From: Patescibacteria group bacterium
GTDB taxonomy: Bacteria; Patescibacteriota; Patescibacteriia; SG8-24; DYFX01
Length of the DNA: 64,000 bases
Reading direction: 5' to 3'
NCBI GenBank assembly: GCA_030583805.1
Contig: CP129476.1
Location: 1,030,657-1,094,656 of the forward strand
Shown here: positions 1 through 64,000 of the stretch, one piece after another
How the letters are laid out: every line of letters begins with the position of its first letter
How positions within the stretch are numbered: the first letter of the stretch is position 1
Position numbers and translations under genes: made by a program
The notes under the pieces: model-generated
What the model saw: only the letters and a program-made list of their open reading frames with translations
Told to the model about the DNA's origin: nothing
The model's database searches: none

Positions 1-1896
1 GACATTTACCACTACTCTGCAGCGGGCAATGAAGGCCACTACGATAACGAGCGATACGCTTCAACAACGCCTCAATACAAGATCGTTATTCCGAACGATT
101 CTGACGAGAGTACAGCTGAGTGTCAACAGCAGTTTGGAGGTTCGTGCAGCGGATCGGGTTTCGGCTCGACGGTCTATCCGGACGGAAGCCGCATTGTCAC
201 GAACCCGCGCCAAGACGTCTTCGCGGACTGTAATGATGACGGCCAGGACAATATTGATAACTCTGAGGATGATGCGGGCGACTCACAACCTTTCACGGAG
301 GATGACGTCGTGAACGGGGTGACGACGGCACGCGGTCTCTACTACCTGAACCGCGCGAACAACTGGCAGGTCGACGCCTCCGACAACGAAGGCAAGATCG
401 GCTTCCAGGCACGCTTCGACACGAACGGCCTTTTGAAGGACATCGTGCTGTTGGCAGAAGCGGACGCGGGGGAGAACGGCGAAGGTACCTTCGGTATCAA
501 CGCGCTCGGATTCGTCTTCAAGCCTGGCTGCGAGCAGATCGCGCAGGTCGATCAACCCGGCGAGTTCGGCGCGACCGTCGCCTTCACGGACGTGATCAAC
601 AATGTCCGCATGTTTAATGGGTACAGCGGACAGACGGATACGTCGGACCAGCTATGGCAGCACGGACTCGCGTGCAAGCCCTACGGGGCGATTGGCGCGA
701 TCGCATTGCCGCCGCCCAATAAACCGTGGACGTACGTGACGGCGCGGCTTGCGACAGAGGCGGAACAATGCACGGTACTCGATTTCGTGCGCGGTGCTCG
801 TTACGACCTCACTCCGCCCGCGGATCCTGATGACAGAGACTCTATCCGAAAACTTTTCCGCAAGGTGTTTGCGGTGTGGGATTATGTGAAGCTGAACTTC
901 ACGGCCGGCGGCCACACGTACACGCAACGATCAAACGCGGCTGCGAATCCTGCGGATAACGGCCTTACGTATTACAACGAAGCCGGTACGGTCGATCCGA
1001 CGACGCTTGGAAATCGTCACGGAATCGCGGCGGTCTTCGGCAAGGTCTGGTATCCGCCGATCGTCGCGGCTGTCGATACGAGCAACTGCGACGTGAATGG
1101 ACGCTGCAGGGTATCGAGGACGGGCGCAATGACGGTGAACGGCAGCTCGCAAGGAATTCTGCTCGGCGCGGACGGCTCGCTCAACGTGACGGCGAAGTTC
1201 TACGCTTGGGCCTCGCACAACTCGATGCCGATTCTCCAGCGCACCGTGCTCTGGGGCGACTACACCGTCAAGGAACCTCCGGCAAAGGGCTGGTACAAGA
1301 ACCAAAAGCCGTTCTGCTCGCCGGATATCTCTGACGACAATGCGGTCGGCGAGTGCTCCATTAACGGATTGACGTGCGACACGGACGCGGATTGCCCGGG
1401 CGGCGGCACGTGCGGAAAGAACATCGGCAACCACTTCGGCAACACGCCAGGAGCCTGCAACACCGGAACCTTCCAGTTCGACCACACCTACACCTGCACG
1501 CTGCGCGACCTGCAAACGATGCCGGCGTGTACCGGTGCGGGCGATGCGGCCGAGAACGCTCCGTGCTACCGCATCCTCGACAGCGTACCGACCTGCGTCT
1601 ACCGGCCGAAGGTCCAGATCGTCGACAACTGGGGCTGGTGCAACTGCACGGGCGAAGGCTGCGACTATACGTTGAGCAACAACGGCGCGTATCGCGAAGG
1701 CTGCTCGCTCACCAACCCTCCCGCCGACGCCAAGCCGTGGACCGAGTATTCCGGAGAAATCCGTTTGTCACCCAGGGCACAAGACGCCGCAGCCTTCGTG
1801 CCCGGAGGCGGCGGTGGTGGCGGGGGAGGCGGCGGATCCTTCGACCCCGGCATCCTTCAACAGATTCTGACCGGAGGCGGTTTGTTCAGCCTCTGA
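1..1896 (+). CDS. Secreted cysteine-rich protein, 5'-truncated by window edge; C-terminal poly-Gly (G11) tail
   Basis: Frame 1 is open from nt 1 with no stop until 1894-1896. Many Cys/Gly/Asp residues; the run GGGGGGGGGGG sits near the C-terminus. Lies immediately upstream of the T4SS-like operon. Confidence 0.5.
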   Translation, partial: DIYHYSAAGNEGHYDNERYASTTPQYKIVIPNDSDESTAECQQQFGGSCSGSGFGSTVYPDGSRIVTNPRQDVFADCNDDGQDNIDNSEDDAGDSQPFTEDDVVNGVTTARGLYYLNRANNWQVDASDNEGKIGFQARFDTNGLLKDIVLLAEADAGENGEGTFGINALGFVFKPGCEQIAQVDQPGEFGATVAFTDVINNVRMFNGYSGQTDTSDQLWQHGLACKPYGAIGAIALPPPNKPWTYVTARLATEAEQCTVLDFVRGARYDLTPPADPDDRDSIRKLFRKVFAVWDYVKLNFTAGGHTYTQRSNAAANPADNGLTYYNEAGTVDPTTLGNRHGIAAVFGKVWYPPIVAAVDTSNCDVNGRCRVSRTGAMTVNGSSQGILLGADGSLNVTAKFYAWASHNSMPILQRTVLWGDYTVKEPPAKGWYKNQKPFCSPDISDDNAVGECSINGLTCDTDADCPGGGTCGKNIGNHFGNTPGACNTGTFQFDHTYTCTLRDLQTMPACTGAGDAAENAPCYRILDSVPTCVYRPKVQIVDNWGWCNCTGEGCDYTLSNNGAYREGCSLTNPPADAKPWTEYSGEIRLSPRAQDAAAFVPGGGGGGGGGGGSFDPGILQQILTGGGLFSL

Positions 1897-1900
1897 TCCT

Positions 1901-4822
1901 ATGAACACGCTCCAGCGCATCAAAGCCAAACTGTTCCTCCTCTTCTCAGGGAAGAGGGGGCTTTGGCGTTCGATGGCGCTGGGCGTTGTCGTGTTGGCGG
2001 CCATGGCGGTTCCGGCCGCCGTGCGCGCTGGAGAATGCGGCCTCGGCAGCCCGCATTCCTGCATCGCCATGATTTTCGTCTGGATCTTCCAGATCCTGAC
2101 GAGCCTCATGGGCTTCATCTTGATCATGGAAGTCGACGCCTTGATCCGCGTGGCCCAGTATTTCAACTTCGTGTCGCCTGGACCGACGGCGGTTCAGGTC
2201 GGCTGGGTCGTGACGCGGGACTTGGCGAACATGTTCTTCATCGTGTTCCTCATGATCATCGCCTTCAGCACGGTCATCGGGTACTCGAAGTACCATTATG
2301 AACAGACGCTGAAGAAGCTCCTGATCATGGCCGTCGTCATCAACTTCTCGAAGACGATCGTCGGCTTGATGATCGACGTGAGCCAGGTCGTGATGCTTTC
2401 TTTCGTGAACGGTTTCCGTGCCGCCGCGGCCGGCAACTTCATGAATGCGTTCCAGATCAACAAGCTGCTTCGGCTCGCCGACGGCGTGTCGGACTACAAC
2501 TTCGGCTTGGTGCTGGCCATGATGCTCGCCTTCATCCTGGCCGCGATCGCGGTGTGCGTCGTTCTCGTCATGCTGGTCATGCTCGTCTTCCGCGTGATCA
2601 TGCTTTGGGTGCTGATCATCCTTTCGCCGATCGCGTTCCTCACGGCCGCCTTCCCGCTCAGCGGCAATTATTACGCGCAGTGGTGGGCTGAACTCAAAAA
2701 ATACCTGGTCGGCGGCCCGGTGATCGCGTTTTTCTTGTGGCTGGCGCTGGCGACGGCTCAAGCGACGGGAGGAAATCTCTCGTCCGCACAGGAAGGCTGG
2801 GGTGTACAATCCACGGCTTCATCGCAAGAAGTGCAAGGACAGGCGGCGCGCCTCGAGCTCAACAGGCCGCAGATTCCGAGCGAGGCTGGGCGTACCGACA
2901 CTATTCTCAGCATGGTGATCGTCACCTGCATCATGTTCGCCGGATTGAAATTCGCGTCCGATCCGGCGATCGGTGGCATGGCGGCCGGTTTCGCCGGCAA
3001 GGTGAGGAGCAAGGCGGTATCCGCGCTTCGTGCGGGTACAGTTGGCGTTGCCGGCTATGGTTTGAAGCGCGCAGCTGAACCGCTTGCGACGGGCGTTGGC
3101 AGGGGTTTGGCGCGCGTTCCGCTCGTCGGCGGCGCCGGCCGCTACTTGGCGCTGACAGGCGAGAAGTGGAAGAAGGACCGCATCGCCAGCCGCGAAAAGA
3201 CCTTCGGCGGTCCGGAAGATTTCGCGCGTCTCAGCCCGGGCGCCTTCGTGCGGCAGATGAGTTCGCTGTCCCAGAAGCGCAAGCTTGATGATGTCGATAA
3301 GAAACGCCTGGACGGCATGCTTTCGACCGGTTTGAAAAATCCGGCTTTGGCGCAGAGTTTGACGAAGAGCGGACAAGGCCACGACACGCTCGACCAGCTT
3401 ATCCAGCAATCCAGCGGCAAGGGGTTGCAGGACATTGTCGGCACGGCGATTTCCGATAAGAACGCCAGTTCTTGGATGAAGGGCGACCCCGATCTCTTGA
3501 AGCGCACCTACGACAAGCTCCGATCGGAGTGGAAGGACAAAGATGGCAATGTGCTCGACCCGAACATGGCCAAGACGGTCGGAGAGTTCGAGCAAAAGTT
3601 CGCCGTGCCGCTGCACAAGAACGGATTGTTCAGCTCGATCCCTTCGGTCGCCGACGAAAAGCTGAAGCAGCTCGTGCCGAAGATGTCGTCCGACGATATC
3701 GGCGGTATTGCCAAGGATGACATGGGCTTCTTCATGAAGCACATGACCTCCGGTCAGCTCAAGAAGGTCATGTCCGACGGCAAGCCGGATCAGCTCGCCG
3801 GCGTCGGAGAAGAATTGAATAAGATGCCGCAGAAAGACGCGCTCGCCTTCATGCGCGAGAAGGGTTTCAGCGCGACGGATATCCCCACGAGCTGGTATTC
3901 CAGCAAGGATGAGAACGGCAAGGTGCAGTTCAGTAAAAATATCGCCGACTTCGTCTTGGCGTCGACAGCAGGAAACGCGGAGGCGCGCGCTAAGGTTATG
4001 GCGGATCCTGGACGCGCTGACGCATTGCGCAGCGCGGCGACGCGCGGCTTGAGTGGCGCTACGGCATTGAAGGACGACAACAAGATCGCTGCCGCTGCCG
4101 TTCAGGCGATGTCGGTTGGCGCCTTGAAAGTCGATGATCTGAAAAACGATTCGAAGCTGCTCGGCGTGCTTGGCAGCAGCATGGATACGGCGGCGCTTGC
4201 TCGCGGTATCAACAAGGATGATGCCGGACAATTGTCTGTCGCGCGCGAGGCGTTCAAGGCCGTTATGGCGCATGATCCGACCCGCGTACGCAACCTGAGT
4301 AAGAACGATCTCTACAACAAGCTTTTGCCGTCGAAGCAGGAAATCGACGCGGCGGTGGCCGCGCAGGCGGCCGGCGTGGCGCAGCAGAAAGCCGGAGAGC
4401 GTGTCGTTCAGAACAAGGGATTGGCTGACGAAGCATCAGAGCTCGTTGCCAATATGGATGCGCAACTGAAGACTCTTGCAAGAGAGATTGGAGAGGATAA
4501 ACTCGCGAGCCGGACCACGACAGCTAAGGAAGAACAGGAGGAAAGGTTGACGAAGGCATTGGAAAATCTCAGCCAAGCGACGCAGAAGCGCGGAGATGCT
4601 GAGAACGAGCTGGCGCGTCTTACGCAGCGTTTGACGGACGCACGCTCGAGTGGTGCGGATGCGGACAGTATCTCCGGCCTTGAAAGCGCGATCAAGGGCT
4701 TGGAGAGCAATATGCAAGAGTTGGAAGCTGGCTTGGCAAAGCAAGTCGCTCTTTCGAAAGGTATAAAAATCGATGAAGGCGGCGGCCGCAAGAACCGTCG
4801 TGGGGGAGGGGCGAACGTATGA
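1901..4822 (+). CDS. VirB6/TrbL-like polytopic membrane protein with long charged/coiled-coil C-terminal extension
   Basis: N-terminal ~330 aa contain 6-7 hydrophobic helices (e.g. IAMIFVWIFQILTSLMGFILI, MFFIVFLMIIAFSTVIGY). The remaining ~640 aa are K/D/A/E-rich and helical. Operon context with PrgI-like and VirB4 genes. Stop overlaps the next start (ATGA). Confidence 0.5.
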   Translation: MNTLQRIKAKLFLLFSGKRGLWRSMALGVVVLAAMAVPAAVRAGECGLGSPHSCIAMIFVWIFQILTSLMGFILIMEVDALIRVAQYFNFVSPGPTAVQVGWVVTRDLANMFFIVFLMIIAFSTVIGYSKYHYEQTLKKLLIMAVVINFSKTIVGLMIDVSQVVMLSFVNGFRAAAAGNFMNAFQINKLLRLADGVSDYNFGLVLAMMLAFILAAIAVCVVLVMLVMLVFRVIMLWVLIILSPIAFLTAAFPLSGNYYAQWWAELKKYLVGGPVIAFFLWLALATAQATGGNLSSAQEGWGVQSTASSQEVQGQAARLELNRPQIPSEAGRTDTILSMVIVTCIMFAGLKFASDPAIGGMAAGFAGKVRSKAVSALRAGTVGVAGYGLKRAAEPLATGVGRGLARVPLVGGAGRYLALTGEKWKKDRIASREKTFGGPEDFARLSPGAFVRQMSSLSQKRKLDDVDKKRLDGMLSTGLKNPALAQSLTKSGQGHDTLDQLIQQSSGKGLQDIVGTAISDKNASSWMKGDPDLLKRTYDKLRSEWKDKDGNVLDPNMAKTVGEFEQKFAVPLHKNGLFSSIPSVADEKLKQLVPKMSSDDIGGIAKDDMGFFMKHMTSGQLKKVMSDGKPDQLAGVGEELNKMPQKDALAFMREKGFSATDIPTSWYSSKDENGKVQFSKNIADFVLASTAGNAEARAKVMADPGRADALRSAATRGLSGATALKDDNKIAAAAVQAMSVGALKVDDLKNDSKLLGVLGSSMDTAALARGINKDDAGQLSVAREAFKAVMAHDPTRVRNLSKNDLYNKLLPSKQEIDAAVAAQAAGVAQQKAGERVVQNKGLADEASELVANMDAQLKTLAREIGEDKLASRTTTAKEEQEERLTKALENLSQATQKRGDAENELARLTQRLTDARSSGADADSISGLESAIKGLESNMQELEAGLAKQVALSKGIKIDEGGGRKNRRGGGANV

Positions 4823-6567
4823 TCGCGTCTGACGTCCTGCAGCGGAAGATCGATGCGCTGCCGGAGCCGGTGCTCGAGTACCTCTATTCGGAGCGCGCGG
4901 GCGCCCTGAATTTGGAAATCATCGAGCAGCACCAGCTGAACGAAAAACAGGAAGAAGCGTACTTCCAAATCCTGCGCGAACTGTTCGTCAAAGATCTTCC
5001 GCTTGAGCGCTTGCTGCTTGAGCTGAAATCCAAGCTCGGCCTCGATGACGCCAAGGCGAAAGCGCTGGCCATCGATATCGCGGGCAAGCGCCTCTTGCCG
5101 CTCGACAAGTGGCTCGCCGACGTTACGGCGTTTTTGCGCGCGCTCGGCGCCGACCCGAAAACGTTCCCGGATTTCCGCGTAACGATCGCGCGCCGCACGG
5201 TCGACGAGGCCGTGGAGGAGATTACGACGTCCGTCGCGTCCGAAGCGACCGGTCATCCGCAGCAGCGGTTGCAGAACGTCGTCGAGTCGGTGCTCGCCGG
5301 CGTGCGTACCGAAGCGCAGGCGCTCGACGTGCTGACCAGGCCGGAAAAAATCGGCGGTGTCGGTCTCGAGCCGAAAGCGGCCGAGCGCGTGCTTGAAGAG
5401 ATTCGCGAGGAATCGCATGCCGTCATTTTGGATCAGCGCGCGCCGCGGCACGAGAAAAAAGAGGAAGCCGCCCCGGCGAAAGCCAAGAACGTCGGGCTCG
5501 AATTGACGCCGGAGGACGCGCTCGAAGTCGCGCAGTTCAAGAAGGCGACGCCGGCCGTCGATATCGACGCGCTCGTGCAAGAAATTTATCTTGCGTCCGG
5601 CCTTGCTACGCAAGATGAGGCCATGGCGAAGCGCGTGAAGACGATTATCGGCAACCGCTTGCGCGACGTGCGCGACCAAATGGAAACGCTCGAGATCATG
5701 ATCCAGCCGAAAGAGCTGGGCGGTTTGAGCATGGGTCAGGACGCGGCACGCGCGCTCTTGAACCTCATTCAATCGCGTTTGCAAAAGACGGACACGGCGG
5801 CGCAAGCGAAGGTCCAGACGGAAAAGAAGAAGTGGGTGGAAACGGAGCGTTTGCAAAAAGCGCAGTCGGAAACCCAGGCGAACGTTGAGCAGAAAACGGA
5901 GCTTGAACAGCTGTACCAAAGCATCGTTTCAAAATCGAAAAAGGTCGCTCCGACGCCGGAGAAACCCGCCGCCGTAGCGACGATGTTGGACGGAAAGTCT
6001 GCCGCGCCGGCGAATCTTCCGATTTCTTCGGCCAGTCCCGTGCCTCCGGACTTCCGCGCGCCCGCCGCTCCGCCCGAAGAGCCCGCTGTTTCCGCCCCAG
6101 CCGCTCCGCCCGCCCGCCCGCCGCTTCCGCCCCCGGTCACGATGGTGAAGCCGATGCCCGCCCCCGCGCAGCCGCCGGCACCGGTTGCCGCGCCGGCATC
6201 ATTCGCGCAGCGGCCGAAACTCGACGACGTGAAAGCGTCGCCGAAATTGACCGGCCCGGTCGAAGAGCTTCGGGCGATCACCATCCTCGACTTCCGCCGC
6301 TTGTCCAGGGATCCGAAGGAAGCCTGCGTGAAGATCAAGGACAAGATCGATTTGCTCGGAGAGCAGTCGTACACCCGTCGGTCAGAGGGGATCGCTGCTT
6401 GGACCGCTTCCGAGGTGACCAGGACCTACCTCGAATTGATGCGGGAAAGCTTGAATGGCACGCCCCTTACGGAGGCGATCGCCGCTCGCGAAGCGGCCAA
6501 AAAGCCGGTACTTACGGCCGACGAGTTTCGGGCCGTGGCCGATTTGAGCCGGCAACTACGATATTAA
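4819..6567 (+). CDS. Hypothetical Pro/Ala-rich protein in T4SS-like operon
   Basis: 582 aa ORF translationally coupled to the upstream gene. Central proline-rich low-complexity segment (PPEEPAVSAPAAPPARPPLPPP). No recognisable catalytic motif. Confidence 0.45.
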   Translation: MIASDVLQRKIDALPEPVLEYLYSERAGALNLEIIEQHQLNEKQEEAYFQILRELFVKDLPLERLLLELKSKLGLDDAKAKALAIDIAGKRLLPLDKWLADVTAFLRALGADPKTFPDFRVTIARRTVDEAVEEITTSVASEATGHPQQRLQNVVESVLAGVRTEAQALDVLTRPEKIGGVGLEPKAAERVLEEIREESHAVILDQRAPRHEKKEEAAPAKAKNVGLELTPEDALEVAQFKKATPAVDIDALVQEIYLASGLATQDEAMAKRVKTIIGNRLRDVRDQMETLEIMIQPKELGGLSMGQDAARALLNLIQSRLQKTDTAAQAKVQTEKKKWVETERLQKAQSETQANVEQKTELEQLYQSIVSKSKKVAPTPEKPAAVATMLDGKSAAPANLPISSASPVPPDFRAPAAPPEEPAVSAPAAPPARPPLPPPVTMVKPMPAPAQPPAPVAAPASFAQRPKLDDVKASPKLTGPVEELRAITILDFRRLSRDPKEACVKIKDKIDLLGEQSYTRRSEGIAAWTASEVTRTYLELMRESLNGTPLTEAIAAREAAKKPVLTADEFRAVADLSRQLRY

Positions 6568-6607
6568 GGGGGGAGCGCGGCAGCGTAACCTGTGGTAAAA
6601 TACCGGC

Positions 6608-7036
6608 ATGCCCCAGTTCGTCGTCCCGCAATTCATCGACGTCGAGGACAAGATTCTCGGCCCGATCACGACACGGCAGTTCGTCATCCTGATGGTCGAC
6701 GGGCTCGTGATGTTTATCGTATACAAAATCCTGAGCCTGCCGTGGGCGATTCTGACCGACGTGTTGCTCCTGACGTCCGGTCTCGTGCTCGCGTTCGTGC
6801 GCATCAACGGGCAGCCCTTCCACTATTTCCTGCTGAATGTCCTTCAGACGTGGCGGCGTCCCCACGTGCGCGTGTGGAACAAGGAACTGAGCGACGCCGA
6901 AATCATCGCGCTTTCAAAAGTTGAACCGCCCCCGCCTCCGCCCGCCAAGCCGTACAAAGAGGCATTGACGACGTCGCGGCTTTCCGAGCTCGCGCTCGTC
7001 GTAAACACGGGCGGCGTCTACCAACCCGAAGAATGA
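6608..7036 (+). CDS. PrgI/VirB3-like small membrane protein of Gram-positive-type T4SS
   Basis: N-terminal QFVVPQFIDVEDKILGPITTRQFVILMV followed by two TM helices matches the PrgI family signature. Proline-rich tail (EPPPPPPAKP). Sits directly upstream of VirB4. Confidence 0.6.
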   Translation: MPQFVVPQFIDVEDKILGPITTRQFVILMVDGLVMFIVYKILSLPWAILTDVLLLTSGLVLAFVRINGQPFHYFLLNVLQTWRRPHVRVWNKELSDAEIIALSKVEPPPPPPAKPYKEALTTSRLSELALVVNTGGVYQPEE

Positions 7037-7055
7037 CCCGACCTTAGGAGGATCT

Positions 7056-7760
7056 ATGGCCCAGGCGAAACCACAACTCATGCAGAGCAAGAAGCTCGCG
7101 GGAGGGAAGCCGTCCAGCTCCACCCAGCAGTTTTTGGACGTCGCCGAGATCCGCGAAGACGTGGTCGTCATGAAGGATGGCACGATGCGCGCCGTGCTGC
7201 TCGTTTCCAGCCTGAACTTTTCGTTGAAGTCGGAAGACGAGCAGGAGGCGATCATCCAGGGCTACGTTTCCTTCCTGAATTCTCTGGAATCGCCGGTGCA
7301 GATCCAGATTCAATCGCGCAAGCTGAACGTCGACGACTATTTGAACCGGCTCAAGGAACAGGAAAAAACGCAGACGAACGAGCTCTTGCGCACGCAGATC
7401 GCCGACTATCGCCAGTTCGTGAAAGAGCTGGTCGATCTCGGCGAGATCATGCAGAAAAAGTTTTTCATCGTCGTGCCGTACAACCCGGCTTCGTCGAAGC
7501 GCAAGGGATTCTTCGCGCGCCTGTCGGAAGTCCTGACGCCGCTCGTTTCGGCCCGCTTGCGCGAAGAGCAGTTCCGTCAGCGCAAGAAGGATATTCTGGT
7601 GAAGGTCGATTCCATCCGCGCAGGCCTGAATTCGATGGGGCTCACGAGCGTCATGCTCGACACGCAGGGCCTGATCGAGCTGTATTACACGGCCTTCAAC
7701 CCGCAATCGATGGAGCGGCAGAAGCTTGAAAAAATGGACGCCTTACGCGTCGAAGCCTGA
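7056..7760 (+). CDS. VirB4/TraC-family N-terminal segment; in-frame with the downstream VirB4 ORF and separated from it only by a TGA
   Basis: Strong RBS (AGGAGG) 7 nt upstream. Sequence (FLDVAEIREDVVVMKDGTMRAVLLVSSLNFSLKSEDEQEAIIQGYVSFLNSL...) resembles the extreme N-terminus of Firmicutes-type VirB4. The stop at 7758-7760 is in the same frame as the ATG at 7764. Confidence 0.55.
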   Translation: MAQAKPQLMQSKKLAGGKPSSSTQQFLDVAEIREDVVVMKDGTMRAVLLVSSLNFSLKSEDEQEAIIQGYVSFLNSLESPVQIQIQSRKLNVDDYLNRLKEQEKTQTNELLRTQIADYRQFVKELVDLGEIMQKKFFIVVPYNPASSKRKGFFARLSEVLTPLVSARLREEQFRQRKKDILVKVDSIRAGLNSMGLTSVMLDTQGLIELYYTAFNPQSMERQKLEKMDALRVEA

Positions 7761-7763
7761 TTT

Positions 7764-9689
7764 ATGGCCTTCAATCCCATTACGGCCACGCGCGAGGCAG
7801 CCGCTCCGAAACCGGAGAAGCCGAAGCTGACCGCCGAAGAAAAAAAACGCCTTGCGCAGGAAGAGCGCATCAAGCTCGAGGAAGAGCGCATTTACCGCAA
7901 GGGCGTCGTCACGCTGCGCGATTTGATCGCGCCGGCGGCGTTTGAAGTCAAATCGAACCTCGTGCGGCTGGGCGACCTCTACGCGCGCACCGTTTTCGTC
8001 GTTACCTACCCGCGCTATCTTTCGCTCGGTTGGTTCACGCCGATCATCAATTTTTCGGCGACGATGGATATCGGCATGTTCTTCTATCCCGTCCAGCCGG
8101 AGATCATTTTGAAACAGCTGAAAAACAAAGTAGGTATTTTGGAAGCCCAGATCATCGGCGACGCCGAGAAAGGCGCCGCGCGCGATCCGCTCCGCGAAAC
8201 GGCGTTGCGCGACATTGAAAAGCTGCGCGACGACCTGACGCAGGGGATCGAGCACTTCTTCCAATTCGCGCTGTACGTGACGATTTTCGCGCCGTCCGAA
8301 AAGGAACTCGACGACCTGACCAACCAGGTCGAAGGCATGTTCGGTTCGAAGCTGATCTACACCAAGCGCGTGCTCTACCAGTCGGAACAGGGTTTCAACT
8401 CGACCCTGCCGTCCGGGAACGACGAGCTCATGATCACCTTCAACATGAACACGAGCCCGATCGCTTCGGGTTTCCCGTTCGTCTCGGCCGACCTGACGTC
8501 CGACAATGGCATCCTCTACGGCATCAACCGTCACAACAACAGCCTGATCTTGTTCGACCGCTTCTCGCTGCAGAACGCCAACGCGGTCGTCTTCGCCACG
8601 TCCGGCGCGGGTAAGAGCTACACCGTGAAGCTCGAGGTGCTCCGTTCGCTCATGCTCGGCATCGAGGTGATCATCATCGACCCGGAAATGGAGTACAAGC
8701 ACCTTTCTGACGCGGTCGGCGGCACCTACATCAATATCTCGCTCGCTTCCGAATCGAAGCTCAACATCTTCGATTTGCCGCGCCCGATGGGGGAGGAAGT
8801 GCGTTCCGAAGACATCATCCGCTCGGCCGTCATCACGGTGAAAGGCCTCATGCGCATCATGTTCGGCAGCGTCACTACAGCCGAAGACTCGATCATCGAC
8901 CGCGCGCTTTTGGAAACGTACGCGAAAAAGGACATTATCCCGGGCGTCGACCTCGCCACCATCGAGCCGCCGATCCTTTCCGATTTCCAGCAGGTGCTCG
9001 AAGGCATCACGGGCACGGAGGATTTGCAGATCAAGCTCCGCAAGTACACTGAAGGCACCTTCGCCGGACTTCTCAACTCGCCGACGACGGTCGAAATGAA
9101 CAACAAGCTCGTCGTCTTCAGCGTCCGCGACCTCGAAGACGAATTGCGCCCGCTTGGCGTCTACACGATCGTGAACTACATTTGGAACGTCGTCCGCTCG
9201 GAACGTAAAAAGCGCATCCTAGTGATCGACGAAGCCTGGTGGCTCATGCAGAACGACGACTCGGCGAAATTCATCTTCGCCCTGGTCAAGCGCTGCCGCA
9301 AATATTTCTTGGGCGTCACGACGATCACGCAGGACGTCAACGACTTCCTGCGCTCGCCTTACGGCCAGGCGATCGTCACCAACTCCGCGCTCCAGATCCT
9401 CCTCAAGCAGTCGGCAGCCTCGATCGATCTCGTCCAAAAGACGTTCTTGCTGACGGAAGGCGAGAAGTACCTGCTGCTCGAAGCCGGCGTCGGCGAAGGC
9501 ATTTTCTTCGCGGGTTCGCGGCACGCTGCCATCAAAGTCGTCGCTTCGTACGCCGAAGACCAAATCATTACGTCTGATCCCCGCCAGCTACTTGAGATCG
9601 AAAATGCCAAAAAAGAATTGGATGAACAGCTCATCCAGGCCTCCGAGAATCCCGGATCGCCTGCGAATCCCGCTCAACAACCCGCATAA
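7764..9689 (+). CDS. virB4: VirB4/TraC/CagE-family conjugal transfer ATPase (C-terminal ~3/4)
   Basis: Walker A (VVFATSGAGKSYTVK), Walker B (ILVIDEAWWLM), the LIAP...GWF region and a C-terminal ATPase core; typical VirB4 architecture. Confidence 0.85.
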   Translation: MAFNPITATREAAAPKPEKPKLTAEEKKRLAQEERIKLEEERIYRKGVVTLRDLIAPAAFEVKSNLVRLGDLYARTVFVVTYPRYLSLGWFTPIINFSATMDIGMFFYPVQPEIILKQLKNKVGILEAQIIGDAEKGAARDPLRETALRDIEKLRDDLTQGIEHFFQFALYVTIFAPSEKELDDLTNQVEGMFGSKLIYTKRVLYQSEQGFNSTLPSGNDELMITFNMNTSPIASGFPFVSADLTSDNGILYGINRHNNSLILFDRFSLQNANAVVFATSGAGKSYTVKLEVLRSLMLGIEVIIIDPEMEYKHLSDAVGGTYINISLASESKLNIFDLPRPMGEEVRSEDIIRSAVITVKGLMRIMFGSVTTAEDSIIDRALLETYAKKDIIPGVDLATIEPPILSDFQQVLEGITGTEDLQIKLRKYTEGTFAGLLNSPTTVEMNNKLVVFSVRDLEDELRPLGVYTIVNYIWNVVRSERKKRILVIDEAWWLMQNDDSAKFIFALVKRCRKYFLGVTTITQDVNDFLRSPYGQAIVTNSALQILLKQSAASIDLVQKTFLLTEGEKYLLLEAGVGEGIFFAGSRHAAIKVVASYAEDQIITSDPRQLLEIENAKKELDEQLIQASENPGSPANPAQQPA

Positions 9690-9694
9690 CGCCT

Positions 9695-10294
9695 ATGACT
9701 CCACGCCGCCGCGCCATCCTGATTATCGCGCTCGCCGCGCTCCTGCTCGGCGTGATTATCGTTGTCATCATTCTCGTGCGCCGCGCGGTGCCGAGCGCGC
9801 AGCCGCCGGCCGCCCAGCCGGTCGCGGAAGCGCCGACGCCGGAACAAGCCGCCGCCGCCGCGATCATCCAGAATCCCTTGGCGCCCGCCGTTACCGAGCC
9901 TGTCGGCCGCACGGCCGCGGCGCAGATGGGCGAGCTGTTCGCCGAGCGGTACGGCAGCTACTCGAACCAGGGCGACTACCAGAACGTGCGCGATCTTCTG
10001 CCCGTGATGACCGCCAAGTACCGCGCGCAGACGGAAGCGATGCTCGAAGACGTCGAACCGCAGCGCGAGCAGACGTTCGAGGGCGTGACGAGCGTAAAGA
10101 TTTCTTCCGAAGTGCGTTCCTATAACGAAGCGGCGGGCACCGCGGTCGTGGCCGTGACGCTTCAGCAAGAGAAAGTTTCCGGCGTCACGACGACGGTCGG
10201 GTACCGCACGCTCCGCATGGAATTGAAGCGGGAGGGGCAAGACTGGCGCGTCGACGCTTCACGCTGGGAGAATGAATTGACACCGATCAACTGA
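9695..10294 (+). CDS. Membrane-anchored periplasmic protein, possible VirB8/PrgL-like (NTF2-like fold) component
   Basis: Single N-terminal TM (ILIIALAALLLGVIIVVIILV), Pro/Ala linker, ~120 aa globular domain. Position immediately after VirB4. Assignment by context only. Confidence 0.3.
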   Translation: MTPRRRAILIIALAALLLGVIIVVIILVRRAVPSAQPPAAQPVAEAPTPEQAAAAAIIQNPLAPAVTEPVGRTAAAQMGELFAERYGSYSNQGDYQNVRDLLPVMTAKYRAQTEAMLEDVEPQREQTFEGVTSVKISSEVRSYNEAAGTAVVAVTLQQEKVSGVTTTVGYRTLRMELKREGQDWRVDASRWENELTPIN

Positions 10295-10314
10295 ATACCG
10301 TAGGACGCGCCCGT

Positions 10315-10968
10315 ATGTTCGGGCGCGTTTTTGATTTTCTCTTCCCGTTGGAGTGCATCGCCTGCGGCGCTTCAGGAGCGCATGCCTGCCGCGCGTGCCT
10401 CGCGAGCGTACCACTCGCGCCGCAAAGTTGGCGTTTGCCGGAGCTGCGCGCTTCGGCCGCTTTCGCCTACGGTCATCCGTTCGTGCGGCGGCTGCTGCAT
10501 GACGTGAAGTTCGAGCGCTGGACGTGCGCGCGTCCGGCTTTAGAGGCGCTGGCCGGACGATGGGCCGTGAAAGTCGGAAAGGGTTTTTGTCCTCCGGAAA
10601 CGGTCGTCGTGTCCGTGCCGTTGCACGCGAGAAAGCTTCGCGAGCGCGGGTTCAATCAAGCGGCGTTCTTGGCGGACGGCATCGCCGCCACGCTCGGTTT
10701 GCGTCGCGGCGACGCGTGGCTCTCCCGCGTCGTTCGCACGCGGCCGCAAACCGAAGCCGAGAACCGCGCGCGCAACGTGGTGGGCGCGTTTCATGCGCAG
10801 TCGTCCGTTTCGATGCGCGGACGGCCGGTTTTGCTCGTCGATGACGTCTGGACGACCGGCGCTACGATGCGGGAGTGCGCCAAGGCGTTGCGGCAAGCGG
10901 GCGCGGGGCAGGTGTTCGGTTTCGCCCTGGCCTGGGGGAGGGGAGAAAAAGAAAAGCTCCGCAGGTAG
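10315..10968 (+). CDS. comFC: ComF family protein (phosphoribosyltransferase-like competence protein ComFC)
   Basis: N-terminal Cys4 zinc finger (CIACG...CRAC), then PRTase-type fold with LLVDDVWTTGATM motif. Confidence 0.8.
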   Translation: MFGRVFDFLFPLECIACGASGAHACRACLASVPLAPQSWRLPELRASAAFAYGHPFVRRLLHDVKFERWTCARPALEALAGRWAVKVGKGFCPPETVVVSVPLHARKLRERGFNQAAFLADGIAATLGLRRGDAWLSRVVRTRPQTEAENRARNVVGAFHAQSSVSMRGRPVLLVDDVWTTGATMRECAKALRQAGAGQVFGFALAWGRGEKEKLRR

Positions 10969-10978
10969 CGGAGCGCGG

Positions 10979-11365
10979 TCAGGGCTTGCGGTCGTTGTGC
11001 TCGGGCGAAACGTACCGTTCCTCCGTGAGACCGATCAGGATCGTGTCGGCTTGGGCGCGGCCTTCGTGCATGACGCCGAGGGGGACGAGCAGTCGCTTCC
11101 CGGGCACCAGTACGAACTCGTTCGTCTCGTCGCCGCCGAGCGCGGTGAGCTTGAATGTGACTTGGCCGCGCAGGACGAAGAACAGCTCGCCGTACAGGTG
11201 ATAGTGCCTGCCCAGCACGATGTGCTCGCCCTGCTTCACCTCGGCCACCTTCACCTGCGCCGCCCCAGAGAAGCCGCGGACGTCGCCGTTGAACGGCGCA
11301 TAGAGCTTGCGACGGTGATCTTCGTGGCCTTCCGGAATATCTTCGAACACGACGCCATCGATCAT
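10979..11365 (-). CDS. Cupin-domain protein
   Basis: Beta-rich ~128 aa protein with cupin-like His pattern (HYHLYGELFFVLRGQ). RBS AAGGGAGGA lies 7 nt upstream of the second ATG (start chosen there). Confidence 0.45.
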   Translation of the reverse strand: MIDGVVFEDIPEGHEDHRRKLYAPFNGDVRGFSGAAQVKVAEVKQGEHIVLGRHYHLYGELFFVLRGQVTFKLTALGGDETNEFVLVPGKRLLVPLGVMHEGRAQADTILIGLTEERYVSPEHNDRKP

Positions 11366-11466
11366 CGGCATTCCTCCCTTCGGACGGGGCAAGAATAGCA
11401 GAAACGACCCAAAAGTCAACGCCCCGGTTTGCTTTCCCGCCGTTTTTGCGTAGGATGATGGAGCGT

Positions 11467-11554
11467 GGAGGGGTGGCCGAGCGGTTTAAGGCAGCGGTCT
11501 TGAAAACCGCCATTCCGCAAGGAATCGTGAGTTCGAATCTCACCCCCTCCGCCA
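11467..11554 (+). tRNA. tRNA-Ser (anticodon TGA), type II with long variable arm, CCA encoded
   Basis: Cloverleaf derived by hand: acceptor GGAGGGG/CCCCTCC, anticodon loop CTTGAAA, T-loop TTCGAAT, 3' GCCA. Confidence 0.85.
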
Positions 11555-11563
11555 GAGATTTCC

Positions 11564-11809
11564 ATGAAAAATTGGCACACCTACATCGTACGCTGCGCCG
11601 ACGGGAGTTTGTACGTCGGCATCACCACGGATCTCGAGGCGAGAATGTTGAAGCACAATGAAGGGAAGGGCGGAGCCTATACGCGCAGCCATAGGCCCGT
11701 CGTTTTGGTTTGGCATGAGACTGCTTCCTCCGAGTCGGCAGCGCGGAAAAGGGAAGCGGAGCTAAAGAAGTGGCCGAAGGCGAAAAAGGAGGAACTTGCC
11801 GGGGGATGA
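11564..11809 (+). CDS. GIY-YIG nuclease family protein (small stand-alone URI-domain protein)
   Basis: [18 protein letters not shown]...R...H motif typical of the GIY-YIG domain. 81 aa. Located 9 nt downstream of tRNA-Ser. Confidence 0.85.
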
Positions 11810-11894
11810 TGCCCCCCTTTGCCCTCTTGGCGCAGGCGAGGTATACTCCTGGCGATTTAAAATTAATCGATTCACTGAAGCTTTTTTATTTTGT

Positions 11895-14800
11895 ATGGTT
11901 ACGCTGAAGAAATCGAAAATTGTCCGTTTTTTGAGCGGTGTCGCCGTTGCGCTCCTGCTCGCCGTCTCTGCAAATACTATCCACACCCCTTCCGCACAGG
12001 CGGAGGTGCCGGACTTGGTTACGCATCTCAAGTTTGATAACGACGCGACCGACTCGGTGGGGGATAACGACTTCATTCTTCGCGGCACGACGAGCTTCAG
12101 CACGCAGGTTGCGCCCGTCGCGGGCAACGTCGCTTCGCTTCAGATCGGCGGAGTCGAGTCGCAGGCGCTCGGCGGTTGGGCTTTCTTCGACGGCTGGACG
12201 GGCGGCAGTCTCGCGTATTGGTTGCGCATCGATAGCGCAACAGCGCAGACATGGCCTGAAGGAAGCACGCGCGACTTGCTTTTCAAATACCAGATTCTTC
12301 AAACGAAAATCGTGAAGAACGCGGGTCAGCTCTGGCTCGTGACGACGCACGGCGACGGTACGTCGTTCGGCTCGAACACCTGGGTGACTTCCACGACCCC
12401 GCTTCCGGTGGACGCGTGGGTTCATGTCGTCACCACGCATACGGGCACGACCGCTTCCATCTACCTCAACGGCCAAGCGGCGGGTTCTGGTGACACGAAT
12501 AAAACGCTCGGCATCGCAAGCAGCGACATTTTCGAGATTCATCCGTACGACGGCGGTTTCGCCGGCCTGATCGATGAATTCCAAGCGTACAACCGCGCAA
12601 TCACGCAGGCTGAAGCGTCGGAATTGGCGGGAGGCGGCGGCGCTCCGACGACATTCACGGTTACGGCTTCCGCCGGCGCGAACGGTGCGATCACTCCGTC
12701 CGGCTCGGTCGTCGTGAACAGCGGCGCCAACCAGAGCTTCACGATCACGCCGAACGGCGGCTACCAGGTCGCGGACGTTTTGGTTGACGGCGTCTCGCAG
12801 GGTGCCGTTACGAGCTACACCTTCACGAACGTCACGGCCAACCACACGATCTCGGCTTCGTTCTCGGCGATTCCTCCGACGAACTACACGATCACCGCGA
12901 GCGCCGGCACGGGCGGTTCGATCACGCCGAGCGGTTCCGTTTCCGTATCCTCCGGACAGACCCAGGCCTTCACGATCACGCCGAACGGCGGTTATCAAAT
13001 CGCCAATGTCCTGGTGGACGGCGTTTCCGTCGGCGCGGTTTCGAGCTACGTTTTCTCGAACGTGAACGCCAACCACACGATTTCGGCGTCCTTCTCGACG
13101 GCGACGCCGCCGGAAGGCACGTTCCAGCTCGACGACCAATACATCACCGGACTCGCCAGCCCGACCGCGATGGCGTACGCACCGGACGGCCGCTTGTTCA
13201 TCACCGAACAGGCCGGCGCCGTGCGTATCGTCACGCCTGAAGGGCAGCTGCTCTCGCAGCCGTTCCTGGTCACGACCAACATGCGCAGCGATGAAGAGCG
13301 CGGTCTCTTGGGCATCGCCTTCGACCCGAACTTCACGACGAACAACTACGTCTACATCTTCTACACCGAGAACTCGCTCGGCGCGCGCCTCAGCCGCTTC
13401 ACGGCCAACGGCAACGTCGTCGTTCCGGGCAGCGAAGTCGTCCTGCTCGAGTACTACAACATCTCCGGCAACCATCGCGGCGGCGACGTGCACTTCGGTC
13501 CGGACGGCAAGCTGTACCTCGCTCTCGGCGACGCCGGCGAACCGCTCGAGTCGCAGTCGGTCACGACCTACAACGGCAAGATCCTTCGCTTGAACAGCGA
13601 CGGTTCGATTCCGAGCGACAACCCGACGACCTTCGTGGATAGCTCGGGCCAAACCTTGACTCCGGCCGGCCCGTACCGCGCCATCTGGGCGATGGGCCTC
13701 CGCAACCCGTACCGCTTCTCCTTCCACGCCACGACCGGAAAGATGCACATCAATGACGTCGGCGCGGGTCTTTGGGAAGAAGTGAACGTGGGCCAGGCTG
13801 GACGCAACTACGGCTGGCCGACCTGCGAAGGCTACTGCACGAGCCCGAATCCGAACGTTCAGGATCCGATCTACGTGCATGAGCGCGGCATCGAAGGCTG
13901 CGCCATCACGGGCGGCGCTTTCTACACGGGCAGCCAGTTCCCGGTCGAGTACCACAACGACTACTTCATCATCGACTACTGCAGCACCTGGCTTCGCTAC
14001 CTGAATGCGTCCGACGACGCTCAGGCGACGTTCCCGCTCTCGATCCCGATGTTCTCGGTCGACCTGAAGACCGCGACGGACGGCAGCCTTCTGATCGCCG
14101 GACACGGTTCCGGCACGATCTCCCGCCTTTCCTTCGTGAGCAGCAGCTCGAACAGCAATCCGGTCGCAAGCGCCTTGGCTACTCCGACGTCCGGACCTTC
14201 GCCGCTCTCGGTGTTGTTTGACGGTACCGGTTCGACGGATCCGGACAACGATCCGCTGACGTACAGCTGGGCGTTCGGCGACGGCGCAACCGGCACTGGC
14301 GCGACCGCAAACCACGTCTACGCGACGGGCGGCGCCTACACGGCCGTCCTGACCGTCACCGACGGCAACGGCGGCTCCGACACGGACAGTGTCCTGATTT
14401 CGGTCGGCGCTCCGCCCTCGGCCTCGATCCTCACGCCTTCCATTGGAACGCTCTACACGGCCGGCGATACGATCGCGTTCTCCGGATCGGCCACCGACCC
14501 GGATGATGGTGTCCTGCCCCCGAGTGCCTTCAGCTGGACCGTCGTGTTCCATCACGATGCGCACACGCACCCGCACCTCGGCCCTCTGACCGGCGTCGCG
14601 AGCAGCACCTTCACGATCCCGACGTTCGGCCACACGGAAGAAAATGTCTGGTACCGCATCAACCTGACAGTGACCGACTCGGCCGGCCTCCAGGCGACGG
14701 CATCGCGCGACGTCTATCCGCGCAAGGCGAACGTCACGCTTGATTCGAATATTCCGGGCACGCAGGTGCTTCTCGACGGCTCGCCCGTCGCGACCCCGTA

Positions 14801-15620
14801 CACGTTCGTCGGCGTCGTCGGTGTGCAGCGCACGATCGGCGTCACCTCGCCGCAAACGATCGGGGGACAGGGGTATGAATTCGGTTCCTGGTCCGACGGC
14901 GGCGCGCAGAGTCACACGATCGTGACGCCGAGTGCGACCACGACGTACGCCGTCGCCATGAATGTCCAAACGACGCCGACCTTGCCGGACCCTTCCCTTC
15001 ACTGGAAATTCGACAACAGTGAGATTGAAGAAGTCTTGGGCACGACGACGGTTCCGCGTGGAACGATCGTCTACACGACCGATACGGCGCCGACCGCCAG
15101 CGCAAATGCTGGCGCGGTCCAATTCAACGGAGCGGTTGGCACCTACTATGCGACGAACGGCACGAACATCCTGAACGCCTGGCCGGCCGCGACGAGCTCG
15201 GTCTGGGTGAAAATCACCGCCGCAACCGCCAATAGCTGGAACAACAACAGCTACCACGCCTTGCTGTTCAAATACCGCACGTTCCAGACCCGCATCCAGA
15301 AGACCTCGACGGGCTTGAAGTTCGTCGCCACGCATAGCGACGGCAGCGCACCCTTCAACACGCACATCACGTCGACAACTTCGATTCCGACCGATACCTG
15401 GGTCAACCTCGTGACGGTGCATGAAGGCACCACACTCACGATGTACATCAACGGCCAGCTGGCCGGCAGCGGCTCGACCGGCAGGACGTTCGGCGGCGCC
15501 AACACCGAAGGCCTTGACATCATCGGTCACGGCGGCAACTACACCGGACTGCTCGACGATCTCCGCTTCTACAACACCGCCTTCACCGAGGCGCAGGTAC
15601 AGCAGATCCCGCTGCAGTAA
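11895..15620 (+). CDS. Giant secreted multidomain protein: signal peptide, LamG/ConA-like lectin domains, InlB-type B-repeats, PQQ-dependent glucose/sorbosone-dehydrogenase-like beta-propeller, PKD domain
   Basis: Signal peptide [28 protein letters not shown]. Repeated ~75-aa [18 protein letters not shown]...[12 protein letters not shown] modules. SGDH-like propeller motifs ([30 protein letters not shown]). PKD-like segment ([28 protein letters not shown]). LamG-like N- and C-terminal domains. Confidence 0.7.
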
Positions 15621-15629
15621 ATCGGAAAA

Positions 15630-15661
15630 GAAAAAAGACCCGTTCATACGGGTCTTTTTTC
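15630..15661. terminator. Bidirectional intrinsic terminator
   Basis: AAAAAAGACCCGTTCATACGGGTCTTTTTT, a perfect GC-rich hairpin flanked by A and T runs. Lies between the giant gene and a convergent tRNA. Confidence 0.65.
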
Positions 15662-15662
15662 G

Positions 15663-15753
15663 TGGCGGAGGGTGTGGGGATCGAACCCACAAGACCAGTT
15701 GCCCGGTCGCAGTTTAGCAAACTGCTGCCTTACCATTCGGCGCAACCCTCCGC
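15663..15753 (-). tRNA. tRNA-Ser (anticodon GCT), type II
   Basis: Reverse complement folds with acceptor GCGGAGG/CCTCCGC, anticodon loop TTGCTAA, long variable arm, T-loop TTCGATC, CCA. Confidence 0.8.
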
Positions 15754-15916
15754 GTCGCTTACCGGCCTCGCTTCCGCAAGAACGCGCTCCGCGGTTCTTG
15801 CTCTCGCTCGGCCGCCGCTCCTCCTGCTCGCTGCGCTCGCATCATTCGGACGCCGGTAGGGCAGGGAGAGCTCGTGGCAGCCCTATCCTACGGTATTTAA
15901 AAAGCCTTGTAAAGCG

Positions 15917-15925
15917 TGGTATACT
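15917..15925 (+). promoter_or_regulatory. Extended -10 promoter element TGGTATACT; start codon 9 nt downstream (leaderless or near-leaderless)
   Basis: TGnTATACT motif. The ATG of the downstream gene lies at 15934. Confidence 0.45.
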
Positions 15926-15933
15926 GTCCCCAT

Positions 15934-16452
15934 ATGGCGGATGAATTGCTCGAAAGCGGTGCGGAGGCCGGCGTGCCCTACTACGGCGAGGAGGTCTTCG
16001 GCTGGATGGTCGACGAGTACGAACGGCACGAACGCGGGCCGATGTGGTACGCGATCGCCTTTTTGATCGGCCTTAGCTTCGTCATGTACGCGATCATCAC
16101 GCGCAACTTCCTTTTCGCGGTCATCGTGATCATGGCGGGCGTGATCGTCGCCCTTTCGGCCATGCGCGAACCGCAGAAGATCCCGTTCCTGATCACGACG
16201 CGCGGCGTGGCGCTCGGCCACCAGTTCGTTCCGTTCAAGGATCTCCGGAGTTTCTGGATCCTCTACGAGCCGCCGCACACCAAAAATCTCTACGTCGATT
16301 TCCGCAGCTCGGTCACGCCGCACCTCGTCATCCCGCTCGGCGAGCAGGATCCGGTCGAGTTGCGCCAGGCGCTGCTCGAATTCCTGGGCGAGAACGTGAC
16401 GCAGGAAGAGGAACCGCTCACGGACGTGCTCGGACGCTTCCTCAAGATCTGA
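15934..16452 (+). CDS. Hypothetical membrane protein
   Basis: Two to three TM helices (YAIAFLIGLSFVMYAIIT, LFAVIVIMAGVIVALSA). Start set at the ATG after the -10 element rather than the ORF-track ATG, which overlaps the -10. Confidence 0.45.
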   Translation: MADELLESGAEAGVPYYGEEVFGWMVDEYERHERGPMWYAIAFLIGLSFVMYAIITRNFLFAVIVIMAGVIVALSAMREPQKIPFLITTRGVALGHQFVPFKDLRSFWILYEPPHTKNLYVDFRSSVTPHLVIPLGEQDPVELRQALLEFLGENVTQEEEPLTDVLGRFLKI

Positions 16453-16465
16453 AGTTGGAGAAAGC

Positions 16466-16492
16466 AAAAACAGCGGGTAAACCGCTGTTTTT
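16466..16492. terminator. Bidirectional intrinsic terminator
   Basis: AAAAACAGCGGGTAAACCGCTGTTTTT. Confidence 0.6.
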
Positions 16493-16495
16493 GCA

Positions 16496-16572
16496 TGGTG
16501 CGACCGAGACGATTCGAACGTCTGACCTCAACCTCCGCAGGGTTGCGCTCTATCCAGCTGAGCTACGGTCGC
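16496..16572 (-). tRNA. tRNA-Arg (anticodon read as GCG)
   Basis: 77-nt cloverleaf: acceptor GCGACCG/CGGTCGC, D-stem GCTC/GAGC, anticodon stem CAACC/GGTTG with loop CTGCGGA, T-loop TTCGAAT, ACCA end. Confidence 0.75.
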
Positions 16573-16616
16573 CGACTACTCGCACAGCCTACCCCATGAG
16601 CCCCGGCCTGTCAACC

Positions 16617-16625
16617 TGCTATACT
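16617..16625 (+). promoter_or_regulatory. Extended -10 element TGCTATACT upstream of recG (ATG 11 nt downstream)
   Basis: TGnTATACT motif; implies a leaderless or very short leader recG mRNA. Confidence 0.4.
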
Positions 16626-16635
16626 GCCGCTATCT

Positions 16636-18663
16636 ATGGGACTTTCACCCGAATTGCCGATCTCCAAGCTGGGCGTCCTGGGCGCCCGCCTGGCCAAACC
16701 CCTGCGCGCCATGGGGCTGCTTACGGCCGGTGACCTGCTCCGCTATCTGCCGTTTCGGTACGAGGACTTGAGCCGAACCGTGCCGCTCGCCGGGCCGTCC
16801 GACGGCCTGGTGACGGTCCGGGCCAGGATCGACCTTATCCGCACGCGCCGCTCTGCCCGCCAAAACATGCTGCTGACCGAAGCGACGATCTCCGACGAGG
16901 TCGGGAGCGCCAAGGTCGTCTGGTTCCGCCAGCCGTATATTTCGAAAGTCTTGAAACCGGGCGACCGCGTGTTGTTGTCGGGAAAATTGGAATCGAAACC
17001 GTGGGGTTTGGAGATGGTGAGTCCCGCGTACGAAAAAGAGCATGCGGGCGCACCGGTGCATACGGGCCGCCTGGTTCCGGTGTATTCCATTTCCGGAGCC
17101 CTGACCACCAAGCAGATCCGCGCCGTGCTGCATCTCGCGCTGCCGGCCGCCGACGCTCTCGAAGAGACGCTCCCTGATTTCCTGCTCGCGCGCCACGGGC
17201 TGGAGCCGCTCGGTTCGGCGCTCCGAAAAATCCATTTTCCAGAATCGATGGAAGACGCCGAAGTCGCCGACCGCCGGTTCCGTTTCGAGGAGCTGTTCTT
17301 CTTCCAGCTGCGCGGCGCCTGGGCTCGCCGGGCGCTTGAGCGGAAGCGCGCGCTGGCCGTGCCGTTCGATCAGGCCGCCATCCGCGACTTCGTGGCTTCG
17401 TTGCCGTTCGCGCTGACCGACGACCAGAAGCGCGTTGCCTGGAGAATCCTGCAAGATCTCGAAGCGGGCCGTCCGATGCAGCGCCTGGTGGAAGGGGACG
17501 TCGGCAGCGGCAAGACAGTCGTCGCGGCCATGGCGATGTACGCCTGCGCCCTGGTCGGCTACCGGAGCCTGCTCATGGCGCCGACGGAAATCTTGGCCGA
17601 GCAGCATTACGCGACGATCTCGCGCCTCTTGGAGGGCACGCCGTTCCGCGCTGCTCTCCGCACGGCCTCGCGCAAGGAAGCACATGAAGACGCCTCGATC
17701 GTCGTCGGCACGCACGCCCTTCTGACGAAAGGCTTCCTGCCGAAATACGTAGCGCTCGTCGTCGTCGACGAGCAGCATCGGTTCGGCGTGGGGCAGAGGC
17801 AGACGCTGCTTTCGAAATTGCCGGACGGAGAAAAAGAGGAAATCCCGCACTTTTTGTCGATGACCGCCACGCCGATTCCGCGCTCCTTGGCGCTCGCGCT
17901 GTACGGCGACGTCGATTTTTCCGCGCTCCGCCAGATGCCGCCCGGCCGCCGTCCGGTCGAGACCTCCTTGATCGGGGAGCGGGACCGTGCCGCGATGATG
18001 GCGCATGTGCGCGCTGAGGCCGCCCACGGCCGCAAGACGTTCGTCGTCTGCCCGCTCATCGAGGCTTCCGATACGCTCGGTGTGAAGTCGGCCGAAGAAG
18101 AAGCTGAACGGTTGCGTGTGGAATTGTCGGGGCTCGAGATCGGGCTTTTGCACGGGCGCATGAAGTCGGATGCCAAGCGCGAGATCATGGAACGCTTCGC
18201 CGGGGGCGATCTGCACGTGCTCGTCTCGACGACGGTTATCGAAGTCGGCGTCGATGTGCCGATGGCCACCACGATGGTCATCGAAGGCGCCGAGCGTTTC
18301 GGCATGGCGCAGTTGCACCAGCTGCGCGGCCGCGTCGGCCGTTCGTCGCTTCCGTCGCGTTGCTACCTGGCCCCTTCGCACGGCGCGCCCCAGGTGATCG
18401 AGCGTTTGCGCGCCTTCGTCCAGGCCAAGGATTGTTTCGAATTGTCGGAACTCGACCTGCGCTTCCGCGGCCCCGGCAGCCTGTTCGGCGAAAGCCAATC
18501 CGGTTTTGCCGACCTGCAGCGTTTTCGTCCCGGCGACGCCGCCTTGATCGAAGAAACGCGCGAAGCCGTCCGCGCGCTGACCGAAGCCGATCCGGACCTC
18601 GAAGCGCATCCGCTTTTGAAAAAGAAAATCTCGGCTGAAGCCGAGAAGGTGCATTTGGAATAA
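16636..18663 (+). CDS. recG: ATP-dependent DNA helicase RecG
   Basis: Wedge domain, helicase motifs I (GDVGSGKT) and II (DEQH), RecG-specific C-terminal region. 675 aa. Confidence 0.9.
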   Translation: MGLSPELPISKLGVLGARLAKPLRAMGLLTAGDLLRYLPFRYEDLSRTVPLAGPSDGLVTVRARIDLIRTRRSARQNMLLTEATISDEVGSAKVVWFRQPYISKVLKPGDRVLLSGKLESKPWGLEMVSPAYEKEHAGAPVHTGRLVPVYSISGALTTKQIRAVLHLALPAADALEETLPDFLLARHGLEPLGSALRKIHFPESMEDAEVADRRFRFEELFFFQLRGAWARRALERKRALAVPFDQAAIRDFVASLPFALTDDQKRVAWRILQDLEAGRPMQRLVEGDVGSGKTVVAAMAMYACALVGYRSLLMAPTEILAEQHYATISRLLEGTPFRAALRTASRKEAHEDASIVVGTHALLTKGFLPKYVALVVVDEQHRFGVGQRQTLLSKLPDGEKEEIPHFLSMTATPIPRSLALALYGDVDFSALRQMPPGRRPVETSLIGERDRAAMMAHVRAEAAHGRKTFVVCPLIEASDTLGVKSAEEEAERLRVELSGLEIGLLHGRMKSDAKREIMERFAGGDLHVLVSTTVIEVGVDVPMATTMVIEGAERFGMAQLHQLRGRVGRSSLPSRCYLAPSHGAPQVIERLRAFVQAKDCFELSELDLRFRGPGSLFGESQSGFADLQRFRPGDAALIEETREAVRALTEADPDLEAHPLLKKKISAEAEKVHLE

Positions 18664-18713
18664 TGTCTTGACAAAACGTCATTTTTAGCCTAGCTTTGCC
18701 GCGAGGAGGTGTC

Positions 18714-19358
18714 ATGACGTTATCCGCAAAACCGCCCATCCTGGCAATCTTGTCGGACTTGGTGCAAGTCGTCGTCGACGAGGGCGACAACTGGCCGACG
18801 GCGCATCGTCTGGCCGAATATGCGGAGGTGGACGCGCAATCGATCCATCGCCACATGTTCGTCGATCATCCGGAGGTCTTCGGGGAGTACACCAGAGGGC
18901 GCATGACGCACGAGGCCTATCGCGCCCGGATCGTGGCGGAACTCGGCTTGCGTTGTACGGATGCGCAGTTCGACGCGGCCTTTTCCGAAGTGTTCGAGCC
19001 GATCGCGCCGATCGTCGCCTTGTGGCGACGCCTGCGCGCCGAACGCATCCGGCTCGTCGCCGCCTCGAACATCGAAGCGCATCGCTACGCCCGGTTGCGC
19101 ACGATGGGGATCCACGATCTTTTCGACGCGCACTGCCTTTCGTTCGAGATCGGCTGGAGCAAGCCGGCACCCGAATTCTTCAAGCGTGCCGTAGCGTTGG
19201 CGCGCGTTCCGGCATCTACGGCGCTGCTCGTCGACGACCGTCCGGCTAACGTCGAAGCCGCAATCCAAGCCGGCATGCACGCGATCCTCTACGACAAAGG
19301 CGATCACGCCGCGTTTGTCCGCGATCTCGAGATGCATGCCTTGATCCCGTCTCCCTGA
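18714..19358 (+). CDS. HAD-superfamily hydrolase
   Basis: HAD motifs (DD near C-terminus: LLVDDRPANVEAA). RBS GGAGG. Own promoter-like TTGACA-17-TAGCTT at 18668-18701. Terminator at 19357-19383. Confidence 0.6.
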   Translation: MTLSAKPPILAILSDLVQVVVDEGDNWPTAHRLAEYAEVDAQSIHRHMFVDHPEVFGEYTRGRMTHEAYRARIVAELGLRCTDAQFDAAFSEVFEPIAPIVALWRRLRAERIRLVAASNIEAHRYARLRTMGIHDLFDAHCLSFEIGWSKPAPEFFKRAVALARVPASTALLVDDRPANVEAAIQAGMHAILYDKGDHAAFVRDLEMHALIPSP

Positions 19359-19430
19359 CCGCCAGCGCTCGGCGGTCTTTTTGCGCGCAAAAAATCTCGG
19401 ACAAAGCCGAGAAGATGCATGTGGAATGGT

Positions 19431-19739
19431 TCAGCTGTTTACCGCGTCGAGGATACGAACCACTTCCTCCACGAGGTCCTCTTCGCGCATCCCTTGAAGC
19501 GCGGCGAGTTTCAGGGCGTCGATGACAAGTTTGGCCGTGGCCTCGCGATAGGCGTCCGTGTCCTGATGGCCATGATCATGTCCTTCGTGCTGTCCGGCCA
19601 GGACACCGACGGCCTTCATGGCGTGCAAGACGACATGGCGCCGCTCTGAAATACCATCCGCCACGTCGATATTCGGGTAGTTTTCCTTGTGGCAGCTCCA
19701 CGTCTTGTGGATGCGGCTGAGCAGTTCTTGGAGGTGCAT
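19431..19739 (-). CDS. MazG-like nucleotide pyrophosphohydrolase (small all-alpha)
   Basis: ~100 aa helical protein with EE..E..D acidic pattern reminiscent of MazG/HisE-like NTP-PPases; weak assignment. Confidence 0.35.
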   Translation of the reverse strand: MHLQELLSRIHKTWSCHKENYPNIDVADGISERRHVVLHAMKAVGVLAGQHEGHDHGHQDTDAYREATAKLVIDALKLAALQGMREEDLVEEVVRILDAVNS

Positions 19740-19744
19740 AGCGT

Positions 19745-21049
19745 CTAAAATAGCGCGGTCAAAGCATTTTTCAGGTGAGGAGAATTTTTCGGCGTGATGA
19801 CCTGGCTGAATTGAAGGCGCTTGGCTTCCGCTTCGCGCTTGTCGACGAACGTGACGGGCCGCAGCTCGCCGCCCAGCCCGACTTCGCCGAAAGCGGCGAG
19901 CGAGGAGGGGAGCGGCTTGCCGGAAAGCGCCGAGACGACGGCCAGGACGACGGCGGCATCGGCAGCGGGTTCTTTCACCTTGTAGCCGCCGGCCACGTTG
20001 ATATGGATGTCGTGGGTTTGCGTCGGTACGCCGAGGCGCTCGGACAATACGGCGAGCAGCACTTGCAGGCGATTGGCGTCGAAACCGGAAGCGCGGCGCT
20101 GTGGGTAGCCGAATGTCGTGCGGCTCGCGAGCGCTTGGATCTCGACCAGGATCGGTCGCGTGCCTTCCATGATGCAGGTGACGACGGAACCGGGAACGTC
20201 TTTCGAGCGATCATGCAAAAAGAAGGAAGACGGGTTGGCGACTTCTTTGAGACCGGCTGCCGTCATCTCGAAAACGCCGACTTCGTCGGTGGCGCCGAAG
20301 CGGTTTTTGGCGGTGCGGAGCAGGCGGTAGTTGGAGGAGCGGTCGCCTTCGAACGAGACCACGACGTCGACGAGGTGCTCGAGCGTTTTCGGACCTGCGA
20401 CGTCGCCGTCCTTCGTGACTTGTCCGACGAGCAGCATCGGTACGCCACTCCTCTTGGCGAACTCCATGAGCTGCGCGGTCAGGGCGCGGATCTGAGACGC
20501 GCCACCTTGGGCGCCTGCTGCTTCGGGGGAGGAGAGCGTCTGGATCGAGTCGATAATCACGAGCGAAGGCTTTTCGGCTTCGATCGTGGCGAGAATGGTC
20601 GAGATATCCGTTTCCGATTGGAACTTGAGGCTTGAGGCCGCCAAGCCGAGGCGCTCGAAACGCAGCGCGACCTGCTCGGCCGATTCTTCCCCGGAGGCAT
20701 AGAGCACGTTCGGTAGGGAAGAGGCGACTTGAAGGAGCAGCGTTGATTTGCCGATGCCCGGTTCTCCGGAGAGCAGGACGAGCGATCCCGGAACGACGCC
20801 GCCGCCCAGCACGCGGTCGAATTCGGCGATGCCTGTCGAACGATGAGCCGTTTTCGAGCCTTTTAACTCGGCAAGCGAGAATGTCTTTCCGGGGCGGCCT
20901 GCGGCAGCCGTCGGTTTTTTCGCTTGGGGAACGGATGCGGCCTCGGCCACGGTGCCCCAGCCTCCGCATTCCAAACAACGCCCGCTCCACTTGGTGGACT
21001 GGGCGTCGCATTTGGTGCAGATGAAGAGCGTTTTCGCGGCCGTTGTCAT
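19745..21049 (-). CDS. radA: DNA repair protein RadA/Sms
   Basis: N-terminal C4 zinc finger (CTKCDAQSTKWSGRCLECGGWG), Walker A GEPGIGKST, KNRFG motif, C-terminal Lon-protease-like domain. Confidence 0.9.
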   Translation of the reverse strand: MTTAAKTLFICTKCDAQSTKWSGRCLECGGWGTVAEAASVPQAKKPTAAAGRPGKTFSLAELKGSKTAHRSTGIAEFDRVLGGGVVPGSLVLLSGEPGIGKSTLLLQVASSLPNVLYASGEESAEQVALRFERLGLAASSLKFQSETDISTILATIEAEKPSLVIIDSIQTLSSPEAAGAQGGASQIRALTAQLMEFAKRSGVPMLLVGQVTKDGDVAGPKTLEHLVDVVVSFEGDRSSNYRLLRTAKNRFGATDEVGVFEMTAAGLKEVANPSSFFLHDRSKDVPGSVVTCIMEGTRPILVEIQALASRTTFGYPQRRASGFDANRLQVLLAVLSERLGVPTQTHDIHINVAGGYKVKEPAADAAVVLAVVSALSGKPLPSSLAAFGEVGLGGELRPVTFVDKREAEAKRLQFSQVITPKNSPHLKNALTALF

Positions 21050-21086
21050 GAGCGGAGCGTACCAGGAAATGCGGCGAACGTGTCAA

Positions 21087-22265
21087 CTAGTCCGGCGACC
21101 AGGCGCTGATCAAAGGGATGAGGCGCGAGCCGCACTCGCTTTTAACGCACCACGTGCCGCTGCGCGCGCGACTCTTCTCGTCACCTCGTCCGCCGCCGCC
21201 GCCCTGCACAACCTGCATTTTGCCGCCGGAAGCCCACCCCATGAAAATCACGGCGTGTGCGCCGACAAGGTCTTCGTTGCCATTATAGATAACGACGCGG
21301 TCGCCGGGCCGGAGTGAATTGGCCCAGCCATCAGGCCAGTTCGAAGGAAGTCTGCCGGCGGTTTTTTCGCTGTTCAAGTAGTCTCGGACTTTCGCAACGG
21401 CGGCCGAGGCCGTGTCGACGCATTCTCCGACCGGCCGCGCTTTCCCTGGGTACTCCTTGTTCACCCCGCAGCGCCAGCCGAAGAGGAATTTTCTTTGCGT
21501 TCGTGAAACGCTGAAAATGCTCCGGCCTTTTCCCAGATCGTTGCAGTTGCCGTCTTTGGAATTGAGGCAGGAAACGGTTCCGACGCCGGCGAGAGCGGTG
21601 ATGGTGCCGGCGGTGTTTCCGCAAGAACCCCAGTTGACGTTGCAGGCATCGGCAATGTCGGCGATCTGGATGACGCGGTCGCGCGGGTTCGTCGCTGTTA
21701 CGACGCCGGCCATTTTGCTCTGGAACTCCGTTTTTGAAGCTTTGCCGGTCGTCGCGAACAGTTGAATGGGGCAGTTCGAATAGCGCGCGGTGTAGCTGCC
21801 CGGGACAGGACCGCTTCCTCCGACGCTCTCCGCGCTGTCGCCGTCCTGGGCGGTTTCGACGTTCGTCGTGCCCAATGTTTCATAGTCTGCAACCTCGGTT
21901 TCGATGCTCAGCAGCCTCAAGCCGTTGAACTCCACCAGGGCGGGATTGATCGTATAGAGCGTCACGTACGAACCGAGCGCCAAGACGACGCCGATCAAGG
22001 CGTCGACGATACGCTTCCGCGCTTTGCCGATCTTCCCGGCGTCGCCAGCCGAGGTCAGGTATTGGAAACCGCCGATGATCATCATGACTGCTGCGACCAC
22101 GCCGATGATCGAAATCATGAACGTGTAGACGCCCGACACGTATTGTCCGATCCATGGAACCGAATAATTTCCCGGCTCCGTGATCGACGTGAGTGTTACG
22201 CCGGGGATCGGTATCTCAAGCCGAGGCGCTTCCGCTTGGGCAAGTTTGGTGAGCGTTTCGTTCAT
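21087..22265 (-). CDS. Membrane-anchored putative peptidoglycan hydrolase: N-terminal two-helix VirB2/TrbC-like hairpin + C-terminal CHAP/NlpC-P60-like domain
   Basis: Two hydrophobic helices separated by a short basic loop (FMISIIGVVAAVMMIIGGFQYLTSAGDAGKIGKARKRIVDALIGVVLALGSYV). Cys...His pattern in the C-terminus (GECVDTASAAV ... PGDRVVIY...GAHAVIFMGW). Gly-rich tail. Confidence 0.4.
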   Translation of the reverse strand: MNETLTKLAQAEAPRLEIPIPGVTLTSITEPGNYSVPWIGQYVSGVYTFMISIIGVVAAVMMIIGGFQYLTSAGDAGKIGKARKRIVDALIGVVLALGSYVTLYTINPALVEFNGLRLLSIETEVADYETLGTTNVETAQDGDSAESVGGSGPVPGSYTARYSNCPIQLFATTGKASKTEFQSKMAGVVTATNPRDRVIQIADIADACNVNWGSCGNTAGTITALAGVGTVSCLNSKDGNCNDLGKGRSIFSVSRTQRKFLFGWRCGVNKEYPGKARPVGECVDTASAAVAKVRDYLNSEKTAGRLPSNWPDGWANSLRPGDRVVIYNGNEDLVGAHAVIFMGWASGGKMQVVQGGGGGRGDEKSRARSGTWCVKSECGSRLIPLISAWSPD

Positions 22266-22267
22266 AC

Positions 22268-22912
22268 TCAGCGAGCAGCTTCAAGCAGCTCTTCGTACGT
22301 CAGGTTTCCGGTGTGTCGCTTGCCGTTGATGAAAAAGGTCGGCAGCGCGTCGATACCGAGCGCCAAGCCCTCGTCGATCGTCCGTTCGACGAACGGACGC
22401 ATGTCGTGCGACTGAAGGCATTCCGCGAACGCCTGGGCGTCGAGGCCGCTTTGTCCCGCCAAAAACGTGAGCGCCGTCTCGTTATAGGAGCCGGTATGCG
22501 CGAAGAGCGCCGTGTGGAACTCCCAGAAGGCGCCTTGTTTTCCCGCGCACATGCCCGCTTCCGCTGCCGTGTCGGCGTCGGGGTGAAGAGGGGACGGCAT
22601 GTCCTTCCAGACGAAACGCACGCGTCCGGGCTGCTCGGCGAGCAGGCGCCGTACCTGATCCTCCGAGGTGCGGCAGTAGGGGCACAGGTAATCGCCGAAC
22701 TCAACGATCGTCACTTCGGCGTCCTTCGGGCCAAGGATCTGGTCCACGAACGTGATGCTGGGTTCCTCAAGCGTTCGCACCGACTGCTCGTTCTTTTCAA
22801 TGACGGGCTCGTTGCCGGCGATCGTCGCGCGCACCACGTTCCAAAAAATGCCAAGCACGGCTCCTCCAAGCACGAGCGCGATAAGGATGACGAGAAAAAA
22901 CTTGCGCTGCAT
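22268..22912 (-). CDS. DsbA-family thiol:disulfide oxidoreductase, membrane anchored
   Basis: Thioredoxin-fold CPYC active site (FGDYLCPYCRT), N-terminal TM. Confidence 0.8.
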   Translation of the reverse strand: MQRKFFLVILIALVLGGAVLGIFWNVVRATIAGNEPVIEKNEQSVRTLEEPSITFVDQILGPKDAEVTIVEFGDYLCPYCRTSEDQVRRLLAEQPGRVRFVWKDMPSPLHPDADTAAEAGMCAGKQGAFWEFHTALFAHTGSYNETALTFLAGQSGLDAQAFAECLQSHDMRPFVERTIDEGLALGIDALPTFFINGKRHTGNLTYEELLEAAR

Positions 22913-22913
22913 A

Positions 22914-24146
22914 CTAGCGAAGAAGCATTTCTTTCAAGGAACCGTCCTGACCGACGTAATAGAGCCTCGTGCCGTCGGGGGAGACGGCGAGCGAGGTGAG
23001 GGGGGACGGCGTGTCCGGTTCGCCGACGAACGTGGAAGTTCCGCTCACGAGGTCGACTTTCATGACCACGTCGGAAAGCGTGTCGGCGATCGAGCGCTCG
23101 AGTCCGGCGGCCTGCGGCAGGTTTCTCGGCACCGCGCAGTAGAGCGTGCTGTCGCCCTGGAAGACGCACTTGTCCGCCCAGGTGTTGAGTCCGAGGCTGC
23201 GGCGACCGCCGCCGACCGTCTCGCTGCTGCCGTCCACGATCCAGAGCAGCGGCTTATAGTCGCTGAGCTGGCTGGCGGCGCTGTAGAGCAAGCGGCTGCC
23301 GCTCGGCGACCAGCTCGGGGTGAAGTCAAAGCCTTCGACCCGCAGCGCCGGGAAGTTTTCGTGATTTTGCCCGATGACCAGGAGATCGCGCGTGTCGAAA
23401 CCGACCGGATCGGACGTATCGGAAAAGGCGACGACGGACGTGTCGGGGGAAACGCTCACTGTCACTTTATCGCCGTTCTGACCCAGGGGTTCGATCAATT
23501 TGGCGCTCGATCCATCGGAAGCGGCGCTGATCAGCCATCGGTTGGCAGGATCGAGCGCCATCGATTTCGCGACGATCGTCGATCCGTCGTTGCTGAAGGT
23601 GATGTCCTGCCAATGGCTCGGCAGCGTGACCTGCTTCTGCGTGGTGAAATCGTAAATGATCTTCGAGTCGTTCGGGAACGTGATGGCGACCTTGTTGCCG
23701 GCGGGGGACCAGACGATTTCGCTGGCATCCGAAAACCGCTGCGTGTTCAGCGCCTGGCTTTCGCCGCTGGGGAGCAGGCGATAAAAACGCCCGTCGAGGC
23801 TGTTGTAATAACTGAGCGAACCGTTCGTGGAAATAGCCGGGCTCTTGATGTCGCCGGTCGCAACGGTGCCCGTCGAGCCGATCGTGCCCGGCGCGGCCCC
23901 CGTCGGGGCGGTCGGTGACGTGGGCGTGCCCGGCGAAGTCGGCAAGCCGCCCCCAACGTCGCCCGTACCCGTCGTCGGGCGTCCGCTTCCGGCGGTCGGC
24001 AAGCCGCCTCCGGTCGTCGGGGCGCCGCCTCCGGTCGTGGGCGGCGTCGTCACGGTCGGCGTACCGAAAAAGAAACGGTACAGTAAATAGCCGAGGCCGA
24101 TGGTGACGCCGATGAACAGGACGATGCTGGCGATTTTCTTGAACAT
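22914..24146 (-). CDS. TolB-like beta-propeller (PD40/WD40-like) protein with N-terminal TM and Thr/Pro/Gly-rich linker
   Basis: N-terminal anchor, low-complexity PTTGGG repeats, repeated D-G-S/T...Y motifs typical of PD40 blades. Confidence 0.5.
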   Translation of the reverse strand: MFKKIASIVLFIGVTIGLGYLLYRFFFGTPTVTTPPTTGGGAPTTGGGLPTAGSGRPTTGTGDVGGGLPTSPGTPTSPTAPTGAAPGTIGSTGTVATGDIKSPAISTNGSLSYYNSLDGRFYRLLPSGESQALNTQRFSDASEIVWSPAGNKVAITFPNDSKIIYDFTTQKQVTLPSHWQDITFSNDGSTIVAKSMALDPANRWLISAASDGSSAKLIEPLGQNGDKVTVSVSPDTSVVAFSDTSDPVGFDTRDLLVIGQNHENFPALRVEGFDFTPSWSPSGSRLLYSAASQLSDYKPLLWIVDGSSETVGGGRRSLGLNTWADKCVFQGDSTLYCAVPRNLPQAAGLERSIADTLSDVVMKVDLVSGTSTFVGEPDTPSPLTSLAVSPDGTRLYYVGQDGSLKEMLLR

Positions 24147-24166
24147 ACGATCTCAGGTAAGTGGCT

Positions 24167-25027
24167 CTAAAGGGCGCGGGCAACGTCGAGGATCGCACCG
24201 AGAATGAAGGCGATCGCGCCGAGCAGCAGAAGATCGAACGCGGCGACGAGAAACGTGATCAGAAACATCGCAACGTATTCGCCCAGCTTGATCGGAAGCA
24301 AGGCGTGCGCCGGTATTTTTTTTCCGAGCTCGCCTGGAAACCACTCTTTGCCGACCTCGGGGATGTATTGTCGCAAGTACTTCGAGGCCCAACCGGCGAA
24401 GAAGAGGATATCGATGATGTAGATGGAATGTCCGAAGGTGAGCCAGAGATTTCCCCACGATATTTTGATGAGCGCGTTGCCCACCATTTTTTTTGCCTCC
24501 TCGCCGCTCATGGGGATGCCGCCGGGGCCCGTTCCTCCCGACGGCGTCGCGAGTTTCATGGCGAGGCCGCCAGGCGTGGGATTCTTGGCGAGCGACATCG
24601 CGTCCCTCATCGAGAGACCGCTGGCTTGTTCGCTTGGGCGCTCTCGCAGTCGAGAGAGAGTTGCCCTTGCTTCTGCTCCGCGCGTACGGGGATCAAGACG
24701 TCGCAGCGTATCTTTGGCGTCCTGCTCGCGCTGCGCATCCTCGCGCCTGCGTTCCGCCATTCCGCCGCCAAGATTATTGACGCGCAGATCGCGTGTTCGC
24801 GTGATTTTGAGATTCGGCGTGTCGACCTCTCCGAGATCCCGAGCCTCATTTGAGCTCGCCGCGCGCGCCCGCCGCAGGGCCATATACCGGTTTTCTTCCT
24901 CTGATTTCCCAGGAAGATTGATGGGCGCACGGTTGGGCGCTTCGCTTTGACGCGCAGACCGCAAACGCTGCTCGTTCGCCGCTTGCGCAGCTGTTGGTCG
25001 ATTCGTTTGCGTCGGTGCATCGGCCAT
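24167..25027 (-). CDS. Hypothetical membrane protein
   Basis: Charged N-terminal half, C-terminal 3 TM helices. Confidence 0.35.
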   Translation of the reverse strand: MADAPTQTNRPTAAQAANEQRLRSARQSEAPNRAPINLPGKSEEENRYMALRRARAASSNEARDLGEVDTPNLKITRTRDLRVNNLGGGMAERRREDAQREQDAKDTLRRLDPRTRGAEARATLSRLRERPSEQASGLSMRDAMSLAKNPTPGGLAMKLATPSGGTGPGGIPMSGEEAKKMVGNALIKISWGNLWLTFGHSIYIIDILFFAGWASKYLRQYIPEVGKEWFPGELGKKIPAHALLPIKLGEYVAMFLITFLVAAFDLLLLGAIAFILGAILDVARAL

Positions 25028-25042
25028 AGCGCTTGAAAAAGG

Positions 25043-27601
25043 TTATGGCTTCACGACCAGCGTATCATCTTTGACCGTCAGCCGCACGGTGCCGCCGCCC
25101 GCGGAATCGCCCGTCAGCAGGCGCTCGGCGATGAGATTCTCGACCATCTCCTGGATGGTTTTGCGCACGCCGCGCGCGCCCTGGAGCGGGATGAAGCTCT
25201 TCTCGGCGATCAGTTTTTCGCCCTTGGCGGTCAGGGCCACCTTGATGCGGTGCTCTGCTTCCAAGCGGCGGTTCAGGTCGTTGATGTGCAGCGTCACGAT
25301 TTTCTGCAGGCTCTCGAGGTCGAGCGGGCGGAAGAGGATGACCTTGTCGATGCGGTTCACGAATTCCGGCTTGAAGTGGCGCTCGAGCTCCTGGAGCATC
25401 GGACCCTTGGCCTCGTTGAACTTGTCGCGGAGCGATTCGCTCTTGTTTGCCGACGCGTTGAAACCGACCGAAGCGGTGCGCAGATGCTGCGAACCGACGT
25501 TCGAGGTCATGATGATGATCGTGTTCTTGAAGTTGATCTTCCTGCCGGAGGCGTCGGTGAGGTGCCCGTCCTCGAAAATCTGGAGGAAAAGGTTCAGGAC
25601 GTCCGGGTGCGCCTTTTCGAGCTCGTCGAAGAGCACGACCGAATACGGGCGCCGCTTCACGGCGTCGGTGAACTTGTTGGAATCGCGGTAGCCGACGTAG
25701 CCGGCGGGGGAGCCGATCAGCTTCGAGATGTTGAAGCTCTCGGTGAACTCCGACATATCGACGCGGATGAAGGCTTCCTTGTCGCGGAAGACGGTTTCGG
25801 CGATCGCCTTGGCGAGCTCCGTCTTGCCGACGCCTGACGGGCCCATGAACAGGAACGAGGCGAGCGGGCGGTTGGGGTGCGCCAAGCCGAGCCGCGCGCG
25901 GCGGATGCTTTCGGCGACCGCTTTGACGGCTTCGTCCTGGCCGATCACGCGTTCGCGCAGTTTGTCTTCGAGTCCGGCGAGGTTACGCTTCTCTTCGAAA
26001 ACGATCTCTTCGACCGGAATGCCGGTCGAGCGGGCAAGCACCTTGGCCACGTCGGCGGCCGTAACTTCCGTGGCCGTCGCTTCAGCGCGGCCTTTTTCGA
26101 GCGACTCCATTTTCTTTTGGAGCGCCTTTTCGTGCTCTTTAAGTGTGAGCGCTTCGTCGAAATTATCGCTCACGACGGCTTGCTGCTTTTTGCTTCGAAC
26201 CTCGCTCAGTTTCGTTTCGACGTCGCGCGCCTCGCGCACTTCGGGATTCTGACCTTCGTTGACGCGCAGCATGGCGGCCGCTTCGTCAATCAGGTCGATC
26301 GCCTTGTCCGGGAGGAAGCGGTCTTGGATGTAGCGCACCGACATCTGCACGGCCGAGTCGATGGCGGCGTCGGAAATTTTCACGCCGTGGAAGTTCTCGA
26401 ACGATTCGCGGAGGCCGCGCAGGATGTCGGCCGCCTGCTCCGGCGTCGGTTCGGCGACTTGGACCGCTTGGAAGCGGCGTTCGAGCGCGCCGTCGGATTC
26501 GATGTGCTTCTTGTATTCGGCCAGGGTCGTCGCGCCGATGCAGCGGATCTCGCCGCGCGCGAGGGCGGGTTTCAAGATGTTGGCGGCGTCGATCGAGCCG
26601 GAGGCGGCGCCCGCGCCCATGATCATGTGGAGCTCGTCGATGAACAAGATGATTTCAGGATGCGATTTCACCTCGTCGATGATCTGCTTGAGGCGCGACT
26701 CGAACTCGCCGCGATAAATCGTGCCGGCGATGATCAGGCCGAGATCGATCGAGATGATGCGCTTGCCTTCGAGCGCCGGCGGCACTTCGCCGCTCGCGAC
26801 TTTCTTGGCGAGGCCTTCGACGATGGCGGTCTTGCCGACGCCCGGTTCGCCGAGGAGCACGGGGTTGTTTTTCGTCTTGCGGCAGAGAACTTGCGTCATG
26901 CGCTCGACTTCGCGCTCGCGGCCGATGACGGTTTCGAATTTCTCGACCAGCTTCTTGCTGGTCATGTCGACGCCGAAGAAATCGAGCGCCGGGGTCTTGG
27001 CGGCGGCGGGGGAGCCGCCTTTGGCCTGGACACCCGCTTTTTCTTTCGCGCCATCCTTCTTTCCCGCCCCCTTCTTGCTCTCCGTCTTCGCCTTGCCGTC
27101 GAACGTTTCCGTCATGTCCGGGAACTTCGAGGTGGACTTGAGAACGCTCGCGATCTGGTCCTTCACCATCTTGAGCGGGATGCCGCGCGATTCAAAATAC
27201 GGCTCGACGTCGTCGCCCGCGACCTGAAGGATGGCCGAGAGAAGATGCTCGGTGCCGACGTATTTGTGTTCGTGCAAATTGGCGGTCAGGACCGCTTTCT
27301 CGATCGTGCGCTTGGCTTCGCCGGAAAGTTTCGGCGAAGCTTCGGAGGCCGCCGCGTCCATTTTCGTCGCCTTGCCGGGCACGTTGCCCGCCACGTCGCC
27401 GACGAAGCGCTTGATGTCCTCCGACGAAGCGCCGAGCTTGCTCAGCACTTCCGAGGCGATCGAGCCTTTCTGCGCGGAGAGCGCGTACATGAGATGCGAC
27501 GGCTCGATCGACGATTGGCGAAGCTCCTGCGCCAAAGCGTAGGCGCGGACGAGCGCGTTCTTGAGATGCGTTGAGAACTTGTCGAGAATTTCCGCGTTCA
27601 T
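25043..27601 (-). CDS. clpC: Clp/Hsp100 AAA+ chaperone, ClpC-like (two AAA modules, short middle domain)
   Basis: Clp_N repeats. D1 Walker [17 protein letters not shown]2 Walker [14 protein letters not shown], sensor motifs. Linker too short for a ClpB M-domain. Confidence 0.85.
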
Positions 27602-27616
27602 AGGCGTATCGATGAG

Positions 27617-28498
27617 TTAAGCGCTCGTTCCCATCTGCCGCAGGGCGGCAATCCGTTTTTCGACGGGGGGATGCGTGGAGAAGAGTCCGGCCATGAACCC
27701 CTTCGGACCGAACGGGTTGGCGATGTAGAGATGCGCCGTGGCGGAGTGCGCGTGCCGCATCGGTTGCTCGTAGCTCGAGATCTTTTCGAGCGCGCGCGCC
27801 AGGCCTTCGGGGTAGCGGGTGAGGAGCGAGCCCGAGGCGTCGGCCAGATACTCGCGCCGCCGCGAGATCGCGAGCTTGACGATGTTCGCGATGATCGGCG
27901 CCAGGATGATGGCGATCAGGCCGAGTACCAGGATCACTGCGCCGCCGCCTTTCCTGTCGCCGCGTCCGTGCAGGCTGATCCGGAAGAAGATGTCCGAGAG
28001 GAAGGCGATGACGCCGACCAGGACGACGACGATCGTCATGACGCGGATGTCGTAATTTTTGATGTGCGAGAGCTCGTGAGCGGTCACGCCTTCCAGCTCC
28101 GTGCGGTCGAGGCGCTTGAGCAGGCCGGTCGTGAAGGCGACGGAGGAGGTTTCGGGCGTCCGTCCGGTCGCGAAGGCGTTCGGCGCCTCGTCCTCGATCA
28201 CGTAGATTTTCGGCATCGGCTGGCCGTTCGCGATGCAGAGATTCTCGACCGTCCGCCAAAGCTCCGGCGCGTGTTCTTTTTTGATTTCCTTGGCGCCCGA
28301 AGCCATGAGCGCCATCTTGTCGCCGGCGAAATACGAAACAAGCGCCGTGACCGAGGCGTAGATGAATGCGAGCGCGATAATCGCGCCGCCCGCGTCGTAA
28401 TAGGCGTCGATGATCCAGCCTAAACCGAGAATCAGCACGACGAACGAAGCGATGAGCGCAACGGTCTTTCTTTTGTTGGAAGTGATCTGTGAATACAT
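27617..28498 (-). CDS. htpX: Zinc metalloprotease HtpX (M48)
   Basis: HELSH zinc motif; four TM helices; C-terminal STHPP...R motif typical of HtpX. Confidence 0.9.
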   Translation of the reverse strand: MYSQITSNKRKTVALIASFVVLILGLGWIIDAYYDAGGAIIALAFIYASVTALVSYFAGDKMALMASGAKEIKKEHAPELWRTVENLCIANGQPMPKIYVIEDEAPNAFATGRTPETSSVAFTTGLLKRLDRTELEGVTAHELSHIKNYDIRVMTIVVVLVGVIAFLSDIFFRISLHGRGDRKGGGAVILVLGLIAIILAPIIANIVKLAISRRREYLADASGSLLTRYPEGLARALEKISSYEQPMRHAHSATAHLYIANPFGPKGFMAGLFSTHPPVEKRIAALRQMGTSA

Positions 28499-28615
28499 AG
28501 CCTTATTTTACCCTTTCTATAAGGAAGGGACAAACAGCTCTGCGGCCTTTTGCACAACATCGATTTTCGCCTTATGCTAGGTAAGATAAGGGTTGATGAT
28601 AACCATTGCGATTGT

Positions 28616-29767
28616 ATGCGAAGCGAGCGGTCTATGCGTCCGGAAAGCCTGGAGTCGGGAGCGGAAGCCATACCGGTTCCGGAGCGCGCCAGTGAACGCA
28701 GTCAAGAGATGGTGGAGCGTATGAGGCAACGCGAGGAGCAAGATCGCGAGCAGCTTGCGCTTGTCCGCACGTCGATCGGTACACCGCCTGTTTCAGGCGT
28801 AACGGGTCATTTTCGCGAGGATCTTTACGGCGATTTCGCACGGGAACAGCGTACGGACGGAAAAATTGTTCTGGAGGGAGAGGCGGCGTCTGCGGCTGGG
28901 AAGGCTGCGGAGGGTTTTCGTCGCGGCGCGAAGTACATGACGAATACGATCATTGGTGAAAAGATTGCCGCCGAGTACGACATTCGTACCAGAAATTTCA
29001 GTACGCAGACATCCATCGCCGAATTGCCGGACGGCCGCAAAGTGTTCATGGTCTACGATCATCGCGGTTCTTGGTTGCATCGCGGCCTCGACGGTTTGAT
29101 GAAGCGATTGAACGGCCTCAGAATGCGCAAAGTTTCGCGCAAGGAGTGGAAAGCGCAATTCGAGTCCAAGAGCACGATTCCGGTCATCGAAAACGAAGAC
29201 CCGGACACGGTGCTGATGCCGTTCCAACCAAACGTCAACGCGCACGACGTCTTCGCCAAGAACGCCGAGATCGAGAATTTCGGAGAGAATGGCTGGGCCA
29301 AAAACGTCGATTTGGAGGGGAAGATCGGTATGGCCGAATCGATTGTCGATGAAATGAAGCGTATTCACGGCACCGGCACGGCTTGGGGCGAACTCATTCT
29401 GCCGAACGTGATTTTCACCGACGAGAAAAAACCGATCGTATGCGATCCGGAAGTGCGCTTTGATAAAGATGTTCCGCTCAACGAAGCAAAAGCTCGCGAT
29501 CTCAAAGATCTCTGTCTTTCGGTTGCCGCAGCGCTCGAACACGCGCATGGCGAGAGCGATTACGGTCGTACAGCGAAAGCGATTCTTGGTCGCTACAATG
29601 ATCCGGTTGTGCTTGGTGAACTCAAAAAGCTCGCATCCAAAAAGCGCGGCGTGCTCGGGACGATCTTCTTCGGCTACGAACAGGCGCGTACCGGCACGAA
29701 AAGCAAGAAGCAATACGATGAGATCCTGAAAGCGATTCGCGAATACGAAGTTCCGGAAGCCGTCTAA
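28616..29767 (+). CDS. Hypothetical protein (possible kinase-like fold)
   Basis: 384 aa. Weak resemblance of HGTGTAWGELILPNVIF to APH/protein-kinase catalytic loop. Start uncertain (ORF opens at 28550). TGcTAGGTAAGAT -10-like element at 28575-28587. Confidence 0.35.
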   Translation: MRSERSMRPESLESGAEAIPVPERASERSQEMVERMRQREEQDREQLALVRTSIGTPPVSGVTGHFREDLYGDFAREQRTDGKIVLEGEAASAAGKAAEGFRRGAKYMTNTIIGEKIAAEYDIRTRNFSTQTSIAELPDGRKVFMVYDHRGSWLHRGLDGLMKRLNGLRMRKVSRKEWKAQFESKSTIPVIENEDPDTVLMPFQPNVNAHDVFAKNAEIENFGENGWAKNVDLEGKIGMAESIVDEMKRIHGTGTAWGELILPNVIFTDEKKPIVCDPEVRFDKDVPLNEAKARDLKDLCLSVAAALEHAHGESDYGRTAKAILGRYNDPVVLGELKKLASKKRGVLGTIFFGYEQARTGTKSKKQYDEILKAIREYEVPEAV

Positions 29768-29820
29768 AATACAACGCCGCCGGACCAGATGGCCGGCGGC
29801 TACGACGTGTTGAGCGTCGG

Positions 29821-30141
29821 TTAGAGGTGGAGGTAGACGAGAGGAAGGATGAAGGCGAGGCGCCAGTAGAACAGGAGGTTCAGGACGATTTCTGGCCAGT
29901 CGTGTCGGATGACCCACTCCGTGCCTCGCCACCTGGAGATCATTCCGCCGACGAGTGGCGTCATGCCCTCGGTGTAGAGGTAATACTCCCAGCCGAACCA
30001 GCAGGCCGCCACCGCCAGCGTGGCGATGATCGTGGCGATCGATCCGCCGATCACGCCGCAGATCACGAGGATCATGGCTGCCACGATGGCAACGAGAAGG
30101 AACAGCATGCCTTTGAGGCCGGAAACGAACAGGTCGAACAT
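29821..30141 (-). CDS. Small hypothetical membrane protein
   Basis: 106 aa, 3 predicted TM helices. Confidence 0.35.
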   Translation of the reverse strand: MFDLFVSGLKGMLFLLVAIVAAMILVICGVIGGSIATIIATLAVAACWFGWEYYLYTEGMTPLVGGMISRWRGTEWVIRHDWPEIVLNLLFYWRLAFILPLVYLHL

Positions 30142-30261
30142 GGATTCCTCCGATGGTGGTAGGACTGCGGTTTTTCAGGCTGCGTACCAGAGCGTTTGGT
30201 GACGGAAATATAGCATAAAAATGCGATTTTGTCAAGTGGTTCGGACATTTTTACCAGAAGA

Positions 30262-30291
30262 AAAACCGACCCTCTCGGGTCGGTTTTTCTC
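30262..30291. terminator. Intrinsic terminator (for lemA, minus strand)
   Basis: AAAAACCGACCCTCTCGGGTCGGTTTTTCTC. Confidence 0.55.
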
Positions 30292-30294
30292 TCG

Positions 30295-30852
30295 TTAGAA
30301 CTTCACCTCGACGTTCTTCTGCGCCTCGTCTCCGTCCGGAAGGTCGAAGAACTCGCGCTTCTTGAAGCCCAGCGACTGGGCGACCATGTTGTTCGGGAAG
30401 ACCTGCATCTTGATGTTCAGGTCGCGGGCGTTGGCGTTGTAGAAGCGGCGGGAGGCCTGGATCTTGTCTTCCGCGTCGCGCAGCTCGTGCTGCAAGTCGA
30501 GGAAGTTCTGGTTGGCCTTGAGATCCGGATAGGCTTCGGAAACCGCGAAGAGCGACTTGAGCGTGCTCGAGAGCATGTTTTCGGCCTGGGCATGCGCGCC
30601 GGGGGTCTGCGCGCCCATGGCGGCTGCGCGCGCCTGCGTGACTTTCTCGAAAACGCCGGATTCGTGCGTGGCGTAGCCCTTGACCGTGTTGACCAGGTTC
30701 GGGATCAGGTCGTAGCGGCGCTTGAGCTGAACCTCGATGTCGGACCAAGCTTCGTCCGTGCGGACGTTCAGCGTGACCAGTCCGTTGTAGATGGACCAGA
30801 GCCACAGAACCGCCAGCACCACGATGCCCAAAACGATGTACAGTGTCATCAT
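30295..30852 (-). CDS. lemA: LemA family protein
   Basis: N-terminal TM plus conserved LemA core (NGLVTL...EAWSDIEVQLKRRYDLIPNLV...PDLKANQNFLDLQ). Confidence 0.85.
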   Translation of the reverse strand: MMTLYIVLGIVVLAVLWLWSIYNGLVTLNVRTDEAWSDIEVQLKRRYDLIPNLVNTVKGYATHESGVFEKVTQARAAAMGAQTPGAHAQAENMLSSTLKSLFAVSEAYPDLKANQNFLDLQHELRDAEDKIQASRRFYNANARDLNIKMQVFPNNMVAQSLGFKKREFFDLPDGDEAQKNVEVKF

Positions 30853-30892
30853 AGTGGTACTTTTTTGAATGCGTGGTTAAGATGCTTCCAGT

Positions 30893-32242
30893 ATGGACTA
30901 TAACCCCTCGATTTTCAAGGCGTACGATATCCGCGGACTGGTCGGCAAGGATTTTGACAATGATTTTTGCGAGGCGCTTGGGCGCGCCTTCGTGGTGCAT
31001 ACGGGCGCCAAGGTGGTCGTGGCCGGGCGCGACATGCGCGGCAGCTCGCCGGGCTATTTCGCGGCGCTCACGCGCGGCATCATGAAGCAGGGCGCGGACG
31101 TGGTCGATATCGGCCTCGTTTCGACGCCGATGTTTTATTACGCCGCCGCCGAATACGACCTGCACGACGCCGGCATCATGGTGACGGCTTCGCACAACCC
31201 GTCCGAGTACAACGGCTTCAAAATGGTGCACGGCGACGCCATGCCGATCGGCAAGGGGAGCGGCATGGAAGAATTGAAAGCGCTCGTCGAGAAGAACGAT
31301 TTTCCCGACGCGCCGGAAGGCACGCTGATCGAAACCGACATCGTCGAAGAATATCTCGATCGGCTGTTCGAGCTCGTTCCGGCGGAGTCGATCAGGAATC
31401 TCACGGTTGCGGTCGACGCCGGCAACGGCATGGGCGGCGTGATCCTGCCGGAAATTTTCAAACGGCTCGAGGCCGTGAAGGTGCATCCGCTCTTTTGGGA
31501 ACCGGACGGCACGTTTCCGAACCATGAAGCGAACCCGCTCAAGACGGAAACGCTGAAGGACCTTCAAGCCAAAATCAAGGAAACGCGCGCCGACATCGGT
31601 ATCGCGCTCGACGGCGACGCCGACCGAATCGGCCTCGTCGACGAGAAGGGCGAGGTCGTTTCTGCCTCCGAAATCCTCGCCATGCTGGCGCACGTGCTGC
31701 TTCCGGGGCATACGGGCGAGGTCGCGACCTACAACGTGAGCTGCGGACGTGTCGCGCCGGAAGAGATCAAGGCGTCCGGCGGCGTGCCGCTGATGACGCC
31801 GACCGGCCACGCGCTCATCAAGCACATCATCAGCGAGCGCGACGCGATCTTCGGCGGCGAACTTTCCGGCCATTTCTATTTCCGAGACTTCGGCGGCGTC
31901 GAGAACACCGACTACGCCATGTTGCTCGTCCTGCAACTGCTCTCGCGCCAAGAAAAAACGCTTTCCGAACTCGTGGCGCCGTTCCGACGCTACGCGCATT
32001 CGGGAGAAATCAATTTCGAAGTCGACGACGCGAAGGCAAAAATGGCCGCCATTCGGGAACGCTTCGCTTCGGAAGCCGTGACGGTCACGGAAATCGACGG
32101 CTTGCGGATTGATTTTACCGATTGGTGGTTCGGCGTCCGCGCTTCGAATACCGAACCGCTGCTCCGATTGAACATCGAAGGCGCGACGCGCGAGCTCATG
32201 GAGGCGAAGAAGGCCGAGCTGATCGCCGTCATCCAGGAATAA
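30893..32242 (+). CDS. Phosphomannomutase/phosphoglucomutase family (alpha-D-phosphohexomutase)
   Basis: Active-site TASHNP, metal-binding DGDADR, sugar-binding GELSGH motifs. Confidence 0.85.
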   Translation: MDYNPSIFKAYDIRGLVGKDFDNDFCEALGRAFVVHTGAKVVVAGRDMRGSSPGYFAALTRGIMKQGADVVDIGLVSTPMFYYAAAEYDLHDAGIMVTASHNPSEYNGFKMVHGDAMPIGKGSGMEELKALVEKNDFPDAPEGTLIETDIVEEYLDRLFELVPAESIRNLTVAVDAGNGMGGVILPEIFKRLEAVKVHPLFWEPDGTFPNHEANPLKTETLKDLQAKIKETRADIGIALDGDADRIGLVDEKGEVVSASEILAMLAHVLLPGHTGEVATYNVSCGRVAPEEIKASGGVPLMTPTGHALIKHIISERDAIFGGELSGHFYFRDFGGVENTDYAMLLVLQLLSRQEKTLSELVAPFRRYAHSGEINFEVDDAKAKMAAIRERFASEAVTVTEIDGLRIDFTDWWFGVRASNTEPLLRLNIEGATRELMEAKKAELIAVIQE

Positions 32243-32338
32243 TCCGAGACCTCCGGACTGTGGACAGCCCGGAGGTCTTGTATTTCTGGGGACGCGTTGT
32301 AGTATTGCGCTTGCGCAATCTGCGCGAGGGGGACTGCG

Positions 32339-33052
32339 ATGGCACGCGACAAGTACGCACACGGCGTGTTCTATCCCGACGTCGAGCTGATCTGCTTCGA
32401 CGGCGACGGCACGCTCTGGAACACGGAAGAAGATCTGCTGTTTCCGGTTCATACGGAGATGCTCGCCGCGCGCGGCCATGTACTGACGGAAGAGCAGTAT
32501 CGCCGCGTCATCGGTCGCAGGGCGATCGAAGCCGCTTCTATCATGGTCGCGACGTTCGGGCTGGACGACACGCCCGAGGCGTACATGCAAGAACGGCGCG
32601 AGCGCGCCAACGGGCGCCTCGCCTCGATCGGCCTCATGCCCGGCGTGCAGGTGCTGCTCGACAGGCTCGTGCCCTGCGGCGCTTCGCTCGCCATCGTGAG
32701 TGCCGCCCAAGAAGCGCACATCACGGCGATCGCCGAGGCGCGCGACATCCGACGATACTTCAAGCTCGTCGTTTCGGAAGAAACGACGGGGGTGGAGCGC
32801 ACGAAGCCGCGCCCTGATCCCTATCTCTTCGCCGCCAGGCACTTCGGAGCGAAGGCTCACAAGTGCGTGGCCTTCGAGGATACGGCGCACGGCGCCGTCT
32901 CCGCCCGCGACGCGGGCATGAGGGTCGTCGGCGTGCCGCACCGCTTCTCGCCGCGCGAAGACCTCCTCAAGGTCTGTCACTACGTCTTGCCCGAGGGGCA
33001 GACGCTCGGCGACTTCGATCTCCGCCATATCGCTCGATTTCTCCCGCAATAA
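32339..33052 (+). CDS. HAD-IA family hydrolase (beta-phosphoglucomutase-like)
   Basis: Motif I FDGDGTL; motifs II-IV present. Adjacent to the phosphohexomutase gene. Confidence 0.7.
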   Translation: MARDKYAHGVFYPDVELICFDGDGTLWNTEEDLLFPVHTEMLAARGHVLTEEQYRRVIGRRAIEAASIMVATFGLDDTPEAYMQERRERANGRLASIGLMPGVQVLLDRLVPCGASLAIVSAAQEAHITAIAEARDIRRYFKLVVSEETTGVERTKPRPDPYLFAARHFGAKAHKCVAFEDTAHGAVSARDAGMRVVGVPHRFSPREDLLKVCHYVLPEGQTLGDFDLRHIARFLPQ

Positions 33053-33149
33053 TCCCGCGTCATCCGGCGCAGGATGCGGGAGTTTTTCATTTTTAAAAAA
33101 ACTCCCCGGCGAGGGAGTTGTCAGAATTCGATGTCGGGCGGCATGTGGT

Positions 33150-33461
33150 CTACCTCTTCTTCCGGCGTCGCGTGCGCACGGCTCGCTTCTTGCGGTCGAG
33201 GAACTTCTCGAGCCGATCGAGCGCCTCCTCGAGCAAAGTTGTCCGATCGGATGGCGCGTTGCTGTCCGCGACGAGCTGGAGATCCGCGAACTGTTCGAAC
33301 GTGAATGCGGAGAGCGGGAGCGGCTTCAGCCGCTCTTCCATCTTGTCGCGTCGGTCGTAGAGACGATCGCGCTCCGCACGCGAAGCTTCGAGATATCCAT
33401 CCATCGGATGACTCATGTCGTTCTCCTCCGCAAGCGCGCGCTTGCGGTACGAGGCTGCCAT
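33150..33461 (-). CDS. Hypothetical small basic protein
   Basis: ORF with basic C-terminal tail; convergent terminators at 33057-33125. Confidence 0.3.
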   Translation of the reverse strand: MAASYRKRALAEENDMSHPMDGYLEASRAERDRLYDRRDKMEERLKPLPLSAFTFEQFADLQLVADSNAPSDRTTLLEEALDRLEKFLDRKKRAVRTRRRKKR

Positions 33462-33482
33462 GAATTAGGCTACACTGTCAAT

Positions 33483-34277
33483 ATGATCGGCCTCTTTGAT
33501 TCCGGCATCGGCGGGCTCACTGTCGTCCGCGCGCTCCGCGCCGCGCGGCCGGAGTTGTCGTACGTCTATTTGGGCGACACGGCACGGACGCCCTACGGCC
33601 CGAAAAGCCCGGAAACGATCCGTCGCTACTCCGAAGAAGCCGTCGATTTTTTGAAAGCGAAAGGCGCCAAAGCGATCATCATCGCCTGCAACACCGCGTC
33701 GTCGCTGGCGGCGGACCATCTCCGCGCGACGTATCCGGAACTCCCGATCTTCGACGTCGTCGGGCCGGCCGTGCGCATGGCCGCGCGCGTTTCCGCCAAG
33801 AAAAACATCGGCCTGATCGCCACCCGCGCGACCGTCGCGAGCGGCGTGTACGAACGTCGTCTCAAAGAGATTGATTCCGCGATTGAGATTGTCGCCCGCC
33901 CGGCGCCGCTCCTCGTTTCGCTGGTGGAAGAAGGCTGGATCGATCAGCCGGAAACGGAAACGATCGTCGGAAAATATCTCGCGCCGATCCGCGAGGCGGA
34001 CGTCGACGCGCTCATCCTCGGCTGCACGCACTATCCGATTTTGAAAGACGCGATCGCCCGCGCGATGGGGGAGGGTGTGAAACTCGTCGACTCGGCCGAA
34101 GCCGTCGTGGCCGAGTTCTGTGCTACACTTGAAAGAGATGCGGCCCTTGCCGCGTCTCTTGCAAAAGACGGTCGCGCTTCGTATTTCACGACCGATCCCA
34201 CGCCCGCGTTTTCCGAGCTCGGCGCCCGCTGGCTCGGCGCCGAAATCGTCGTTTCTCACGCCACTCTTTCCGCATAA
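33483..34277 (+). CDS. murI: Glutamate racemase MurI
   Basis: IGLFDSGIGGLTV and IIACNTAS active-site motifs; start placed at the conserved MIGLFDSG. Confidence 0.85.
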   Translation: MIGLFDSGIGGLTVVRALRAARPELSYVYLGDTARTPYGPKSPETIRRYSEEAVDFLKAKGAKAIIIACNTASSLAADHLRATYPELPIFDVVGPAVRMAARVSAKKNIGLIATRATVASGVYERRLKEIDSAIEIVARPAPLLVSLVEEGWIDQPETETIVGKYLAPIREADVDALILGCTHYPILKDAIARAMGEGVKLVDSAEAVVAEFCATLERDAALAASLAKDGRASYFTTDPTPAFSELGARWLGAEIVVSHATLSA

Positions 34278-34279
34278 TC

Positions 34280-35410
34280 ATGGAAACCCTTCTCGTGCAC
34301 GGCTCGACCGTGCTGCTCTTCATCATCGTTCTCGCCGTCCTCGTGCTCGTGCATGAGCTCGGCCATTTTTTGACCGCGCGCTGGTTCGGCATCGACGTTG
34401 AAGAATTCGGTTTCGGCTTCCCGCCGCGCGTTTTCGGCGTCAAAAAGGGAAAAACGCTCTACACGCTGAACTGGATTCCGCTCGGCGGCTTCGTGAAAAT
34501 CAAAGGCGAGGACGACCCGACCGCCCACGGCCCCGGCACGTTTGCGCACAAACCCGCTTGGATCCGCGCGATCGTGATCGGCGCCGGCGTCTTCATGAAC
34601 CTCGTGCTGGCTTCGCTGCTTTTCGCGATCGGCCTCACGATCGGCATGCCGACGGCCGTCGAGAGCTTGCCGGAGAACGCGCGCGTCCGCGACCGCCAGG
34701 TGCAAATCGTCCAGGTGCTGGAAGGCACGCCGGCCGAACAAGCGGGATTCATGCCGGGCGACACGATCGTTTCGATCAACGGCCAAACCTTCACCGAAAT
34801 CGAAGACGTCCAGGCGCTCATCAACGAAGCCGAGCCGCCCGTTGCCGTCGAAATCCGCCGCGGCAAGAAAACGTTCACGCAAGAGCTCGCACCCGCGCTC
34901 GATCCGGGACTCGGCAAGCGCGTCATGGGCGTCGCTTTGGTTGAAGCGGCGACCGTTTCGTACCCTTGGTACATTGCGATCGTCAAAGGCGTGCAGACCA
35001 CCGGCTTCTATCTGAAAGAAATCCTGCTCTCCTTCGCCGACCTGTTCAAAGGCCTGTTCGTCGGACAAAAATCCGACGTCGAATTCTCCGGACCCGTCGG
35101 CATCGCGGTCCTCACCGGCCGCGCCGCGCGCCTCGGCTTCACCTACCTCCTGCAATTCGCGGCGCTGCTCTCGATCAACCTCGCCGTCATCAACGTCCTG
35201 CCGATCCCGGCGCTCGACGGCGGACGCCTCCTCTTCATCATCATCGAAAAATTCCGCGGCCGCGCCGTCCGCCCGGTCGTCGAAGCCGTCATCCACCGCA
35301 TCGCGTTCTTCCTGCTGCTCGGCCTCATCGTCATCGTCACGGCCCACGACCTCGGGCGCTACGGCAATCAGATTTTGAAAGCGTTGGGGAGTTTGATCGG
35401 GGTGAGTTGA
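34280..35410 (+). CDS. rseP: RIP site-2 metalloprotease RseP (M50) with PDZ domain
   Basis: HELGHF zinc motif in TM1, PDZ domain, C-terminal LDGG motif. Confidence 0.85.
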   Translation: METLLVHGSTVLLFIIVLAVLVLVHELGHFLTARWFGIDVEEFGFGFPPRVFGVKKGKTLYTLNWIPLGGFVKIKGEDDPTAHGPGTFAHKPAWIRAIVIGAGVFMNLVLASLLFAIGLTIGMPTAVESLPENARVRDRQVQIVQVLEGTPAEQAGFMPGDTIVSINGQTFTEIEDVQALINEAEPPVAVEIRRGKKTFTQELAPALDPGLGKRVMGVALVEAATVSYPWYIAIVKGVQTTGFYLKEILLSFADLFKGLFVGQKSDVEFSGPVGIAVLTGRAARLGFTYLLQFAALLSINLAVINVLPIPALDGGRLLFIIIEKFRGRAVRPVVEAVIHRIAFFLLLGLIVIVTAHDLGRYGNQILKALGSLIGVS

Positions 35411-35417
35411 ACATTTT

Positions 35418-35651
35418 ATGAACAAGCGCGGGATGGTCGCGGCCCTCATCGTAGGAATACTGATTGGATACTTCGCTCATCAGGATAAAAATGACGAGCT
35501 AAGTTACGGTTCAACAGGGCTTCCAAAAAACTGCCGAGCGATCATAAAGGCGAACATCGACGCGTATTACAATGACGAGTACTCGGCGGAAGAAATTATC
35601 AGCTCAATCAATCGAAATTGCGGAGAATTCGGTTACTCATGGAGTGAATAA
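35418..35651 (+). CDS. Small hypothetical protein with N-terminal TM; low-GC
   Basis: 77 aa ORF, markedly lower GC than surroundings. Confidence 0.3.
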   Translation: MNKRGMVAALIVGILIGYFAHQDKNDELSYGSTGLPKNCRAIIKANIDAYYNDEYSAEEIISSINRNCGEFGYSWSE

Positions 35652-35655
35652 TTTC

Positions 35656-35684
35656 ACCACCCCGGCGGAGGCCGGGGCCCAGCC
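35656..35684. repeat. 29-bp inverted repeat (left), itself a 7-bp-stem hairpin
   Basis: ACCACCCCGGCGGAGGCCGGGGCCCAGCC; reverse complement matches 35976-36004 at 28/29. Confidence 0.7.
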
Positions 35685-35685
35685 T

Positions 35686-35964
35686 TCAAAGGTCGTCATA
35701 CAAATCCCGCCAGGCGGGATTTTTCGATTCGATAAGATGCAGCTTCCAAATACGATTCCATTCCTTCATTCGTTTTTCACGCTGCAAAGCTGCTTCGAAA
35801 TCCTCAATTGCTTCATAGTAAACTAGTGTTTTTACACCGTACCGTTTCGTAAAACCCTCGACGATTCCTTCCTTGTGTTCATGAATGCGTTTCTTCAAAT
35901 CCGAAGTCTGTCCAATATAGATCGTGCCGTTTTTCTTGCTTGCGAGAATATAAACGTAATACAT
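35686..35964 (-). CDS. GIY-YIG nuclease family protein (low-GC)
   Basis: YYVYILASKKNGTIYIGQTSDL...R...E motif; 92 aa; ~43% GC. Confidence 0.85.
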   Translation of the reverse strand: MYYVYILASKKNGTIYIGQTSDLKKRIHEHKEGIVEGFTKRYGVKTLVYYEAIEDFEAALQREKRMKEWNRIWKLHLIESKNPAWRDLYDDL

Positions 35965-35975
35965 GGGACATCAGG

Positions 35976-36004
35976 GGCTGGACCCCGGCCTCCGCCGGGG
36001 TGGT
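35976..36004. repeat. 29-bp inverted repeat (right)
   Basis: GGCTGGACCCCGGCCTCCGCCGGGGTGGT. Confidence 0.7.
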
Positions 36005-36093
36005 AAGTGAGGGAAACTGCTTGGAATACCGCACAACAACCATTGATAAGGCAAGAAGGTGACAAAATCAGGTATTTCCCTTAAAGTACGGAT

Positions 36094-37152
36094 ATGAAAG
36101 AGCAGTTTGAACGGCTTCAGACCGAAGCCTCCGCCGCCTTCGCGGCAGCTAAAGATGCGGCTGAACTTGAAGCCGCGGAAATCAAATATCTCGGACGCAA
36201 GGGCGAAATGGCCTCCCTCATGCAAGGGATGGCTGGTTTGCCTTCGCATGAGCGCCCCGCGATGGGCAAGCTCGCCAACGAGGTGAAGATCGCGATCGAC
36301 CGCGCGCTCGCCGAACGCAAGAAGGAGCTCGAAGCCGAAAAGCTCGGCAAGCTCGCCACCGAAGAGTGGATCGATCTCACGGCGCCCGGCACGCGCCCGC
36401 CCGAAGGCCATCTCCATCTCGTGACCGACGCCATCGCGACCGTCACCGATATTTTTACGCGCCTCGGTTTTACGCGCGTGCGCTATCCGGAAGTCGAGTG
36501 GGATTGGTACGCCTTCGAAGCGCTCAACATGCCGAAGGACCACCCCGCGCGCGACGAATGGGAAACATTCTTCATCGACGCGCCCGAGCATCCGAAGCTC
36601 GGCAAAATGGTGCTCACCCCGCACACCTCGTCCGGCCAGGTGCGCGAAATGCAGAAAGGCGTCCTGCCGATCCGCATGATCAACATTTCGAAAACGTACC
36701 GCCGCCAAATCACGCAGCGTCATCTCCCGATGTTCCACCAGTTCGAGGGAATGATGATCGACAAGGACGTTTCCGTCACGCACCTCAAGGGCGTCCTCGA
36801 CCACTTCGCGCGGGAATTCTTCGGACCGACCCGGAAGACGCGCTTGCGCCCCTACCACTTCCAGTTCACCGAACCGTCGTTCGAAATCGACGTCACCTGC
36901 GACGTCTGCGGCGGCACCGGCCAGTACGGCAACGCCAAGTGCAAGCTCTGCAAGGAAGGTTGGCTCGAGCTCGGCGGCGCCGGCATGATCCACCCGAACG
37001 TCCTCAAGGCCGGCGGCGTCGATCCGGAGAAGTGGAGCGGCTTCGCCTTCGGCTGGGGCGTCGAGCGCACGATGATGATGCGCGAAGGCCTGAAGCTCGA
37101 CGACATCCGCCATCTTTATAAGAACGATTTCCGCTTCTTGCGGCAGTTCTAG
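36094..37152 (+). CDS. pheS: Phenylalanine--tRNA ligase alpha subunit, with Cys4 zinc-ribbon insertion
   Basis: Class II aaRS motifs (FRPYHFQFTEPSFEID, GWGVERTMMM); inserted CDVCGGTGQYGNAKCKLC. Confidence 0.9.
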   Translation: MKEQFERLQTEASAAFAAAKDAAELEAAEIKYLGRKGEMASLMQGMAGLPSHERPAMGKLANEVKIAIDRALAERKKELEAEKLGKLATEEWIDLTAPGTRPPEGHLHLVTDAIATVTDIFTRLGFTRVRYPEVEWDWYAFEALNMPKDHPARDEWETFFIDAPEHPKLGKMVLTPHTSSGQVREMQKGVLPIRMINISKTYRRQITQRHLPMFHQFEGMMIDKDVSVTHLKGVLDHFAREFFGPTRKTRLRPYHFQFTEPSFEIDVTCDVCGGTGQYGNAKCKLCKEGWLELGGAGMIHPNVLKAGGVDPEKWSGFAFGWGVERTMMMREGLKLDDIRHLYKNDFRFLRQF

Positions 37153-37155
37153 CCT

Positions 37156-37491
37156 ATGCATCCTGTTCTCAGCGTTTTCATCGCCCAGCTCTTCTTCACC
37201 ACGGCCGACGCCTTGCAGAAGTTTATTCTGAAAGGCCGCGGCTTTTCCTTCCAAACGCTGACAAACATCAAGTTCCTGCTCACGATCCCGGTCGCCGGCA
37301 TCGGCTTCGTCTTCCTGATGTACGCGCTGTCCAAGATGGACATCTCGCGCACGATCATTCTCCTGTCCGTCTTCGGCGTCGTCATGGCCGCCATCGCGGG
37401 CGTGGTTGTCTTCAAGGACGTCCTGCATCTCAAAAACTACGTCGGCATCCTCTTCGCGATCGCCGCCATCATTCTGGTGCACTCGAAATAG
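37156..37491 (+). CDS. Small DMT/SMR-like membrane protein
   Basis: 111 aa, 4 TM helices, EamA-like pattern. Confidence 0.4.
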   Translation: MHPVLSVFIAQLFFTTADALQKFILKGRGFSFQTLTNIKFLLTIPVAGIGFVFLMYALSKMDISRTIILLSVFGVVMAAIAGVVVFKDVLHLKNYVGILFAIAAIILVHSK

Positions 37492-37492
37492 C

Positions 37493-39898
37493 ATGAACCT
37501 CCTCGTCTCCTACAACTGGCTGAAACAGTACGTAAAACTGAAACAGTCGCCGCAGGAATTCGCGGCGCGGCTTTCGCTTTCCGGTCCGTCGGTCGAACGC
37601 ATCCATCCGCAAGGCGCCGCGCTTGAGAAGGTCGTTGTCGGCAAGATTGTGAAAGTGAAACCGCATCCGAACGCCGACAAGCTCCGCGTCGTCGAAACCG
37701 ATTTGGGTTCGATGACGAAAGACGTCGTTTGCGGCGGTTCCAATTTGAACGAAGGCCAGCTCGTCGCCGTCGCGCTCCCGGGTTCCTGGGTGAAGTGGCA
37801 CGGGGAAGGGGAGCCGGTCGAAATCAAGGAAGCGGCGCTCCGCGGCGTGAACTCCTACGGCATGATCTGCGGCGCCGACGAAATCGGCCTGCTCGATCGT
37901 TTTCCGAAGAAAGAAGAAAAAGAGATCGTCGATCTCACCGCCTTGAACCTCAAGCCCGGCACGCCGCTCGCCGAAGCGCTGGGTTTCGACGACGTCGTCT
38001 TCGACGTTGAAGTCACCTCGAACCGCCCCGACGCCTTCTGCATGGTCGGCATGGCGCTGGAAGCCTCGGCGATTTTGAACGCGCCGATGGTTTGGAAGGA
38101 ACCGAAAGCGCCGAAGATGAAAGCTGGCGCGAAAGCGCTGCCGCTCGCGGTGTCCGTCGAGGCGAAAAAACTCTGCCCGCGCTACCAGGCGCTCGTCATG
38201 AAAAACGTGAAGGTCGGTCCGAGCCCGGCCTGGATGAAGGAACGCCTCGCGTCCGCCGGCGTGCGCTCGATCAACAATCTTGTCGACATTACGAACTACA
38301 TCCGCCTCGAACTCGGGCAGCCGATGCACGTTTTCGACTACGACAAGCTCGGCGGCAAGAAGATCGTCGTGCGCGAAGCCAAAGCGGGGGAGAAGCTGGC
38401 TGCGCTGGACGGAAACGCCTACGACCTCAAAGCGGGACAACTCGTCATCGCCGACGCGGAGCGCCCGGTCGCCGTGGCCGGCGTCATGGGCGGCGAAGAG
38501 AGCGGCACGACCGAACGCACGACGACGATCGTTTTCGAGTCGGCGGCCTTTGAGCCGGTCTCCGTGCGCCGCACCGCCCGCGCCCTCAACCTGCATTCTG
38601 ATTCCTCCCAACTGTACGAAAAAGGCCTCTCGACCGAAGTCACGTCCCCGGCGCTTGCGCGCGCGGCAGAGCTTGCTGCCGAACTGGCCGGAGCGGAAAT
38701 CGCTTCGAAAGTCTTCGATGTGCGCGCCTCGGTCTACAAGCCGCTCGTCGTGCCGTTCCGCCCTTCGCGCGCATCCGCGTTGATCGGCGTCGACATCCCC
38801 GCCAAAGACATGCGCCGCACGCTGACGGCGCTCGGATTCAAAGTCGTCGGCACGGGAGAACGCTGGAAGGTGACGGTGCCGTCGTGGCGCGATCACGATA
38901 TCGAAGGCGAGCGCGATCTCGTCGAAGAAGTCGCGCGCGTCCACGGCTACGACAACCTGCCCTCGGTCGTGCCGGAAGGCCGTTTGCCGCTCGCGGCACC
39001 CGACCGCGCGCTCGTCTGGGAAGACCGCGCCAAACGCGCTTTGAAGGGGTGGGGCTTTACCGAGCTCATGACCTACTCCTTCGTGTCGAAAGACGTGGCC
39101 GAGAAGTCGAGCTGCGGCGAGCAGGAGATGCTCCGCGTTTCCAATCCGCTCACGGAAGAGTTTGAATACATGCGCGACCGCCTGATCGGCAGCGTTCTTA
39201 AAATCGTCGCGGAGAACCAGGAAGAGGCCGTCGAAGGGCGCGCTTTCGAGCTGGCGAACGTCTACAAACCGCGCAAAGGCGACCTGCCGCTCGAAACGCC
39301 GCGCCTCATGATCGTTTCCTGGAGCCGCCACGACGACGGCCGCGACGTGTTCGCGATCAAAGGCGCCGTCGAAGCGTTGCTCGAAGCCTTTGGCGTGCGC
39401 GGCGCGAAATTTGCGCGCGGCGAAGGCTCCGACGTCTGGCATCCGGGACGCAGCGGCGTCATCAATGTCGGCGATCAGATGCTCGGCGGTTTCGGCGAAT
39501 TCCATCCGCAATTCTTGAAGCGTTTCGGCATCGACCGCCGCGTCGCGGGCGTCTCGCTCGACTTCCCGATGCTCGCGTCCTGGGCCAACGAAGCCAAAGT
39601 CTTCTCGCCGATCCCCGAATTTCCGCGCGTAAAGCGCGACCTCGCCTTCGTCGTCGAACGGCATCTCGAGCACGCCGCCATCGCGGCCGCGCTCGAAAAC
39701 GCCGACGCGCTGATCGCGTCGGTCGAATTGTTCGACGTCTACGAAGGCAAGAGCCTCGGACAGGGCAAGAAGAGCATGGCCTATCACCTCGAGTTCGGCG
39801 CGAGCGACCGCACGCTCAAGGCCGAAGAAGTCGATCGCGTGCTTGAAACGCTCCGCACAAAACTCACGAGCGACTTCGGTGCCGAAGTCCGTTCATAA
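37493..39898 (+). CDS. pheT: Phenylalanine--tRNA ligase beta subunit
   Basis: N-terminal tRNA-binding (MNLLVSYNWLKQYV), B3/B4, B5 and FDX-ACB domains; start placed at conserved MNLL. Confidence 0.9.
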   Translation: MNLLVSYNWLKQYVKLKQSPQEFAARLSLSGPSVERIHPQGAALEKVVVGKIVKVKPHPNADKLRVVETDLGSMTKDVVCGGSNLNEGQLVAVALPGSWVKWHGEGEPVEIKEAALRGVNSYGMICGADEIGLLDRFPKKEEKEIVDLTALNLKPGTPLAEALGFDDVVFDVEVTSNRPDAFCMVGMALEASAILNAPMVWKEPKAPKMKAGAKALPLAVSVEAKKLCPRYQALVMKNVKVGPSPAWMKERLASAGVRSINNLVDITNYIRLELGQPMHVFDYDKLGGKKIVVREAKAGEKLAALDGNAYDLKAGQLVIADAERPVAVAGVMGGEESGTTERTTTIVFESAAFEPVSVRRTARALNLHSDSSQLYEKGLSTEVTSPALARAAELAAELAGAEIASKVFDVRASVYKPLVVPFRPSRASALIGVDIPAKDMRRTLTALGFKVVGTGERWKVTVPSWRDHDIEGERDLVEEVARVHGYDNLPSVVPEGRLPLAAPDRALVWEDRAKRALKGWGFTELMTYSFVSKDVAEKSSCGEQEMLRVSNPLTEEFEYMRDRLIGSVLKIVAENQEEAVEGRAFELANVYKPRKGDLPLETPRLMIVSWSRHDDGRDVFAIKGAVEALLEAFGVRGAKFARGEGSDVWHPGRSGVINVGDQMLGGFGEFHPQFLKRFGIDRRVAGVSLDFPMLASWANEAKVFSPIPEFPRVKRDLAFVVERHLEHAAIAAALENADALIASVELFDVYEGKSLGQGKKSMAYHLEFGASDRTLKAEEVDRVLETLRTKLTSDFGAEVRS

Positions 39899-39908
39899 CG
39901 TTTTTCCT

Positions 39909-40199
39909 ATGGCCACCCGCAGCGAATTCATCCAACGCCAGCACGACGAGGTTCGCGAGACGCTTGAGCGCCTGCGCGAGCACGCGATGGGCTTCGAGGA
40001 AAAGATTCAGGAGGGGGAGGAGGCCGAAGAATGGCAGCCGCTCGTCGACGAGGCGAAGGCCGGCGTCGCCGCGCTCGAACCGGTCTTGGCCGACTTCGAC
40101 AACGCTGGCGTCGATCCGGAAGAGCTCGTGCAATACGCGCAAGTTATCGAACATTGGCAGATGCGCGAAGCCGAGTTCGCCAAGTTGCTCCAGTCGTGA
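39909..40199 (+). CDS. Hypothetical acidic helical protein
   Basis: 96 aa ORF directly after pheT. Confidence 0.3.
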   Translation: MATRSEFIQRQHDEVRETLERLREHAMGFEEKIQEGEEAEEWQPLVDEAKAGVAALEPVLADFDNAGVDPEELVQYAQVIEHWQMREAEFAKLLQS

Positions 40200-40223
40200 T
40201 AGACTAAGGCCATAAAGGAGGAT

Positions 40224-40595
40224 ATGGTCATCGAATCGTCAAAAGACATCCTGTTCGTCGTCCTGGCGTTCTGCGCCGTCTGGTTTACGATTTTCGTTTG
40301 CTGGGCGTTGTATTACGTCATCGGGATGCTGCGCGACGCCTCGTACATCATGCGTGAGATCCACGACAAGATCTCGGCCATCGACAAGGCGATCCACGCC
40401 GTGCGCGAAAAGGTGGAAACCTCCTTCGGCTCGTTCGGCATCGCCGCCGCCGGACTCAAAATGCTGGGCGGCTATCTCGACAAACGCAAGGATAAAGTCG
40501 CCGCCAAGGCGGAAAAAGTCGCCGCAAAGCTGAAAAAGAAAGCGGCAAAGGTAAAGAAACGTATCAAGGAAGAACTGGAAGAAGATACGGACTGA
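40224..40595 (+). CDS. Hypothetical membrane protein with basic coiled-coil tail
   Basis: RBS AAAGGAGG; N-terminal TM; Lys/Ala-rich C-terminus. Confidence 0.35.
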   Translation: MVIESSKDILFVVLAFCAVWFTIFVCWALYYVIGMLRDASYIMREIHDKISAIDKAIHAVREKVETSFGSFGIAAAGLKMLGGYLDKRKDKVAAKAEKVAAKLKKKAAKVKKRIKEELEEDTD

Positions 40596-40684
40596 CGACA
40601 TGCGCAAACCCCCGGCCCCGCGGCCGGGGGTTTTGGTTTGCGGCGGAAGCTGCTATTCTTTGGGCGAAGATTCACTTTACGCTT

Positions 40685-41128
40685 ATGGAAACGCAACACG
40701 GACTCCCGGCGATCAGCTGTATGGATTTGAGGAAGCTGCAGGAAAGCGAAAAGAAGCACGTCCTGATCGACGTGCGCGACCTGGCCGACTACGAAGCCGG
40801 GCACGTCGAAGGCTCGATCCACGTGCCGCTTCGCGAACTCGAGACGAATATCGACGGCGTCGTGCCCGACAAGAACGAATACGTCATCGTCATCGGCGAA
40901 GAGCGCGGTTTCGCGCCGGAAACGTACGAGCATTTGAAGGGTAAAGGGTACACGAACGTCGAATTCCTGCTCGGCGGTTTCGACGAATGGTGCAAGCCCG
41001 CCGAGCCGGACATCTCCGACCTCAAAGAGGACGCGGAAATGGAAAAGGAGATCGCCGAGAACCGTTCGGAGCACGGCGAAGACCAGGACGACATCGAGCA
41101 AGGCACCCAGGACGAGCCCTTGATGTGA
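40685..41128 (+). CDS. Rhodanese-like domain protein (probably catalytically inactive; no active-site Cys)
   Basis: Rhodanese fold motifs (VLIDVRDLADYEAGHVEGSIHVP); the active-site loop lacks Cys (IVIGEERG). Confidence 0.55.
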   Translation: METQHGLPAISCMDLRKLQESEKKHVLIDVRDLADYEAGHVEGSIHVPLRELETNIDGVVPDKNEYVIVIGEERGFAPETYEHLKGKGYTNVEFLLGGFDEWCKPAEPDISDLKEDAEMEKEIAENRSEHGEDQDDIEQGTQDEPLM

Positions 41129-41184
41129 GGCGGGGAGGGGAATTGACAAAAAAGCCGATATTCATTGGCTCCTGCGCGAAGAGT

Positions 41185-41193
41185 TGCTATACT
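41185..41193 (+). promoter_or_regulatory. Extended -10 element TGCTATACT upstream of hup
   Basis: Same TGnTATACT motif as at 15917 and 16617. Confidence 0.4.
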
Positions 41194-41229
41194 TCCTAGC
41201 GTAATAACACTTATCCACAGAGAGAACGT

Positions 41230-41511
41230 ATGGCTAAGATGAGCAAGTCCCAGGTCGTCGCCGCGATGGCCGAAAAGAGCGGCCTGTCCAAGAAGGACGC
41301 CGGCATGTACCTCGAGAACCTCGCCAAGTTGGCGGAAACGGAAGTCAAGAAGGCCGGCGAGTTCGTTCTCCCGGGCTTCGGCAAGCTCGTGAAGATGCAC
41401 CGCAAGGAGCGCATGGGCCGCAACCCGGCCACCGGCCAGCCGGTCAAGATCGCCGCGAAGACGGTCGTGAAGTTCCGCCTCGCCAAGGCGATGAAGGACG
41501 CCGTTCTCTAG
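41230..41511 (+). CDS. hup: HU family DNA-binding protein
   Basis: Typical HU/IHF sequence (GFGKL...R...RNP.TG beta-arm); 93 aa. Confidence 0.9.
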   Translation: MAKMSKSQVVAAMAEKSGLSKKDAGMYLENLAKLAETEVKKAGEFVLPGFGKLVKMHRKERMGRNPATGQPVKIAAKTVVKFRLAKAMKDAVL

Positions 41512-41650
41512 TCGGCGTCCGAAACCGGCGATCTGCTTGGGCTTCGGCTCGTCGCACCGTTCCGGCGTACCGAGTACGCCTCACGGCTGCGACGGCCTCC
41601 AGCCCGGCGCATCTCATCCGGTTTCGAACGCCTCCATAGCATTGGAGATC

Positions 41651-41684
41651 GAAAAAAGACGGGCGAAAGCCCGTCTTTGTGTTC
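41651..41684. terminator. Intrinsic terminator (bidirectional)
   Basis: GAAAAAAGACGGGCGAAAGCCCGTCTTTGTGTT. Confidence 0.6.
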
Positions 41685-42130
41685 TAAGGCGTTTTGGGGT
41701 CTGCTCTGGCCGGCAGCCACCAAAAGGTTCCGGATTGCGTAATGGCGAGCCGATGTTCGCGCGTCCGCTGGCGAGGCGCCTCAAGCCACAAGGCGATGAG
41801 GGCGGATCGCAGGGCGACGGACATCTCCAGGGTGACGCGGCCATGTACTTCCACGTACAGGAGCGGCCCGCGCGTTCCGTTGCGGCTGCGTTCGTAGAAG
41901 GTCCTGATCTTCTCGGCGGCATCCCGTTTTTGGGTGATCTGCACGCCGATCGGATAGCGCAGCGCCGCCAGCGGCTCGATCTCCTGCACGAGGATATCGA
42001 TCTTGTAGACGTGATCGAGAGCGGTCGATTGCGTGAACTTCACGCCGAGCTCGCACAATCGATCCGACAGGCGAGCCTCGGTCGTTTCGCGGACGTAGCG
42101 CGGCGGTCTCTTTCGCGTGCGGCGGCTCAA
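41684..42130 (-). CDS. Hypothetical protein
   Basis: 148 aa ORF, no recognisable motif. Confidence 0.3.
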   Translation of the reverse strand: MSRRTRKRPPRYVRETTEARLSDRLCELGVKFTQSTALDHVYKIDILVQEIEPLAALRYPIGVQITQKRDAAEKIRTFYERSRNGTRGPLLYVEVHGRVTLEMSVALRSALIALWLEAPRQRTREHRLAITQSGTFWWLPARADPKTP

Positions 42131-42243
42131 GGGCGGCTCCTCGCAAGGGGATAGGCATACTCTAGCGTGTCGGCGTCCGGATGCAAGTTCCGGGGTTTCG
42201 GATTGACCGCAGGGGCCATATGGGATAGTTTGGAAAAACCTTT

Positions 42244-42630
42244 TTGCAAGGAGCCGCCGTGGATGACGAGGACAAGCGGCCTCCGCGGCTGCGACCGGAA
42301 GTCGAACTTCCTCCCGACTCGACCGACACGTTCCAGCTTTTCAAGACGCTGAAGAAAACCGACGGGCAGTACATCCGCTGGCGCCGCTTGCCGGCTCAGG
42401 GTTGGTACATGGGCGTTTGCGCCGGCCTGGCGAAGCGGTACGGCTTGCCGCGCTGGAAAGTGCGCCTCTATTTCTTGGCGGGACTTCTCGTTGCCGGCCT
42501 CCCGATCGTGTACTACGTGCTCGCCACGGCGTTCGTTCCCGCAGAAGGCGAAGACGGCGCGGCGAGCGCCGAAGGATACGAGGAAATCGAACTCGAAGAC
42601 GACTCAGCAGGCGAGGACCCGAAAACGTAG
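42244..42630 (+). CDS. PspC-domain membrane protein
   Basis: GWYMGVCAGLAKRYGLPRWKVRLYFL + TM helix is the PspC domain signature. Start may be the GTG at 42259 after AAGGAG. Confidence 0.6.
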   Translation: MQGAAVDDEDKRPPRLRPEVELPPDSTDTFQLFKTLKKTDGQYIRWRRLPAQGWYMGVCAGLAKRYGLPRWKVRLYFLAGLLVAGLPIVYYVLATAFVPAEGEDGAASAEGYEEIELEDDSAGEDPKT

Positions 42631-42704
42631 GGTCTTCTTTTCTTTTTCGGGGACGCTTGGTAGGCTCGGGGCAGTTCGAAACGCACCTTACGAAAGGATT
42701 CCCG

Positions 42705-43532
42705 ATGGAGACCCAACGCGCGACCGCGCTGCTCTCGGACGTGACGGAAAGCTACGACCGCCTGACGGAAGACGAGCTCAGGAATCTCGGCATCGTGCTG
42801 GGCGCCTACCGTTCGTTCCGAGGCAACCGCCGCGGCCTTCTGGCCTACGTCAGCATGCCGATCACGAGCGGCAAGAGGTACTTCGACGTGCTGACGGAGC
42901 ACGGCGTGACGAGCGCGGAAGAACTGGCCGCCAAGGCCGGCAAGGACGCGCTCTACGAGCTCGTCATCAAGCCGAACATCCGGGAAGGCGTCGCCTTCGC
43001 CGATCAGCTTGGCGAGACGCGCAAGGACCTTCTCTTCATCGCGCCCTCGGTGTTCGAGGCGAAGAAGTGGCGGTGGTCGCAGGACGCCTACATGTCGCTC
43101 TGGTACCGCGTGATCGGCGAGCTGACCGGCAAGCACTACCTCATGGACGGCTGGGAGTACTCGACCGGCGGCGTGAAGGAAGTCATGTTCACGGTTCTCA
43201 TGCAGAACCAGGCGTTTCTCGACGCCTTCCGCATGAAGGATTTCCTGCCCGACGTGCCGGAGGAACGTCTCCGTGAAGAGTACTGGGCGATGCGCGAGGT
43301 TCGCATCTACGACGCCCAGGGGCAAGATATCAACGTCATCAAGGCGGTCGAGATGATCGTTGCGGCAGTCGCGGATCTCAGGAAGCGCGGACTTCCGTGC
43401 CAGGAGCTCATTCCTCCGACGATCCGCATGGCCGACTCGGTCATCAGCTTGGACACGGGTCGGTTGCCGATTTCGTGGTACGACCGCCTCTTCGACGCGA
43501 AGGAAGCGTTGCTCAACAGCGCTCGATCGTGA
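42705..43532 (+). CDS. Hypothetical protein
   Basis: 275 aa, start chosen at METQRAT; intrinsic terminator 43536-43560. Confidence 0.4.
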   Translation: METQRATALLSDVTESYDRLTEDELRNLGIVLGAYRSFRGNRRGLLAYVSMPITSGKRYFDVLTEHGVTSAEELAAKAGKDALYELVIKPNIREGVAFADQLGETRKDLLFIAPSVFEAKKWRWSQDAYMSLWYRVIGELTGKHYLMDGWEYSTGGVKEVMFTVLMQNQAFLDAFRMKDFLPDVPEERLREEYWAMREVRIYDAQGQDINVIKAVEMIVAAVADLRKRGLPCQELIPPTIRMADSVISLDTGRLPISWYDRLFDAKEALLNSARS

Positions 43533-43591
43533 CAGCGACCCTCCTCGGGTCGTTTTTTCTTTTATGAAAAAACGGCCTCGTGCGAGACCGT

Positions 43592-43843
43592 TCAGTTGAG
43601 CATGTGCCGCGGCACGCGCGGCGTCTTCGGGCGATGGTCCATCATGTAGATCGCCGCCGGGAGGGCGAAGAGCCAGACGTAGGCCCAGATGGCGAATGAG
43701 ATGCCGATGCTGAGCGCGGGCGGCAGGGGGGTCGCCAGCACGAGCGGCAACGATGCGAAGAACGTCACGATCGCGAGGCCGATCAGGGCGGGGAGCGCGC
43801 CCTTCCGCCGATTGGCGAGAAAGTGCTTCCAGATCTCGAGCAT
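43592..43843 (-). CDS. Small hypothetical membrane protein
   Basis: Start at the ATG preceded by AAGGAGG; 2 TM helices. Confidence 0.35.
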   Translation of the reverse strand: MLEIWKHFLANRRKGALPALIGLAIVTFFASLPLVLATPLPPALSIGISFAIWAYVWLFALPAAIYMMDHRPKTPRVPRHMLN

Positions 43844-43946
43844 GGAACCTCCTTTTGGTTGCGTGGCGAGAGCATAGCGCGGATGCCCGCCCGCGTCCAG
43901 GTTCCAAGCCGGGAGACTTTCGTTTTTTCTGCTATGCTGTAAGCAC

Positions 43947-45002
43947 ATGATTCCTCTCGCGCCGGGGCCGCACAAAAAACTGATCGCCGCCGGGCTTGCC
44001 GCCGCCGCTTTGATCGGCAGCGGGATTTTGGTCGCGCGGTATTTTGCCGCCAGCGCGACGGACGCGCTCCTCGAGGTTTCGGAGCCGGAACCCGAGCCGA
44101 CCATCGACTTCGCCGACTACGACCGCCGCCTGCGCCGCTTGGCGCACGTCCCCGAAACCGCCAAGAATACCGACGGCCTGCTTTGGCCGGTCAAAGCCGC
44201 CTATCCCGAAGTCGGCGCGATCCTTCCCTGGAAGCGCATCGTCGCGTATTACGGCAACTTCTATTCCAGGGGCATGGGCGTGCTCGGCGAATATTCCGAG
44301 GACGTGATGCTTGAGAAATTCAGAAAAGAGATCGCCGCGTGGGAAGCCGCCGATCCGGAGACGCCGGTCATGCCGGCCGTCGACTACATCGCCATCGTGG
44401 CGCAGGCCGGAGCGGGGAGAGACGGAAAATACCGCGCGCGCATGCCGCACACGGAAATCGACAAAGCGCTCGCCGTCGCCGAAAAAGTGAACGGCATCGT
44501 CATTCTCGAAGTGCAAGCCGGACTCTCGGACGTCATGACGGAAATCAAGACGCTCGAGCCGTATCTCAAGCTGCCGAACGTGCATTTGGCGATCGATCCC
44601 GAGTTCGCGATGCTCCGCCGCAAGGTGCGCCCCGGCCTCATGGTCGGCACGGTCGACGCTTGGGAAGTGAACGCGGCTGCAGAATATCTCGCCGAACTCG
44701 TACGCGCGAACGATTTGCCGCCCAAGGTGCTCGTCGTCCACCGCTACACGCGCCCGATGGTCACGAACGCGGCCAAGATCGTCCCGCTTCCCGAAGTGCA
44801 GATCGTCATGGACATGGACGGCTGGGGCGGCATGGGCAACAAGATCAGCACCTACAACGCCTACATCCGCCCCGAACCCGTGCAATTCACCGGCTTCAAG
44901 CTGTTCTACAAGAACGACGTGAAGTGGAAAGGGTCGCGCATGCTGACGCCGAAAGAAATTTTGGATCTCACGCCTTCGCCGTCGTTCATCCAGTATCAAT
45001 AA
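43947..45002 (+). CDS. Hypothetical membrane-anchored protein (possible TIM-barrel glycoside-hydrolase-like fold)
   Basis: N-terminal TM; alternating beta/alpha pattern; no firm family assignment. Confidence 0.35.
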   Translation: MIPLAPGPHKKLIAAGLAAAALIGSGILVARYFAASATDALLEVSEPEPEPTIDFADYDRRLRRLAHVPETAKNTDGLLWPVKAAYPEVGAILPWKRIVAYYGNFYSRGMGVLGEYSEDVMLEKFRKEIAAWEAADPETPVMPAVDYIAIVAQAGAGRDGKYRARMPHTEIDKALAVAEKVNGIVILEVQAGLSDVMTEIKTLEPYLKLPNVHLAIDPEFAMLRRKVRPGLMVGTVDAWEVNAAAEYLAELVRANDLPPKVLVVHRYTRPMVTNAAKIVPLPEVQIVMDMDGWGGMGNKISTYNAYIRPEPVQFTGFKLFYKNDVKWKGSRMLTPKEILDLTPSPSFIQYQ

Positions 45003-45016
45003 CGGATGCCGCGAAG

Positions 45017-45274
45017 ATGAAAACAGTACAGGGAAAAACCGCCCGCGTGCCGCATCCCGTCGCGCCGGCTGACGTGAAGAAGATGCTGGCCGCCTCGCCG
45101 AAAGCGAAAGCGGTTTGGGATACGATCTCGCCGCTCGCCCGCAACGAATGGATCTGCTGGATGACCTCCGGCAAGATGGAAGGCACGAGAAAAATCCGCA
45201 TCGAGAAAGGGCGCTCGAAAATGGAGAGCGGCATGCGCCGCCCGTGCTGCTGGGCGGGGTGCCCTCACCGTTGA
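45017..45274 (+). CDS. YdeI/OmpD-associated family protein (short form)
   Basis: C-terminal ARNEWICWMTSGK...RPCCWAGCPHR motif characteristic of the YdeI family. Confidence 0.55.
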   Translation: MKTVQGKTARVPHPVAPADVKKMLAASPKAKAVWDTISPLARNEWICWMTSGKMEGTRKIRIEKGRSKMESGMRRPCCWAGCPHR

Positions 45275-45276
45275 AC

Positions 45277-45597
45277 ATGAAGAAGCGGAACCTGTTCAGC
45301 GAACGCGTCCTCGAGCTCGTCCTCTCGATCCCGAAAGGCCGCGTCACGACCTACGGCCGCATCGCCCGCCAAGCCGGCGGCGGCACCATGGCCGCCCAAA
45401 GCATCACCGCGATCCTCTGGAAAGCCGAACAGCGCGGGGTGAAGAATATTCCGTATCATCGCATCGTGTATGCGGATGGGAGGATTTGGGTTGATCCGAA
45501 GCGGAGGGGGGAGAGGTTGGCGTTGTATAAGAAGGAGGGGATTCAAATAGGCAAAGACGATAAGGTGGTGGATTTTAAGAAGAAATTGCCTCAATGA
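45277..45597 (+). CDS. MGMT-family protein (alkyltransferase-like DNA-binding domain; Cys replaced by Tyr: PYHRIV)
   Basis: IPKGRVTTYGRIA...NIPYHRIV matches the MGMT DNA-binding domain; canonical PCHRV is altered. Confidence 0.6.
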   Translation: MKKRNLFSERVLELVLSIPKGRVTTYGRIARQAGGGTMAAQSITAILWKAEQRGVKNIPYHRIVYADGRIWVDPKRRGERLALYKKEGIQIGKDDKVVDFKKKLPQ

Positions 45598-45601
45598 ACG
45601 T

Positions 45602-46276
45602 ATGGCTTATCTGAAATGGTTGGAGAATGGCTACTTAAAGAAGCAATCCGGGAAATACTACCTGCTGCTCATTGCGTTCTCTATAGCGGGATTTATTTTT
45701 TCTCGAAGCTCACTTTCCCAGAGGTTTCCATTCACGTTCGCATTGGTCGGTATATTTGTCGTTGTAGTTTATATCCTTGCGTACTTCAAATATTTCAAAA
45801 AGATTCTGCATTTTGAAAAAGGGATAGATGGAGAATGGGCTGTTGCCAAAGTCTTGTGTGACTTGCCAGAGTCGCACTTTGGCTTCCATGATGTACGCGT
45901 GCCAGGCATGTGGGGGAATATTGATTTTGTCGTCGTTACACCTACGCATGTTTTTGCACTCGAGGTAAAAAACACGCTGTGGTATTCAACAAAGTCTCAT
46001 GTCAAACAGGCAAAACAAGGAGCCATGTTCTTGAATAGGTGGCTGCGGCAACAGATTGGTCACGACATCTTCGTAAATCCAGTCGTCGTGTTTTCTCATA
46101 GTAAAAATAAGTGGCGGCATACCGGCATTCATGATCGTGCCGGGGTGGTAAGACTGGACGGCCTCAACGCCTTTGTTTTGGATAAATCCGGACGGTCTTA
46201 TGACACAGGTCTGATGATCCCGGTCGTGCAAGCGCTTAAAAGGTTTACGCCTGTTCATAAGGTTGTTTGCGACTAA
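45602..46276 (+). CDS. NERD (nuclease-related domain) protein with N-terminal TM
   Basis: EWAVAKVL...HDVRVPG..GNIDFVVVTPTHVFALEVKN pattern of the NERD domain. Confidence 0.65.
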   Translation: MAYLKWLENGYLKKQSGKYYLLLIAFSIAGFIFSRSSLSQRFPFTFALVGIFVVVVYILAYFKYFKKILHFEKGIDGEWAVAKVLCDLPESHFGFHDVRVPGMWGNIDFVVVTPTHVFALEVKNTLWYSTKSHVKQAKQGAMFLNRWLRQQIGHDIFVNPVVVFSHSKNKWRHTGIHDRAGVVRLDGLNAFVLDKSGRSYDTGLMIPVVQALKRFTPVHKVVCD

Positions 46277-46316
46277 AAGGAAGTGAGCAGGCGCAAGCCC
46301 GTACTTAAATCTAGCC

Positions 46317-46354
46317 TTTGCCCCGTTCGCCCTTCTTCCTGTAGGATCGGGTAC
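46317..46354. repeat. 38-bp direct repeat copy 1 (duplicate of dnaE promoter region)
   Basis: TTTGCCCCGTTCGCCCTTCTTCCTGTAGGATCGGGTAC; 36/38 identical to 48656-48693. Confidence 0.75.
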
Positions 46355-46465
46355 GTCGTTAGTGAACCTTAATAAATCCCTTTGGTGCCAGGTACGGATA
46401 ACCGTGAATTTTAGAAAAAACATGCTACACTAAATCTAGTTGTGAAGTGTTAATTCGCACACACT

Positions 46466-46861
46466 ATGAATCCAGTGGTCAAAAAGTTTGGAATCGCGAT
46501 TGGTGCCATTGTAGTTCTGTTTATCGTTCTCAGTAGATTTTCAATCGTGGAATCTAGGTATGTATGCCTGGGGGATTTAACAAGTGATACCGGAGTTCGG
46601 TCTACTAATGTCTATTTAAAACTCCAGAAGTATAGGTGGTGGGTTCATCTATGGAATGATTCCTACGGTGCATTGAATTGGGAAATTCCAAATACCTGGA
46701 CTGAGTACTACGAGCGTATTGAAGACGTTGGAGATCATCTTCAATTTTTTGAAATGTATCCCAGTAGGAAATCCAAGGGAAATTTCTCGCTACTCAGCGG
46801 AGCGATCAAAATTGTAACTCCTTTGGGAAATTTTCAAGGAGATTGCAGGATTGCTGAGTAA
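46466..46861 (+). CDS. Hypothetical protein with N-terminal TM (island cargo)
   Basis: 131 aa, low-GC. Confidence 0.4.
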   Translation: MNPVVKKFGIAIGAIVVLFIVLSRFSIVESRYVCLGDLTSDTGVRSTNVYLKLQKYRWWVHLWNDSYGALNWEIPNTWTEYYERIEDVGDHLQFFEMYPSRKSKGNFSLLSGAIKIVTPLGNFQGDCRIAE

Positions 46862-46961
46862 CATACTAACTTAAAAATTTGAAAGCCACTCCCAGATAGG
46901 GATCTTTCCCCGTTAGTGCCAGGCACTGGCAAAAAATGGCACTATGGGGATGTTCTAGTAT

Positions 46962-48137
46962 ATGCGTGGAAAAGCAGCGATAAATCCAAAAATTTTGGTC
47001 TGGGCGAGGGAGGATTTTGGTATTTCTATTGAAGCAGTGGCCAAAGGGATTGGACAAAAAAATAAAAAAATCATTGAGCTTTGGGAGAAGGGTGAAGATG
47101 CCCCATCATTTGCTCAACTGGAATCACTTGCTAGATTTTATAAAAGACCGACAGCCTTTTTCTATTTACCCGAACCCCCAACCCCGACAAAATTACCAAA
47201 CGACTTTCGGACAGCGCTATCAAAAAATGTTGAAATTTTACATAAAGAAACCAGACTTGCGGTTCGTAGAGCTGAGTATGTCCAGCAAGTTTTGAAAGAG
47301 ATCGAGCAAGAAGGTCTCGAAGAATTTAAGCTAAAGACGACACTGGCCGATGATTCAAACCTCCTCGTTAGGGAAGTTGAAATCCTGGGCAATTTAGATA
47401 GGGAACACTTTCGAAAAAGCACACAGGATTCAAGAACGGCTCTTGCATTCTGGAGAAACTTTATTGAAGAAAAAATTGGTGTCATTACGCTATCTCTCCC
47501 TTTCCCTCTTAAAGAGGCGAGAGGTTTTTCATTGTTTGATGCGACGCATCCTGTAGTTGTTATTAATTCTCATGACACTGAAAACGGAAAAATATTTTCG
47601 TTATTCCATGAACTAGGACATCTTGCATTAAGAGGCTCGGGTATCTGCCTGCCTTCCGAGGTGGGAACCAGCAACAGTTTTCCTTCAAAAATTGAGCAGT
47701 TTTGTAACTCCTTCGCAGGAAGTTTTTTGGTACCAAATAACTCGTTAAATAACTATAAGCAAAAAAAATCCTTTGACGTTGAGAATTTTGATTCAACTAT
47801 TGATTCTACAGCCAAGTATTTCAGAGTAAGCAAGTTTGTAATTTTGGCTAGATTACTGCAGCTACATGAAATTAACAAGAATATTTTTTCTGAAAAAACA
47901 CAGCAATATAGAGAAGAATATGAAAAAATTAAAAATCTTGTAGAAAAGAAGAAGTTTGCGGTTAAGCAAGAGTATCTTTGTGTAAGTGCGAACGGACCCC
48001 GCTTCACCACAAAAGTATTAGCCAGCTACAACGAGAAGAAGATCACTTTGAGTGATGTTTCACGTTTGTTAAACGTGGGTGTTCGGCATATTAAAAATGT
48101 CGAAAGCTATATTTATAAACGAGCGCGGAATACGTAA
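46962..48137 (+). CDS. XRE-family HTH domain fused to ImmA/IrrE-type zinc metallopeptidase (COG2856-like)
   Basis: N-terminal HTH (ILVWAREDFGISIEAVAKGIG); HEXXH motif FSLFHELGHLAL. Confidence 0.7.
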   Translation: MRGKAAINPKILVWAREDFGISIEAVAKGIGQKNKKIIELWEKGEDAPSFAQLESLARFYKRPTAFFYLPEPPTPTKLPNDFRTALSKNVEILHKETRLAVRRAEYVQQVLKEIEQEGLEEFKLKTTLADDSNLLVREVEILGNLDREHFRKSTQDSRTALAFWRNFIEEKIGVITLSLPFPLKEARGFSLFDATHPVVVINSHDTENGKIFSLFHELGHLALRGSGICLPSEVGTSNSFPSKIEQFCNSFAGSFLVPNNSLNNYKQKKSFDVENFDSTIDSTAKYFRVSKFVILARLLQLHEINKNIFSEKTQQYREEYEKIKNLVEKKKFAVKQEYLCVSANGPRFTTKVLASYNEKKITLSDVSRLLNVGVRHIKNVESYIYKRARNT

Positions 48138-48139
48138 GT

Positions 48140-48652
48140 ATGATTGAGCTCAAAACGGCTCAACAACCAGCAGCTCGTTATTGCTTAGATGCTTGTGCAC
48201 TTATTGATTTTGATAAGGTAAGGTTCCCACACGATCACTTTGAGGTTGTCTGGAAAGAGCTCAATTCTTTGGTAGAAAGTGGCGCTATGATTTCTCCGCG
48301 TGAGGTACGGAGAGAAGTTGTTACGGAAGTAAAAGAAAAGGACTGGGTTAACAAGTGGGCTAGTACCAGGAAACAAATGTTTATTAATCCGGATGAAGAA
48401 CAGGAAAAGATTGTTACTCTCGTTCTCACCAAATTTCCTAAAATGTTAAATAAGTACCAAAGCGGGCCCTTTGCTGATCCATGGGTTGTGGCTTTGGCCA
48501 AAGCAAGGAATCTGACCGTTATTACGTCAGAACTACCTGGAGGGAAAGGTGCGTGGAAAATCCCAGATATTTGTCGTGAGTTAGGTGTTGCATGCTTTGA
48601 CATTACTGATTTGATTCGGGCAGAAAACTGGAAATTTAATGCGAAAATTTAG
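48140..48652 (+). CDS. DUF4411-like PIN-type putative nuclease, partner of the HTH-ImmA gene
   Basis: 170 aa; acidic residues in a PIN-like arrangement (YCLDACALID...D); 3-nt spacing to the upstream gene. Confidence 0.5.
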   Translation: MIELKTAQQPAARYCLDACALIDFDKVRFPHDHFEVVWKELNSLVESGAMISPREVRREVVTEVKEKDWVNKWASTRKQMFINPDEEQEKIVTLVLTKFPKMLNKYQSGPFADPWVVALAKARNLTVITSELPGGKGAWKIPDICRELGVACFDITDLIRAENWKFNAKI

Positions 48653-48655
48653 TGT

Positions 48656-48693
48656 TTTGCCCCGTTCGCCCTTCCTCCTGTAAGATCGGGTAC
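48656..48693. repeat. 38-bp direct repeat copy 2 / dnaE promoter region (TGTAAGAT extended -10)
   Basis: TTTGCCCCGTTCGCCCTTCCTCCTGTAAGATCGGGTAC, 10 nt upstream of the dnaE ATG. Confidence 0.75.
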
Positions 48694-48702
48694 ACTTGAT
48701 CT

Positions 48703-51700
48703 ATGGGCACCAAATTCACCCACCTCCACACCCACTCCCACTACAGCCTCCTCGAGGCCTTGCCTCAGGTTGATAAGTTGGTGAAATTCGCCAAGGTCCA
48801 GGGGGCGACGGCGGTGGGGCTGACGGATAACGGGAACATGTTCGGGGTGATCGAATTCGTGCAGGAGTGCCAGAAGGCGGAGATAAAACCCATAATAGGT
48901 TACGACGCTTTTGTTGCAGTTGAGACGATTGAATTGAAAAGACATAGAATTGATGACAAAAATACCCGCCTCGTTTTATTAGCCGAGACGATGGAGGGGT
49001 ACAAGAATTTGATGAAGCTCGCTTCGGCGGCGTACTTGGACGGCTTCTACTATCGTCCGCGTATCGACCGGAACCTGCTCCGCCAGCACGGGAAGGGGAT
49101 CATCGCCCTCGCGGGGCCGCGCAGCGATATCGGCAAGGCGCTCACCGACGGCGACATGGAAAAGGCGCGGGAGCGTGCCAAGGAGTACGTCGAGATTCTC
49201 GGCAAGGACAATTTTTTCTTCGAGCTTTTGTACCAGCCCGACAACCCGACGCAGAAGGAAACGAACGACGCCTTCGTCGCGCTCGGCAAAGAGCTCGGCA
49301 TCGGCGTCGTCGCCTCGCGCAACGTTTATTATTTGAAACCGGAGCAAGCCGAGGCGCGCTCGCTGCTTTTGTGCATCAAGGACAACCGCACGCTCGAAGA
49401 GCGAGAGCGGTCGGTCGCGGCCGACAACGATCTTTCGATGTCGTCGCCGGAGGAAATCGAAGAAGCGTTCAAGGAGATTCCCGAAGCGCTCGAGAACAAC
49501 GCCCGCATCGTCGAGCGCTGCAACGTCCAGCTCGAGCTCGGCAAATGGAACTTCCCGATCTACGAAATTCCCGACGGGCTCACGGCCATCGACTACCTGA
49601 GAAAAATTTCTTTCGAGCGGCTGCCGCGCCTGCTCAAGCGCCCGCTCGAGCAGCGCGAGATCGACCGCTTGAATTACGAAATCGATATTGTCGAGAAGAA
49701 GGGCTACGCCACGTACTTCCTGGTCGTGGCCGACTACGGTTCGTGGGCGCGCAGCCAGGGCATCGTGCTGACCACGCGAGGTTCGGCTGCCGGCTCTCTC
49801 ATGGCCTACGCGATCGGCATCGTCACGGTCAATCCGCTCGACTACAATCTGCCGTTCGAGCGCTTCCTGAACCCGCAGCGACCGTCGGCGCCTGATATCG
49901 ATATGGACTTCGCCGACCACCGTCGCGGCGAGGTGTTGGAATACGTGAAAAGGAAATACGGGGCCGACCACGTGGCGCAGATCTGTACCTTCGGAACGAT
50001 GGCCGCGCGCGCTTCGATGCGCGACGTCGGCCGTGCCTTGGGTTATCCGGTCGCGTTTTGCGATCAAATCGCCAAGACGATCCCGTTCGGCCAGCAAGGC
50101 TTCGCCATGACGATCGACCGCGCCTTGAACGAGACGCCTGATTTCAAGCGTCGCTACGACACCGAGCCGGAAGTGAAACGCCTCGTCGACCTGGCCAAGC
50201 AGATCGAGGGCAACGCGCGGCACTGCTCGGTCCACGCCGCCGGCGTCGTCATCTCCGACAAGCCGCTCGTCGAATACACACCGCTGCAGCGCGAAGCGGG
50301 CGGCGAAGCCATCATCACTCAATACGAAATGCATGCGGTCGAAGACGCCGGCGTGCTCAAGATGGACTTCCTGGGCATCCGCAACCTCTCGATTTTGGAA
50401 TACGCGATCGCGCTCGCCAAGCGCACCAAAGGCGTCGAAGTCGATTTGGTGCACATGGATTTGAAGGACAAGAAAACGTTCGACATGCTCGCCGCCGGAA
50501 AAACGATGGGCCTCTTCCAGCTGAACGGCGACGGCATGACCAAGTACCTGATGCAGCTCAAGCCCACGGTCATCGAAGACATCATGGCTATGGTCGCGCT
50601 CTACCGTCCGGGCCCGATCGACATCATCCCGGAGTTCATCAGGCGCAAGCAGAACCCGAGGCTCATCACGTACCTCGATCCGCGCATGAAGGAATATTTG
50701 GGCATGTCGTACGGCATGCTCGTCTATCAGGACGACGTGCTCATGACCGCCATCAACCTGGCGGGTTACGACTGGCTCGAAGCCGACAAGTTCCGCAAGG
50801 CCATGGGCAAGAAGATTCCGGAAGAAATGGCCAAGCAGGAAATCAAGTTCAAGGAAGGCTGCGTCGAGCACGGCATGACCAAGGCCAAGACGGAAGAGCT
50901 TTGGGAACTCATCAAGCCGTTCGCGGCCTACGGCTTCAACAAGGCGCACGCCGCCTCGTACGGCATCGTCGCGTATCAAACGGCCTACATGAAGGCCAAC
51001 TTTCCGGCCGAGTACATGACGGCGCTCATGACGGCGGAATCCGGCGATCTCGACACCATCGCCCTCGCGGTCAAAGAGTGCAACGCGCTCGGCATCAACG
51101 TCTTGCCGCCGGACGTGAACAGCTCCGAGGCCGATTTCACGTACATCGACGACCACACGATCCGCTTCGGTCTCGGCGTCATCAAGGGCCTCGGCATCGA
51201 TACGGTCAACGCCATCATCGAGGAACGCAAGGCGAGCGGCGCCTTTAAAGACCTCGCCGATTTCGCGGGACGCATTCCCGGCAAGGCGTTCAACAAGAAG
51301 TCGCTCGAAGCCCTGGCCAAGTCCGGCGCGCTCGACGCGCTCGGCGAACGCAACCAGATCGTCGAGAACTCCGACGTCCTCACGACCTACAACAAGAATC
51401 TCCTCAAGGAACGCGACAACGGCCAGTCGAATCTTTTCGCCTTCGTGGTGCCCGCCGGCACCGAGCTCGTGCCGACGCTCGGCCTCCGCAACGTCCCGCC
51501 GGCCACGCAGCGCAAGAGGCTTGATTGGGAAAAGGAACTGCTCGGCCTCTACGTCAGCGCGCATCCGTTCGAAGAGATGGCGAAGGAGTTCGACAAGCTG
51601 CTCATGCCGATTTCCCAGGCGTTCACGCTGCCGGAAAAATCTCCGATCAGGGTCGGCGGCACCGTCACGGCGGTCAAGCAAATCGTCACCAAAAAATCGG

Positions 51701-52215
51701 GCGAGCCGATGCTCTTCGCGACGATCACCGACCCGACCGGCACGGTCGAGTGCTTGGTGTTCCCGAGCGTCTTCAAGGAGAACGGCACGGCCTGGGTCGA
51801 GGGCGCGAACTTGGCGGTTACCGGACGCGTCTCGCGCAAGGACGACGAGTTCAAGATCCTCGCCGACCGCGGCTGGCCGCTCACGAGCGAAACGATCCCG
51901 GTCTACAAAGCGCATTTCAACGGCGAGGCGGTCAGCTCCGACATGATGCTTTCCATGCAGCGCCCGCGCGCCAAGCCGGGGAGCGGGGAAGTGCGCATCG
52001 TCCTGCCGTCCAAGATGCCGCCGTCCGCCGTGGCGGCGCTCAAGGCCGCGCTGGCGAAGTACCCCGGCGCCACCCACGTCGCGCTCGACGTCCGTTCCGA
52101 GGGCGGCTACCAGCGCGTCGAGACGTCGTTCCAAATCGACCCTTCCCCGGACGCCGTCGCCGCCATCGAAAAGCAAGTCGGCATGGGCAACGTGAAGGTC
52201 CAGCTTCCTGTATAA
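48703..52215 (+). CDS. dnaE: DNA polymerase III subunit alpha
   Basis: PHP domain (THLHTHSHYSLLE), polymerase core, OB-fold; 1170 aa. Confidence 0.95.
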   Translation: MGTKFTHLHTHSHYSLLEALPQVDKLVKFAKVQGATAVGLTDNGNMFGVIEFVQECQKAEIKPIIGYDAFVAVETIELKRHRIDDKNTRLVLLAETMEGYKNLMKLASAAYLDGFYYRPRIDRNLLRQHGKGIIALAGPRSDIGKALTDGDMEKARERAKEYVEILGKDNFFFELLYQPDNPTQKETNDAFVALGKELGIGVVASRNVYYLKPEQAEARSLLLCIKDNRTLEERERSVAADNDLSMSSPEEIEEAFKEIPEALENNARIVERCNVQLELGKWNFPIYEIPDGLTAIDYLRKISFERLPRLLKRPLEQREIDRLNYEIDIVEKKGYATYFLVVADYGSWARSQGIVLTTRGSAAGSLMAYAIGIVTVNPLDYNLPFERFLNPQRPSAPDIDMDFADHRRGEVLEYVKRKYGADHVAQICTFGTMAARASMRDVGRALGYPVAFCDQIAKTIPFGQQGFAMTIDRALNETPDFKRRYDTEPEVKRLVDLAKQIEGNARHCSVHAAGVVISDKPLVEYTPLQREAGGEAIITQYEMHAVEDAGVLKMDFLGIRNLSILEYAIALAKRTKGVEVDLVHMDLKDKKTFDMLAAGKTMGLFQLNGDGMTKYLMQLKPTVIEDIMAMVALYRPGPIDIIPEFIRRKQNPRLITYLDPRMKEYLGMSYGMLVYQDDVLMTAINLAGYDWLEADKFRKAMGKKIPEEMAKQEIKFKEGCVEHGMTKAKTEELWELIKPFAAYGFNKAHAASYGIVAYQTAYMKANFPAEYMTALMTAESGDLDTIALAVKECNALGINVLPPDVNSSEADFTYIDDHTIRFGLGVIKGLGIDTVNAIIEERKASGAFKDLADFAGRIPGKAFNKKSLEALAKSGALDALGERNQIVENSDVLTTYNKNLLKERDNGQSNLFAFVVPAGTELVPTLGLRNVPPATQRKRLDWEKELLGLYVSAHPFEEMAKEFDKLLMPISQAFTLPEKSPIRVGGTVTAVKQIVTKKSGEPMLFATITDPTGTVECLVFPSVFKENGTAWVEGANLAVTGRVSRKDDEFKILADRGWPLTSETIPVYKAHFNGEAVSSDMMLSMQRPRAKPGSGEVRIVLPSKMPPSAVAALKAALAKYPGATHVALDVRSEGGYQRVETSFQIDPSPDAVAAIEKQVGMGNVKVQLPV

Positions 52216-52224
52216 TGGAGGTCT

Positions 52225-53289
52225 ATGACCAGGAAAGAGCAGGAGCAGCTGATTGCGCGGGCTTACGAGGCGGCGCATTTCGACGAGCGCACGCCCGAGG
52301 AGCGCGGTTTCGGCGAACGTTTTGAAAAGGAATTCAAGCCGAAGCTCATTGCGGGCATCGGCTTCAATCTTGATGTCGCCGAAGCGCGCCTGAAACGGAA
52401 GAAAAAGTTCTACGCGCTAATGATCGCTTTCGCGATCCTCACGTCTCCGGCCGTCATTTTCTTGCAGAATGTAGAAGCACAGCGCGCGGTTGAATTCTGG
52501 ATCTACGCCCTCGTGCTGCTGGGAATCGGCGGCTGGTCGTATATCGCGCGGAAGCGGCCGAACGAAGAAGATCCGAATCACGCCCTCTTGCTCGGAGCGG
52601 TACTCGAACGCTTCGGCTGCGCGATCGGTTCCGGAGCCGCGCTCGATCACGCCGCCGGCAAGAATGCCACGATCCGTCCGGACCATACCTCGCTGCGGAT
52701 CCTCCCTGAATACGTCAAAGGCACATTCGACGGGCACGTGCCCTTTACCGCCTGGCGCGCGCTCGCCAGGAAGAAGCAGGGTAAAAGCAGTACGACGATA
52801 TTTAAAGGCTGGCATCTCGCAGTCGATCTGCCTTTTACGTTCGTCGGAACGACGGTGGTCTACGAGCGTGGCGCGCGGGCGCTGTATCGAAAAAGCGGGA
52901 TGTCAGACGTCTCGTTGGAGGACCCTGATTTTTCCAGGCGGTTCGGCGTGCTTTCAAGCGACCAAGTTGAGGCGCGTATGATCCTTGCTCCCGACGTCAT
53001 GCACCATTTATCGGAAACGAGCCAGCGTTTCAAAGAAGGTCAGCGGATCCGTTTCGGCTCTTTGCTGCTCGGCTTTTCCGGAAATTCGGCGCATGTCTGG
53101 ATTCCGTCTTGGGAAACGTCGCTCTCTTCTTGGCGGCCGCTCGAGCCAGCCGTACTCATCGAGAGTCTTCATGATGTCTACGAAGAGCTCGCGAATCTCC
53201 GCGCCTTTCTCCGCGACATCGACGTCATCGCCGAGTCGGAAGGCTTCCGCGCCCAGGCCGCCAAAAACGGGGCAGCCAAGGCGTCTTGA
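52225..53289 (+). CDS. Hypothetical membrane protein
   Basis: 354 aa, two central TM helices. Confidence 0.35.
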   Translation: MTRKEQEQLIARAYEAAHFDERTPEERGFGERFEKEFKPKLIAGIGFNLDVAEARLKRKKKFYALMIAFAILTSPAVIFLQNVEAQRAVEFWIYALVLLGIGGWSYIARKRPNEEDPNHALLLGAVLERFGCAIGSGAALDHAAGKNATIRPDHTSLRILPEYVKGTFDGHVPFTAWRALARKKQGKSSTTIFKGWHLAVDLPFTFVGTTVVYERGARALYRKSGMSDVSLEDPDFSRRFGVLSSDQVEARMILAPDVMHHLSETSQRFKEGQRIRFGSLLLGFSGNSAHVWIPSWETSLSSWRPLEPAVLIESLHDVYEELANLRAFLRDIDVIAESEGFRAQAAKNGAAKAS

Positions 53290-53388
53290 CATCCGCCCCG
53301 TTTTCCCCTAAGGTCACCTGTCCTGAATCGGGGAGGTCCCCGCGCAGGGGTTCCTTTCTCGAATCTAACCCACCACGGAGCGCACGGT

Positions 53389-53550
53389 ATGAGCGACCCC
53401 GGATCCAAACGGCCCCTCTATCGGCCGGTCCAACCTACGCCAGACCAGGAAGAGCAGATCGCTTCCTTGCTTGATCGCCTCGGCACGGCCTCCGACGAGC
53501 CGTCCGCTTCCGAGATCCCGGCCGACCCCGCGGCGCCGACGGCGCCCTAG
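53389..53550 (+). CDS. Small ORF (53 aa) of unknown function
   Basis: ATG after ACGGAG; followed by hairpin terminator 53583-53602; not in ORF track (<60 aa). Confidence 0.25.
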   Translation: MSDPGSKRPLYRPVQPTPDQEEQIASLLDRLGTASDEPSASEIPADPAAPTAP

Positions 53551-53582
53551 CGTTGTCCCGGCTCGACTTTCCGTGGTAAATT

Positions 53583-53602
53583 GTGAGCGCAAGCTCACTT
53601 TT
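53583..53602 (+). terminator. Intrinsic terminator
   Basis: GTGAGCGCAAGCTCACTTTTTT. Confidence 0.45.
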
Positions 53603-53615
53603 TTCGTATCTTCGT

Positions 53616-54857
53616 ATGCAGGAAAACGAACGCTCCAGGGAACGCGCGGAGCGCCTGAACCAGGTCTTCGAATCACTGCTCAAAGGCCGCCAGGCCGAAC
53701 GCGCCGAGCAGCAGGAAGGCGGAGAAGCCTGGCTCGAAGAACGGATCGGCAACCTGCCCGAACGGGCGCAGGGCGAGATTCGGGCGTTCGAGCGCAAGCT
53801 CGCCGACGCGGGCATTGCGAATCCTGCCAAGCGCGCCGAGCTCACCGAGGAAAAGATCATCGCCTTCGAGCAGACGTACCAAGATCGCCGATTCACGGTG
53901 GGCGAGGGCAAGCACATGCTCAATAAGGCTTTTGCCAAAGAACACGCCGTCACCTGGCTCAAGGAAATTCTCGGCGATTCGCCGACGCCGGAAGATTTGA
54001 AAAAAATCGGCCTGCTCAACGCCGACGCCAACGGCCTCAAGGCCGTAAACGACCTTTCCAGCTCTCATGAAAAAGGGACGGAGTACCTGAGGCGCATCGC
54101 CGAGGTGCTCGCGGATGACGAGAATCCGGAAGCGAAGCGGTTGAAGGAGCTCGGCGTCGAGATCCGATTGCCCCACACGGCCGGCGGCGACGAATTCGGC
54201 GTGCTCCTCTTTTCCGAAAAGGCCATCGAGCCGGAAACGATGGAGGAAGCGATCCGCTTATACGAAAGCGCGACGGCAAAAGTCGACGCCTCCGACCTCG
54301 TCGATTTTTCGGATGAAGGCACGCTTCTTCGCTACATGGGTATCTCGGAGCGCCAACACGATCTGATGGACGAGACGCAGCGCCGAGAGCGTCTCGATGC
54401 GGCACGCGCCGAAGTGCCTAAGGGTTTTCAGATGCGCGCCAGCGCCTCATTCGGCGCCGCGACGCTCTATGACGGCATGATCTCCGCGCTCGAGCATCAG
54501 TCGAAGCCGCTGAGCAGCGAGGACGACTTCAACCGCGCCGTCGACAAGATCGTCGGCGGCATGTGGGACGCGGCCGACAAAGCTGCGATGGAGAACAAGA
54601 CGGCCTATAAGGAATCGCTGCGTGCCGAAAACGCTTCGGGCCAGGACAAGTTTTTCTCCAAAGTGCTGGCGCGTACGAGCGAAGCGCGCGTGCTCGAGGC
54701 TAAGCTCGATGCCATGACGATGGAACTCAAGAAGAACGAAACGATGGAGTCCGAACTCGCCAAGCTTGATGCGCTCATGGAGCAGGGGCTCATGGATGAT
54801 GCGGCATACGGCAAGAATATGCGGGAGATCCGCAAAAAGTATCGTACGGTCTCTTAA
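53616..54857 (+). CDS. GGDEF-domain protein (putative diguanylate cyclase; degenerate RxGGDEF)
   Basis: DANGLKAVND and HTAGGDEFGVLL motifs; start set at the ATG downstream of the terminator hairpin. Confidence 0.5.
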   Translation: MQENERSRERAERLNQVFESLLKGRQAERAEQQEGGEAWLEERIGNLPERAQGEIRAFERKLADAGIANPAKRAELTEEKIIAFEQTYQDRRFTVGEGKHMLNKAFAKEHAVTWLKEILGDSPTPEDLKKIGLLNADANGLKAVNDLSSSHEKGTEYLRRIAEVLADDENPEAKRLKELGVEIRLPHTAGGDEFGVLLFSEKAIEPETMEEAIRLYESATAKVDASDLVDFSDEGTLLRYMGISERQHDLMDETQRRERLDAARAEVPKGFQMRASASFGAATLYDGMISALEHQSKPLSSEDDFNRAVDKIVGGMWDAADKAAMENKTAYKESLRAENASGQDKFFSKVLARTSEARVLEAKLDAMTMELKKNETMESELAKLDALMEQGLMDDAAYGKNMREIRKKYRTVS

Positions 54858-54877
54858 CGTGTTATACTGAGATTGCT

Positions 54878-56401
54878 ATGCCGCCTAGGAGGAAAAAAAC
54901 CGAGAGCGAAGCCGAATCGCAGGATTTGGACGCGCTTTCGCCGGAGGCAGCGAAACCGAAGCCGAAACCGAAGCGCGCGCCGCGGGCCAAAAAGCCGGCG
55001 GAAGTGAAGCCTTCGGAGCCGGAACCGGTCGTGAAACCGCCGGAACGTATTCCCGCTATCATTCCGATCAAGACGCCGCTCACGCCGGCGCCGCGTATTT
55101 CGATCGAACCGGATATCCTTCCCGGCCAGCAAGAGGAAGAGCCGTGGAAGCCGATGCTGAGCAAGAGCGCCGATCTTTCGCTGCCCCCGAAACCGCTCAT
55201 GCAGAACAAGAAGGTCACGGCCCAGGATGTCGAAGACATCATGGCGGCCGACGACGATGAAGATCCGGAATACCGCAGCACGTTCCAAATGCCGGTGCGT
55301 ACCGGCATCTACCGCAAGATCGCGCTCGGCTTCGCCGTGCTGGCCCTCGTGGTCGGCGCCGGCGTCGCCTACGTGGTCTACGCGCAAGCGACGGTTTCCG
55401 TCTTTCCCCAAAAAGCTGAAGTGACGACCGAGCGCGTGCTGACCGTCACGGCCACGCCGCAGAACGCCGATGAAATTCCGGGCCAGGTCGCGGAAGTAAC
55501 CGTGGCCGGCGAAAAGACGGGCGTTCCGGAAACGTCGACCAAGACCGACGGTATCGCGACGGGAACCGTCACCCTCATCAACGAAACGTCGAGCGACCAG
55601 GTACTCATCCCGACCACGCGCCTGCTGAGCAATGAGGGAATTCTTTTCCGCCTCAAGGCGCGCGTGAACGTGCCGGCGAAAGGCCGGGTCCAAGCCGAGG
55701 CCTACGCCGACAAGGCCGGAGAAAGCGGCAATATCGCGCCGACGCGCTTCACGATTCCGGGTCTTAACGCCGCGCTGCAGGAATCGATTTACGCCGAATC
55801 CGAAGCGGCCATGACTGGCGGCATCGTGACGGTCGGAACGATTTCATCCGCTGATATCGAAAAAACGGAAAATGCGTTGCGGCAAGAGCTGATCGCCCAA
55901 GCGCGCGCGGAATTTGCCGAAGAGACCGAGAATCCTTGGACGGGCCACGCGCTCGTCGCCGAAACGATGGCGCGCAACGTCAGCGCCGGCCCCGGCGAGA
56001 CGGCGAACGGCGTGACGGTGCGGCTTACGCTGCGCGTCCGTGCCGTGGACTTCGACCGCGTCAAAGCTGTCGCCGCTTCGGCCGAAGACCTGAAGCGCAG
56101 CCTGACGTCCGACCGCGAGCTGATCGGCGTCAAAGTCGATGATTCTTCCTTCACGATCGACAAAGCCGATGCCAAAGCCGGAACGGCTTCCCTGCGCGTC
56201 GCGCTTACGGGACAAACGCGCGTTTCCCTGGAAAGCCCGCTGTTCGACGCTGAAAAACTCCGCGGTCTCGGCCTGGAAGACGTGCAAACCTACTTCGAAG
56301 GCATCGAGGGCGTCGAGCGCGTCGACGTGAAATTCCGCCCCTTCTGGCTCAAACGGATGCCGCTTCTGCCGGATCGCATCGAATTCCAAGTTGAGAAATA
56401 A
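54878..56401 (+). CDS. Hypothetical membrane protein (Lys/Pro-rich N-terminus, single TM, large extracytoplasmic domain)
   Basis: 507 aa; TM IALGFAVLALVVGAGVAYVVY. Confidence 0.4.
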   Translation: MPPRRKKTESEAESQDLDALSPEAAKPKPKPKRAPRAKKPAEVKPSEPEPVVKPPERIPAIIPIKTPLTPAPRISIEPDILPGQQEEEPWKPMLSKSADLSLPPKPLMQNKKVTAQDVEDIMAADDDEDPEYRSTFQMPVRTGIYRKIALGFAVLALVVGAGVAYVVYAQATVSVFPQKAEVTTERVLTVTATPQNADEIPGQVAEVTVAGEKTGVPETSTKTDGIATGTVTLINETSSDQVLIPTTRLLSNEGILFRLKARVNVPAKGRVQAEAYADKAGESGNIAPTRFTIPGLNAALQESIYAESEAAMTGGIVTVGTISSADIEKTENALRQELIAQARAEFAEETENPWTGHALVAETMARNVSAGPGETANGVTVRLTLRVRAVDFDRVKAVAASAEDLKRSLTSDRELIGVKVDDSSFTIDKADAKAGTASLRVALTGQTRVSLESPLFDAEKLRGLGLEDVQTYFEGIEGVERVDVKFRPFWLKRMPLLPDRIEFQVEK

Positions 56402-56404
56402 GCC

Positions 56405-56432
56405 TAAAGCCCCTCGAACGAGGGGCTTTTCG
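56405..56432 (+). terminator. Intrinsic terminator
   Basis: AAAGCCCCTCGAACGAGGGGCTTTTCG. Confidence 0.6.
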
Positions 56433-56488
56433 ATTTCCAACCCGTCATGTTAAGGTGGAGCCTGTACAACAACCCTGAAACCCTTGTT

Positions 56489-58321
56489 ATGGCCGCGAAA
56501 AAACCCGCCGAGTACGACGAACTGGACCGGATGCGCCACTCGGCCGCCCACCTCCTGGCGGCCGCCGTCACGAAGATGTTCCCCGAAGCCAAGCTCGGCG
56601 TGGGGCCCGTCATCGAGAACGGTTTTTATTACGACATGCAGCTTCCGCGCGCGCTCGGTCCAGAGGACTTCGCCGCGCTCGAGAAGACGATTGAAGGCCT
56701 CAAAAAGGAGAACGCTGAATTCCGCCGCGAGGAGATGCCGATCGATCAGGCGATCGAGTTTTTCCGCTCCCGCAACCAGGATTTCAAAGTCGAGCTCTTG
56801 AGCGACCTCAAGGCGCACGGCACAACGAACTTGAAAGACGAAGACGCGCAGGACGTCGACGGCTCCGGCACGGCTTCGCTCTATTGGACGGGGGATTTCG
56901 TCGACCTCTGCCGCGGCCCGCACGTCGAGCGCTCCGGCGAAGTCGGCGCCATCAAGCTGAAATCGGTCGCGGGCGCCTACTGGCGCGGCAAGGCCGAGAA
57001 CGCTCAGATGCAGCGCGTGTACGGCTGGGCCTTCCGCACGAAGGAAGAGCTTGAAGCGCATCTCAAGATGCTCGAAGAGGCCGAGAAGCGCGATCACCGC
57101 AAGCTCGGCAAGGACATGGGCCTGTTCGTGTTTTCCGAACTCGTCGGACCCGGCCTTCCGCTTTGGACGCCGCGCGGCACGATGCTTCGCGAAACGCTGA
57201 ACGAGTATGTCTGGGAGCTGCGCCGCGCGCACGGCTACCAGCGCGTGACGATTCCGCACATCACCAAGAAAGACCTGTACGAAACGTCCGGTCACTGGGC
57301 GAAATACGGCGACGATCTTTTCAAGATCAAGACGCGCGAAGAGCATCTTTTCGCGATGAAGCCGATGAACTGCCCGCATCACACGCAGATCTTCGACAGC
57401 GAGCCGCGCAGCTACCGCCAGATGCCGGTGCGCTATTGCGAGACGACCATGGTGTACCGCGACGAGCAGTCCGGCGAGCTTTCCGGCCTCTCCCGCGTGC
57501 TTTCCATCACGCAGGACGACGCGCACGTCTTCTGCCGCATGAACCAGGTCCGCGAGGAAGCCGAGAAGGTCTGGGATATCATCGAGACGTTCTACAAGAC
57601 GTTCGGTTTCGAGCTGAGCCTGCGTCTTTCGCGCCGCGATCCCGCGCAGCCGGAAAAGTACCTCGGCGCGCCGGAAGATTGGGATGCCGCCGAAAACGCC
57701 CTTCGCGAGATCCTCGACGCGCATAAGGTCGAATGGGTCGACGGCGTGGGTGAGGCCGCCTTCTACGGCCCCAAGATCGACTTCATGGCCAAAGATTCGA
57801 TCGGCCGCGTCTGGCAGGTCGCCACGATCCAACTCGATTTCAACCAGCCGAAAAACTTCGGCCTGAGCTGCACCAACGAAAAGGGGGAGAAGGAGCAGAT
57901 TCTCATGATCCACTGCGCCATCATGGGCTCGATCGAGCGTTTCATGAGCGTGATTATCGAGCATTTCGCCGGCGCGTTTCCTCTTTGGCTCGCGGCGGAA
58001 CAGATCGCGCTCTTGCCGGTGGGGGAGAAGCACCGCGAACCGTGCCGCGCGCTCGAAGCCAAACTGCGCGCGCTCGGTGCGCGGCCCTGGCTCGACGAAT
58101 CGGATGAATCCGTCGGCAAGAAAGTGCGGGGCGCCGAAAAGATGAAAATTCCGTACAGCCTCGTGCTCGGCGACAAGGAAATCCCCGCCGACGGCGATTG
58201 GAACGACGACGTGAAGCTGGCCGTGCGCGTTCGCGGCACCAAGGATGCCGTCGAGATGACGCTCGGCGAACTCTCCGCCCGCATCAAGGAAGAAATCGCG
58301 ACGAGGAAACTCGCTCCGTAA
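56489..58321 (+). CDS. thrS: Threonine--tRNA ligase (lacks N-terminal TGS domain)
   Basis: Editing-domain HSAAHLL motif, class II catalytic motifs, anticodon-binding domain. Confidence 0.9.
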   Translation: MAAKKPAEYDELDRMRHSAAHLLAAAVTKMFPEAKLGVGPVIENGFYYDMQLPRALGPEDFAALEKTIEGLKKENAEFRREEMPIDQAIEFFRSRNQDFKVELLSDLKAHGTTNLKDEDAQDVDGSGTASLYWTGDFVDLCRGPHVERSGEVGAIKLKSVAGAYWRGKAENAQMQRVYGWAFRTKEELEAHLKMLEEAEKRDHRKLGKDMGLFVFSELVGPGLPLWTPRGTMLRETLNEYVWELRRAHGYQRVTIPHITKKDLYETSGHWAKYGDDLFKIKTREEHLFAMKPMNCPHHTQIFDSEPRSYRQMPVRYCETTMVYRDEQSGELSGLSRVLSITQDDAHVFCRMNQVREEAEKVWDIIETFYKTFGFELSLRLSRRDPAQPEKYLGAPEDWDAAENALREILDAHKVEWVDGVGEAAFYGPKIDFMAKDSIGRVWQVATIQLDFNQPKNFGLSCTNEKGEKEQILMIHCAIMGSIERFMSVIIEHFAGAFPLWLAAEQIALLPVGEKHREPCRALEAKLRALGARPWLDESDESVGKKVRGAEKMKIPYSLVLGDKEIPADGDWNDDVKLAVRVRGTKDAVEMTLGELSARIKEEIATRKLAP

Positions 58322-58323
58322 AA

Positions 58324-58356
58324 GAAAAAACTCTCCCGAACGGGAGAGTTTTTTTG
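58324..58356. terminator. Bidirectional intrinsic terminator
   Basis: AAAAAACTCTCCCGAACGGGAGAGTTTTTTT. Confidence 0.65.
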
Positions 58357-59373
58357 TTACTTCTTGCCGAACAGTCGGGCGAAGAAGCCGGGTTTGTGTA
58401 TCGTCGTGCCGCTGCCTTCTTTGAGGTCTTTGTGGATCGACGTGCCGCTGCCTTCGGGAAGGCGCGATGCGTGCTGCCACGGAGCTTGCGGCGGTTTCGC
58501 GGCTTGTTCGCGGTCGTCACGCCGTTCGGCGTACACCCGCATGATCTGCTGTTCGTAATCGGCCAAGCTCTTTTGCGTTTCGCGCAGCTCAGCGCGCAGC
58601 TTGCGGGCCTGCCACCAACCGGCGCTTTCCAACTCGCGGTCGAGACGCGCCTTTTCAATCAAGAGGTATCGGTAGTCCTTGGCGTTGAAGACTTCGGAGT
58701 TCAGCTCGTTCCGTGCCAGCATCTCCTCGGCCTGCGCGGCCGCGGCCTCGACCTCTTCGTCCGTGTCGATGACCGTGTCCGTTTTCTTGCTGTCGTACGA
58801 TGCGGCGATCTGTTTGCGCACCTCGCCCATCTTGAGCGCGTCTTCGGCTTGCTGGCTCTCCGCCAACGCGGCGACATGCGAAGCGTCCTCGCCTTTTTTG
58901 AACCACGCTTCTTCCTCTTCGGTTTCCATGGCCGCATCCACGCGGGTTCCCATGTCGGCCATGCGCTTTTCCTTCGCTGCCGCCTTGGCGGCCGCGTCGT
59001 CGGCCGAGGCCTTCTTCGCAAGCGTTTCGGAGGACATCTCGACCCTGCGGGCGCGCTTCTTGCGCGGCGCGGCCGCCGGCACAGCCTCAGCCGCAGGCGT
59101 GATCGTCAGTTCGGCGTAGGGTTCGTTGTCGTTCATCGGTTCGTCGACCGTCATTTCCTTGAGATCGGCGTCCGTGAGCTCGATCTCGCCCGAGACTTCT
59201 TTCCTCGTTTCAGACGTTACGGGACTCTTGGAAGAAGCTTTCCTGCGCGTTTTTTTCGCGGGCGTGACGGGCATCTCGACGGGCTGCGTGTCGCTCAAAT
59301 CCCAACCCATGCCTTTTTCCGCGGCGGGTTCGACGGGCATGTGTTGTTCTGAAGTGCGGCGAGCGCGTGGCAT
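58357..59373 (-). CDS. Hypothetical acidic protein
   Basis: Start at MPRARR; Glu/Ala/Lys-rich. Confidence 0.35.
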   Translation of the reverse strand: MPRARRTSEQHMPVEPAAEKGMGWDLSDTQPVEMPVTPAKKTRRKASSKSPVTSETRKEVSGEIELTDADLKEMTVDEPMNDNEPYAELTITPAAEAVPAAAPRKKRARRVEMSSETLAKKASADDAAAKAAAKEKRMADMGTRVDAAMETEEEEAWFKKGEDASHVAALAESQQAEDALKMGEVRKQIAASYDSKKTDTVIDTDEEVEAAAAQAEEMLARNELNSEVFNAKDYRYLLIEKARLDRELESAGWWQARKLRAELRETQKSLADYEQQIMRVYAERRDDREQAAKPPQAPWQHASRLPEGSGTSIHKDLKEGSGTTIHKPGFFARLFGKK

Positions 59374-59445
59374 AGTGTGCGTGTGTGGATGAATGCAAGA
59401 AGAGTATAACATAAAACCCCGCACCAGTCGGTGCGGGGTCGCTCG

Positions 59446-59802
59446 TTACAGGGCTTTGCGCTTGCGCTCTTCCTCGAGAATGGTTTCAGCCATCGCGTCG
59501 AGGTTCCGGTGTTCCTGCTCGATCTCGGGACTTTTTGGGGTTTGGACCCCATACGATTCCGGCGTGCGCAGTTCCGGGTCGACAGCAGCCGTCATGTCCT
59601 CGATCATGTCATCCTCAAGCTTTGCCAGCTGACTTTCGTAGCTGCGAAGCTTTTCTTTGAGGAATCCGTGCTCGGGAGCATCGGCCGGAAGTTCGGCCAG
59701 TTCAGCCTCCGTTTTGCGGATTTCTTCACGGAGCATATCTGCCTCGGTGCCTGGTTGTTCGAGATTGGGAGTTTCAAGGCTCATAGTAAAGGAGAGTGTC
59801 AC
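59446..59802 (-). CDS. Hypothetical acidic coiled-coil protein
   Basis: 118 aa ORF. Confidence 0.3.
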   Translation of the reverse strand: MTLSFTMSLETPNLEQPGTEADMLREEIRKTEAELAELPADAPEHGFLKEKLRSYESQLAKLEDDMIEDMTAAVDPELRTPESYGVQTPKSPEIEQEHRNLDAMAETILEEERKRKAL

Positions 59803-59839
59803 TTGCCACTTTAGCCTAAAAATGCGAATTTGTCAACGT

Positions 59840-60748
59840 ATGAAACCGCTTCCGCGCATCATCGTCATTGTTGGACCGACGGCCTCCGGCAAGTCGTCTT
59901 TGGCGCTGAAGCTCGCGAAAGCGCTCGACGGCGAGATTGTTTCGGCGGATTCGCGGCTGCTGTATCGAGGCATGGATATCGGAACGGCGAAGCCAACGCG
60001 CAAAGAGCGGGAGAAAGTTCCGCATCACCTGATCGACGTCGTTCCTCCCTCCAAGACGCTGACGCTCGCCGAGTACAAGCGCAAAGCGCTCCAGGCGATT
60101 CGCGGAATCGTGAAGCGCGGGCGCCTGCCGATCGTCGTTGGCGGAACCGGGCTGTATGTCCGCGCGCTCGTCGAAAATTTGGAAATACCGGAAGTGCCTC
60201 CGGATCCCGAGTTTCGCGCTTCTTTGCGGAAAAAGGGAACTGCCTGGATTTTGGCGCGGGTGAAGAAGTTGGATCCGGAATACGCCGCGCGGATCGGTCC
60301 GAACCCGCGCTTCGCGACGCGGGCGCTCGAGGTGATCAAGGCGACGGGAAAACCGTTCAGCGCGCAGCAGGGCAGGGGGGCCGCGCTGTTCGACGCGCTC
60401 GTGCTCGGCCTCGATCCCGGCAAGGCCGTGCTGAAACGACGCATCGTGTCGCGGGTCGCCTCCATGTTCCGCTCGGGTTTGGCGGCGGAAGCAAAGCGGC
60501 TTGCGGACGCGTATGACGAAGCGCTGCCGAGCATGAGCGGGATCGGATATCGCGAGCTCTGGCCGTACGTGCGCGGAGAAATTTCACTGGCCGAAGCGAA
60601 AAAAACGATCGCAAAGAATACGGAGGCCTATGCCAAGCGCCAGATGACCTGGTGGCGCGGCATGGAGGGGATCGCATGGCATGAGCGCCCTGAAACCGCG
60701 ATGCGAGCTGCTAAAAAATGGCTAATGTCAGCCAAAGTATCGAAATAG
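59840..60748 (+). CDS. miaA: tRNA dimethylallyltransferase
   Basis: P-loop GPTASGKS; IVGGTGLY motif. Confidence 0.9.
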   Translation: MKPLPRIIVIVGPTASGKSSLALKLAKALDGEIVSADSRLLYRGMDIGTAKPTRKEREKVPHHLIDVVPPSKTLTLAEYKRKALQAIRGIVKRGRLPIVVGGTGLYVRALVENLEIPEVPPDPEFRASLRKKGTAWILARVKKLDPEYAARIGPNPRFATRALEVIKATGKPFSAQQGRGAALFDALVLGLDPGKAVLKRRIVSRVASMFRSGLAAEAKRLADAYDEALPSMSGIGYRELWPYVRGEISLAEAKKTIAKNTEAYAKRQMTWWRGMEGIAWHERPETAMRAAKKWLMSAKVSK

Positions 60749-60820
60749 GCCTTCTCAAAAGGCTTATTTTATGGCATAATAAGCTCAGAATTCTTAACGT
60801 CCCACCGTATGGAACCCGTC

Positions 60821-60979
60821 ATGGGCTACTGCGTGAAGTGCAAGGACAAGCGCGAAATCAAAGACGCGCAAGAGGTACAGATGCCCGCCAAGGGCGGTAA
60901 GACCCGCCCGGCGCTCAAGGGCGTCTGCCCGACCTGCGGCACCGGCATCTTCAAGATCCTGCCTTCCAAAGCGGCGTAA
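60821..60979 (+). CDS. Small zinc-ribbon protein (52 aa)
   Basis: CVKC...CPTCG Cys4; TGgCATAAT -10 upstream; terminator follows. Below ORF-track size cutoff. Confidence 0.45.
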   Translation: MGYCVKCKDKREIKDAQEVQMPAKGGKTRPALKGVCPTCGTGIFKILPSKAA

Positions 60980-60980
60980 G

Positions 60981-61012
60981 CCGGACTCCTCCCGAACGGG
61001 AGGAGTTTTCAT
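60981..61012 (+). terminator. Intrinsic terminator
   Basis: GGACTCCTCCCGAACGGGAGGAGTTTTC. Confidence 0.65.
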
Positions 61013-61064
61013 TTATGCACATGCGCATCTTGTCGGTCCCATTGCCCGATGCTAAAATCGGTTT

Positions 61065-61214
61065 TTCGCCAGAGAGCCGCAGGGGATTTTTCGACGGTGC
61101 TACTTCTCACGCACGTACGAAATCTCTCAGAGGGACTGCCGCGCCGCGTCGCGTCTGTCCAGCGCCCCTGCGGCTCCTTGGCGGAAACAAAAAAGCCCCG
61201 GACGGGGCTTTTTC
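61065..61214 (+). ncRNA. Candidate small structured RNA (own promoter + terminator, no plausible ORF)
   Basis: TGCTAAAAT extended -10 at 61050-61058; 12-bp long-range helix 61074-61085/61165-61176; terminator 61186-61214. Confidence 0.3.
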
Positions 61215-61216
61215 GA

Positions 61217-61699
61217 TTACTTTCCGCCGAACCAGCCTTTGATGCGGCTGAGCAAAGAGGTCTTCGGCTTGGTGCTGCGGGCAATCGTGTTGTCCATCGG
61301 GTAGACTTCGTCGGCGCTTCGTACCTGGGCTTTCCGCGCCGAGGCTGCCGTCAGTTCTTCGACGCGATCGCCTTCATCCATGAGACGCGCTTCCTGCGTC
61401 ATGTCCGGAATGGCTTCGAGGTTCTTCCGGGCTTCTTGCATTGCCGCCTCGTCCTTGATCCGCCGGGCTTCATGCGTCAGATCTTCGATTTCTTCGAGAT
61501 CGCTCTCCTTGAGTTCGGTGACGTCTTCCGTATCTTCCTTCGCTTCATGCGTCAGATCTTCGATCTCCTCGAGGTCGCTGTCCTTGAGCTGGATCTCTTC
61601 GGTGTTCTCAACCAGCTTTAAGTGCTTTTTCTTCTTCTCCGGCTTGGCAGCTTTCGGTTCAGGGACAGGCATCGCTTCGGCGGCATTGTGGCGCGGCAT
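61217..61699 (-). CDS. Hypothetical acidic protein with internal tandem repeat (SDLEEIEDLTHEA x2)
   Basis: 160 aa; ~78-bp DNA-level tandem duplication at 61458-61614. Confidence 0.4.
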   Translation of the reverse strand: MPRHNAAEAMPVPEPKAAKPEKKKKHLKLVENTEEIQLKDSDLEEIEDLTHEAKEDTEDVTELKESDLEEIEDLTHEARRIKDEAAMQEARKNLEAIPDMTQEARLMDEGDRVEELTAASARKAQVRSADEVYPMDNTIARSTKPKTSLLSRIKGWFGGK

Positions 61700-61710
61700 A
61701 GAAGAAAAGG

Positions 61711-63246
61711 TTAAAGCTTCCCAAGTTTCGCTTCGAGGATCTCGCGAACGAGATCGGGTTTTGCCTTGCCTTTGGTTTCCTTCATGACCTGGCCGACCAG
61801 GAACATGATTGCCGCTTGTTTGCCGGCCTTATAGTCGCCGACCACCTTTTCGTTGGCGAGAATGACGTTGTCCACGGCGAGTTCGAGGTCGCCGAGGTCG
61901 GAGACCTGCTCGAGCCCGCGTTCAGCCACGATTTGCGAGGGGTCCTGGCCGCTTTCGAGCATGGCGCGCAGGACTTCCTGCGCCGACGTCGAGTTGATTT
62001 TTCCGGCGTGGAGCAGCGTCAGGAATTCCGCGAAGTTCTCAGGCGTGAGTTTGGCGATGCGGATATCGGTTTTGATTTCCGCCATGAGACCGAGAAGCTT
62101 CGAGAGCAGCCAGCCGGAGACGAGCTTGGCGAACTTCGGTTTGACCGCGTCCCATTCTTCCTTTTCGCCGCTCGACGAGAGCCATTCCCTGAGCTCGGAG
62201 AAGGTCTGTTCGGTGAAGTCGGCGAGGCCGGGCGTTTCGACGATTTGTTTGGCATCGGCGGTTCCGAGCGCATACTCTTCGCGGAAGCGCTGGCGCTTGG
62301 CCTCCGGCAGCTCGGGCATCGTCCGGCGCACGGCGTTCTCCAGTTCGGCGAGTTCGAGCGGCGGCAGGTCGGGCTCGGGGAAGTAGCGGTAGTCGGCGGA
62401 GTCTTCTTTCACGCGCTGTTCGACGGTGATTTGCTTGTCTTCGTCCCAGCCGCGCGTCGTTGTGACCATGGGCGGCGTGCCGATCTCCCAGAGCTTCGTT
62501 TGGCGCAGGATTTCGTATTCGAGGGCGCGCTCGACGGCCTTGAAGGAGTTCAGGTTCTTCACTTCCGTTTTCGGGTTGAAGCGCGCGACGGATTCTTTCT
62601 CGACGGCCGGATCGTCGATGACTTGGCGCAGGCTGACGTTGGCGTCGCAGCGCAGGTGACCCTTTTCCATGTCGGCGTCCGAAACGCCGAGCGTGCGCAT
62701 GATGAGGCGCAGCTCTTGCAGGAAAGCCTTGGCTTCGGAGGCGGAAGCGAAGTCGGGCTCCGTGACGATTTCCGCGAGCGGCGTGCCGGCGCGGTTGAAG
62801 TCGACGAGGGAAGCGCGCCCGCCTTCGGCGTGCTGGAGTTTGGCAGCGTCTTCTTCAAGATGGAGGCGCGTGATGCCGATCGTGAAGACCGTGCGCTCGT
62901 TGCCTTTGGCGTACGGATTCTCGAGCGTCATCTTGCCGTCGACGCCGACCGGTTTGTCGAATTGCGAAATCTGATACCCCTTCGGCAGGTCGGGGTAGAA
63001 ATAGTTTTTACGGTCGAACTTCGATTGCGGCGTGATGCGGCAGCCGATGGCCAAAGACGCCAAAATGCCGTAATTGATCGCTTGCGCGTTGGCGACGGGC
63101 AGGGTGCCGGGATGCCCCATGCAAATCGGGCAGACGGCGGTATTCGGCGGCGCGTCTTCGGCGCGGTTGTCGCAGCCGCAGAACATCTTCGATTTTGTTT
63201 TGAGCTGGACGTGGATTTCCAGCCCGATCACGGGCTCCAAAGTCAT
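61711..63246 (-). CDS. gatB: Asp-tRNA(Asn)/Glu-tRNA(Gln) amidotransferase subunit B
   Basis: N-terminal IGLEIHVQL motif, GatB/YqeY C-terminal domain. Confidence 0.9.
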   Translation of the reverse strand: MTLEPVIGLEIHVQLKTKSKMFCGCDNRAEDAPPNTAVCPICMGHPGTLPVANAQAINYGILASLAIGCRITPQSKFDRKNYFYPDLPKGYQISQFDKPVGVDGKMTLENPYAKGNERTVFTIGITRLHLEEDAAKLQHAEGGRASLVDFNRAGTPLAEIVTEPDFASASEAKAFLQELRLIMRTLGVSDADMEKGHLRCDANVSLRQVIDDPAVEKESVARFNPKTEVKNLNSFKAVERALEYEILRQTKLWEIGTPPMVTTTRGWDEDKQITVEQRVKEDSADYRYFPEPDLPPLELAELENAVRRTMPELPEAKRQRFREEYALGTADAKQIVETPGLADFTEQTFSELREWLSSSGEKEEWDAVKPKFAKLVSGWLLSKLLGLMAEIKTDIRIAKLTPENFAEFLTLLHAGKINSTSAQEVLRAMLESGQDPSQIVAERGLEQVSDLGDLELAVDNVILANEKVVGDYKAGKQAAIMFLVGQVMKETKGKAKPDLVREILEAKLGKL

Positions 63247-63293
63247 AGTACGCCCATCCTAGCAGGTGTTTCCGCATAAAAAAAGCCCCCGAT

Positions 63294-63818
63294 CTAGGAC
63301 TTGGCGGGGGTGGGCTGAGGCATTCCGACATGCTCCCGCGCCTTTTCGGCGGGCGGGTTCATGGGGGTTTTTTTGAGGTACTCGTGCGCCAAGGCACAGA
63401 CGAAGAAATGTCCGAAGCATACGGCGATACTGGCGGGCTTATCTATGAAAGCGGCCGTAGTGACGATCCCGGAGATCAGCCATGCGACCTTGGCGGAATC
63501 GTAAGCGCCGATGTCGGCTTCAGACCCTGTCCGGATCGAGCTCTCCGCTTGCCGGTCCTTTTCAAGGTCGCCCGCCTGCTCGATCATGATGGTGAGCGCG
63601 CAGAGGGCAGCGATGACGCTGAAGAGCAGTGGATGGCTGTACCATATGCCGAGCTGCAGGAAGGCCGAGGCAAGCGCGGTTGCCGCAAGGGCGGCGATGG
63701 CATACCGGATCATCGACTTCCGCACGCCGAAGCGGCGCATGAGGAAGAAGCAGATCGAGTCGAAACGCTTCTGGACCGCGGCATCGAGCTTGGTAAGGAG
63801 CGAGAGGATATATCCCAC
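63294..63818 (-). CDS. Hypothetical membrane protein
   Basis: 174 aa, 4 TM helices. Confidence 0.35.
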   Translation of the reverse strand: MGYILSLLTKLDAAVQKRFDSICFFLMRRFGVRKSMIRYAIAALAATALASAFLQLGIWYSHPLLFSVIAALCALTIMIEQAGDLEKDRQAESSIRTGSEADIGAYDSAKVAWLISGIVTTAAFIDKPASIAVCFGHFFVCALAHEYLKKTPMNPPAEKAREHVGMPQPTPAKS

Positions 63819-63868
63819 GGGTACCTCCTTTGCGGGACGTCAAAACGTACAACGCCCTGACCGTGAAG

Positions 63869-64000
63869 TCAAGGCGTTGCGGGTGCGATTTCGAGGGCGC
63901 GAGCGACGTGCGGCCAGACGAGGTCGTGGCAGGCTTCGATCGATGGAAGTTCGCCTTCGGCCGTCACGCAGTCGACGAGGACGTAGTTGGGAAACTGATC
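63869..64000 (-). CDS. 3' end of an unidentified gene (truncated by window edge)
   Basis: Open frame on the minus strand ending at a TGA (63869-63871). Confidence 0.3.
   Translation of the reverse strand, partial: DQFPNYVLVDCVTAEGELPSIEACHDLVWPHVARALEIAPATP

What the first reader, a model, noticed from the sequence alone, without database searches (positions are those of the whole stretch)
45598..48693. Low-GC nuclease/defence island inserted at the dnaE promoter
GC drops from ~63% to ~40% exactly from the end of the MGMT-like gene to the dnaE 5' region. The island encodes a NERD nuclease-domain membrane protein, a small TM protein, an XRE-HTH::ImmA/IrrE metallopeptidase fusion and a DUF4411/PIN-like protein. 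These domain families recur in phage-defence and abortive-infection islands and in TA-like modules. No integrase or transposase is present, so the acquisition mechanism is unclear.
Basis: partly seen in the sequence, partly recalled or inferred. Interest (0 to 1): 0.75.

Follow-up and report, generated by a model that had tools for sequence, protein, structure and literature searches.

The report
Defence-gene insert beside dnaE, Patescibacteria
A 3-kb stretch of foreign, low-GC DNA sits just upstream of the replicative polymerase gene of a tiny groundwater-type bacterium; it carries a recently characterised type of toxin-antitoxin phage-defence module plus two membrane proteins, and the same spot holds different defence genes in every close relative examined, so it is a real but fairly ordinary defence hotspot.

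Summary
GC falls from 0.61 to 0.41 over about 45586-48655, the strongest compositional outlier in the window, and all four domain calls hold.

The host is a Patescibacteria (CPR) MAG. In nine related contigs the interval between the ATL (MGMT-like) gene and dnaE holds different cargo each time: two STAND NTPases, a HEPN protein, a zeta toxin, Fic plus a type I R-M system, or small unknown ORFs. None carries the window's genes. It is therefore a hypervariable defence/TA hotspot.

A conserved 38-nt promoter-like element lies directly upstream of dnaE in relatives. In the window it is duplicated (46317-46354 and 48656-48693) and brackets ORF3 plus the TA pair, but not NERD. The insert is therefore a two-block mosaic.

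The HTH-M78/DUF4411 pair is homologous to M. tuberculosis VapBC52 (PDB 9VZY). It retains HExxH, the Cys switch, the FR autocleavage motif and the PIN acidic residues. The likely mechanism is ssDNA-triggered antitoxin self-cleavage that frees a tRNA-cleaving PIN toxin.

NERD is a two-TM PD-(D/E)xK protein. ORF3 is a membrane-anchored 8-stranded beta-barrel from an unannotated family.

No integrase or transposase is present, so the likely route is homologous recombination through the conserved flanks. This is a new member of a known kind, of moderate interest.

The parts
45277..45597 (+). ATL (alkyltransferase-like, MGMT DNA-binding-domain-only) gene. This is the native left flank of the hotspot. 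It has PYHR in place of the PCHR active-site motif.
   Evidence: PF01035, E 1.3e-12. Homologues at 87-88% identity lie in syntenic relatives. Homology to relatives ends at 45543-45585.
45586..48655 (.). Horizontally acquired low-GC insert occupying the ATL|dnaE hotspot.
   Evidence: GC is 0.41 against 0.61 and it is the strongest tetranucleotide outlier in the window. Apart from the 38-nt element there is no blastn match to any relative.
45602..46276 (+). Block 1: a 224-aa membrane-anchored NERD (PD-(D/E)xK) nuclease-domain protein. It has two N-terminal TM segments (about residues 20-69) and the motif D108...E121-V-K123. Its ATG lies 4 nt after the ATL stop codon.
   Evidence: PF08378, E 6.5e-14. 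Hydropathy and motif analysis. GC is 0.447, higher than block 2. Only domain-level matches to defence models: PDC-S41 at E 0.0026 and MAD6 at 23.6 bits against a cutoff of 460.
46317..46354 (+). Copy 1 of the conserved 38-nt dnaE leader / promoter-like element (TTGCCC-N18-TAGGAT).
   Evidence: It matches copy 2 at 36 of 38 positions. Two matches occur in the window against 0 expected. It diverges from the native dnaE leader immediately after GGGTAC.
46385..46395 (+). Operator-like near-palindrome GTGCCAGGTAC upstream of ORF3.
   Evidence: GTGCCAGGYAC occurs only twice in 64 kb, both times in island intergenic regions, against 0.01 expected. The pattern was derived post hoc.
46466..46861 (+). 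Block 2a: ORF3, 131 aa. It has an N-terminal TM helix and an 8-stranded beta-barrel with two conserved Cys (C34, C127). It belongs to an unannotated family and its function is unknown.
46916..46942 (+). Operator-like palindrome GTGCCAGGCAC plus a further TGGCAC half-site, 20-45 nt upstream of the antitoxin start codon.
   Evidence: Read directly from the sequence. Function is inferred only.
46962..48137 (+). Block 2b: a 391-aa VapB52-like antitoxin/sensor, an XRE-HTH fused to an IrrE/ImmA (M78) Zn-peptidase. It has HExxH at H216/H220, Cys-switch C229, E245 and an FR motif at F82-R83.
   Evidence: Pfam HTH_3 plus Peptidase_M78. PADLOC RmrA, E 2.8e-24. PDB 9VZY_A (VapB52), E 7.4e-23 over residues 9-316. 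Motif positions. phrog_2439, E 1.4e-53.
48140..48652 (+). Block 2c: a 170-aa VapC52-like DUF4411 PIN-domain toxin. Acidic residues D17, E55, D113 and D143 are present. It starts 3 nt after the antitoxin stop codon.
   Evidence: PF14367, E 3.6e-31. PDB 9VZY_D / 9VZZ_A, E 2.3e-16 / 5.6e-15. Conserved columns in A4. The AF2 model (pLDDT 86) has VapC toxins among its top Foldseek hits at probability 1.0.
48656..48693 (+). Copy 2 of the 38-nt element. This is the native, conserved dnaE leader / promoter-like element (TTGCCC-N18-TAAGAT). Its -10-like hexamer ends 16 nt before the dnaE ATG.
   Evidence: It is conserved at the same position in L003, L004, L083, L095 and L096 (34-36 of 38) and is identical in L002, a second-sample assembly of the same strain. 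Homology to relatives starts exactly here.
48703..52215 (+). dnaE (DNA polymerase III alpha), the native right flank of the hotspot.
   Evidence: 94% aa identity to a Patescibacteria MAG (L003) and 87% to L004. Pfam domains are listed.

Best explanation
The region is a roughly 3.07-kb horizontally acquired mosaic, about 45586-48655. It occupies a lineage-specific hypervariable defence/TA hotspot between the ATL gene and dnaE of a Patescibacteria genome. It contains two blocks.

**Block 1.** A membrane-anchored NERD (PD-(D/E)xK) nuclease-domain protein. Its gene starts 4 nt after the ATL stop codon, so it is probably co-transcribed with ATL (inferred).

**Block 2.** Bracketed by two copies of the conserved 38-nt dnaE leader element, this block holds a membrane-anchored beta-barrel protein of unknown function (ORF3) and a VapBC52-type (Rosmer-like) toxin-antitoxin pair.

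**Mechanism of the TA pair**, inferred by homology to M. tuberculosis VapBC52:
- The HTH-IrrE/ImmA antitoxin binds the DUF4411 PIN toxin and occludes it.
- Through its HTH it probably represses its own promoter at the GTGCC/GGCAC palindromes.
- ssDNA from phage replication or DNA damage displaces the Cys-switch loop (C229) from the Zn site (H216, H220, E245).
- The activated peptidase cleaves the antitoxin itself at the FR motif (F82-R83).
- The freed PIN toxin (D17/E55/D113/D143) cleaves tRNAs, arresting translation in an abortive-infection or growth-arrest response.

**Acquisition** (inferred). Cargo is exchanged between strains by homologous recombination through the conserved ATL and dnaE flanks, without any element-encoded recombinase. 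The duplicated 38-nt element records tandem accretion of two cassettes and leaves dnaE with its own native leader.

**Shown versus inferred.** Composition, domains, sequence and fold homology, conserved catalytic and regulatory residues, hotspot variability and the repeat are shown. Toxicity, the trigger, the RNA targets, the operator, promoter activity and the recombination route are inferred.
For: **Composition.**

**Domains.**

**Host and synteny.** (dnaE 94% aa identical in L003, 87% in L004).

**Different cargo at the same site:**
- L003: Mrr_cat-nSTAND3, PDC-S73, E 8e-151.
- L094: DUF4419 plus a NACHT/nSTAND4 protein, PDC-S60, E 6e-92.
- L087: HEPN_Cthe2314.
- L083: Zeta_toxin, E 9e-30.
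- L095/L096: a 153-aa ORF at native GC.
- L097: Fic plus type I hsdMSR.
- L099: unknown ORFs of 190 and 168 aa.
- Sources.

**Junctions.** They coincide with the edges of conserved sequence.

**The 38-nt element.** It is duplicated in the window and conserved upstream of dnaE in relatives.

**TA homology.** VapB52/VapC52 match at E 7.4e-23 and 2.3e-16. HExxH, C229, E245 and FR are retained. The PIN residues are conserved and the fold is VapC-like.

**Pairing elsewhere.** The pair recurs in an unrelated chromosome with a 4-nt gene overlap (L085).

**Literature.**
- PMC13273310 (VapBC52): ssDNA-induced autocleavage, tRNA cleavage, protection against phage D29.
- PMC5499597: predicted HTH-DUF955 + DUF4411 TA systems.
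- PMC10440598 and bioRxiv 10.1101/2022.05.11.491447: ImmA/Rosmer antitoxin hub.

**Operator-like motif.** It occurs only in the two intergenic regions of block 2.
Against: - Nothing was tested experimentally in this organism.
- Identity to VapBC52 is low. The C-terminal ~75 residues of the antitoxin, which form the toxin-occluding domain in VapB52, were not aligned by phmmer.
- In PMC13273310, phage protection was shown with toxin over-expression, not with the intact pair.
- The DUF4411 protein matches no PADLOC model, so PADLOC would not call a Rosmer system here.
- The 38-nt element scores only 8/12 against the sigma-70 consensus and was not listed by the promoter scan. 'Promoter' therefore rests on conservation and position.
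- NERD and ORF3 have no demonstrated defence role. The one ORF3 homologue with retrievable context (L084) is not next to a TA pair.
- Homologous recombination alone does not obviously produce a duplicated 38-nt element.
Confidence: 0.72

Rival explanations
1. Site-specific cassette capture. The 38-nt element, or part of it, would act as an attachment site. A 2,339-bp circular cassette (ORF3 + TA + one element copy) would be integrated by a recombinase supplied in trans, as in integron or IMEX systems, generating the direct repeat. The hotspot would be variable because cassettes are inserted and excised at this site.
For: - A 38-nt direct repeat (36/38) brackets block 2 precisely.
- In all relatives the cargo junctions fall at the edges of this element. 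Cargo lies upstream of it in L003, L004, L083 and L095, and between it and the dnaE ATG in L087, L094 and L099.
- No integrase is needed in cis.
- A partial TTTCCCCGTT match lies at 46905-46914, between ORF3 and the TA pair.
Against: - No recombinase gene lies within the roughly 7.5-9 kb on either side that was annotated.
- The element has no clear dyad-symmetric core of the kind tyrosine-recombinase or Xer sites have. It has only a 7-nt imperfect inverted repeat with a 15-nt spacer (read from the sequence).
- The element occurs only at dnaE in every locus fetched.
- Copy 1 carries a T at position 19 that L004 also has. This fits import from another allele rather than a fresh target duplication.
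- Its position, 16 nt from -10 to ATG, is that of a promoter.
Confidence: 0.13
2. A selfish addiction or stress module rather than phage defence. The TA pair and its neighbours would persist because of post-segregational or addiction effects, or would serve DNA-damage and stress responses. Their presence in a 'defence hotspot' would simply reflect a permissive integration site for any accessory DNA.
For: [quoted passage not shown]
- Some alleles carry cargo with no recognisable defence domain: L095 (153 aa), L099 (190 and 168 aa) and ORF3.
- The left flank is a DNA-repair gene (ATL).
Against: - Most alleles carry bona fide or candidate defence genes: PDC-S73, PDC-S60, type I R-M, HEPN and zeta toxin.
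- The antitoxin matches RmrA models of a validated defence system.
- VapC52 cleaves phage tRNAs and protects against phage D29.
Confidence: 0.12
3. Assembly or binning artefact. The low-GC segment would come from a different organism and would have been joined chimerically into a high-GC Patescibacteria contig.
For: The GC change is abrupt, the genome is a MAG, and the automated gene caller mis-handled the region.
Against: - Both junctions are present, 100% identical, in a separate Logan assembly (L001).
- The right junction is present in a contig from a different sample (L002, SRR31594170).
- Relatives have comparable low-GC cargo at the identical site, for example L003 at GC 0.344.
- The junctions fall at biologically meaningful boundaries.
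Confidence: 0.02

Closest known systems
VapBC52 toxin-antitoxin system of Mycobacterium tuberculosis (PDB 9VZY/9VZZ; Singh et al., NAR 2026, PMC13273310)
   Same: - The two-gene order is the same: antitoxin, then toxin.
- The antitoxin is an N-terminal HTH plus an IrrE-type Zn-peptidase with HExxH, a Cys-switch Cys 13 residues after the first His, a third-ligand Glu and an FR motif.
- The toxin is a DUF4411 PIN domain with conserved acidic residues.
- Sequence homology is significant: E 7.4e-23 and 2.3e-16.
   Different: - Overall identity is low.
- The C-terminal toxin-occluding domain of the antitoxin is not alignable by phmmer.
- The host is a Patescibacteria genome, not an actinobacterium.
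- The pair lies on a low-GC insert next to dnaE, together with an upstream beta-barrel membrane gene that shares an operator-like motif.
- None of the biochemistry has been tested here.
RosmerTA (RmrT/RmrA) phage-defence systems (Millman et al. 2022; Ernits et al. 2023, PMC10440598)
   Same: The antitoxin is an HTH + ImmA/IrrE Zn-peptidase and matches PADLOC RmrA models (best E 2.8e-24). It is a two-gene TA paired with a variable toxin. PIN-like partners of the ImmA hub are noted in PMC10440598.
   Different: The toxin matches no PADLOC model. The experimentally validated Rosmer toxins described in PMC10440598 include a membrane-depolarising toxin, not a PIN RNase.
Predicted three-component HTH / DUF955 / DUF4411.1 TA systems (Matelska et al. 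2017, PMC5499597)
   Same: The architecture is exactly as described there: a DUF4411.1 gene directly downstream of a fused HTH-DUF955 (COG2856) gene.
   Different: That work was prediction only. The present case adds nothing to the architecture.
Defence islands / integration hotspots flanked by conserved core genes
   Same: Conserved flanks (ATL and dnaE) hold unrelated defence or TA cargo in each close relative. The cargo has atypical GC and no mobility genes.
   Different: - The hotspot abuts, and sometimes splits, the leader of the essential dnaE gene.
- In L087, L094 and L099 the cargo lies between the conserved element and the dnaE ATG, 11-12 nt from dnaE in L087 and L094 and overlapping its start in L099.
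- In the window the conserved element is duplicated.
Cap15 CBASS membrane effector (PDB 7N34), as a comparison for ORF3 only
   Different: - ORF3 has one TM helix, not two.
- A conserved Cys pair suggests an extracytoplasmic, disulphide-closed barrel.
- No CD-NTase gene is nearby.
- Identity is 12%.

Membership tests
VapBC52-type TA (HTH-IrrE/ImmA antitoxin + DUF4411 PIN toxin) | The antitoxin has an N-terminal HTH and an M78/IrrE peptidase domain with HExxH. | tested here: met
   HTH_3, E 4.4e-08, and Peptidase_M78, E 7.9e-18. HELGH at residues 216-220.
VapBC52-type TA (HTH-IrrE/ImmA antitoxin + DUF4411 PIN toxin) | Both proteins show sequence homology to the solved VapB52 and VapC52 chains. 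| tested here: met
   9VZY_A, E 7.4e-23. 9VZY_D, E 2.3e-16. 9VZZ_A, E 5.6e-15.
VapBC52-type TA (HTH-IrrE/ImmA antitoxin + DUF4411 PIN toxin) | The regulatory residues are present: the Cys-switch Cys, the third Zn ligand Glu and the FR autocleavage motif. | tested here: met
   C229, E245 and F82-R83 align with the VapB52 C229, E245 and FR motif described in PMC13273310.
VapBC52-type TA (HTH-IrrE/ImmA antitoxin + DUF4411 PIN toxin) | The toxin is a DUF4411 PIN fold with a conserved acidic active site. | tested here: met
   PF14367, E 3.6e-31. D17, E55, D113 and D143 are conserved in A4. The AF2 model has VapC toxins among its top hits.
VapBC52-type TA (HTH-IrrE/ImmA antitoxin + DUF4411 PIN toxin) | The antitoxin has a C-terminal helical domain that occludes the toxin active site. 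| tested here: inconclusive
   phmmer aligns only residues 9-316. Full-length coverage comes only from family models: PADLOC RmrA over 7-379 and phrog_2439 over 4-381. No complex model could be built.
VapBC52-type TA (HTH-IrrE/ImmA antitoxin + DUF4411 PIN toxin) | Toxicity, neutralisation, ssDNA-triggered autocleavage and tRNA cleavage. | not testable with these tools
   These require expression and biochemical assays.
RosmerTA (as defined by PADLOC models) | An RmrA Zn-peptidase antitoxin. | tested here: met
   Thirteen RmrA models match, best E 2.8e-24.
RosmerTA (as defined by PADLOC models) | A recognised RmrT toxin adjacent to RmrA. | tested here: not met
   The DUF4411 protein matches 0 PADLOC families. 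It works like a Rosmer system but is not a model-defined member.
NERD nuclease-related domain proteins | A match to PF08378 above the gathering score, with an intact PD-(D/E)xK motif. | tested here: met
   52.8 bits against a cutoff of 22.1. D108...E121-x-K123. Nuclease activity is not testable.
Known NERD-containing defence systems (PDC-S41, MADS MAD6, ZwsA) | A full-length match to the system's protein model or architecture. | tested here: not met
   Matches are at domain level only: PDC-S41, E 0.0026 over 75 of 657 positions, and MAD6, 23.6 bits against a cutoff of 460. ZwsA has VHS/DUF647/S4 domains that are absent here.
Horizontally acquired genomic island in a hotspot | Atypical composition relative to the host. 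| tested here: met
Horizontally acquired genomic island in a hotspot | The genes are absent from close relatives, which hold different cargo at the same locus. | tested here: met
   Nine related contigs (L003, L004, L083, L087, L094, L095, L096, L097, L099) were examined and none has the window's genes. L095 and L096 carry the same cargo, giving eight distinct alternative contents.
Horizontally acquired genomic island in a hotspot | Mobility genes (integrase or transposase) or a tRNA target. | tested here: not met
   None lies in the island or in the roughly 7.5-9 kb of annotated flank on either side. The nearest tRNAs are about 29 kb away.
Integron-like / IMEX-like cassette | Direct repeats of a recombination site flanking the cassette, together with a cognate recombinase. 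| tested here: inconclusive
   A 38-nt direct repeat is present. However, it is the conserved dnaE leader, has no clear dyad core, and no recombinase was found in the window region examined.
Cap15-like CBASS effector (ORF3) | A TM segment plus a nucleotide-binding beta-barrel, encoded next to a CD-NTase. | tested here: not met

The most novel reading that the evidence does not exclude
The conserved 38-nt element upstream of dnaE would be both the dnaE promoter/leader and a recombination site. Integrase-less defence cassettes would be captured there in tandem by a host-encoded recombinase, forming an integron-like or IMEX-like platform in the streamlined genomes of Patescibacteria. The window would then preserve a two-cassette array: NERD + element, then ORF3-VapBC52-like + element. 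As a corollary, ORF3 may be a second, membrane-acting effector under the same HTH-peptidase sensor, because it shares the GTGCCAGGYAC motif.
Probability: 0.1. Interest if true: 0.7.

Novelty: new member of a known kind. Interest (0 to 1): 0.36.

Why it matters
Patescibacteria/CPR genomes are about 1 Mb and are generally thought to be poor in defence systems beyond R-M (PMC12455944). This locus shows that at least one lineage maintains a dedicated, rapidly turning-over defence/TA slot directly next to its replicative polymerase gene. Across close relatives that slot samples STAND NTPases, HEPN, zeta toxin, Fic/type I R-M and a VapBC52-type TA. The locus gives:

1. A natural set of alleles for studying how integrase-less cargo is exchanged in CPR bacteria.
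2. A distant, compact homologue of the newly characterised ssDNA-sensing VapBC52 system, useful for testing how general that mechanism is.
3. An unannotated family of membrane-anchored beta-barrel proteins that may be linked to it.

None of this overturns current understanding.

Tried and rejected
- **Rfam.** Scans at gathering threshold of the window and of L003, L087, L094 and L095 found only three distant tRNAs in the window and nothing in the island or hotspot.
- **ARAGORN.** It found no tRNA or tmRNA at the hotspot in any relative. tRNA-targeted integration is therefore rejected.
- **tRNA-like fragment in L087.** It gave only sub-threshold hits, and its associated terminator is absent from the window.
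- **Promoter/terminator scan.** It did not list the 38-nt element, which scores 8/12 against a threshold of 9/12, and found no terminator between DUF4411 and dnaE.
- **RNA-structure reading of the 38-nt element.** The only pairing is a 4-bp CCCG/CGGG stem, and the L004 variant breaks it. This reading was considered by eye and dropped.
- **ORF3 context.** There were no matches in plasmids, phages or IMG/VR, and the first IMG/VR attempt failed because the alignment was too divergent. The single retrievable context (L084) has only unannotated neighbours.
- **NERD versus L097.** The window's NERD protein and the 223-aa protein in L097 are unrelated.
- **Metagenome scan.** The 23-nt element pattern returned only one extra locus (L083).
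- **L098.** The synteny is different, so it was not used.
- **Fuzzy-regex search.** It timed out and was replaced by local alignment.

Full report
**Observation.** The compositional break is real and sharp.
- GC is 0.608 upstream and 0.603 downstream, against 0.413 over 45598-48655.
- Among 123 sliding 3-kb windows, those covering the region are by far the most deviant in tetranucleotide usage: distance 0.059 against a median of 0.0158 (MAD 0.0013).
- GC3 is 0.35-0.50 in the four island genes, against 0.84 for dnaE and 0.81 for the upstream 351-aa gene.
- The upstream gene is a DNA_binding_1-only ATL protein. It carries PYHR where MGMT has PCHR.
- The downstream gene is dnaE.

**Host and empty-site test.** The dnaE protein finds Patescibacteria MAGs, with L003 at 94% and L004 at 87% aa identity. 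ATL homologues at 80-88% identity lead to further syntenic contigs of the form pheT..HU..OmdA-ATL-[x]-dnaE. None carries the window's four genes. Apart from a 38-nt element, blastn finds no match to 45586-48655 in any of them. Each holds something different between ATL and dnaE:

| Locus | Cargo between ATL and dnaE |
|---|---|
| L003 | 759-aa Mrr_cat-nSTAND3 protein (PADLOC PDC-S73, E 8e-151; GC 0.344) |
| L094 | 65-aa ORF, DUF4419, and a NACHT/nSTAND4 protein (PDC-S60, E 6e-92) |
| L087 | HEPN_Cthe2314 protein |
| L083 | Zeta_toxin (E 9e-30) |
| L097 | 223-aa ORF, Fic, and type I hsdM/S/R |
| L095/L096 | 153-aa ORF at native GC |
| L099 | Unknown ORFs of 190 and 168 aa |
| L004 | Unrelated partial ORF |

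That is not met. The locus is best described as a hypervariable defence/TA hotspot.

Independent assemblies rule out a chimera. L001 carries both junctions. L002, from another sample, carries the right junction at 100% identity.

**Boundaries and the 38-nt element.**
- Left homology to relatives ends at 45584/45585 (L087, L095) or at 45542/45543 (L094, L003). The window's ATL is therefore full length, and the insert starts within about 15 nt of its stop codon.
- Right homology starts exactly at 48656 in L003, L004, L083 and L095.
- The sequence starting there, TTTGCCCCGTTCGCCCTTCCTCCTGTAAGATCGGGTAC, is conserved at 34-36 of 38 positions immediately upstream of dnaE in those relatives and in L096. 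It is identical in L002, the second-sample assembly of the same strain.
- It reads as TTGCCC-N18-TAAGAT, with the second hexamer ending 16 nt before the ATG. I interpret it as the dnaE promoter with a very short leader.
- That interpretation is an inference. The element scores only 8/12 against the consensus and was not listed by the scan.
- In the window the element occurs twice, at 46317-46354 and 48656-48693 (36/38 identical; 0 expected by chance).
- The two copies bracket ORF3 plus the TA pair but not NERD. The NERD block (GC 0.45) and the ORF3-TA block (GC 0.40) also differ in composition. The insert is therefore a two-block mosaic.
- In L087, L094 and L099 a diverged copy of the element lies upstream of cargo that is wedged between the element and the dnaE ATG. 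That cargo ends 11-12 nt before dnaE in L087 and L094 and overlaps its start in L099. Both edges of the element are therefore recombination-prone.

**The toxin-antitoxin pair.**
- The 391-aa protein matches PADLOC RmrA models, the RosmerTA antitoxin (best E 2.8e-24).
- A search of PDB sequences finds one entry, 9VZY. Its chain A ('HTH cro/C1-type domain-containing protein') matches at E 7.4e-23. Its chain D ('DUF4411 family protein') matches the 170-aa protein at E 2.3e-16.
- 9VZY is the M. tuberculosis VapBC52 complex (PMC13273310).
- That paper shows the following. VapB52 is an HTH plus IrrE-type peptidase. ssDNA activates the peptidase through a Cys-switch loop (Zn ligands H216, H220, E245 and C229). 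The peptidase cuts the protein's own N-terminal domain at an FR motif. This releases VapC52, a PIN RNase that cleaves host and phage tRNAs and protects M. smegmatis from phage D29.
- The window protein retains HELGH at 216-220, Cys229 thirteen residues after the first His, Glu245 and F82-R83.
- The toxin retains D17, E55, D113 and D143.
- Its AlphaFold model (pLDDT 86) has VapC toxins among its top Foldseek hits at probability 1.0.
- The genes are 3 nt apart. The same pairing recurs with a 4-nt overlap in an unrelated chromosome, between fumarase and a carboxyltransferase (L085).
- The architecture was predicted as a TA system in 2017 (PMC5499597). It lies in the ImmA/Rosmer hub of PMC10440598.
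- The DUF4411 protein matches no PADLOC model. It works like a Rosmer system without being a model-defined member.
- A palindrome, GTGCCAGGCAC, with an extra TGGCAC half-site lies 20-45 nt upstream of the antitoxin gene. Its only other occurrence in 64 kb (GTGCCAGGTAC) is upstream of ORF3, against 0.01 expected. This is a plausible HTH operator shared by both transcription units of block 2, but the motif was identified post hoc.

**The other two genes.**
- The NERD protein has two N-terminal hydrophobic segments and an intact D...ExK motif. It matches defence models only at domain level.
- NERD domains are enriched in defence islands, and one (ZwsA) is an RNA endonuclease (bioRxiv 10.64898/2026.04.06.716636). 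That protein's architecture differs. I treat a membrane-tethered nuclease effector as likely and its target as unknown.
- ORF3 belongs to a real but unannotated family: 301 representatives, with conserved YRWWV and GxFSxLS motifs and two conserved Cys.
- Its AlphaFold model (pLDDT 95.9) is a TM helix plus an 8-stranded barrel.
- The Cys pair lies on the first and last strands, which suggests a disulphide-closed extracytoplasmic domain (inference).

**How it got there.**
- No integrase or transposase is present in the island or in the roughly 7.5-9 kb of annotated flank on either side, and no tRNA lies at the hotspot.
- The simplest route is exchange of cargo by homologous recombination through the conserved ATL and dnaE flanks, with tandem accretion explaining the second element copy.
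- Copy 1 carries a T at position 19 that L004 also has. This fits import together with NERD from another allele.
- The rival is trans-acting site-specific capture at the element. It is favoured by the exact bracketing repeat and by junctions at the element's edges. It lacks a recombinase and a recognisable dyad core. I give it about 0.13.

**Verdict.** The finding and its interpretation are supported, with refinements. The components are of known kinds. The TA pair is a distant member of a family characterised in 2026, hotspots are a familiar pattern, and genomic islands in Patescibacteria have been described (PMC12455944). The modest points of interest are three: the turnover of defence genes right at the dnaE leader in a streamlined CPR genome, the duplicated leader element, and the unannotated beta-barrel family. 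I score interest at 0.36 and rate it a new member of a known kind.

Noticed in passing
L087:8349-8432 and 8513-8540; L003:7200-7295; L099 about 1750-1800: A tRNA-like fragment ending GGTTCGATTCC...CCACCA gives only sub-threshold mascRNA and tmRNA hits. It is followed by a conserved terminator, AACTCCCCGAAAGGGGAGTTT. The pair occurs near the hotspot in several relatives, on different sides of ATL, and is absent from the window.
   Followed up: partly
L087:9343-9356; L094:13547-13559; L099:2399-2417: In three relatives the cargo gene (HEPN, a NACHT/nSTAND4 protein, or a 168-aa TM protein) lies between the conserved promoter-like element and dnaE. It ends 11-12 nt before the dnaE start in L087 and L094 and overlaps it in L099. 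A defence or accessory gene is therefore probably co-transcribed with the essential polymerase gene.
   Followed up: partly
window 45602-46276 and 46466-46861 (L001 7571-8284): The automated gene calls on the Logan contig annotate antisense ORFs of 79 and 145 aa instead of the NERD gene, and they miss ORF3 entirely. This is presumably because the low-GC genes do not fit the host coding model.
   Followed up: yes
window 46466-46861: ORF3 defines an unannotated family of about 130-aa proteins. It has 301 representatives at 50% clustering, a TM helix, an 8-stranded barrel and a conserved Cys pair. It has no Pfam, NCBIfam or PHROG model and no plasmid, phage or IMG/VR match.
   Followed up: partly
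window 46905-46914: TTTCCCCGTT, identical to the first 10 nt of the L003/L083 version of the 38-nt element, occurs between ORF3 and the antitoxin gene. It could be a third, partial element copy or a chance match.
   Followed up: no
window 45277-45597: The 'MGMT-like' protein has PYHR instead of the PCHR alkyl-acceptor motif and lacks the N-terminal domain. It is therefore an ATL (alkyltransferase-like) damage-sensing protein, not a methyltransferase. In L003 and L094 its C-terminal tail is replaced by cargo-derived sequence.
   Followed up: partly
window 12000-16500: This region has the second-highest tetranucleotide deviation in the window (distance 0.021-0.027, GC about 0.63). Two tRNA genes lie at its 3' end (15663-15751 and 16496-16572).
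   Followed up: no
L097:5257-13141: In another relative, a 223-aa unknown ORF, a Fic-domain protein and a complete type I R-M system (hsdM, hsdS, hsdR) follow ATL. The cargo GC is 0.583 against 0.649 for the flank. The contig ends before dnaE is reached.
   Followed up: no

Follow-up and report, generated by a model that had tools for sequence, protein, structure and literature searches.

A 38-bp sequence present twice upstream of dnaE in a Patescibacteria genome is best explained, with a probability of roughly 55%, as the promoter of dnaE, located in a two-slot hotspot for foreign genes and duplicated when recombination stacked two cargo alleles. From its layout and conservation we infer that this 38-mer is the core promoter of dnaE and reaches from the -35 box roughly as far as the transcription start. 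The window analyzed here is a 64-kb stretch (64,000 nucleotides) of a metagenome-assembled genome (MAG), and the genes at the locus follow the order MGMT, NERD, P_L, TM gene, RmrA-like HTH/M78 peptidase, DUF4411 PIN toxin, P_R, dnaE, where P_L and P_R are the left and right copies of the 38-mer (Table 1).

Table 1. Coordinates of the features of the dnaE upstream region, numbered from the first nucleotide of the window.
Feature	Position	Strand	Remarks
MGMT/Atl1-like DNA-binding protein gene, conserved left flank	45277..45597	+	Pfam DNA_binding_1, 1.3e-12
Whole low-GC island, MGMT-like gene to P_R	45598..48655	+	GC 0.38-0.45 versus 0.61 in flanks
NERD (nuclease-related domain) gene, cargo unit 1, left of P_L	45602..46276	+	Pfam NERD, 6.5e-14
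P_L, left copy of the predicted dnaE core promoter	46317..46354	+	-35-like TTGCCC 46318-46323; -10-like TAGGAT 46342-46347; faces cargo
M box CCCTTTGGTGCCAGGTACGGATA	46378..46400	+	Clade-specific intergenic motif; also at cargo heads in relatives
131-aa protein gene, N-terminal membrane anchor (TM), uncharacterised family	46466..46861	+	No Pfam match
Second, degenerate M box (46909-46926) and overlapping palindrome TGCCAGGCACTGGCA (46917-46931)	46909..46931	+	M box 15/18 identical
RmrA-like putative antitoxin/regulator, XRE-type HTH and M78 (ImmA/IrrE) zinc peptidase	46962..48137	+	HELGH motif read from sequence
DUF4411 PIN-like nuclease, putative toxin	48140..48652	+	Pfam DUF4411 3.6e-31 and weak PIN match
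P_R, right copy, predicted native dnaE core promoter	48656..48693	+	-35-like TTGCCC 48657-48662; -10-like TAAGAT 48681-48686
dnaE (DNA polymerase III alpha subunit), conserved right flank	48703..52215	+	Pfam PHP, DNA_pol3_alpha, finger, HHH_6, OB

The two copies, TTTGCCCCGTTCGCCCTTCTTCCTGTAGGATCGGGTAC (46317-46354) and TTTGCCCCGTTCGCCCTTCCTCCTGTAAGATCGGGTAC (48656-48693), are identical at 36 of 38 positions, which confirms the repeat described in the initial annotation. They are the only two matches with up to three mismatches on both strands of the 64 kb, where 0.00 were expected (100 shuffles). Whole-site and half-site searches with errors allowed revealed no third or partial copy, either at the island's left end or in the rest of the window. 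Identity between the copies ends abruptly at both edges, the longest unbroken identical run is 19 bp, and both mismatches fall at sites that are variable among natural alleles. The initial annotation had named a dispersed intergenic repeat as the contrary reading of the 38-mer. This reading was rejected: all ten members of the 38-mer family sit at the MGMT-like/dnaE locus, and the exact core was found in only one metagenome contig, again immediately 5' of dnaE.

A repeat-induced misjoin could in principle have put foreign DNA upstream of dnaE, since the source is a MAG and the GC content of the island is unlike that of the genome. Such an artefact is extremely improbable, as the structure recurs base for base in two public assemblies that are independent of this one and derive from other sequencing runs. 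One of them (L082, a Logan assembly) spans both copies and both junctions with 100% identity over 19.6 kb; the other, from a third run (L083), covers the RmrA-DUF4411-P_R-dnaE part and thus the right copy only. Furthermore, related genomes hold analogous low-GC cargo at the same place.

The repeats had been described as bracketing the island cargo and as defining a 2.3-kb inserted unit. Bracketing holds for the TM-RmrA-DUF4411 part but not for the whole island, which spans 45598-48655 and includes the NERD gene. The 2.3-kb unit is therefore not the whole insertion, the NERD gene to the left of P_L being foreign as well. The two cargoes differ in composition, with a GC content of 0.447 for NERD versus 0.38-0.42 for the second cargo, and the closest non-self homologue of the NERD protein is 58% identical. 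Apart from P, as we call the 38-bp element in general, and the M box, the island has no nucleotide homology to the related loci. DnaE is conserved, with 93% identity to that of relative L001 over the N-terminal 500 residues and 90% to that of relative L002 over residues 1-305. We also observed a low-GC patch inside dnaE, for which no donor was found among 80 DnaE loci or in viral contigs.

In the second cargo, the M box lies 24 nt past P_L. Further copies lie toward the left of the cargo region in L093 (944-965 and 1562-1583), L002 (5001-5024) and L084 (8507-8530). The degenerate M box with its palindrome, 31 nt upstream of the RmrA-like gene, appears operator-like. The TM protein belongs to a family of 301 representative clusters (E<=0.001), all of about 130 aa; the idea that it is a fixed third part of a toxin-antitoxin (TA) pair was rejected, its homologues being found elsewhere in unrelated contexts and not beside RmrA/DUF4411. 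The RmrA-like protein matches the PADLOC RmrA model (PDLC03949, 2.8e-24, residues 7-379) as well as Pfam HTH_3 and Peptidase_M78, and its nearest relative is only 38% identical. In RosmerTA systems, an RmrA antitoxin with zinc peptidase and HTH domains is associated with diverse RmrT toxins (10.1101/2022.05.11.491447, PMC10440598), and an HTH-DUF955 fusion followed by DUF4411 has been predicted to form a TA module (PMC5499597). The island genes resemble RosmerTA in that a protein with an HTH domain and an ImmA/IrrE-type zinc peptidase is recognised as RmrA and is followed, 2 nt past its stop codon, by a small putative toxin gene. They differ from it in that the DUF4411 PIN-like candidate matches no PADLOC RmrT model; neither this protein nor the TM protein matched any PADLOC family. 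The RmrA-like and DUF4411 genes would thus form a RosmerTA-like pair, putatively a toxin-antitoxin module.

The MGMT-like gene is syntenic in eight related loci (L001, L002, L081, L084, L091, L093, L094 and L097), where the gap between this gene and dnaE is filled each time by a different low-GC cargo, making nine cargo sets with the present genome. Those of the relatives include STAND NTPases (Mrr_cat with nSTAND3; Mrr_cat with NACHT/nSTAND4), a type I restriction-modification system with Fic, HEPN and, in one set, a Panacea TA pair with a KAP NTPase. The same flanking genes thus enclose differing cargo that is enriched in defence and TA genes, and the site is a genuine island hotspot, though of a fairly ordinary kind, and does not represent a self-mobile element. 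Cargo lies to the left of P in four relatives (L001, L081, L091 and L094) and between P and dnaE in the four others (L002, L084, L093 and L097), where P-like promoters head the cargo. Two full copies of the 38-mer occur in the present genome only; the four relatives with cargo to the left of P carry one copy each, none of them at the MGMT-proximal end. In L002, 12 nt of P (AAGAgCGGGTAg) survive in front of dnaE and a full P-like copy precedes the cargo, which makes this locus a degenerate second case of promoter-cargo-promoter. In L093 a cassette is bracketed by other duplications (M boxes identical at 22 of 22 positions and a 230-nt unit at 84-89% identity), so that a repeat-generating insertion mechanism may operate in the hotspot. 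A tRNA-like unit seen in the relatives was negative with ARAGORN, and its Rfam tmRNA matches were well under the gathering score.

The right copy had been assigned to dnaE as its own upstream element. This is borne out by its conservation directly before dnaE in L001, L081, L091 and L094 and by its promoter-like layout, which consists of TTGCCC, 18 nt with an invariant GTTCGCC, TAAGAT and about 7 nt. P_R begins 3 nt past the DUF4411 stop codon, and its last base lies 9 nt before the dnaE ATG (48703); in relatives with cargo to the left of P, the cargo ends 6-10 nt from P. The 31-nt core of P_R is identical in L001 and L081, whereas identity over the first 90 nt of dnaE is only 72-78%. An alignment of ten copies of the element gives TTGnCn, an 18-nt spacer containing invariant GTTCGCC, and TAnnAT. 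When the radA promoter is included (11 sequences aligned), TT..C in the -35 box and GTTCGCC are invariant, the spacer is constant at 18 nt and the -10 box TA..AT is nearly invariant (TAAGAT, TAATAT, TAGAAT, TAAAAT, TAGGAT). Promoters of the same type precede tRNA genes in the window (TTTGCT-17-TAGGAT and TTGACA-17-TAGGCT). The first of these hexamers, TAGGAT, is the -10 box of the tRNA-Ser promoter, and the TAGGAT of P_L is therefore a -10 hexamer already used by this genome. In a simple sigma-70 consensus scan, the 38-mer scores 8 of 12, under the threshold. A plain promoter model does not account for the invariant GTTCGCC in the spacer, which suggests that a further factor binds.

The initial annotation had also described an extended -10 in the right copy. 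The sequence TGTAAGAT is present at 48679-48686, but its TG directly abuts the TAAGAT hexamer without a gap, and a canonical extended -10 (TGnTATAAT) at P_R was rejected on this ground. The left copy is, as proposed there, a second, co-oriented copy heading the TM/RmrA/DUF4411 cargo. Judging from this arrangement, cargo expression probably depends on the left copy, and independent expression of dnaE on the right one. To our knowledge, almost no promoters have been defined in Patescibacteria. The alignment offers a comparative definition of one of them (TTGnCn, 18 nt, TAnnAT), with a very short leader without Shine-Dalgarno sequence.

Repeats of this kind had suggested attL/attR-type scars or an unusually long target duplication, and the content of the locus does not agree with either. 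Pfam searches revealed no recombinase or transposase domain in the four island proteins (NERD; no match; HTH_3 and Peptidase_M78; DUF4411), and no integrase or transposase was found among the eight cargo sets of the relatives. Searches for tRNA, tmRNA and Rfam families at the repeats and in their vicinity were negative. The ends of the 2.3-kb unit and of the whole island show no terminal inverted repeats above chance, the best inverted match between the ends of the unit being 6 nt, equalled in 1436 of 2000 shuffles. The locus thus has neither the inverted repeats nor the transposase of a transposon or IS element, and a duplication of 38 bp compares with 2-14 bp typically.

In an attachment-site reading, the 38-mer would be the att core, copied when a site-specific recombinase, now lost or encoded at another place, inserted a 2.3-kb integrative element. 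We consider this quite unlikely. Sharp-edged direct repeats do surround a compositionally foreign unit, and several different cargoes of the relatives stop at exactly the same edges of the element. However, besides the missing recombinase and tRNA or tmRNA, one-cargo relatives carry one copy, never MGMT-proximal, so that the core does not accompany every occupant; the repeats enclose part of the island only, with foreign DNA, the NERD gene, also lying outside them on the left; and the target is neither a tRNA nor a gene end. None of 2.9 million viral contigs contains the exact core, and blastn of the unit against phage and plasmid collections gave no match. Moreover, the edges of the repeat are the conserved promoter edges in all alleles and are thus expected from promoter selection, not from a recombination core.

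The two edges of P at which different cargoes stop are exactly the same, which could be read as site specificity. In a stronger form of this reading, the 38-mer would be a dedicated capture site where a trans-acting system encoded elsewhere, possibly making use of the M box and the tRNA-like RNA unit found with the cassettes of the relatives, inserts cargo recurrently and precisely at both edges. We regard it as very unlikely. If true, the site would be an integron-like, promoter-coupled platform for acquiring cassettes without linked integrase, through which CPR bacteria link defence genes to an essential gene.

The most likely origin of the duplication, judging from the arrangement of the locus, is a recombination that stacked two cargo alleles, each with its own copy of the promoter. 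Cargo occupies either a slot A, from the MGMT-like gene to the promoter, or a slot B, from the promoter to the dnaE start codon, where its transcription would begin at the promoter and run on into dnaE as one operon. Both slots are filled in the present genome, with NERD in slot A, the TM gene and the RosmerTA-like pair in slot B, and a second promoter copy before dnaE. This would result from recombination between related strains, in which a cargo-promoter-dnaE allele was joined downstream of the recipient's own promoter, with the right side anchored through dnaE homology and the left side joined, 9 nt before the ATG, illegitimately or through microhomology. Alleles joined in this way would each have kept their own promoter copy, and the repeat would be 38 bp long because selection preserves that part in every allele. 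The sharing of the M box with L093, L002 and L084 fits a donor from the same clade. No empty site (NERD-P-dnaE) or donor allele was found, exact look-ups of the NERD and TM proteins returned nothing on record, and the nearest relatives are as distant as noted above for the RmrA-like and NERD proteins; the route is for this reason inferred from the anatomy of the locus, as is the parentage of the two copies.

An older two-promoter architecture could produce the same picture. Ancestral promoters would have stood both before the cargo slot (P', as in L002, L084 and L093) and before dnaE, and gene conversion would have homogenised them to 36/38, in which case the repeat says nothing about the latest insertion. 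P-like promoters heading the cargo in L002, L084, L093 and L097, and the remnant before dnaE in L002, agree with this architecture. It is nevertheless unlikely, because identity between P' and P in the relatives is only about 60%, a single promoter copy is present in four relatives, and a conserved 85-nt stretch upstream of the P' copies has no counterpart in the window: the DNA left of P_L shows no significant homology to this stretch as found in L093 and L084 (p 0.37-0.85). A single crossover in a segment shared with a circular DNA yields exactly repeat-insert-repeat with chimeric copies, and a Campbell-type integration of a circle carrying the cargo and one 38-mer would leave the structure observed, the two mismatches possibly marking recipient and donor alleles. 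We find this quite improbable too: 38 bp is about the shortest length that permits RecA-dependent exchange, no sign of a replicon or circular form was seen (with no match in plasmid and phage collections), and a prior event would be needed to put the promoter on the circle.

With recombination between cargo alleles as the preferred reading, the duplicated dnaE promoter reveals no new mobile element or mechanism. It illustrates how cargo can wedge between an essential gene and its promoter, and how duplication of the promoter then uncouples both again. The hotspot between the MGMT-like gene and dnaE is a place where tiny genomes keep and swap defence genes, and it offers a practical place to search for new CPR defence systems.

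The locus can be compared with several known systems. Like integrase islands and prophages, it has direct repeats of a few tens of bp that bracket foreign DNA beside a conserved gene, the gene-adjacent copy restoring what the insertion would have separated from the gene. Unlike them, it has no recombinase and no tRNA/tmRNA target, its single-cargo alleles lack a second copy, and the repeat is a predicted promoter instead of a gene end. As in the integron platform, where Pc beside attI expresses captured cassettes, promoterless cargo recurs immediately behind a resident promoter; here there is no integrase, attC-like site or cassette array, and the resident promoter belongs to an essential gene. 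Homology-facilitated illegitimate recombination, known from natural transformation in Acinetobacter and Streptococcus pneumoniae, combines one homologous anchor (here dnaE) with one illegitimate junction and gives sharp, repeat-free insertion ends; a process of this kind would account for the present insertion. The locus also resembles defence hotspots between conserved core genes, such as the core defence hotspots of E. coli and Pseudomonas aeruginosa and the minimal mobile elements of Neisseria, where exchange is thought to proceed by homologous recombination in the flanks. The same flanking genes, strain-specific and mostly defence cargo, foreign composition and lack of mobility genes are common to both. 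In contrast to these hotspots, the present one lies in a Patescibacteria genome of about 1.2 Mb and abuts an essential replication gene, its cargo is found on either side of a 38-bp core promoter so that half of the alleles would form an operon with dnaE, and in this genome the promoter itself has been duplicated.

The pair of 38-bp direct repeats described in the initial annotation (P_L and P_R, the left and right copies) is real. The copies agree at 36 of 38 positions, in identical runs of 19, 7 and 10 bp split by two substitutions, and identity is lost abruptly at both sides. They are the only matches in the 64-kb window (up to three mismatches, both strands), where none is expected by chance, and 9 nt separate P_R from the start codon of dnaE. 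The structure is found base for base in two further public assemblies from different sequencing runs, one (L082) covering both copies and both junctions and the other (L083) extending from the RmrA-like gene as far as dnaE, which makes a misassembly very unlikely. Next to the MGMT-like gene, at the left end of the island, there is neither a third copy nor a fragment of one. Nor is the 38-mer a dispersed intergenic repeat: all family members found sit at the MGMT-dnaE locus, and one metagenome contig carries the exact core, there too in front of dnaE.

The window belongs to a Patescibacteria (CPR) genome, and its closest DnaE relatives, at 93% and 90% identity, are encoded in Patescibacteria MAGs. 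Genome GC is about 0.61, as against 0.38–0.45 in the island, which starts 1 nt past the stop codon of the MGMT/Atl1-like gene and ends at P_R. The repeats had been thought to bracket the island cargo. This holds for the unit made of the TM, RmrA-like and DUF4411 genes, but not for the NERD gene, also foreign, which lies to the left of P_L and differs somewhat in GC from the rest of the island; the 38-mers enclose only the right-hand 2.3 kb of 3.1 kb. DUF4411 placed behind an HTH-DUF955 fusion has been predicted to form a toxin-antitoxin (TA) module (PMC5499597), and the RosmerTA defence family combines RmrA-type antitoxins with varied toxins (10.1101/2022.05.11.491447; PMC10440598). Since none of the PADLOC RmrT models matches the DUF4411 protein, the pair is termed RosmerTA-like here and not counted as a RosmerTA member. 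In public gene calls on an identical Logan contig (L082 7463-8722, window 45602-46861), ORFs of 79 and 145 aa on the minus strand replace the NERD and TM genes, despite a clear Pfam match for NERD and hundreds of homologues of the TM protein; the gene caller seems to have been misled by the low-GC island.

Features of the MGMT-dnaE region (window positions)
Feature	Position	Strand	Remarks
MGMT/Atl1-like small gene	45277-45597	+	left boundary of low-GC stretch
Low-GC stretch (island)	45598-48655		
NERD nuclease-related gene	45602-46276	+	GC 0.447
P_L, left 38-mer copy	46317-46354	+	between NERD and TM genes
M box (CCCTTTGGTGCCAGGTACGGATA)	46378-46400		
TM gene	46466-46861	+	131-aa membrane-anchored protein; uncharacterised widespread family, 301 representative clusters
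M motif, second copy	46909-46931		
Palindrome (TGCCAGGCACTGGCA)	46917-46931		closely 5′ of RmrA-like HTH gene
RmrA-like gene	46962-48137	+	391 aa; XRE-type HTH and M78 ImmA/IrrE peptidase; PADLOC RmrA 2.8e-24
DUF4411 PIN-like protein gene	48140-48652	+	domain match; starts 2 nt after RmrA-like gene
P_R, right 38-mer copy	48656-48693		
dnaE start codon	48703		
dnaE patch (codons 61-93)	48883-48981		

Eight related loci are resolved across this interval (L001, L002, L081, L084, L091, L093, L094 and L097). The 38-mer element stands immediately 5′ of dnaE in L001, L081, L091 and L094, and copies of greater divergence precede the cargo genes of L002, L084, L093 and L097. The 31-nt core of the element is unchanged in L001 and L081, whereas identity over the opening 90 nt of dnaE is only 72–78%. 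Across 10 aligned copies, a -35-like box keeps TT..C (TTGCCC, TTTCCC, TTTCCA, TTGTCC, TTGGCG, TTTACG, TTTACC), the GTTCGCC directly 3′ of it is invariant, the spacer is constant at 18 nt, and a -10-like box keeps TA..AT (TAAGAT, TAATAT, TAGAAT, TAAAAT, TAGGAT). This pattern points to a sigma-70-type promoter of predicted activity, and conservation across relatives supports the earlier proposals that P_R is a dnaE promoter element and P_L a duplicate pointing into the cargo. The "extended -10" also proposed is inaccurate, as the TG directly abuts the hexamer. A simple consensus scan leaves the 38-mer unflagged (8/12). Useful references in this organism, similar in type to the 38-mer, are the clear sigma-70-type promoters of the tRNA-Ser and tRNA-Arg genes (11425-11466, plus strand, and 16573-16615, minus strand), TTTGCT-17-TAGGAT and TTGACA-17-TAGGCT, located 10–12 nt before the mature 5′ end. 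The P_L hexamer, which an A-to-G change relative to P_R makes TAGGAT, is thus one that this genome already uses at tRNA-Ser. The predicted start, about 7 nt past the -10, coincides with the right edge of the 38-mer, which would give a leader of about 9 nt without Shine-Dalgarno sequence.

The layout of the dnaE promoter is also found upstream of radA (sms) on the minus strand at 21044-21091, as TTGACA-CGTTCGCC-GCATTTCCTGG-TACGCT-6 nt-ATG, and here too the CGTTCGCC box directly follows the -35. The canonical radA -35 falls at the -35 position assigned in the 38-mer. With this one extra locus, there is a modest suggestion that GTTCGCC is a putative regulatory box or operator shared by replication and repair genes; on its own, the CGTTCGCC 8-mer shows no enrichment in the window.

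All eight relatives keep the MGMT-like gene and dnaE, with differing content in between. By domain assignment, the cargo is an Mrr_cat and nSTAND3 protein in L001, an Mrr_cat and NACHT/nSTAND4 protein with a DUF4419 protein in L002, Fic with a type I restriction-modification system in L094, a HEPN protein in L084, and a SocA_Panacea pair with a KAP NTPase in L097; L081, L091 and L093 carry small unknown proteins. The interval is a cargo hotspot, mainly for defence and TA genes. Cargo occupies slot A (MGMT-like gene to promoter) in L001, L081, L091 and L094, and slot B (promoter to dnaE ATG) in the other four, where dnaE begins 3–20 nt past the cargo stop and the promoter would therefore drive the cargo with dnaE behind it. 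L002 has a 12-nt promoter remnant (AAGAgCGGGTAg) immediately 5′ of dnaE. Among resolved loci, only the window combines cargo in slot A and in slot B with two complete promoter copies.

The region upstream of the MGMT-like gene is likewise mosaic. In L001 (4562-6832 and 7068-7304), an insertion of 2.3 kb encodes a 601-aa protein, along with one of 134 aa that resembles the DUF1801 proteins found in L084/L085. Genes for DUF2200, DUF1801 and glyoxalase proteins in L084 (7426-8978) are absent from the window, and neither L001 nor L002 matches window 41511-43924 at the nucleotide level. Several of these mosaic boundaries share a terminator-like hairpin (GGAACTCCCCGAAAGGGGAGTTTTTGT).

A short intergenic motif, M (CCCTTTGGTGCCAGGYACGGATA, with palindrome GTGCCAGGCAC), lies at cassette heads, twice in the window and at L093 944-965 and 1562-1583, L002 5001-5024 and L084 8507-8530, about 23–25 nt 5′ of ATG in these relatives. 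L093 has a single 190-aa gene between two 22/22-identical copies. The layout of M does not fit a sigma-70 promoter. Relatives also have, just past the MGMT-like gene, a unit of about 230 nt that is absent from the window (L093 693-921 and 1587-1816, duplicated around the cassette; L084 9345-9545; partial at L002 5023-5137). Its tRNA-like domain comprises an acceptor stem of 7 bp, in which L093 and L084 differ by compensatory changes, together with a T arm (GGGTTCGAnnCCC) and an encoded CCA, and is followed by a canonical TTGACA-17-TACnGT promoter sequence, a covarying segment complementary to the middle of the domain, and a strong terminator. ARAGORN was negative and Rfam tmRNA matches fell far below threshold; the unit may be an undescribed small RNA.

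The repeats had been read as attL/attR scars or a long target duplication, which the comparison does not bear out. No integrase or transposase domains were found in the window island or the eight other cargo sets. The 38-mer site lacks any tRNA, tmRNA or known RNA family, the ends of the 2.3-kb unit show no terminal inverted repeats, and the window has no third copy; one-cargo relatives have one 38-mer copy. The exact core was not found in viral contigs, and the unit had no match in phage and plasmid collections. The left edge of the 38-mer is that of the conserved element in every allele, and at its right edge (after GGGTAC) homology also stops in the copies that head the cargo of L084 and L002. 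The 38 bp are thus the unit that selection preserves, and this explains the repeat length without a recombination core.

We favour an origin by stacking of two alleles through recombination between related strains. The recipient would have been MGMT-NERD-P-dnaE and the donor MGMT-...-M-TM-RmrA-DUF4411-P-dnaE (P, the 38-bp element), with the right crossover inside dnaE and an illegitimate left junction immediately past the recipient's promoter. Stacking would account for the spacing of 3 nt from the DUF4411 stop to P_R, as tight as the cargo-to-P gaps of slot-A relatives; for the M box 24 nt past P_L, a motif of the left cargo part in L093, L002 and L084; for the differing GC of the two cargo units; for the sharp 38-mer edges; and for the two P_L/P_R differences, both at sites where natural alleles vary. 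Alternatives to such stacking, which we consider less likely, are an old architecture with two promoters that gene conversion has homogenised, a single crossover with a circular molecule, and a trans-acting site-specific system. Since neither the donor allele nor an empty site was found, the recombination route is one that we infer.

Within dnaE and not contiguous with the island, a patch of about 100 nt has a GC of 0.34 (0.60 in relatives), with synonymous G/C-to-A/T changes in about 25 of 33 codons and an almost unchanged protein. Its identity to L001, L002 and L081 is 0.68–0.75, whereas those three are mutually 0.85–0.92 identical. It resembles either a short tract recombined in from a low-GC homologue or an AT-rich element kept by selection; a search of 80 DnaE loci and of viral contigs gave no donor.

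All genes from the MGMT-like gene through dnaE are co-oriented, without a convincing terminator between them (terminator-like sites are at chance level and inside genes). P_L would drive transcription across the TM gene and TA pair; the pair is probably also under its own control, given the palindrome upstream of the RmrA-like HTH gene. P_R likely keeps dnaE on its own promoter, in contrast to the predicted read-through dependence of the four slot-B relatives. As the two substitutions cap uninterrupted identity at 19 bp, cargo loss by P_L-P_R recombination should be less frequent. The locus adds a new instance to the core-gene-flanked defence hotspots, here with a RosmerTA-like cassette, and is distinctive in having cargo on both sides of an essential gene's promoter and that promoter itself duplicated; the MGMT-dnaE interval is the same kind of cargo hotspot as is known in other bacteria.

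Follow-up and report, generated by a model that had tools for sequence, protein, structure and literature searches.

The VapBC52 module of Mycobacterium tuberculosis (VapB52/VapC52, Rv2515c/Rv2514c; PDB 9VZY and 9VZZ) was shown in 2019 to work as a toxin-antitoxin (TA) pair (Tandon et al., J Biol Chem 294:9048, as cited in PMC13273310). A recent report (Nucleic Acids Res 2026, PMC13273310) documented toxicity, neutralisation, a 1:2 complex, self-cleavage and tRNA cleavage, in all cases for the M. tuberculosis proteins only. Self-cleavage of VapB52 induced by single-stranded DNA (ssDNA) was observed solely in vitro, and the FR motif was termed a 'probable' cleavage site (PMC13273310). Previously, Matelska et al. 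(2017, PMC5499597) found that, in organisms other than Actinobacteria, DUF4411.1 is preceded by a gene for fused DUF955 and HTH domains. In their work, which is a prediction and proposes transcriptional de-repression, DUF4411.1 together with HTH-DUF955 (COG2856) constitutes a 'three-component' TA system whose toxin has four conserved negatively charged residues.

Other systems share the peptidase half of this arrangement. RosmerTA systems (RmrT/RmrA) act against phages (Millman et al. 2022; Ernits et al. 2023, PMC10440598). [quoted passage not shown] In the CapP/CapH system of CBASS and the IrrE/DdrO system of Deinococcus, an IrrE-type M78 peptidase cleaves a separate HTH repressor and transcription is switched on.

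In this study, we analysed a gene pair within a 64,000-nt stretch of a Patescibacteria genome (hereafter, the window). The pair has exactly the architecture described by Matelska et al. (2017). Judging from its sequence, it is a distant and divergent member of the VapBC52-type TA family and not a new kind of system. The original prediction, made from the DNA letters, had considered it not to be a characterised system; this view must be abandoned, as the architecture was described in 2017 (PMC5499597) and VapBC52 was dissected structurally and biochemically in 2026 (PMC13273310). Altogether, we consider it probable that the locus is a type II TA module, composed of a DUF4411.1 PIN toxin and a fused HTH-M78 peptidase antitoxin, which the Patescibacteria genome has acquired horizontally.

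The gene pair and its relation to VapBC52

The two genes are real, and both open reading frames (ORFs) are intact and of full length (Table 1). Only 2 nt separate the TAA stop of the 391-aa ORF from the ATG of the 170-aa ORF. The original prediction had placed an XRE HTH and a HEXXH ImmA/IrrE peptidase in the first protein and a PIN-like ORF 2 nt further on; its coordinates proved exact, and Pfam agrees with the assignment. All four domain matches that count exceed the curated Pfam cut-offs and are far beyond chance. Identical entries for both proteins already exist in NCBI, where they are annotated as 'XRE family transcriptional regulator' and 'DUF4411 family protein' and assigned to a Patescibacteria group bacterium MAG. 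These entries can be renamed as VapB52/VapC52-like antitoxin and toxin.

Table 1. Coordinates of the TA pair and of the features around it, numbered within the window.
Feature	Coordinates	Strand	Basis
NERD-domain gene (224 aa), with two hydrophobic segments predicted at the N-terminal end	45602..46276	+	Pfam NERD E = 6.5e-14
DR1, left 38-nt direct repeat, host-type dnaE leader sequence	46317..46354	+	window repeat search
Co-inserted 131-aa gene, small signal-anchored protein, inside the repeat-flanked segment	46466..46861	+	alignment
Candidate operator or 5'-leader element, 13-nt inverted repeat CCCGTTAGTGCCA / TGGCACTATGGGG	46909..46949	+	sequence scan
Antitoxin gene, VapB52-like, 391 aa	46962..48137	+	Pfam, 9VZY chain A, family profile, AF2
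Toxin gene, VapC52-like DUF4411 PIN-domain protein, 170 aa	48140..48652	+	Pfam, 9VZY chain D, AF2, Foldseek
DR2, right 38-nt direct repeat	48656..48693	+	window repeat search

The antitoxin is laid out as an XRE HTH domain (residues ~9-68; Pfam HTH_3, residues 14-66, E = 4.4e-8), a flexible linker with F82-R83, an M78/IrrE-type zinc peptidase (Pfam Peptidase_M78, residues 170-298, E = 7.9e-18) and a four-helix C-terminal domain (residues 336-390). Its HEXXH motif reads HELGH (216-220). The peptidase residues are H216, E217, H220 and E245, accompanied by C229 at the switch position and by the invariant C248. Against the VapB52 chain (9vzy_A), phmmer gave E = 7.4e-23 and BLASTP 26% identity with E = 2e-29. 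A family profile built from 30 homologues, with the window protein as the first row, matched the same chain with E = 3.3e-92, from profile position 9 to 385 on chain residues 2-386; the putatively toxin-occluding C-terminal domain falls inside this alignment. Residues H216, H220, C229 and E245 correspond to H216, H220, C229 and E245 of VapB52 (VapB52 residues as given in PMC13273310), C229 sits 13 residues past H216 in both proteins, and F82-R83 aligns with the FR motif of VapB52 (F75-R76).

These correspondences extend to the predicted structure. The antitoxin was modelled by AF2 with a pLDDT of 90.3. Confidence is low only in the F-R linker (residues 81-90) and in the loop after C229 (233-240), and the C-terminal helices of the model run over 336-344, 346-357, 363-370 and 374-390. 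Foldseek retrieved IrrE, CapP, PrpR and C.Csp231I as neighbours of the model, and VapB52 has the same structural neighbours (PMC13273310). Like VapB52, the antitoxin has its HTH at the N-terminus, the M78 peptidase in the middle and a four-helix domain at the C-terminus, along with the HEXXH, C229, E245 and C248 positions and the F-R motif in the linker. Its length is similar, at 391 aa versus 415 aa for VapB52 (393 aa in the crystallised chain). Unlike VapB52, it has no disordered N-terminal extension of ~23 residues.

The 170-aa protein matches DUF4411 over the full profile (residues 14-166, profile 1-159/159, E = 3.6e-31), with a sub-threshold Pfam match to PIN (E = 0.002). Against the VapC52 chain (9vzy_D), phmmer gave E = 2.3e-16 and BLASTP 29% identity with E = 5e-23. 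As candidate catalytic residues it has the acidic D17, E59, D113 and E131, and also E55 and D143. The first four are invariant in an alignment that includes VapC52, and are kept in 60-66 of 67 family members. All the top PDB matches that Foldseek returned for the AF2 model (pLDDT 86.2) are VapC/FitB PIN toxins, with a probability of 1.00 and TM-scores up to 0.69. Hence, the fold check proposed along with the original prediction yielded a predicted VapC-type PIN fold with conserved acidic residues. Because the PDB fold library ends in April 2026, 9VZY was outside the Foldseek comparison; the link to VapBC52 was established by sequence and profile searches against the 2026 set of PDB sequences.

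In agreement with this link, the antitoxin gene comes first and the DUF4411 toxin gene follows immediately, as in VapBC52, and the toxin shares with VapC52 the four acidic residues and, by prediction, the PIN fold. Unlike VapBC52, which belongs to an actinobacterium, the pair resides in a Patescibacteria (CPR) MAG. With no more than 26-29% identity to VapB52 and VapC52, it may differ from them in target specificity and trigger.

We also considered that the pair might be an inactive remnant, or that the PIN protein might be non-catalytic and have another job. The fifth PIN position, which varies among members (D143 in the window toxin, Asn in 41/67 relatives), could be read in this way. However, the ORFs are of full length, every catalytic and regulatory residue is intact, and the sequence is identical across three independent assemblies or samples. 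Moreover, decayed loci elsewhere (L065 and L076) look truncated by comparison. Loss of function or of catalysis is thus an exceedingly improbable account of the locus.

A second group of relatives is pointed out by defence-system profiles. Like RosmerTA, the locus has an RmrA-type antitoxin combining an HTH and an ImmA-type zinc peptidase, and 16 RmrA profiles of PADLOC match this protein (best E = 2.8e-24), as does the capP profile (E = 8.9e-14); among the PHROG families it matches phrog_2439 (E = 1.4e-53). Unlike in RosmerTA, the toxin falls outside the RmrT families of PADLOC, with zero PADLOC matches at E <= 0.01, RmrT profiles included. Therefore, with a DUF4411 toxin lacking an RmrT match, PADLOC would not call this locus a Rosmer system.

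Co-occurrence and conservation across the family

The family was inspected at 121 loci, comprising the first 80 genomic relatives (L001-L080) and 41 loci on viral contigs. The antitoxin gene is followed immediately by a DUF4411 gene on the same strand in 72/80 genomic loci and 40/41 viral-contig loci, or 112 of the 121 in total, with bacteria, archaea and viral contigs all represented. Co-occurrence statistics had also been suggested as a check of the original prediction, and the pairing is borne out by these counts. The toxin gene usually overlaps the antitoxin gene or starts within ~30 nt of its stop. We conclude that the VapBC52-type family is scattered widely over many bacterial and archaeal phyla and also occurs on viral or prophage contigs. 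In this sense, the VapBC52-type self-cleaving peptidase-antitoxin system is no mycobacterial oddity, as the two-gene cassette is conserved over many bacterial and archaeal phyla and viral contigs. The co-occurrence in 112/121 loci, the archaeal and viral-contig members, and the residue-level comparison with a solved structure are what our analysis adds to the report of Matelska et al. (2017).

Conservation of the antitoxin was assessed in the 80 genomic relatives. H216, E217, H220 and C248 are present in 80/80 and E245 in 79/80. In the linker motif, R83 is found in 75/80 and F82 in 69/80, and FR occurs in ~90%. The switch position varies, with Cys in 26 of the 80 members, Asp in 21, Thr in 15 and Ser in 9. 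Since only 26/80 have Cys here, a mechanism based on a Cys switch is not family-wide, although the window antitoxin has C229. Some of the members with Asp, Thr or Ser in place of the switch Cys may use another activation mechanism or respond to another trigger. The variability of this residue, a Cys in about one third of the members, is a concrete lead on how these antitoxins are triggered. Two decayed loci of the family, L065 and L076, are visibly truncated.

Proposed mode of action

We propose a mode of action on the basis of the characterised homologue from M. tuberculosis and of the residues that the window proteins have kept. Two copies of the 170-aa PIN toxin would pair as a dimer and be held by the 391-aa antitoxin, which would grip the outside of the dimer with its N-terminal HTH and block the active site with its four-helix C-terminal domain. 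Cys229 would serve as a fourth ligand of the zinc and so keep the peptidase (H216/H220/E245) inactive, a so-called 'cysteine switch', until ssDNA activates the enzyme. The activated peptidase would then cut off the antitoxin's own N-terminal domain near F82-R83, and the complex would fall apart. Once freed, the PIN toxin would cleave tRNAs in their anticodon or variable loops, with growth arrest or abortive infection as the expected outcome. By analogy only, we infer toxicity of this toxin and its neutralisation by this antitoxin, the ssDNA trigger, the tRNA targets and a benefit in phage defence. The original prediction of a TA or abortive-infection pair, in which a peptidase-HTH protein senses a trigger and licenses a PIN nuclease, is backed in this respect by the homology to VapBC52 (PMC13273310).

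The same prediction had referred to a 'peptidase-repressor' of the ImmA/ImmR style that controls transcription. This part finds less support, as the homologue acts mainly by direct protein-protein neutralisation and self-cleavage. In such a scheme, the main task of the 391-aa protein would be to switch transcription, as in ImmA/ImmR or IrrE/DdrO, self-cleavage removing the HTH repressor and de-repressing the PIN gene and possibly dnaE. Several data could accommodate it. The HTH_3 domain resembles DNA-binding controllers such as C.Csp231I, and the inverted repeat listed in Table 1 lies 13-53 nt before the antitoxin ATG, with arms complementary at 11/13 positions, 15 nt between them and a nested TGCCAG/CTGGCA; moreover, this is the model put forward by Matelska et al. 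(2017, PMC5499597). Against it, in the homologous crystal complex the toxin is contacted directly by both terminal domains of VapB52, the N-terminal HTH and the C-terminal one, and the N-terminal domain is needed for VapBC52 complex formation (PMC13273310). The C-terminal domain is also conserved in the family. We therefore regard a mainly transcriptional role as very improbable. The two roles are not mutually exclusive, and the position of the inverted repeat suggests that the pair could be autoregulated through it.

Direct neutralisation followed by self-cleavage, the reading that we favour, also sets the locus apart from other M78 peptidase systems. The antitoxin has the IrrE-type M78 peptidase fold of CapP and IrrE, and a cysteine switch that responds to ssDNA would, by analogy, be common to the CapP/IrrE systems and the VapB52-type antitoxin. 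In contrast to CapP/CapH and IrrE/DdrO, the VapB52 type combines substrate and protease in one polypeptide, and its output is the release of a bound toxin. Unlike those systems, the window locus has neither a GAF domain nor a CBASS operon. A search of the island at 45598-48655 (ORFs, Pfam and PADLOC) gave no stand-alone XRE gene, integrase or CBASS gene. A two-protein switch of the ImmA/ImmR or CapP/CapH kind was rejected because the HTH is fused to the peptidase and a separate repressor gene is absent from the island.

The insert upstream of dnaE

The pair lies in a ~3 kb low-GC island just upstream of dnaE, where GC3 is 0.35-0.50 versus 0.71-0.84 in the host genes. A 38-nt sequence of the dnaE leader is repeated on both sides of the segment with the pair. 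The right copy, DR2, begins 4 nt past the toxin stop and ends 10 nt short of the dnaE start codon. This sequence occurs at two places only in the window, with 0 occurrences expected by chance. Hence, the TA pair was freshly acquired by horizontal transfer, on a low-GC insert that has 38 nt of duplicated dnaE leader at its two ends. The CPR host, the ~3 kb low-GC island and the duplicated leader are features specific to this locus, and they document a VapBC52-type cassette newly transferred into a genome-reduced Patescibacteria lineage.

The site before insertion may be represented by the nearest relative, L126, the sole contig among the host relatives that keeps the upstream 351-aa gene (43947-45002) and dnaE. 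In L126, a sequence with ~70% similarity to the 38-nt repeat lies upstream of dnaE. An 'empty site' in the host relatives is suggested by this one contig. Exact matches to the 38-nt repeat were absent from the metagenome and viral collections. With two copies in the window and no match in these collections, the sequence is neither a dispersed repeat nor an att site already known. The island contains no tRNA, and no structured RNA matched Rfam at E <= 0.1 between 45000 and 49200. In addition, predicted promoters and terminators were no more numerous in the island than in shuffled sequence. A more far-reaching idea is that, in the tiny genome of a host-dependent Patescibacteria, the TA cassette was captured directly behind a duplicated dnaE leader or promoter, so that a module sensing ssDNA became wired in its transcription to the replicative polymerase gene, as a CPR checkpoint for replication stress or phage, with the 38-nt site as a new integration hotspot; we hold this to be quite unlikely.

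The recent transfer also bears on what the pair does for its host. A working TA pair could serve for addiction, that is, to stabilise the new insert as a selfish element that resists loss, and not for phage defence or a stress response. The low-GC segment with its 38-nt flanking duplication fits this role, and so does a family that is scattered across phyla and present on viral or prophage contigs. Moreover, intact VapBC52 gave no protection against phage D29; protection was obtained only when VapC52 was overexpressed alone, and cells co-expressing VapB52 and VapC52 were unprotected (PMC13273310). On the other side, the conserved zinc site and F-R motif suggest a toxin release that responds to a signal and not mere differential stability, and related systems with RmrA-type antitoxins (RosmerTA) do give phage defence (PMC10440598). 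Thus, we consider a role confined to addiction unlikely.

Two further genes lie in the low-GC island. The NERD-domain gene is found in its left part, outside the repeat-flanked segment, and has a GC3 of 0.50. It was rejected as a third TA component, as no homologue adjoins the pair in L001-L080. The same applies to the co-inserted 131-aa gene, which is absent beside the pair in L001-L080 and whose single inspectable relative, L204, has no TA neighbours. Searches of Pfam, PADLOC, NCBIfam and PHROG with the 131-aa protein gave no match. Its family is conserved but unannotated, keeps two cysteines, and has 301 representatives at E <= 1e-3 in the representatives library.

The gene pair and its homology to VapB52-VapC52

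The two open reading frames of the original prediction, which had proposed a toxin-antitoxin (TA) or abortive-infection pair, are present exactly where it had placed them, with 2 nt between the stop codon of the first and the start codon of the second. In the 391-aa antitoxin, Pfam HTH_3 covers residues 14-66 (E = 4.4e-8) and Peptidase_M78 residues 170-298 (E = 7.9e-18), and the HEXXH motif reads HELGH (216-220). The 170-aa toxin matches the full DUF4411 profile (residues 14-166, E = 3.6e-31), and its match to PIN is sub-threshold. Exact NCBI copies from a Patescibacteria group bacterium MAG are annotated as 'XRE family transcriptional regulator' and 'DUF4411 family protein', and two further assemblies from other samples carry the sequence at 100% identity.

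Features of the gene pair and the surrounding island (window numbering)
Feature	Position	Strand	Size	GC3	Remarks
Host genes				0.71-0.84	
Low-GC island	45598-48655		~3 kb		between MGMT-like DNA-binding gene (ends 45597) and dnaE (starts 48703)
NERD-domain gene	45602-46276	+		0.50	Pfam E = 6.5e-14; two apparent N-terminal hydrophobic segments
Direct repeat	46317-46354 and 48656-48693		38 nt		two mismatches; flanks 2.3 kb segment with 131-aa ORF and TA pair
131-aa ORF	46466-46861	+	131 aa	0.39	N-terminal hydrophobic anchor; conserved cysteines C34 and C127
Inverted repeat	46909-46921 and 46937-46949		13 nt		just upstream of antitoxin start codon
Antitoxin ORF	46962-48137	+	391 aa	0.35	HTH_3 and Peptidase_M78
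Toxin ORF	48140-48652	+	170 aa	0.37	DUF4411

By sequence comparison, both proteins are homologous to the two chains of PDB entry 9VZY, the VapB52-VapC52 complex (Rv2515c/Rv2514c) of M. tuberculosis (PMC13273310, Nucleic Acids Res, June 2026). The antitoxin matched chain A ('HTH cro/C1-type domain-containing protein') with E = 7.4e-23 and the toxin chain D ('DUF4411 family protein') with E = 2.3e-16; pairwise BLASTP against these chains gave 26% identity (E = 2e-29) and 29% identity (E = 5e-23), respectively. The C-terminal domain of the antitoxin was beyond the reach of pairwise BLASTP alone and was covered by a profile built from 30 full-length relatives, which aligned over positions 9-385 with VapB52 residues 2-386 (E = 3.3e-92). 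Therefore, the homology spans all three domains, including the C-terminal one.

The claim that this pairing is uncharacterised is out of date, as VapB52-VapC52 is already an established TA pair with a solved complex; PMC13273310 credits Tandon et al. 2019 (J Biol Chem 294:9048) with showing that Rv2514c-Rv2515c works as a TA pair. The general idea of a peptidase that responds to a trigger and thereby sets the nuclease free to act agrees with the published VapBC52 model, and the functional interpretation was largely right. The antitoxin also matched the PADLOC profiles of CapP and of RmrA, the RosmerTA antitoxin (best E = 2.8e-24). The DUF4411 protein had no PADLOC match, so the locus falls outside the formal Rosmer definition. 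According to the NetFlax study, PIN-like toxins are among the partners of this ImmA-type antitoxin node. The window pair adds a new, divergent member to a family that had already been predicted and is by now experimentally characterised.

Residues, folds and a proposed mechanism

In VapB52, H216, H220 and E245 coordinate the zinc, and C229 serves as an additional, fourth ligand, a 'cysteine switch' that blocks the active site; self-cleavage probably takes place at F75-R76, a conserved motif in the linker that joins the N-terminal domain to the middle one (PMC13273310). The counterpart positions in the window antitoxin are H216, E217, H220, C229, E245 and C248, and the FR motif aligns with F82-R83. 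The AlphaFold2 model of the antitoxin is confident (pLDDT 90.3, pTM 0.88) apart from two stretches, the F-R linker (81-90) and the loop that follows C229 (233-240), and ends in four helices (336-344, 346-357, 363-370 and 374-390). Foldseek retrieved IrrE/PprI, CapP and PrpR from the PDB, and C.Csp231I for the HTH, from a library that runs to April 2026 and does not include 9VZY; PMC13273310 lists the same structural neighbours for VapB52.

The nuclease fold expected of the toxin was borne out by its model (pLDDT 86.2), which adopts a VapC-type PIN fold and whose top PDB matches were all VapC or FitB toxins (Foldseek probability 1.00). Moreover, D17, E55, E59, D113, E131 and D143 are invariant in a toxin alignment that includes VapC52, and D17 corresponds to the catalytic D6 of VapC52.

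We infer every functional step at this locus by homology. Most likely, the N-terminal and C-terminal domains of the antitoxin would clamp the toxin dimer; in the published complex, toxin binding requires the N-terminal HTH domain, and the four-helix C-terminal domain of VapB52 occludes the VapC52 active site (PMC13273310). Single-stranded DNA would then free the cysteine switch, the peptidase would remove its own N-terminal domain by a cut near F82-R83, and the released PIN toxin would cleave tRNAs in their anticodon or variable loops, leading to growth arrest. Self-cleavage of VapB52 induced by single-stranded DNA was observed only in vitro, and VapC52 protected against phage D29 when overexpressed alone but not when co-expressed with VapB52 (PMC13273310). 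We conjecture that the 13-nt inverted repeat could be an operator.

Distribution and conservation of the family

A genomic scan with one genome per species yielded 80 full-length antitoxin relatives, spread very widely over the bacterial phyla and present in archaea, including Methanothrix, Thermoplasmata, Micrarchaeota, Nitrosopumilaceae and Methanobrevibacter. The co-occurrence suggested as a check was confirmed: in 72 of the 80, the antitoxin gene is followed immediately by a same-strand DUF4411 ORF, whose domain usually begins within a range from 22 nt ahead of the antitoxin stop codon to 34 nt past it. The partner is likewise directly downstream in 40 of 41 relatives on IMG/VR viral or prophage contigs, where the single exception is cut off by the end of its contig. 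The eight genomic exceptions comprise two contig ends, two visibly truncated antitoxin genes and others with no recognisable partner. In one of the partnerless loci (L004, ~4500-6300), overlapping long ORFs of 579-664 aa on both strands directly follow the antitoxin gene, and the start region of one resembles a helix-turn-helix or transposase; these ORFs may stem from an insertion that took the place of the toxin gene or moved it away. Both proteins matched PHROG families (phrog_2439, E = 1.4e-53; phrog_11126, E = 3.4e-19). A large group of viral-contig loci (L101-L113 and L121) is near-identical, which points to a single prophage lineage that is widespread and bears the pair.

The zinc site is essentially invariant in the 80 genomic loci, C248, three residues past the ligand E245, is present in all of them, and the F-R motif is kept in ~90%. 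The switch column (window residue 229) holds Cys in 26 loci, Asp in 21, Thr in 15, Ser in 9 and Tyr in 4. With Cys confined to 26 of the 80, the mechanism of activation that has been published may not hold family-wide. Of 67 toxins, 60-66 retain D17, E59, D113 and E131, and position 143 is mostly Asn.

The island upstream of dnaE

The pair lies in an island of ~40% GC between flanks of ~61%, and the GC3 contrast between the island and host genes is a clear signal of transfer. The 38-nt direct repeat occurs only twice within the window. On the nearest relative contig (L126), the dnaE N-terminus is 87% identical to that in the window, none of the four island genes is present, and a sequence ~70% similar to the repeat lies directly upstream of dnaE (~10735-10775). 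This indicates that the repeat is the host dnaE leader, duplicated around the insert. Read by eye, it contains TTGCCC, 18 nt, then TAGGAT or TAAGAT, just under the promoter-scan threshold, and could be a weak sigma-70-type promoter.

No integrase or transposase was found in the island, which seems composite in origin: the NERD gene, outside the repeat-flanked segment and with a GC3 of 0.50, may have been acquired separately or at an earlier time. Gene content upstream of dnaE differs in the host-relative contigs L125 and L126, suggesting a variable hotspot. The CPR (Patescibacteria) host, the fresh horizontal acquisition beside dnaE with its duplicated leader, and a switch residue that varies across the family offer leads of modest interest; they do not make the locus a new kind of system.

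In the 80 genomic loci, the pair stands without either the 131-aa ORF or the NERD gene. The 131-aa ORF is part of a genuine, conserved family of small proteins (~130 aa) with a signal anchor, which has 301 cluster representatives at E <= 1e-3 and is not annotated in Pfam, NCBIfam, PADLOC or PHROG. In one public assembly (L081), the gene caller missed the NERD gene and called opposite-strand ORFs in its place.
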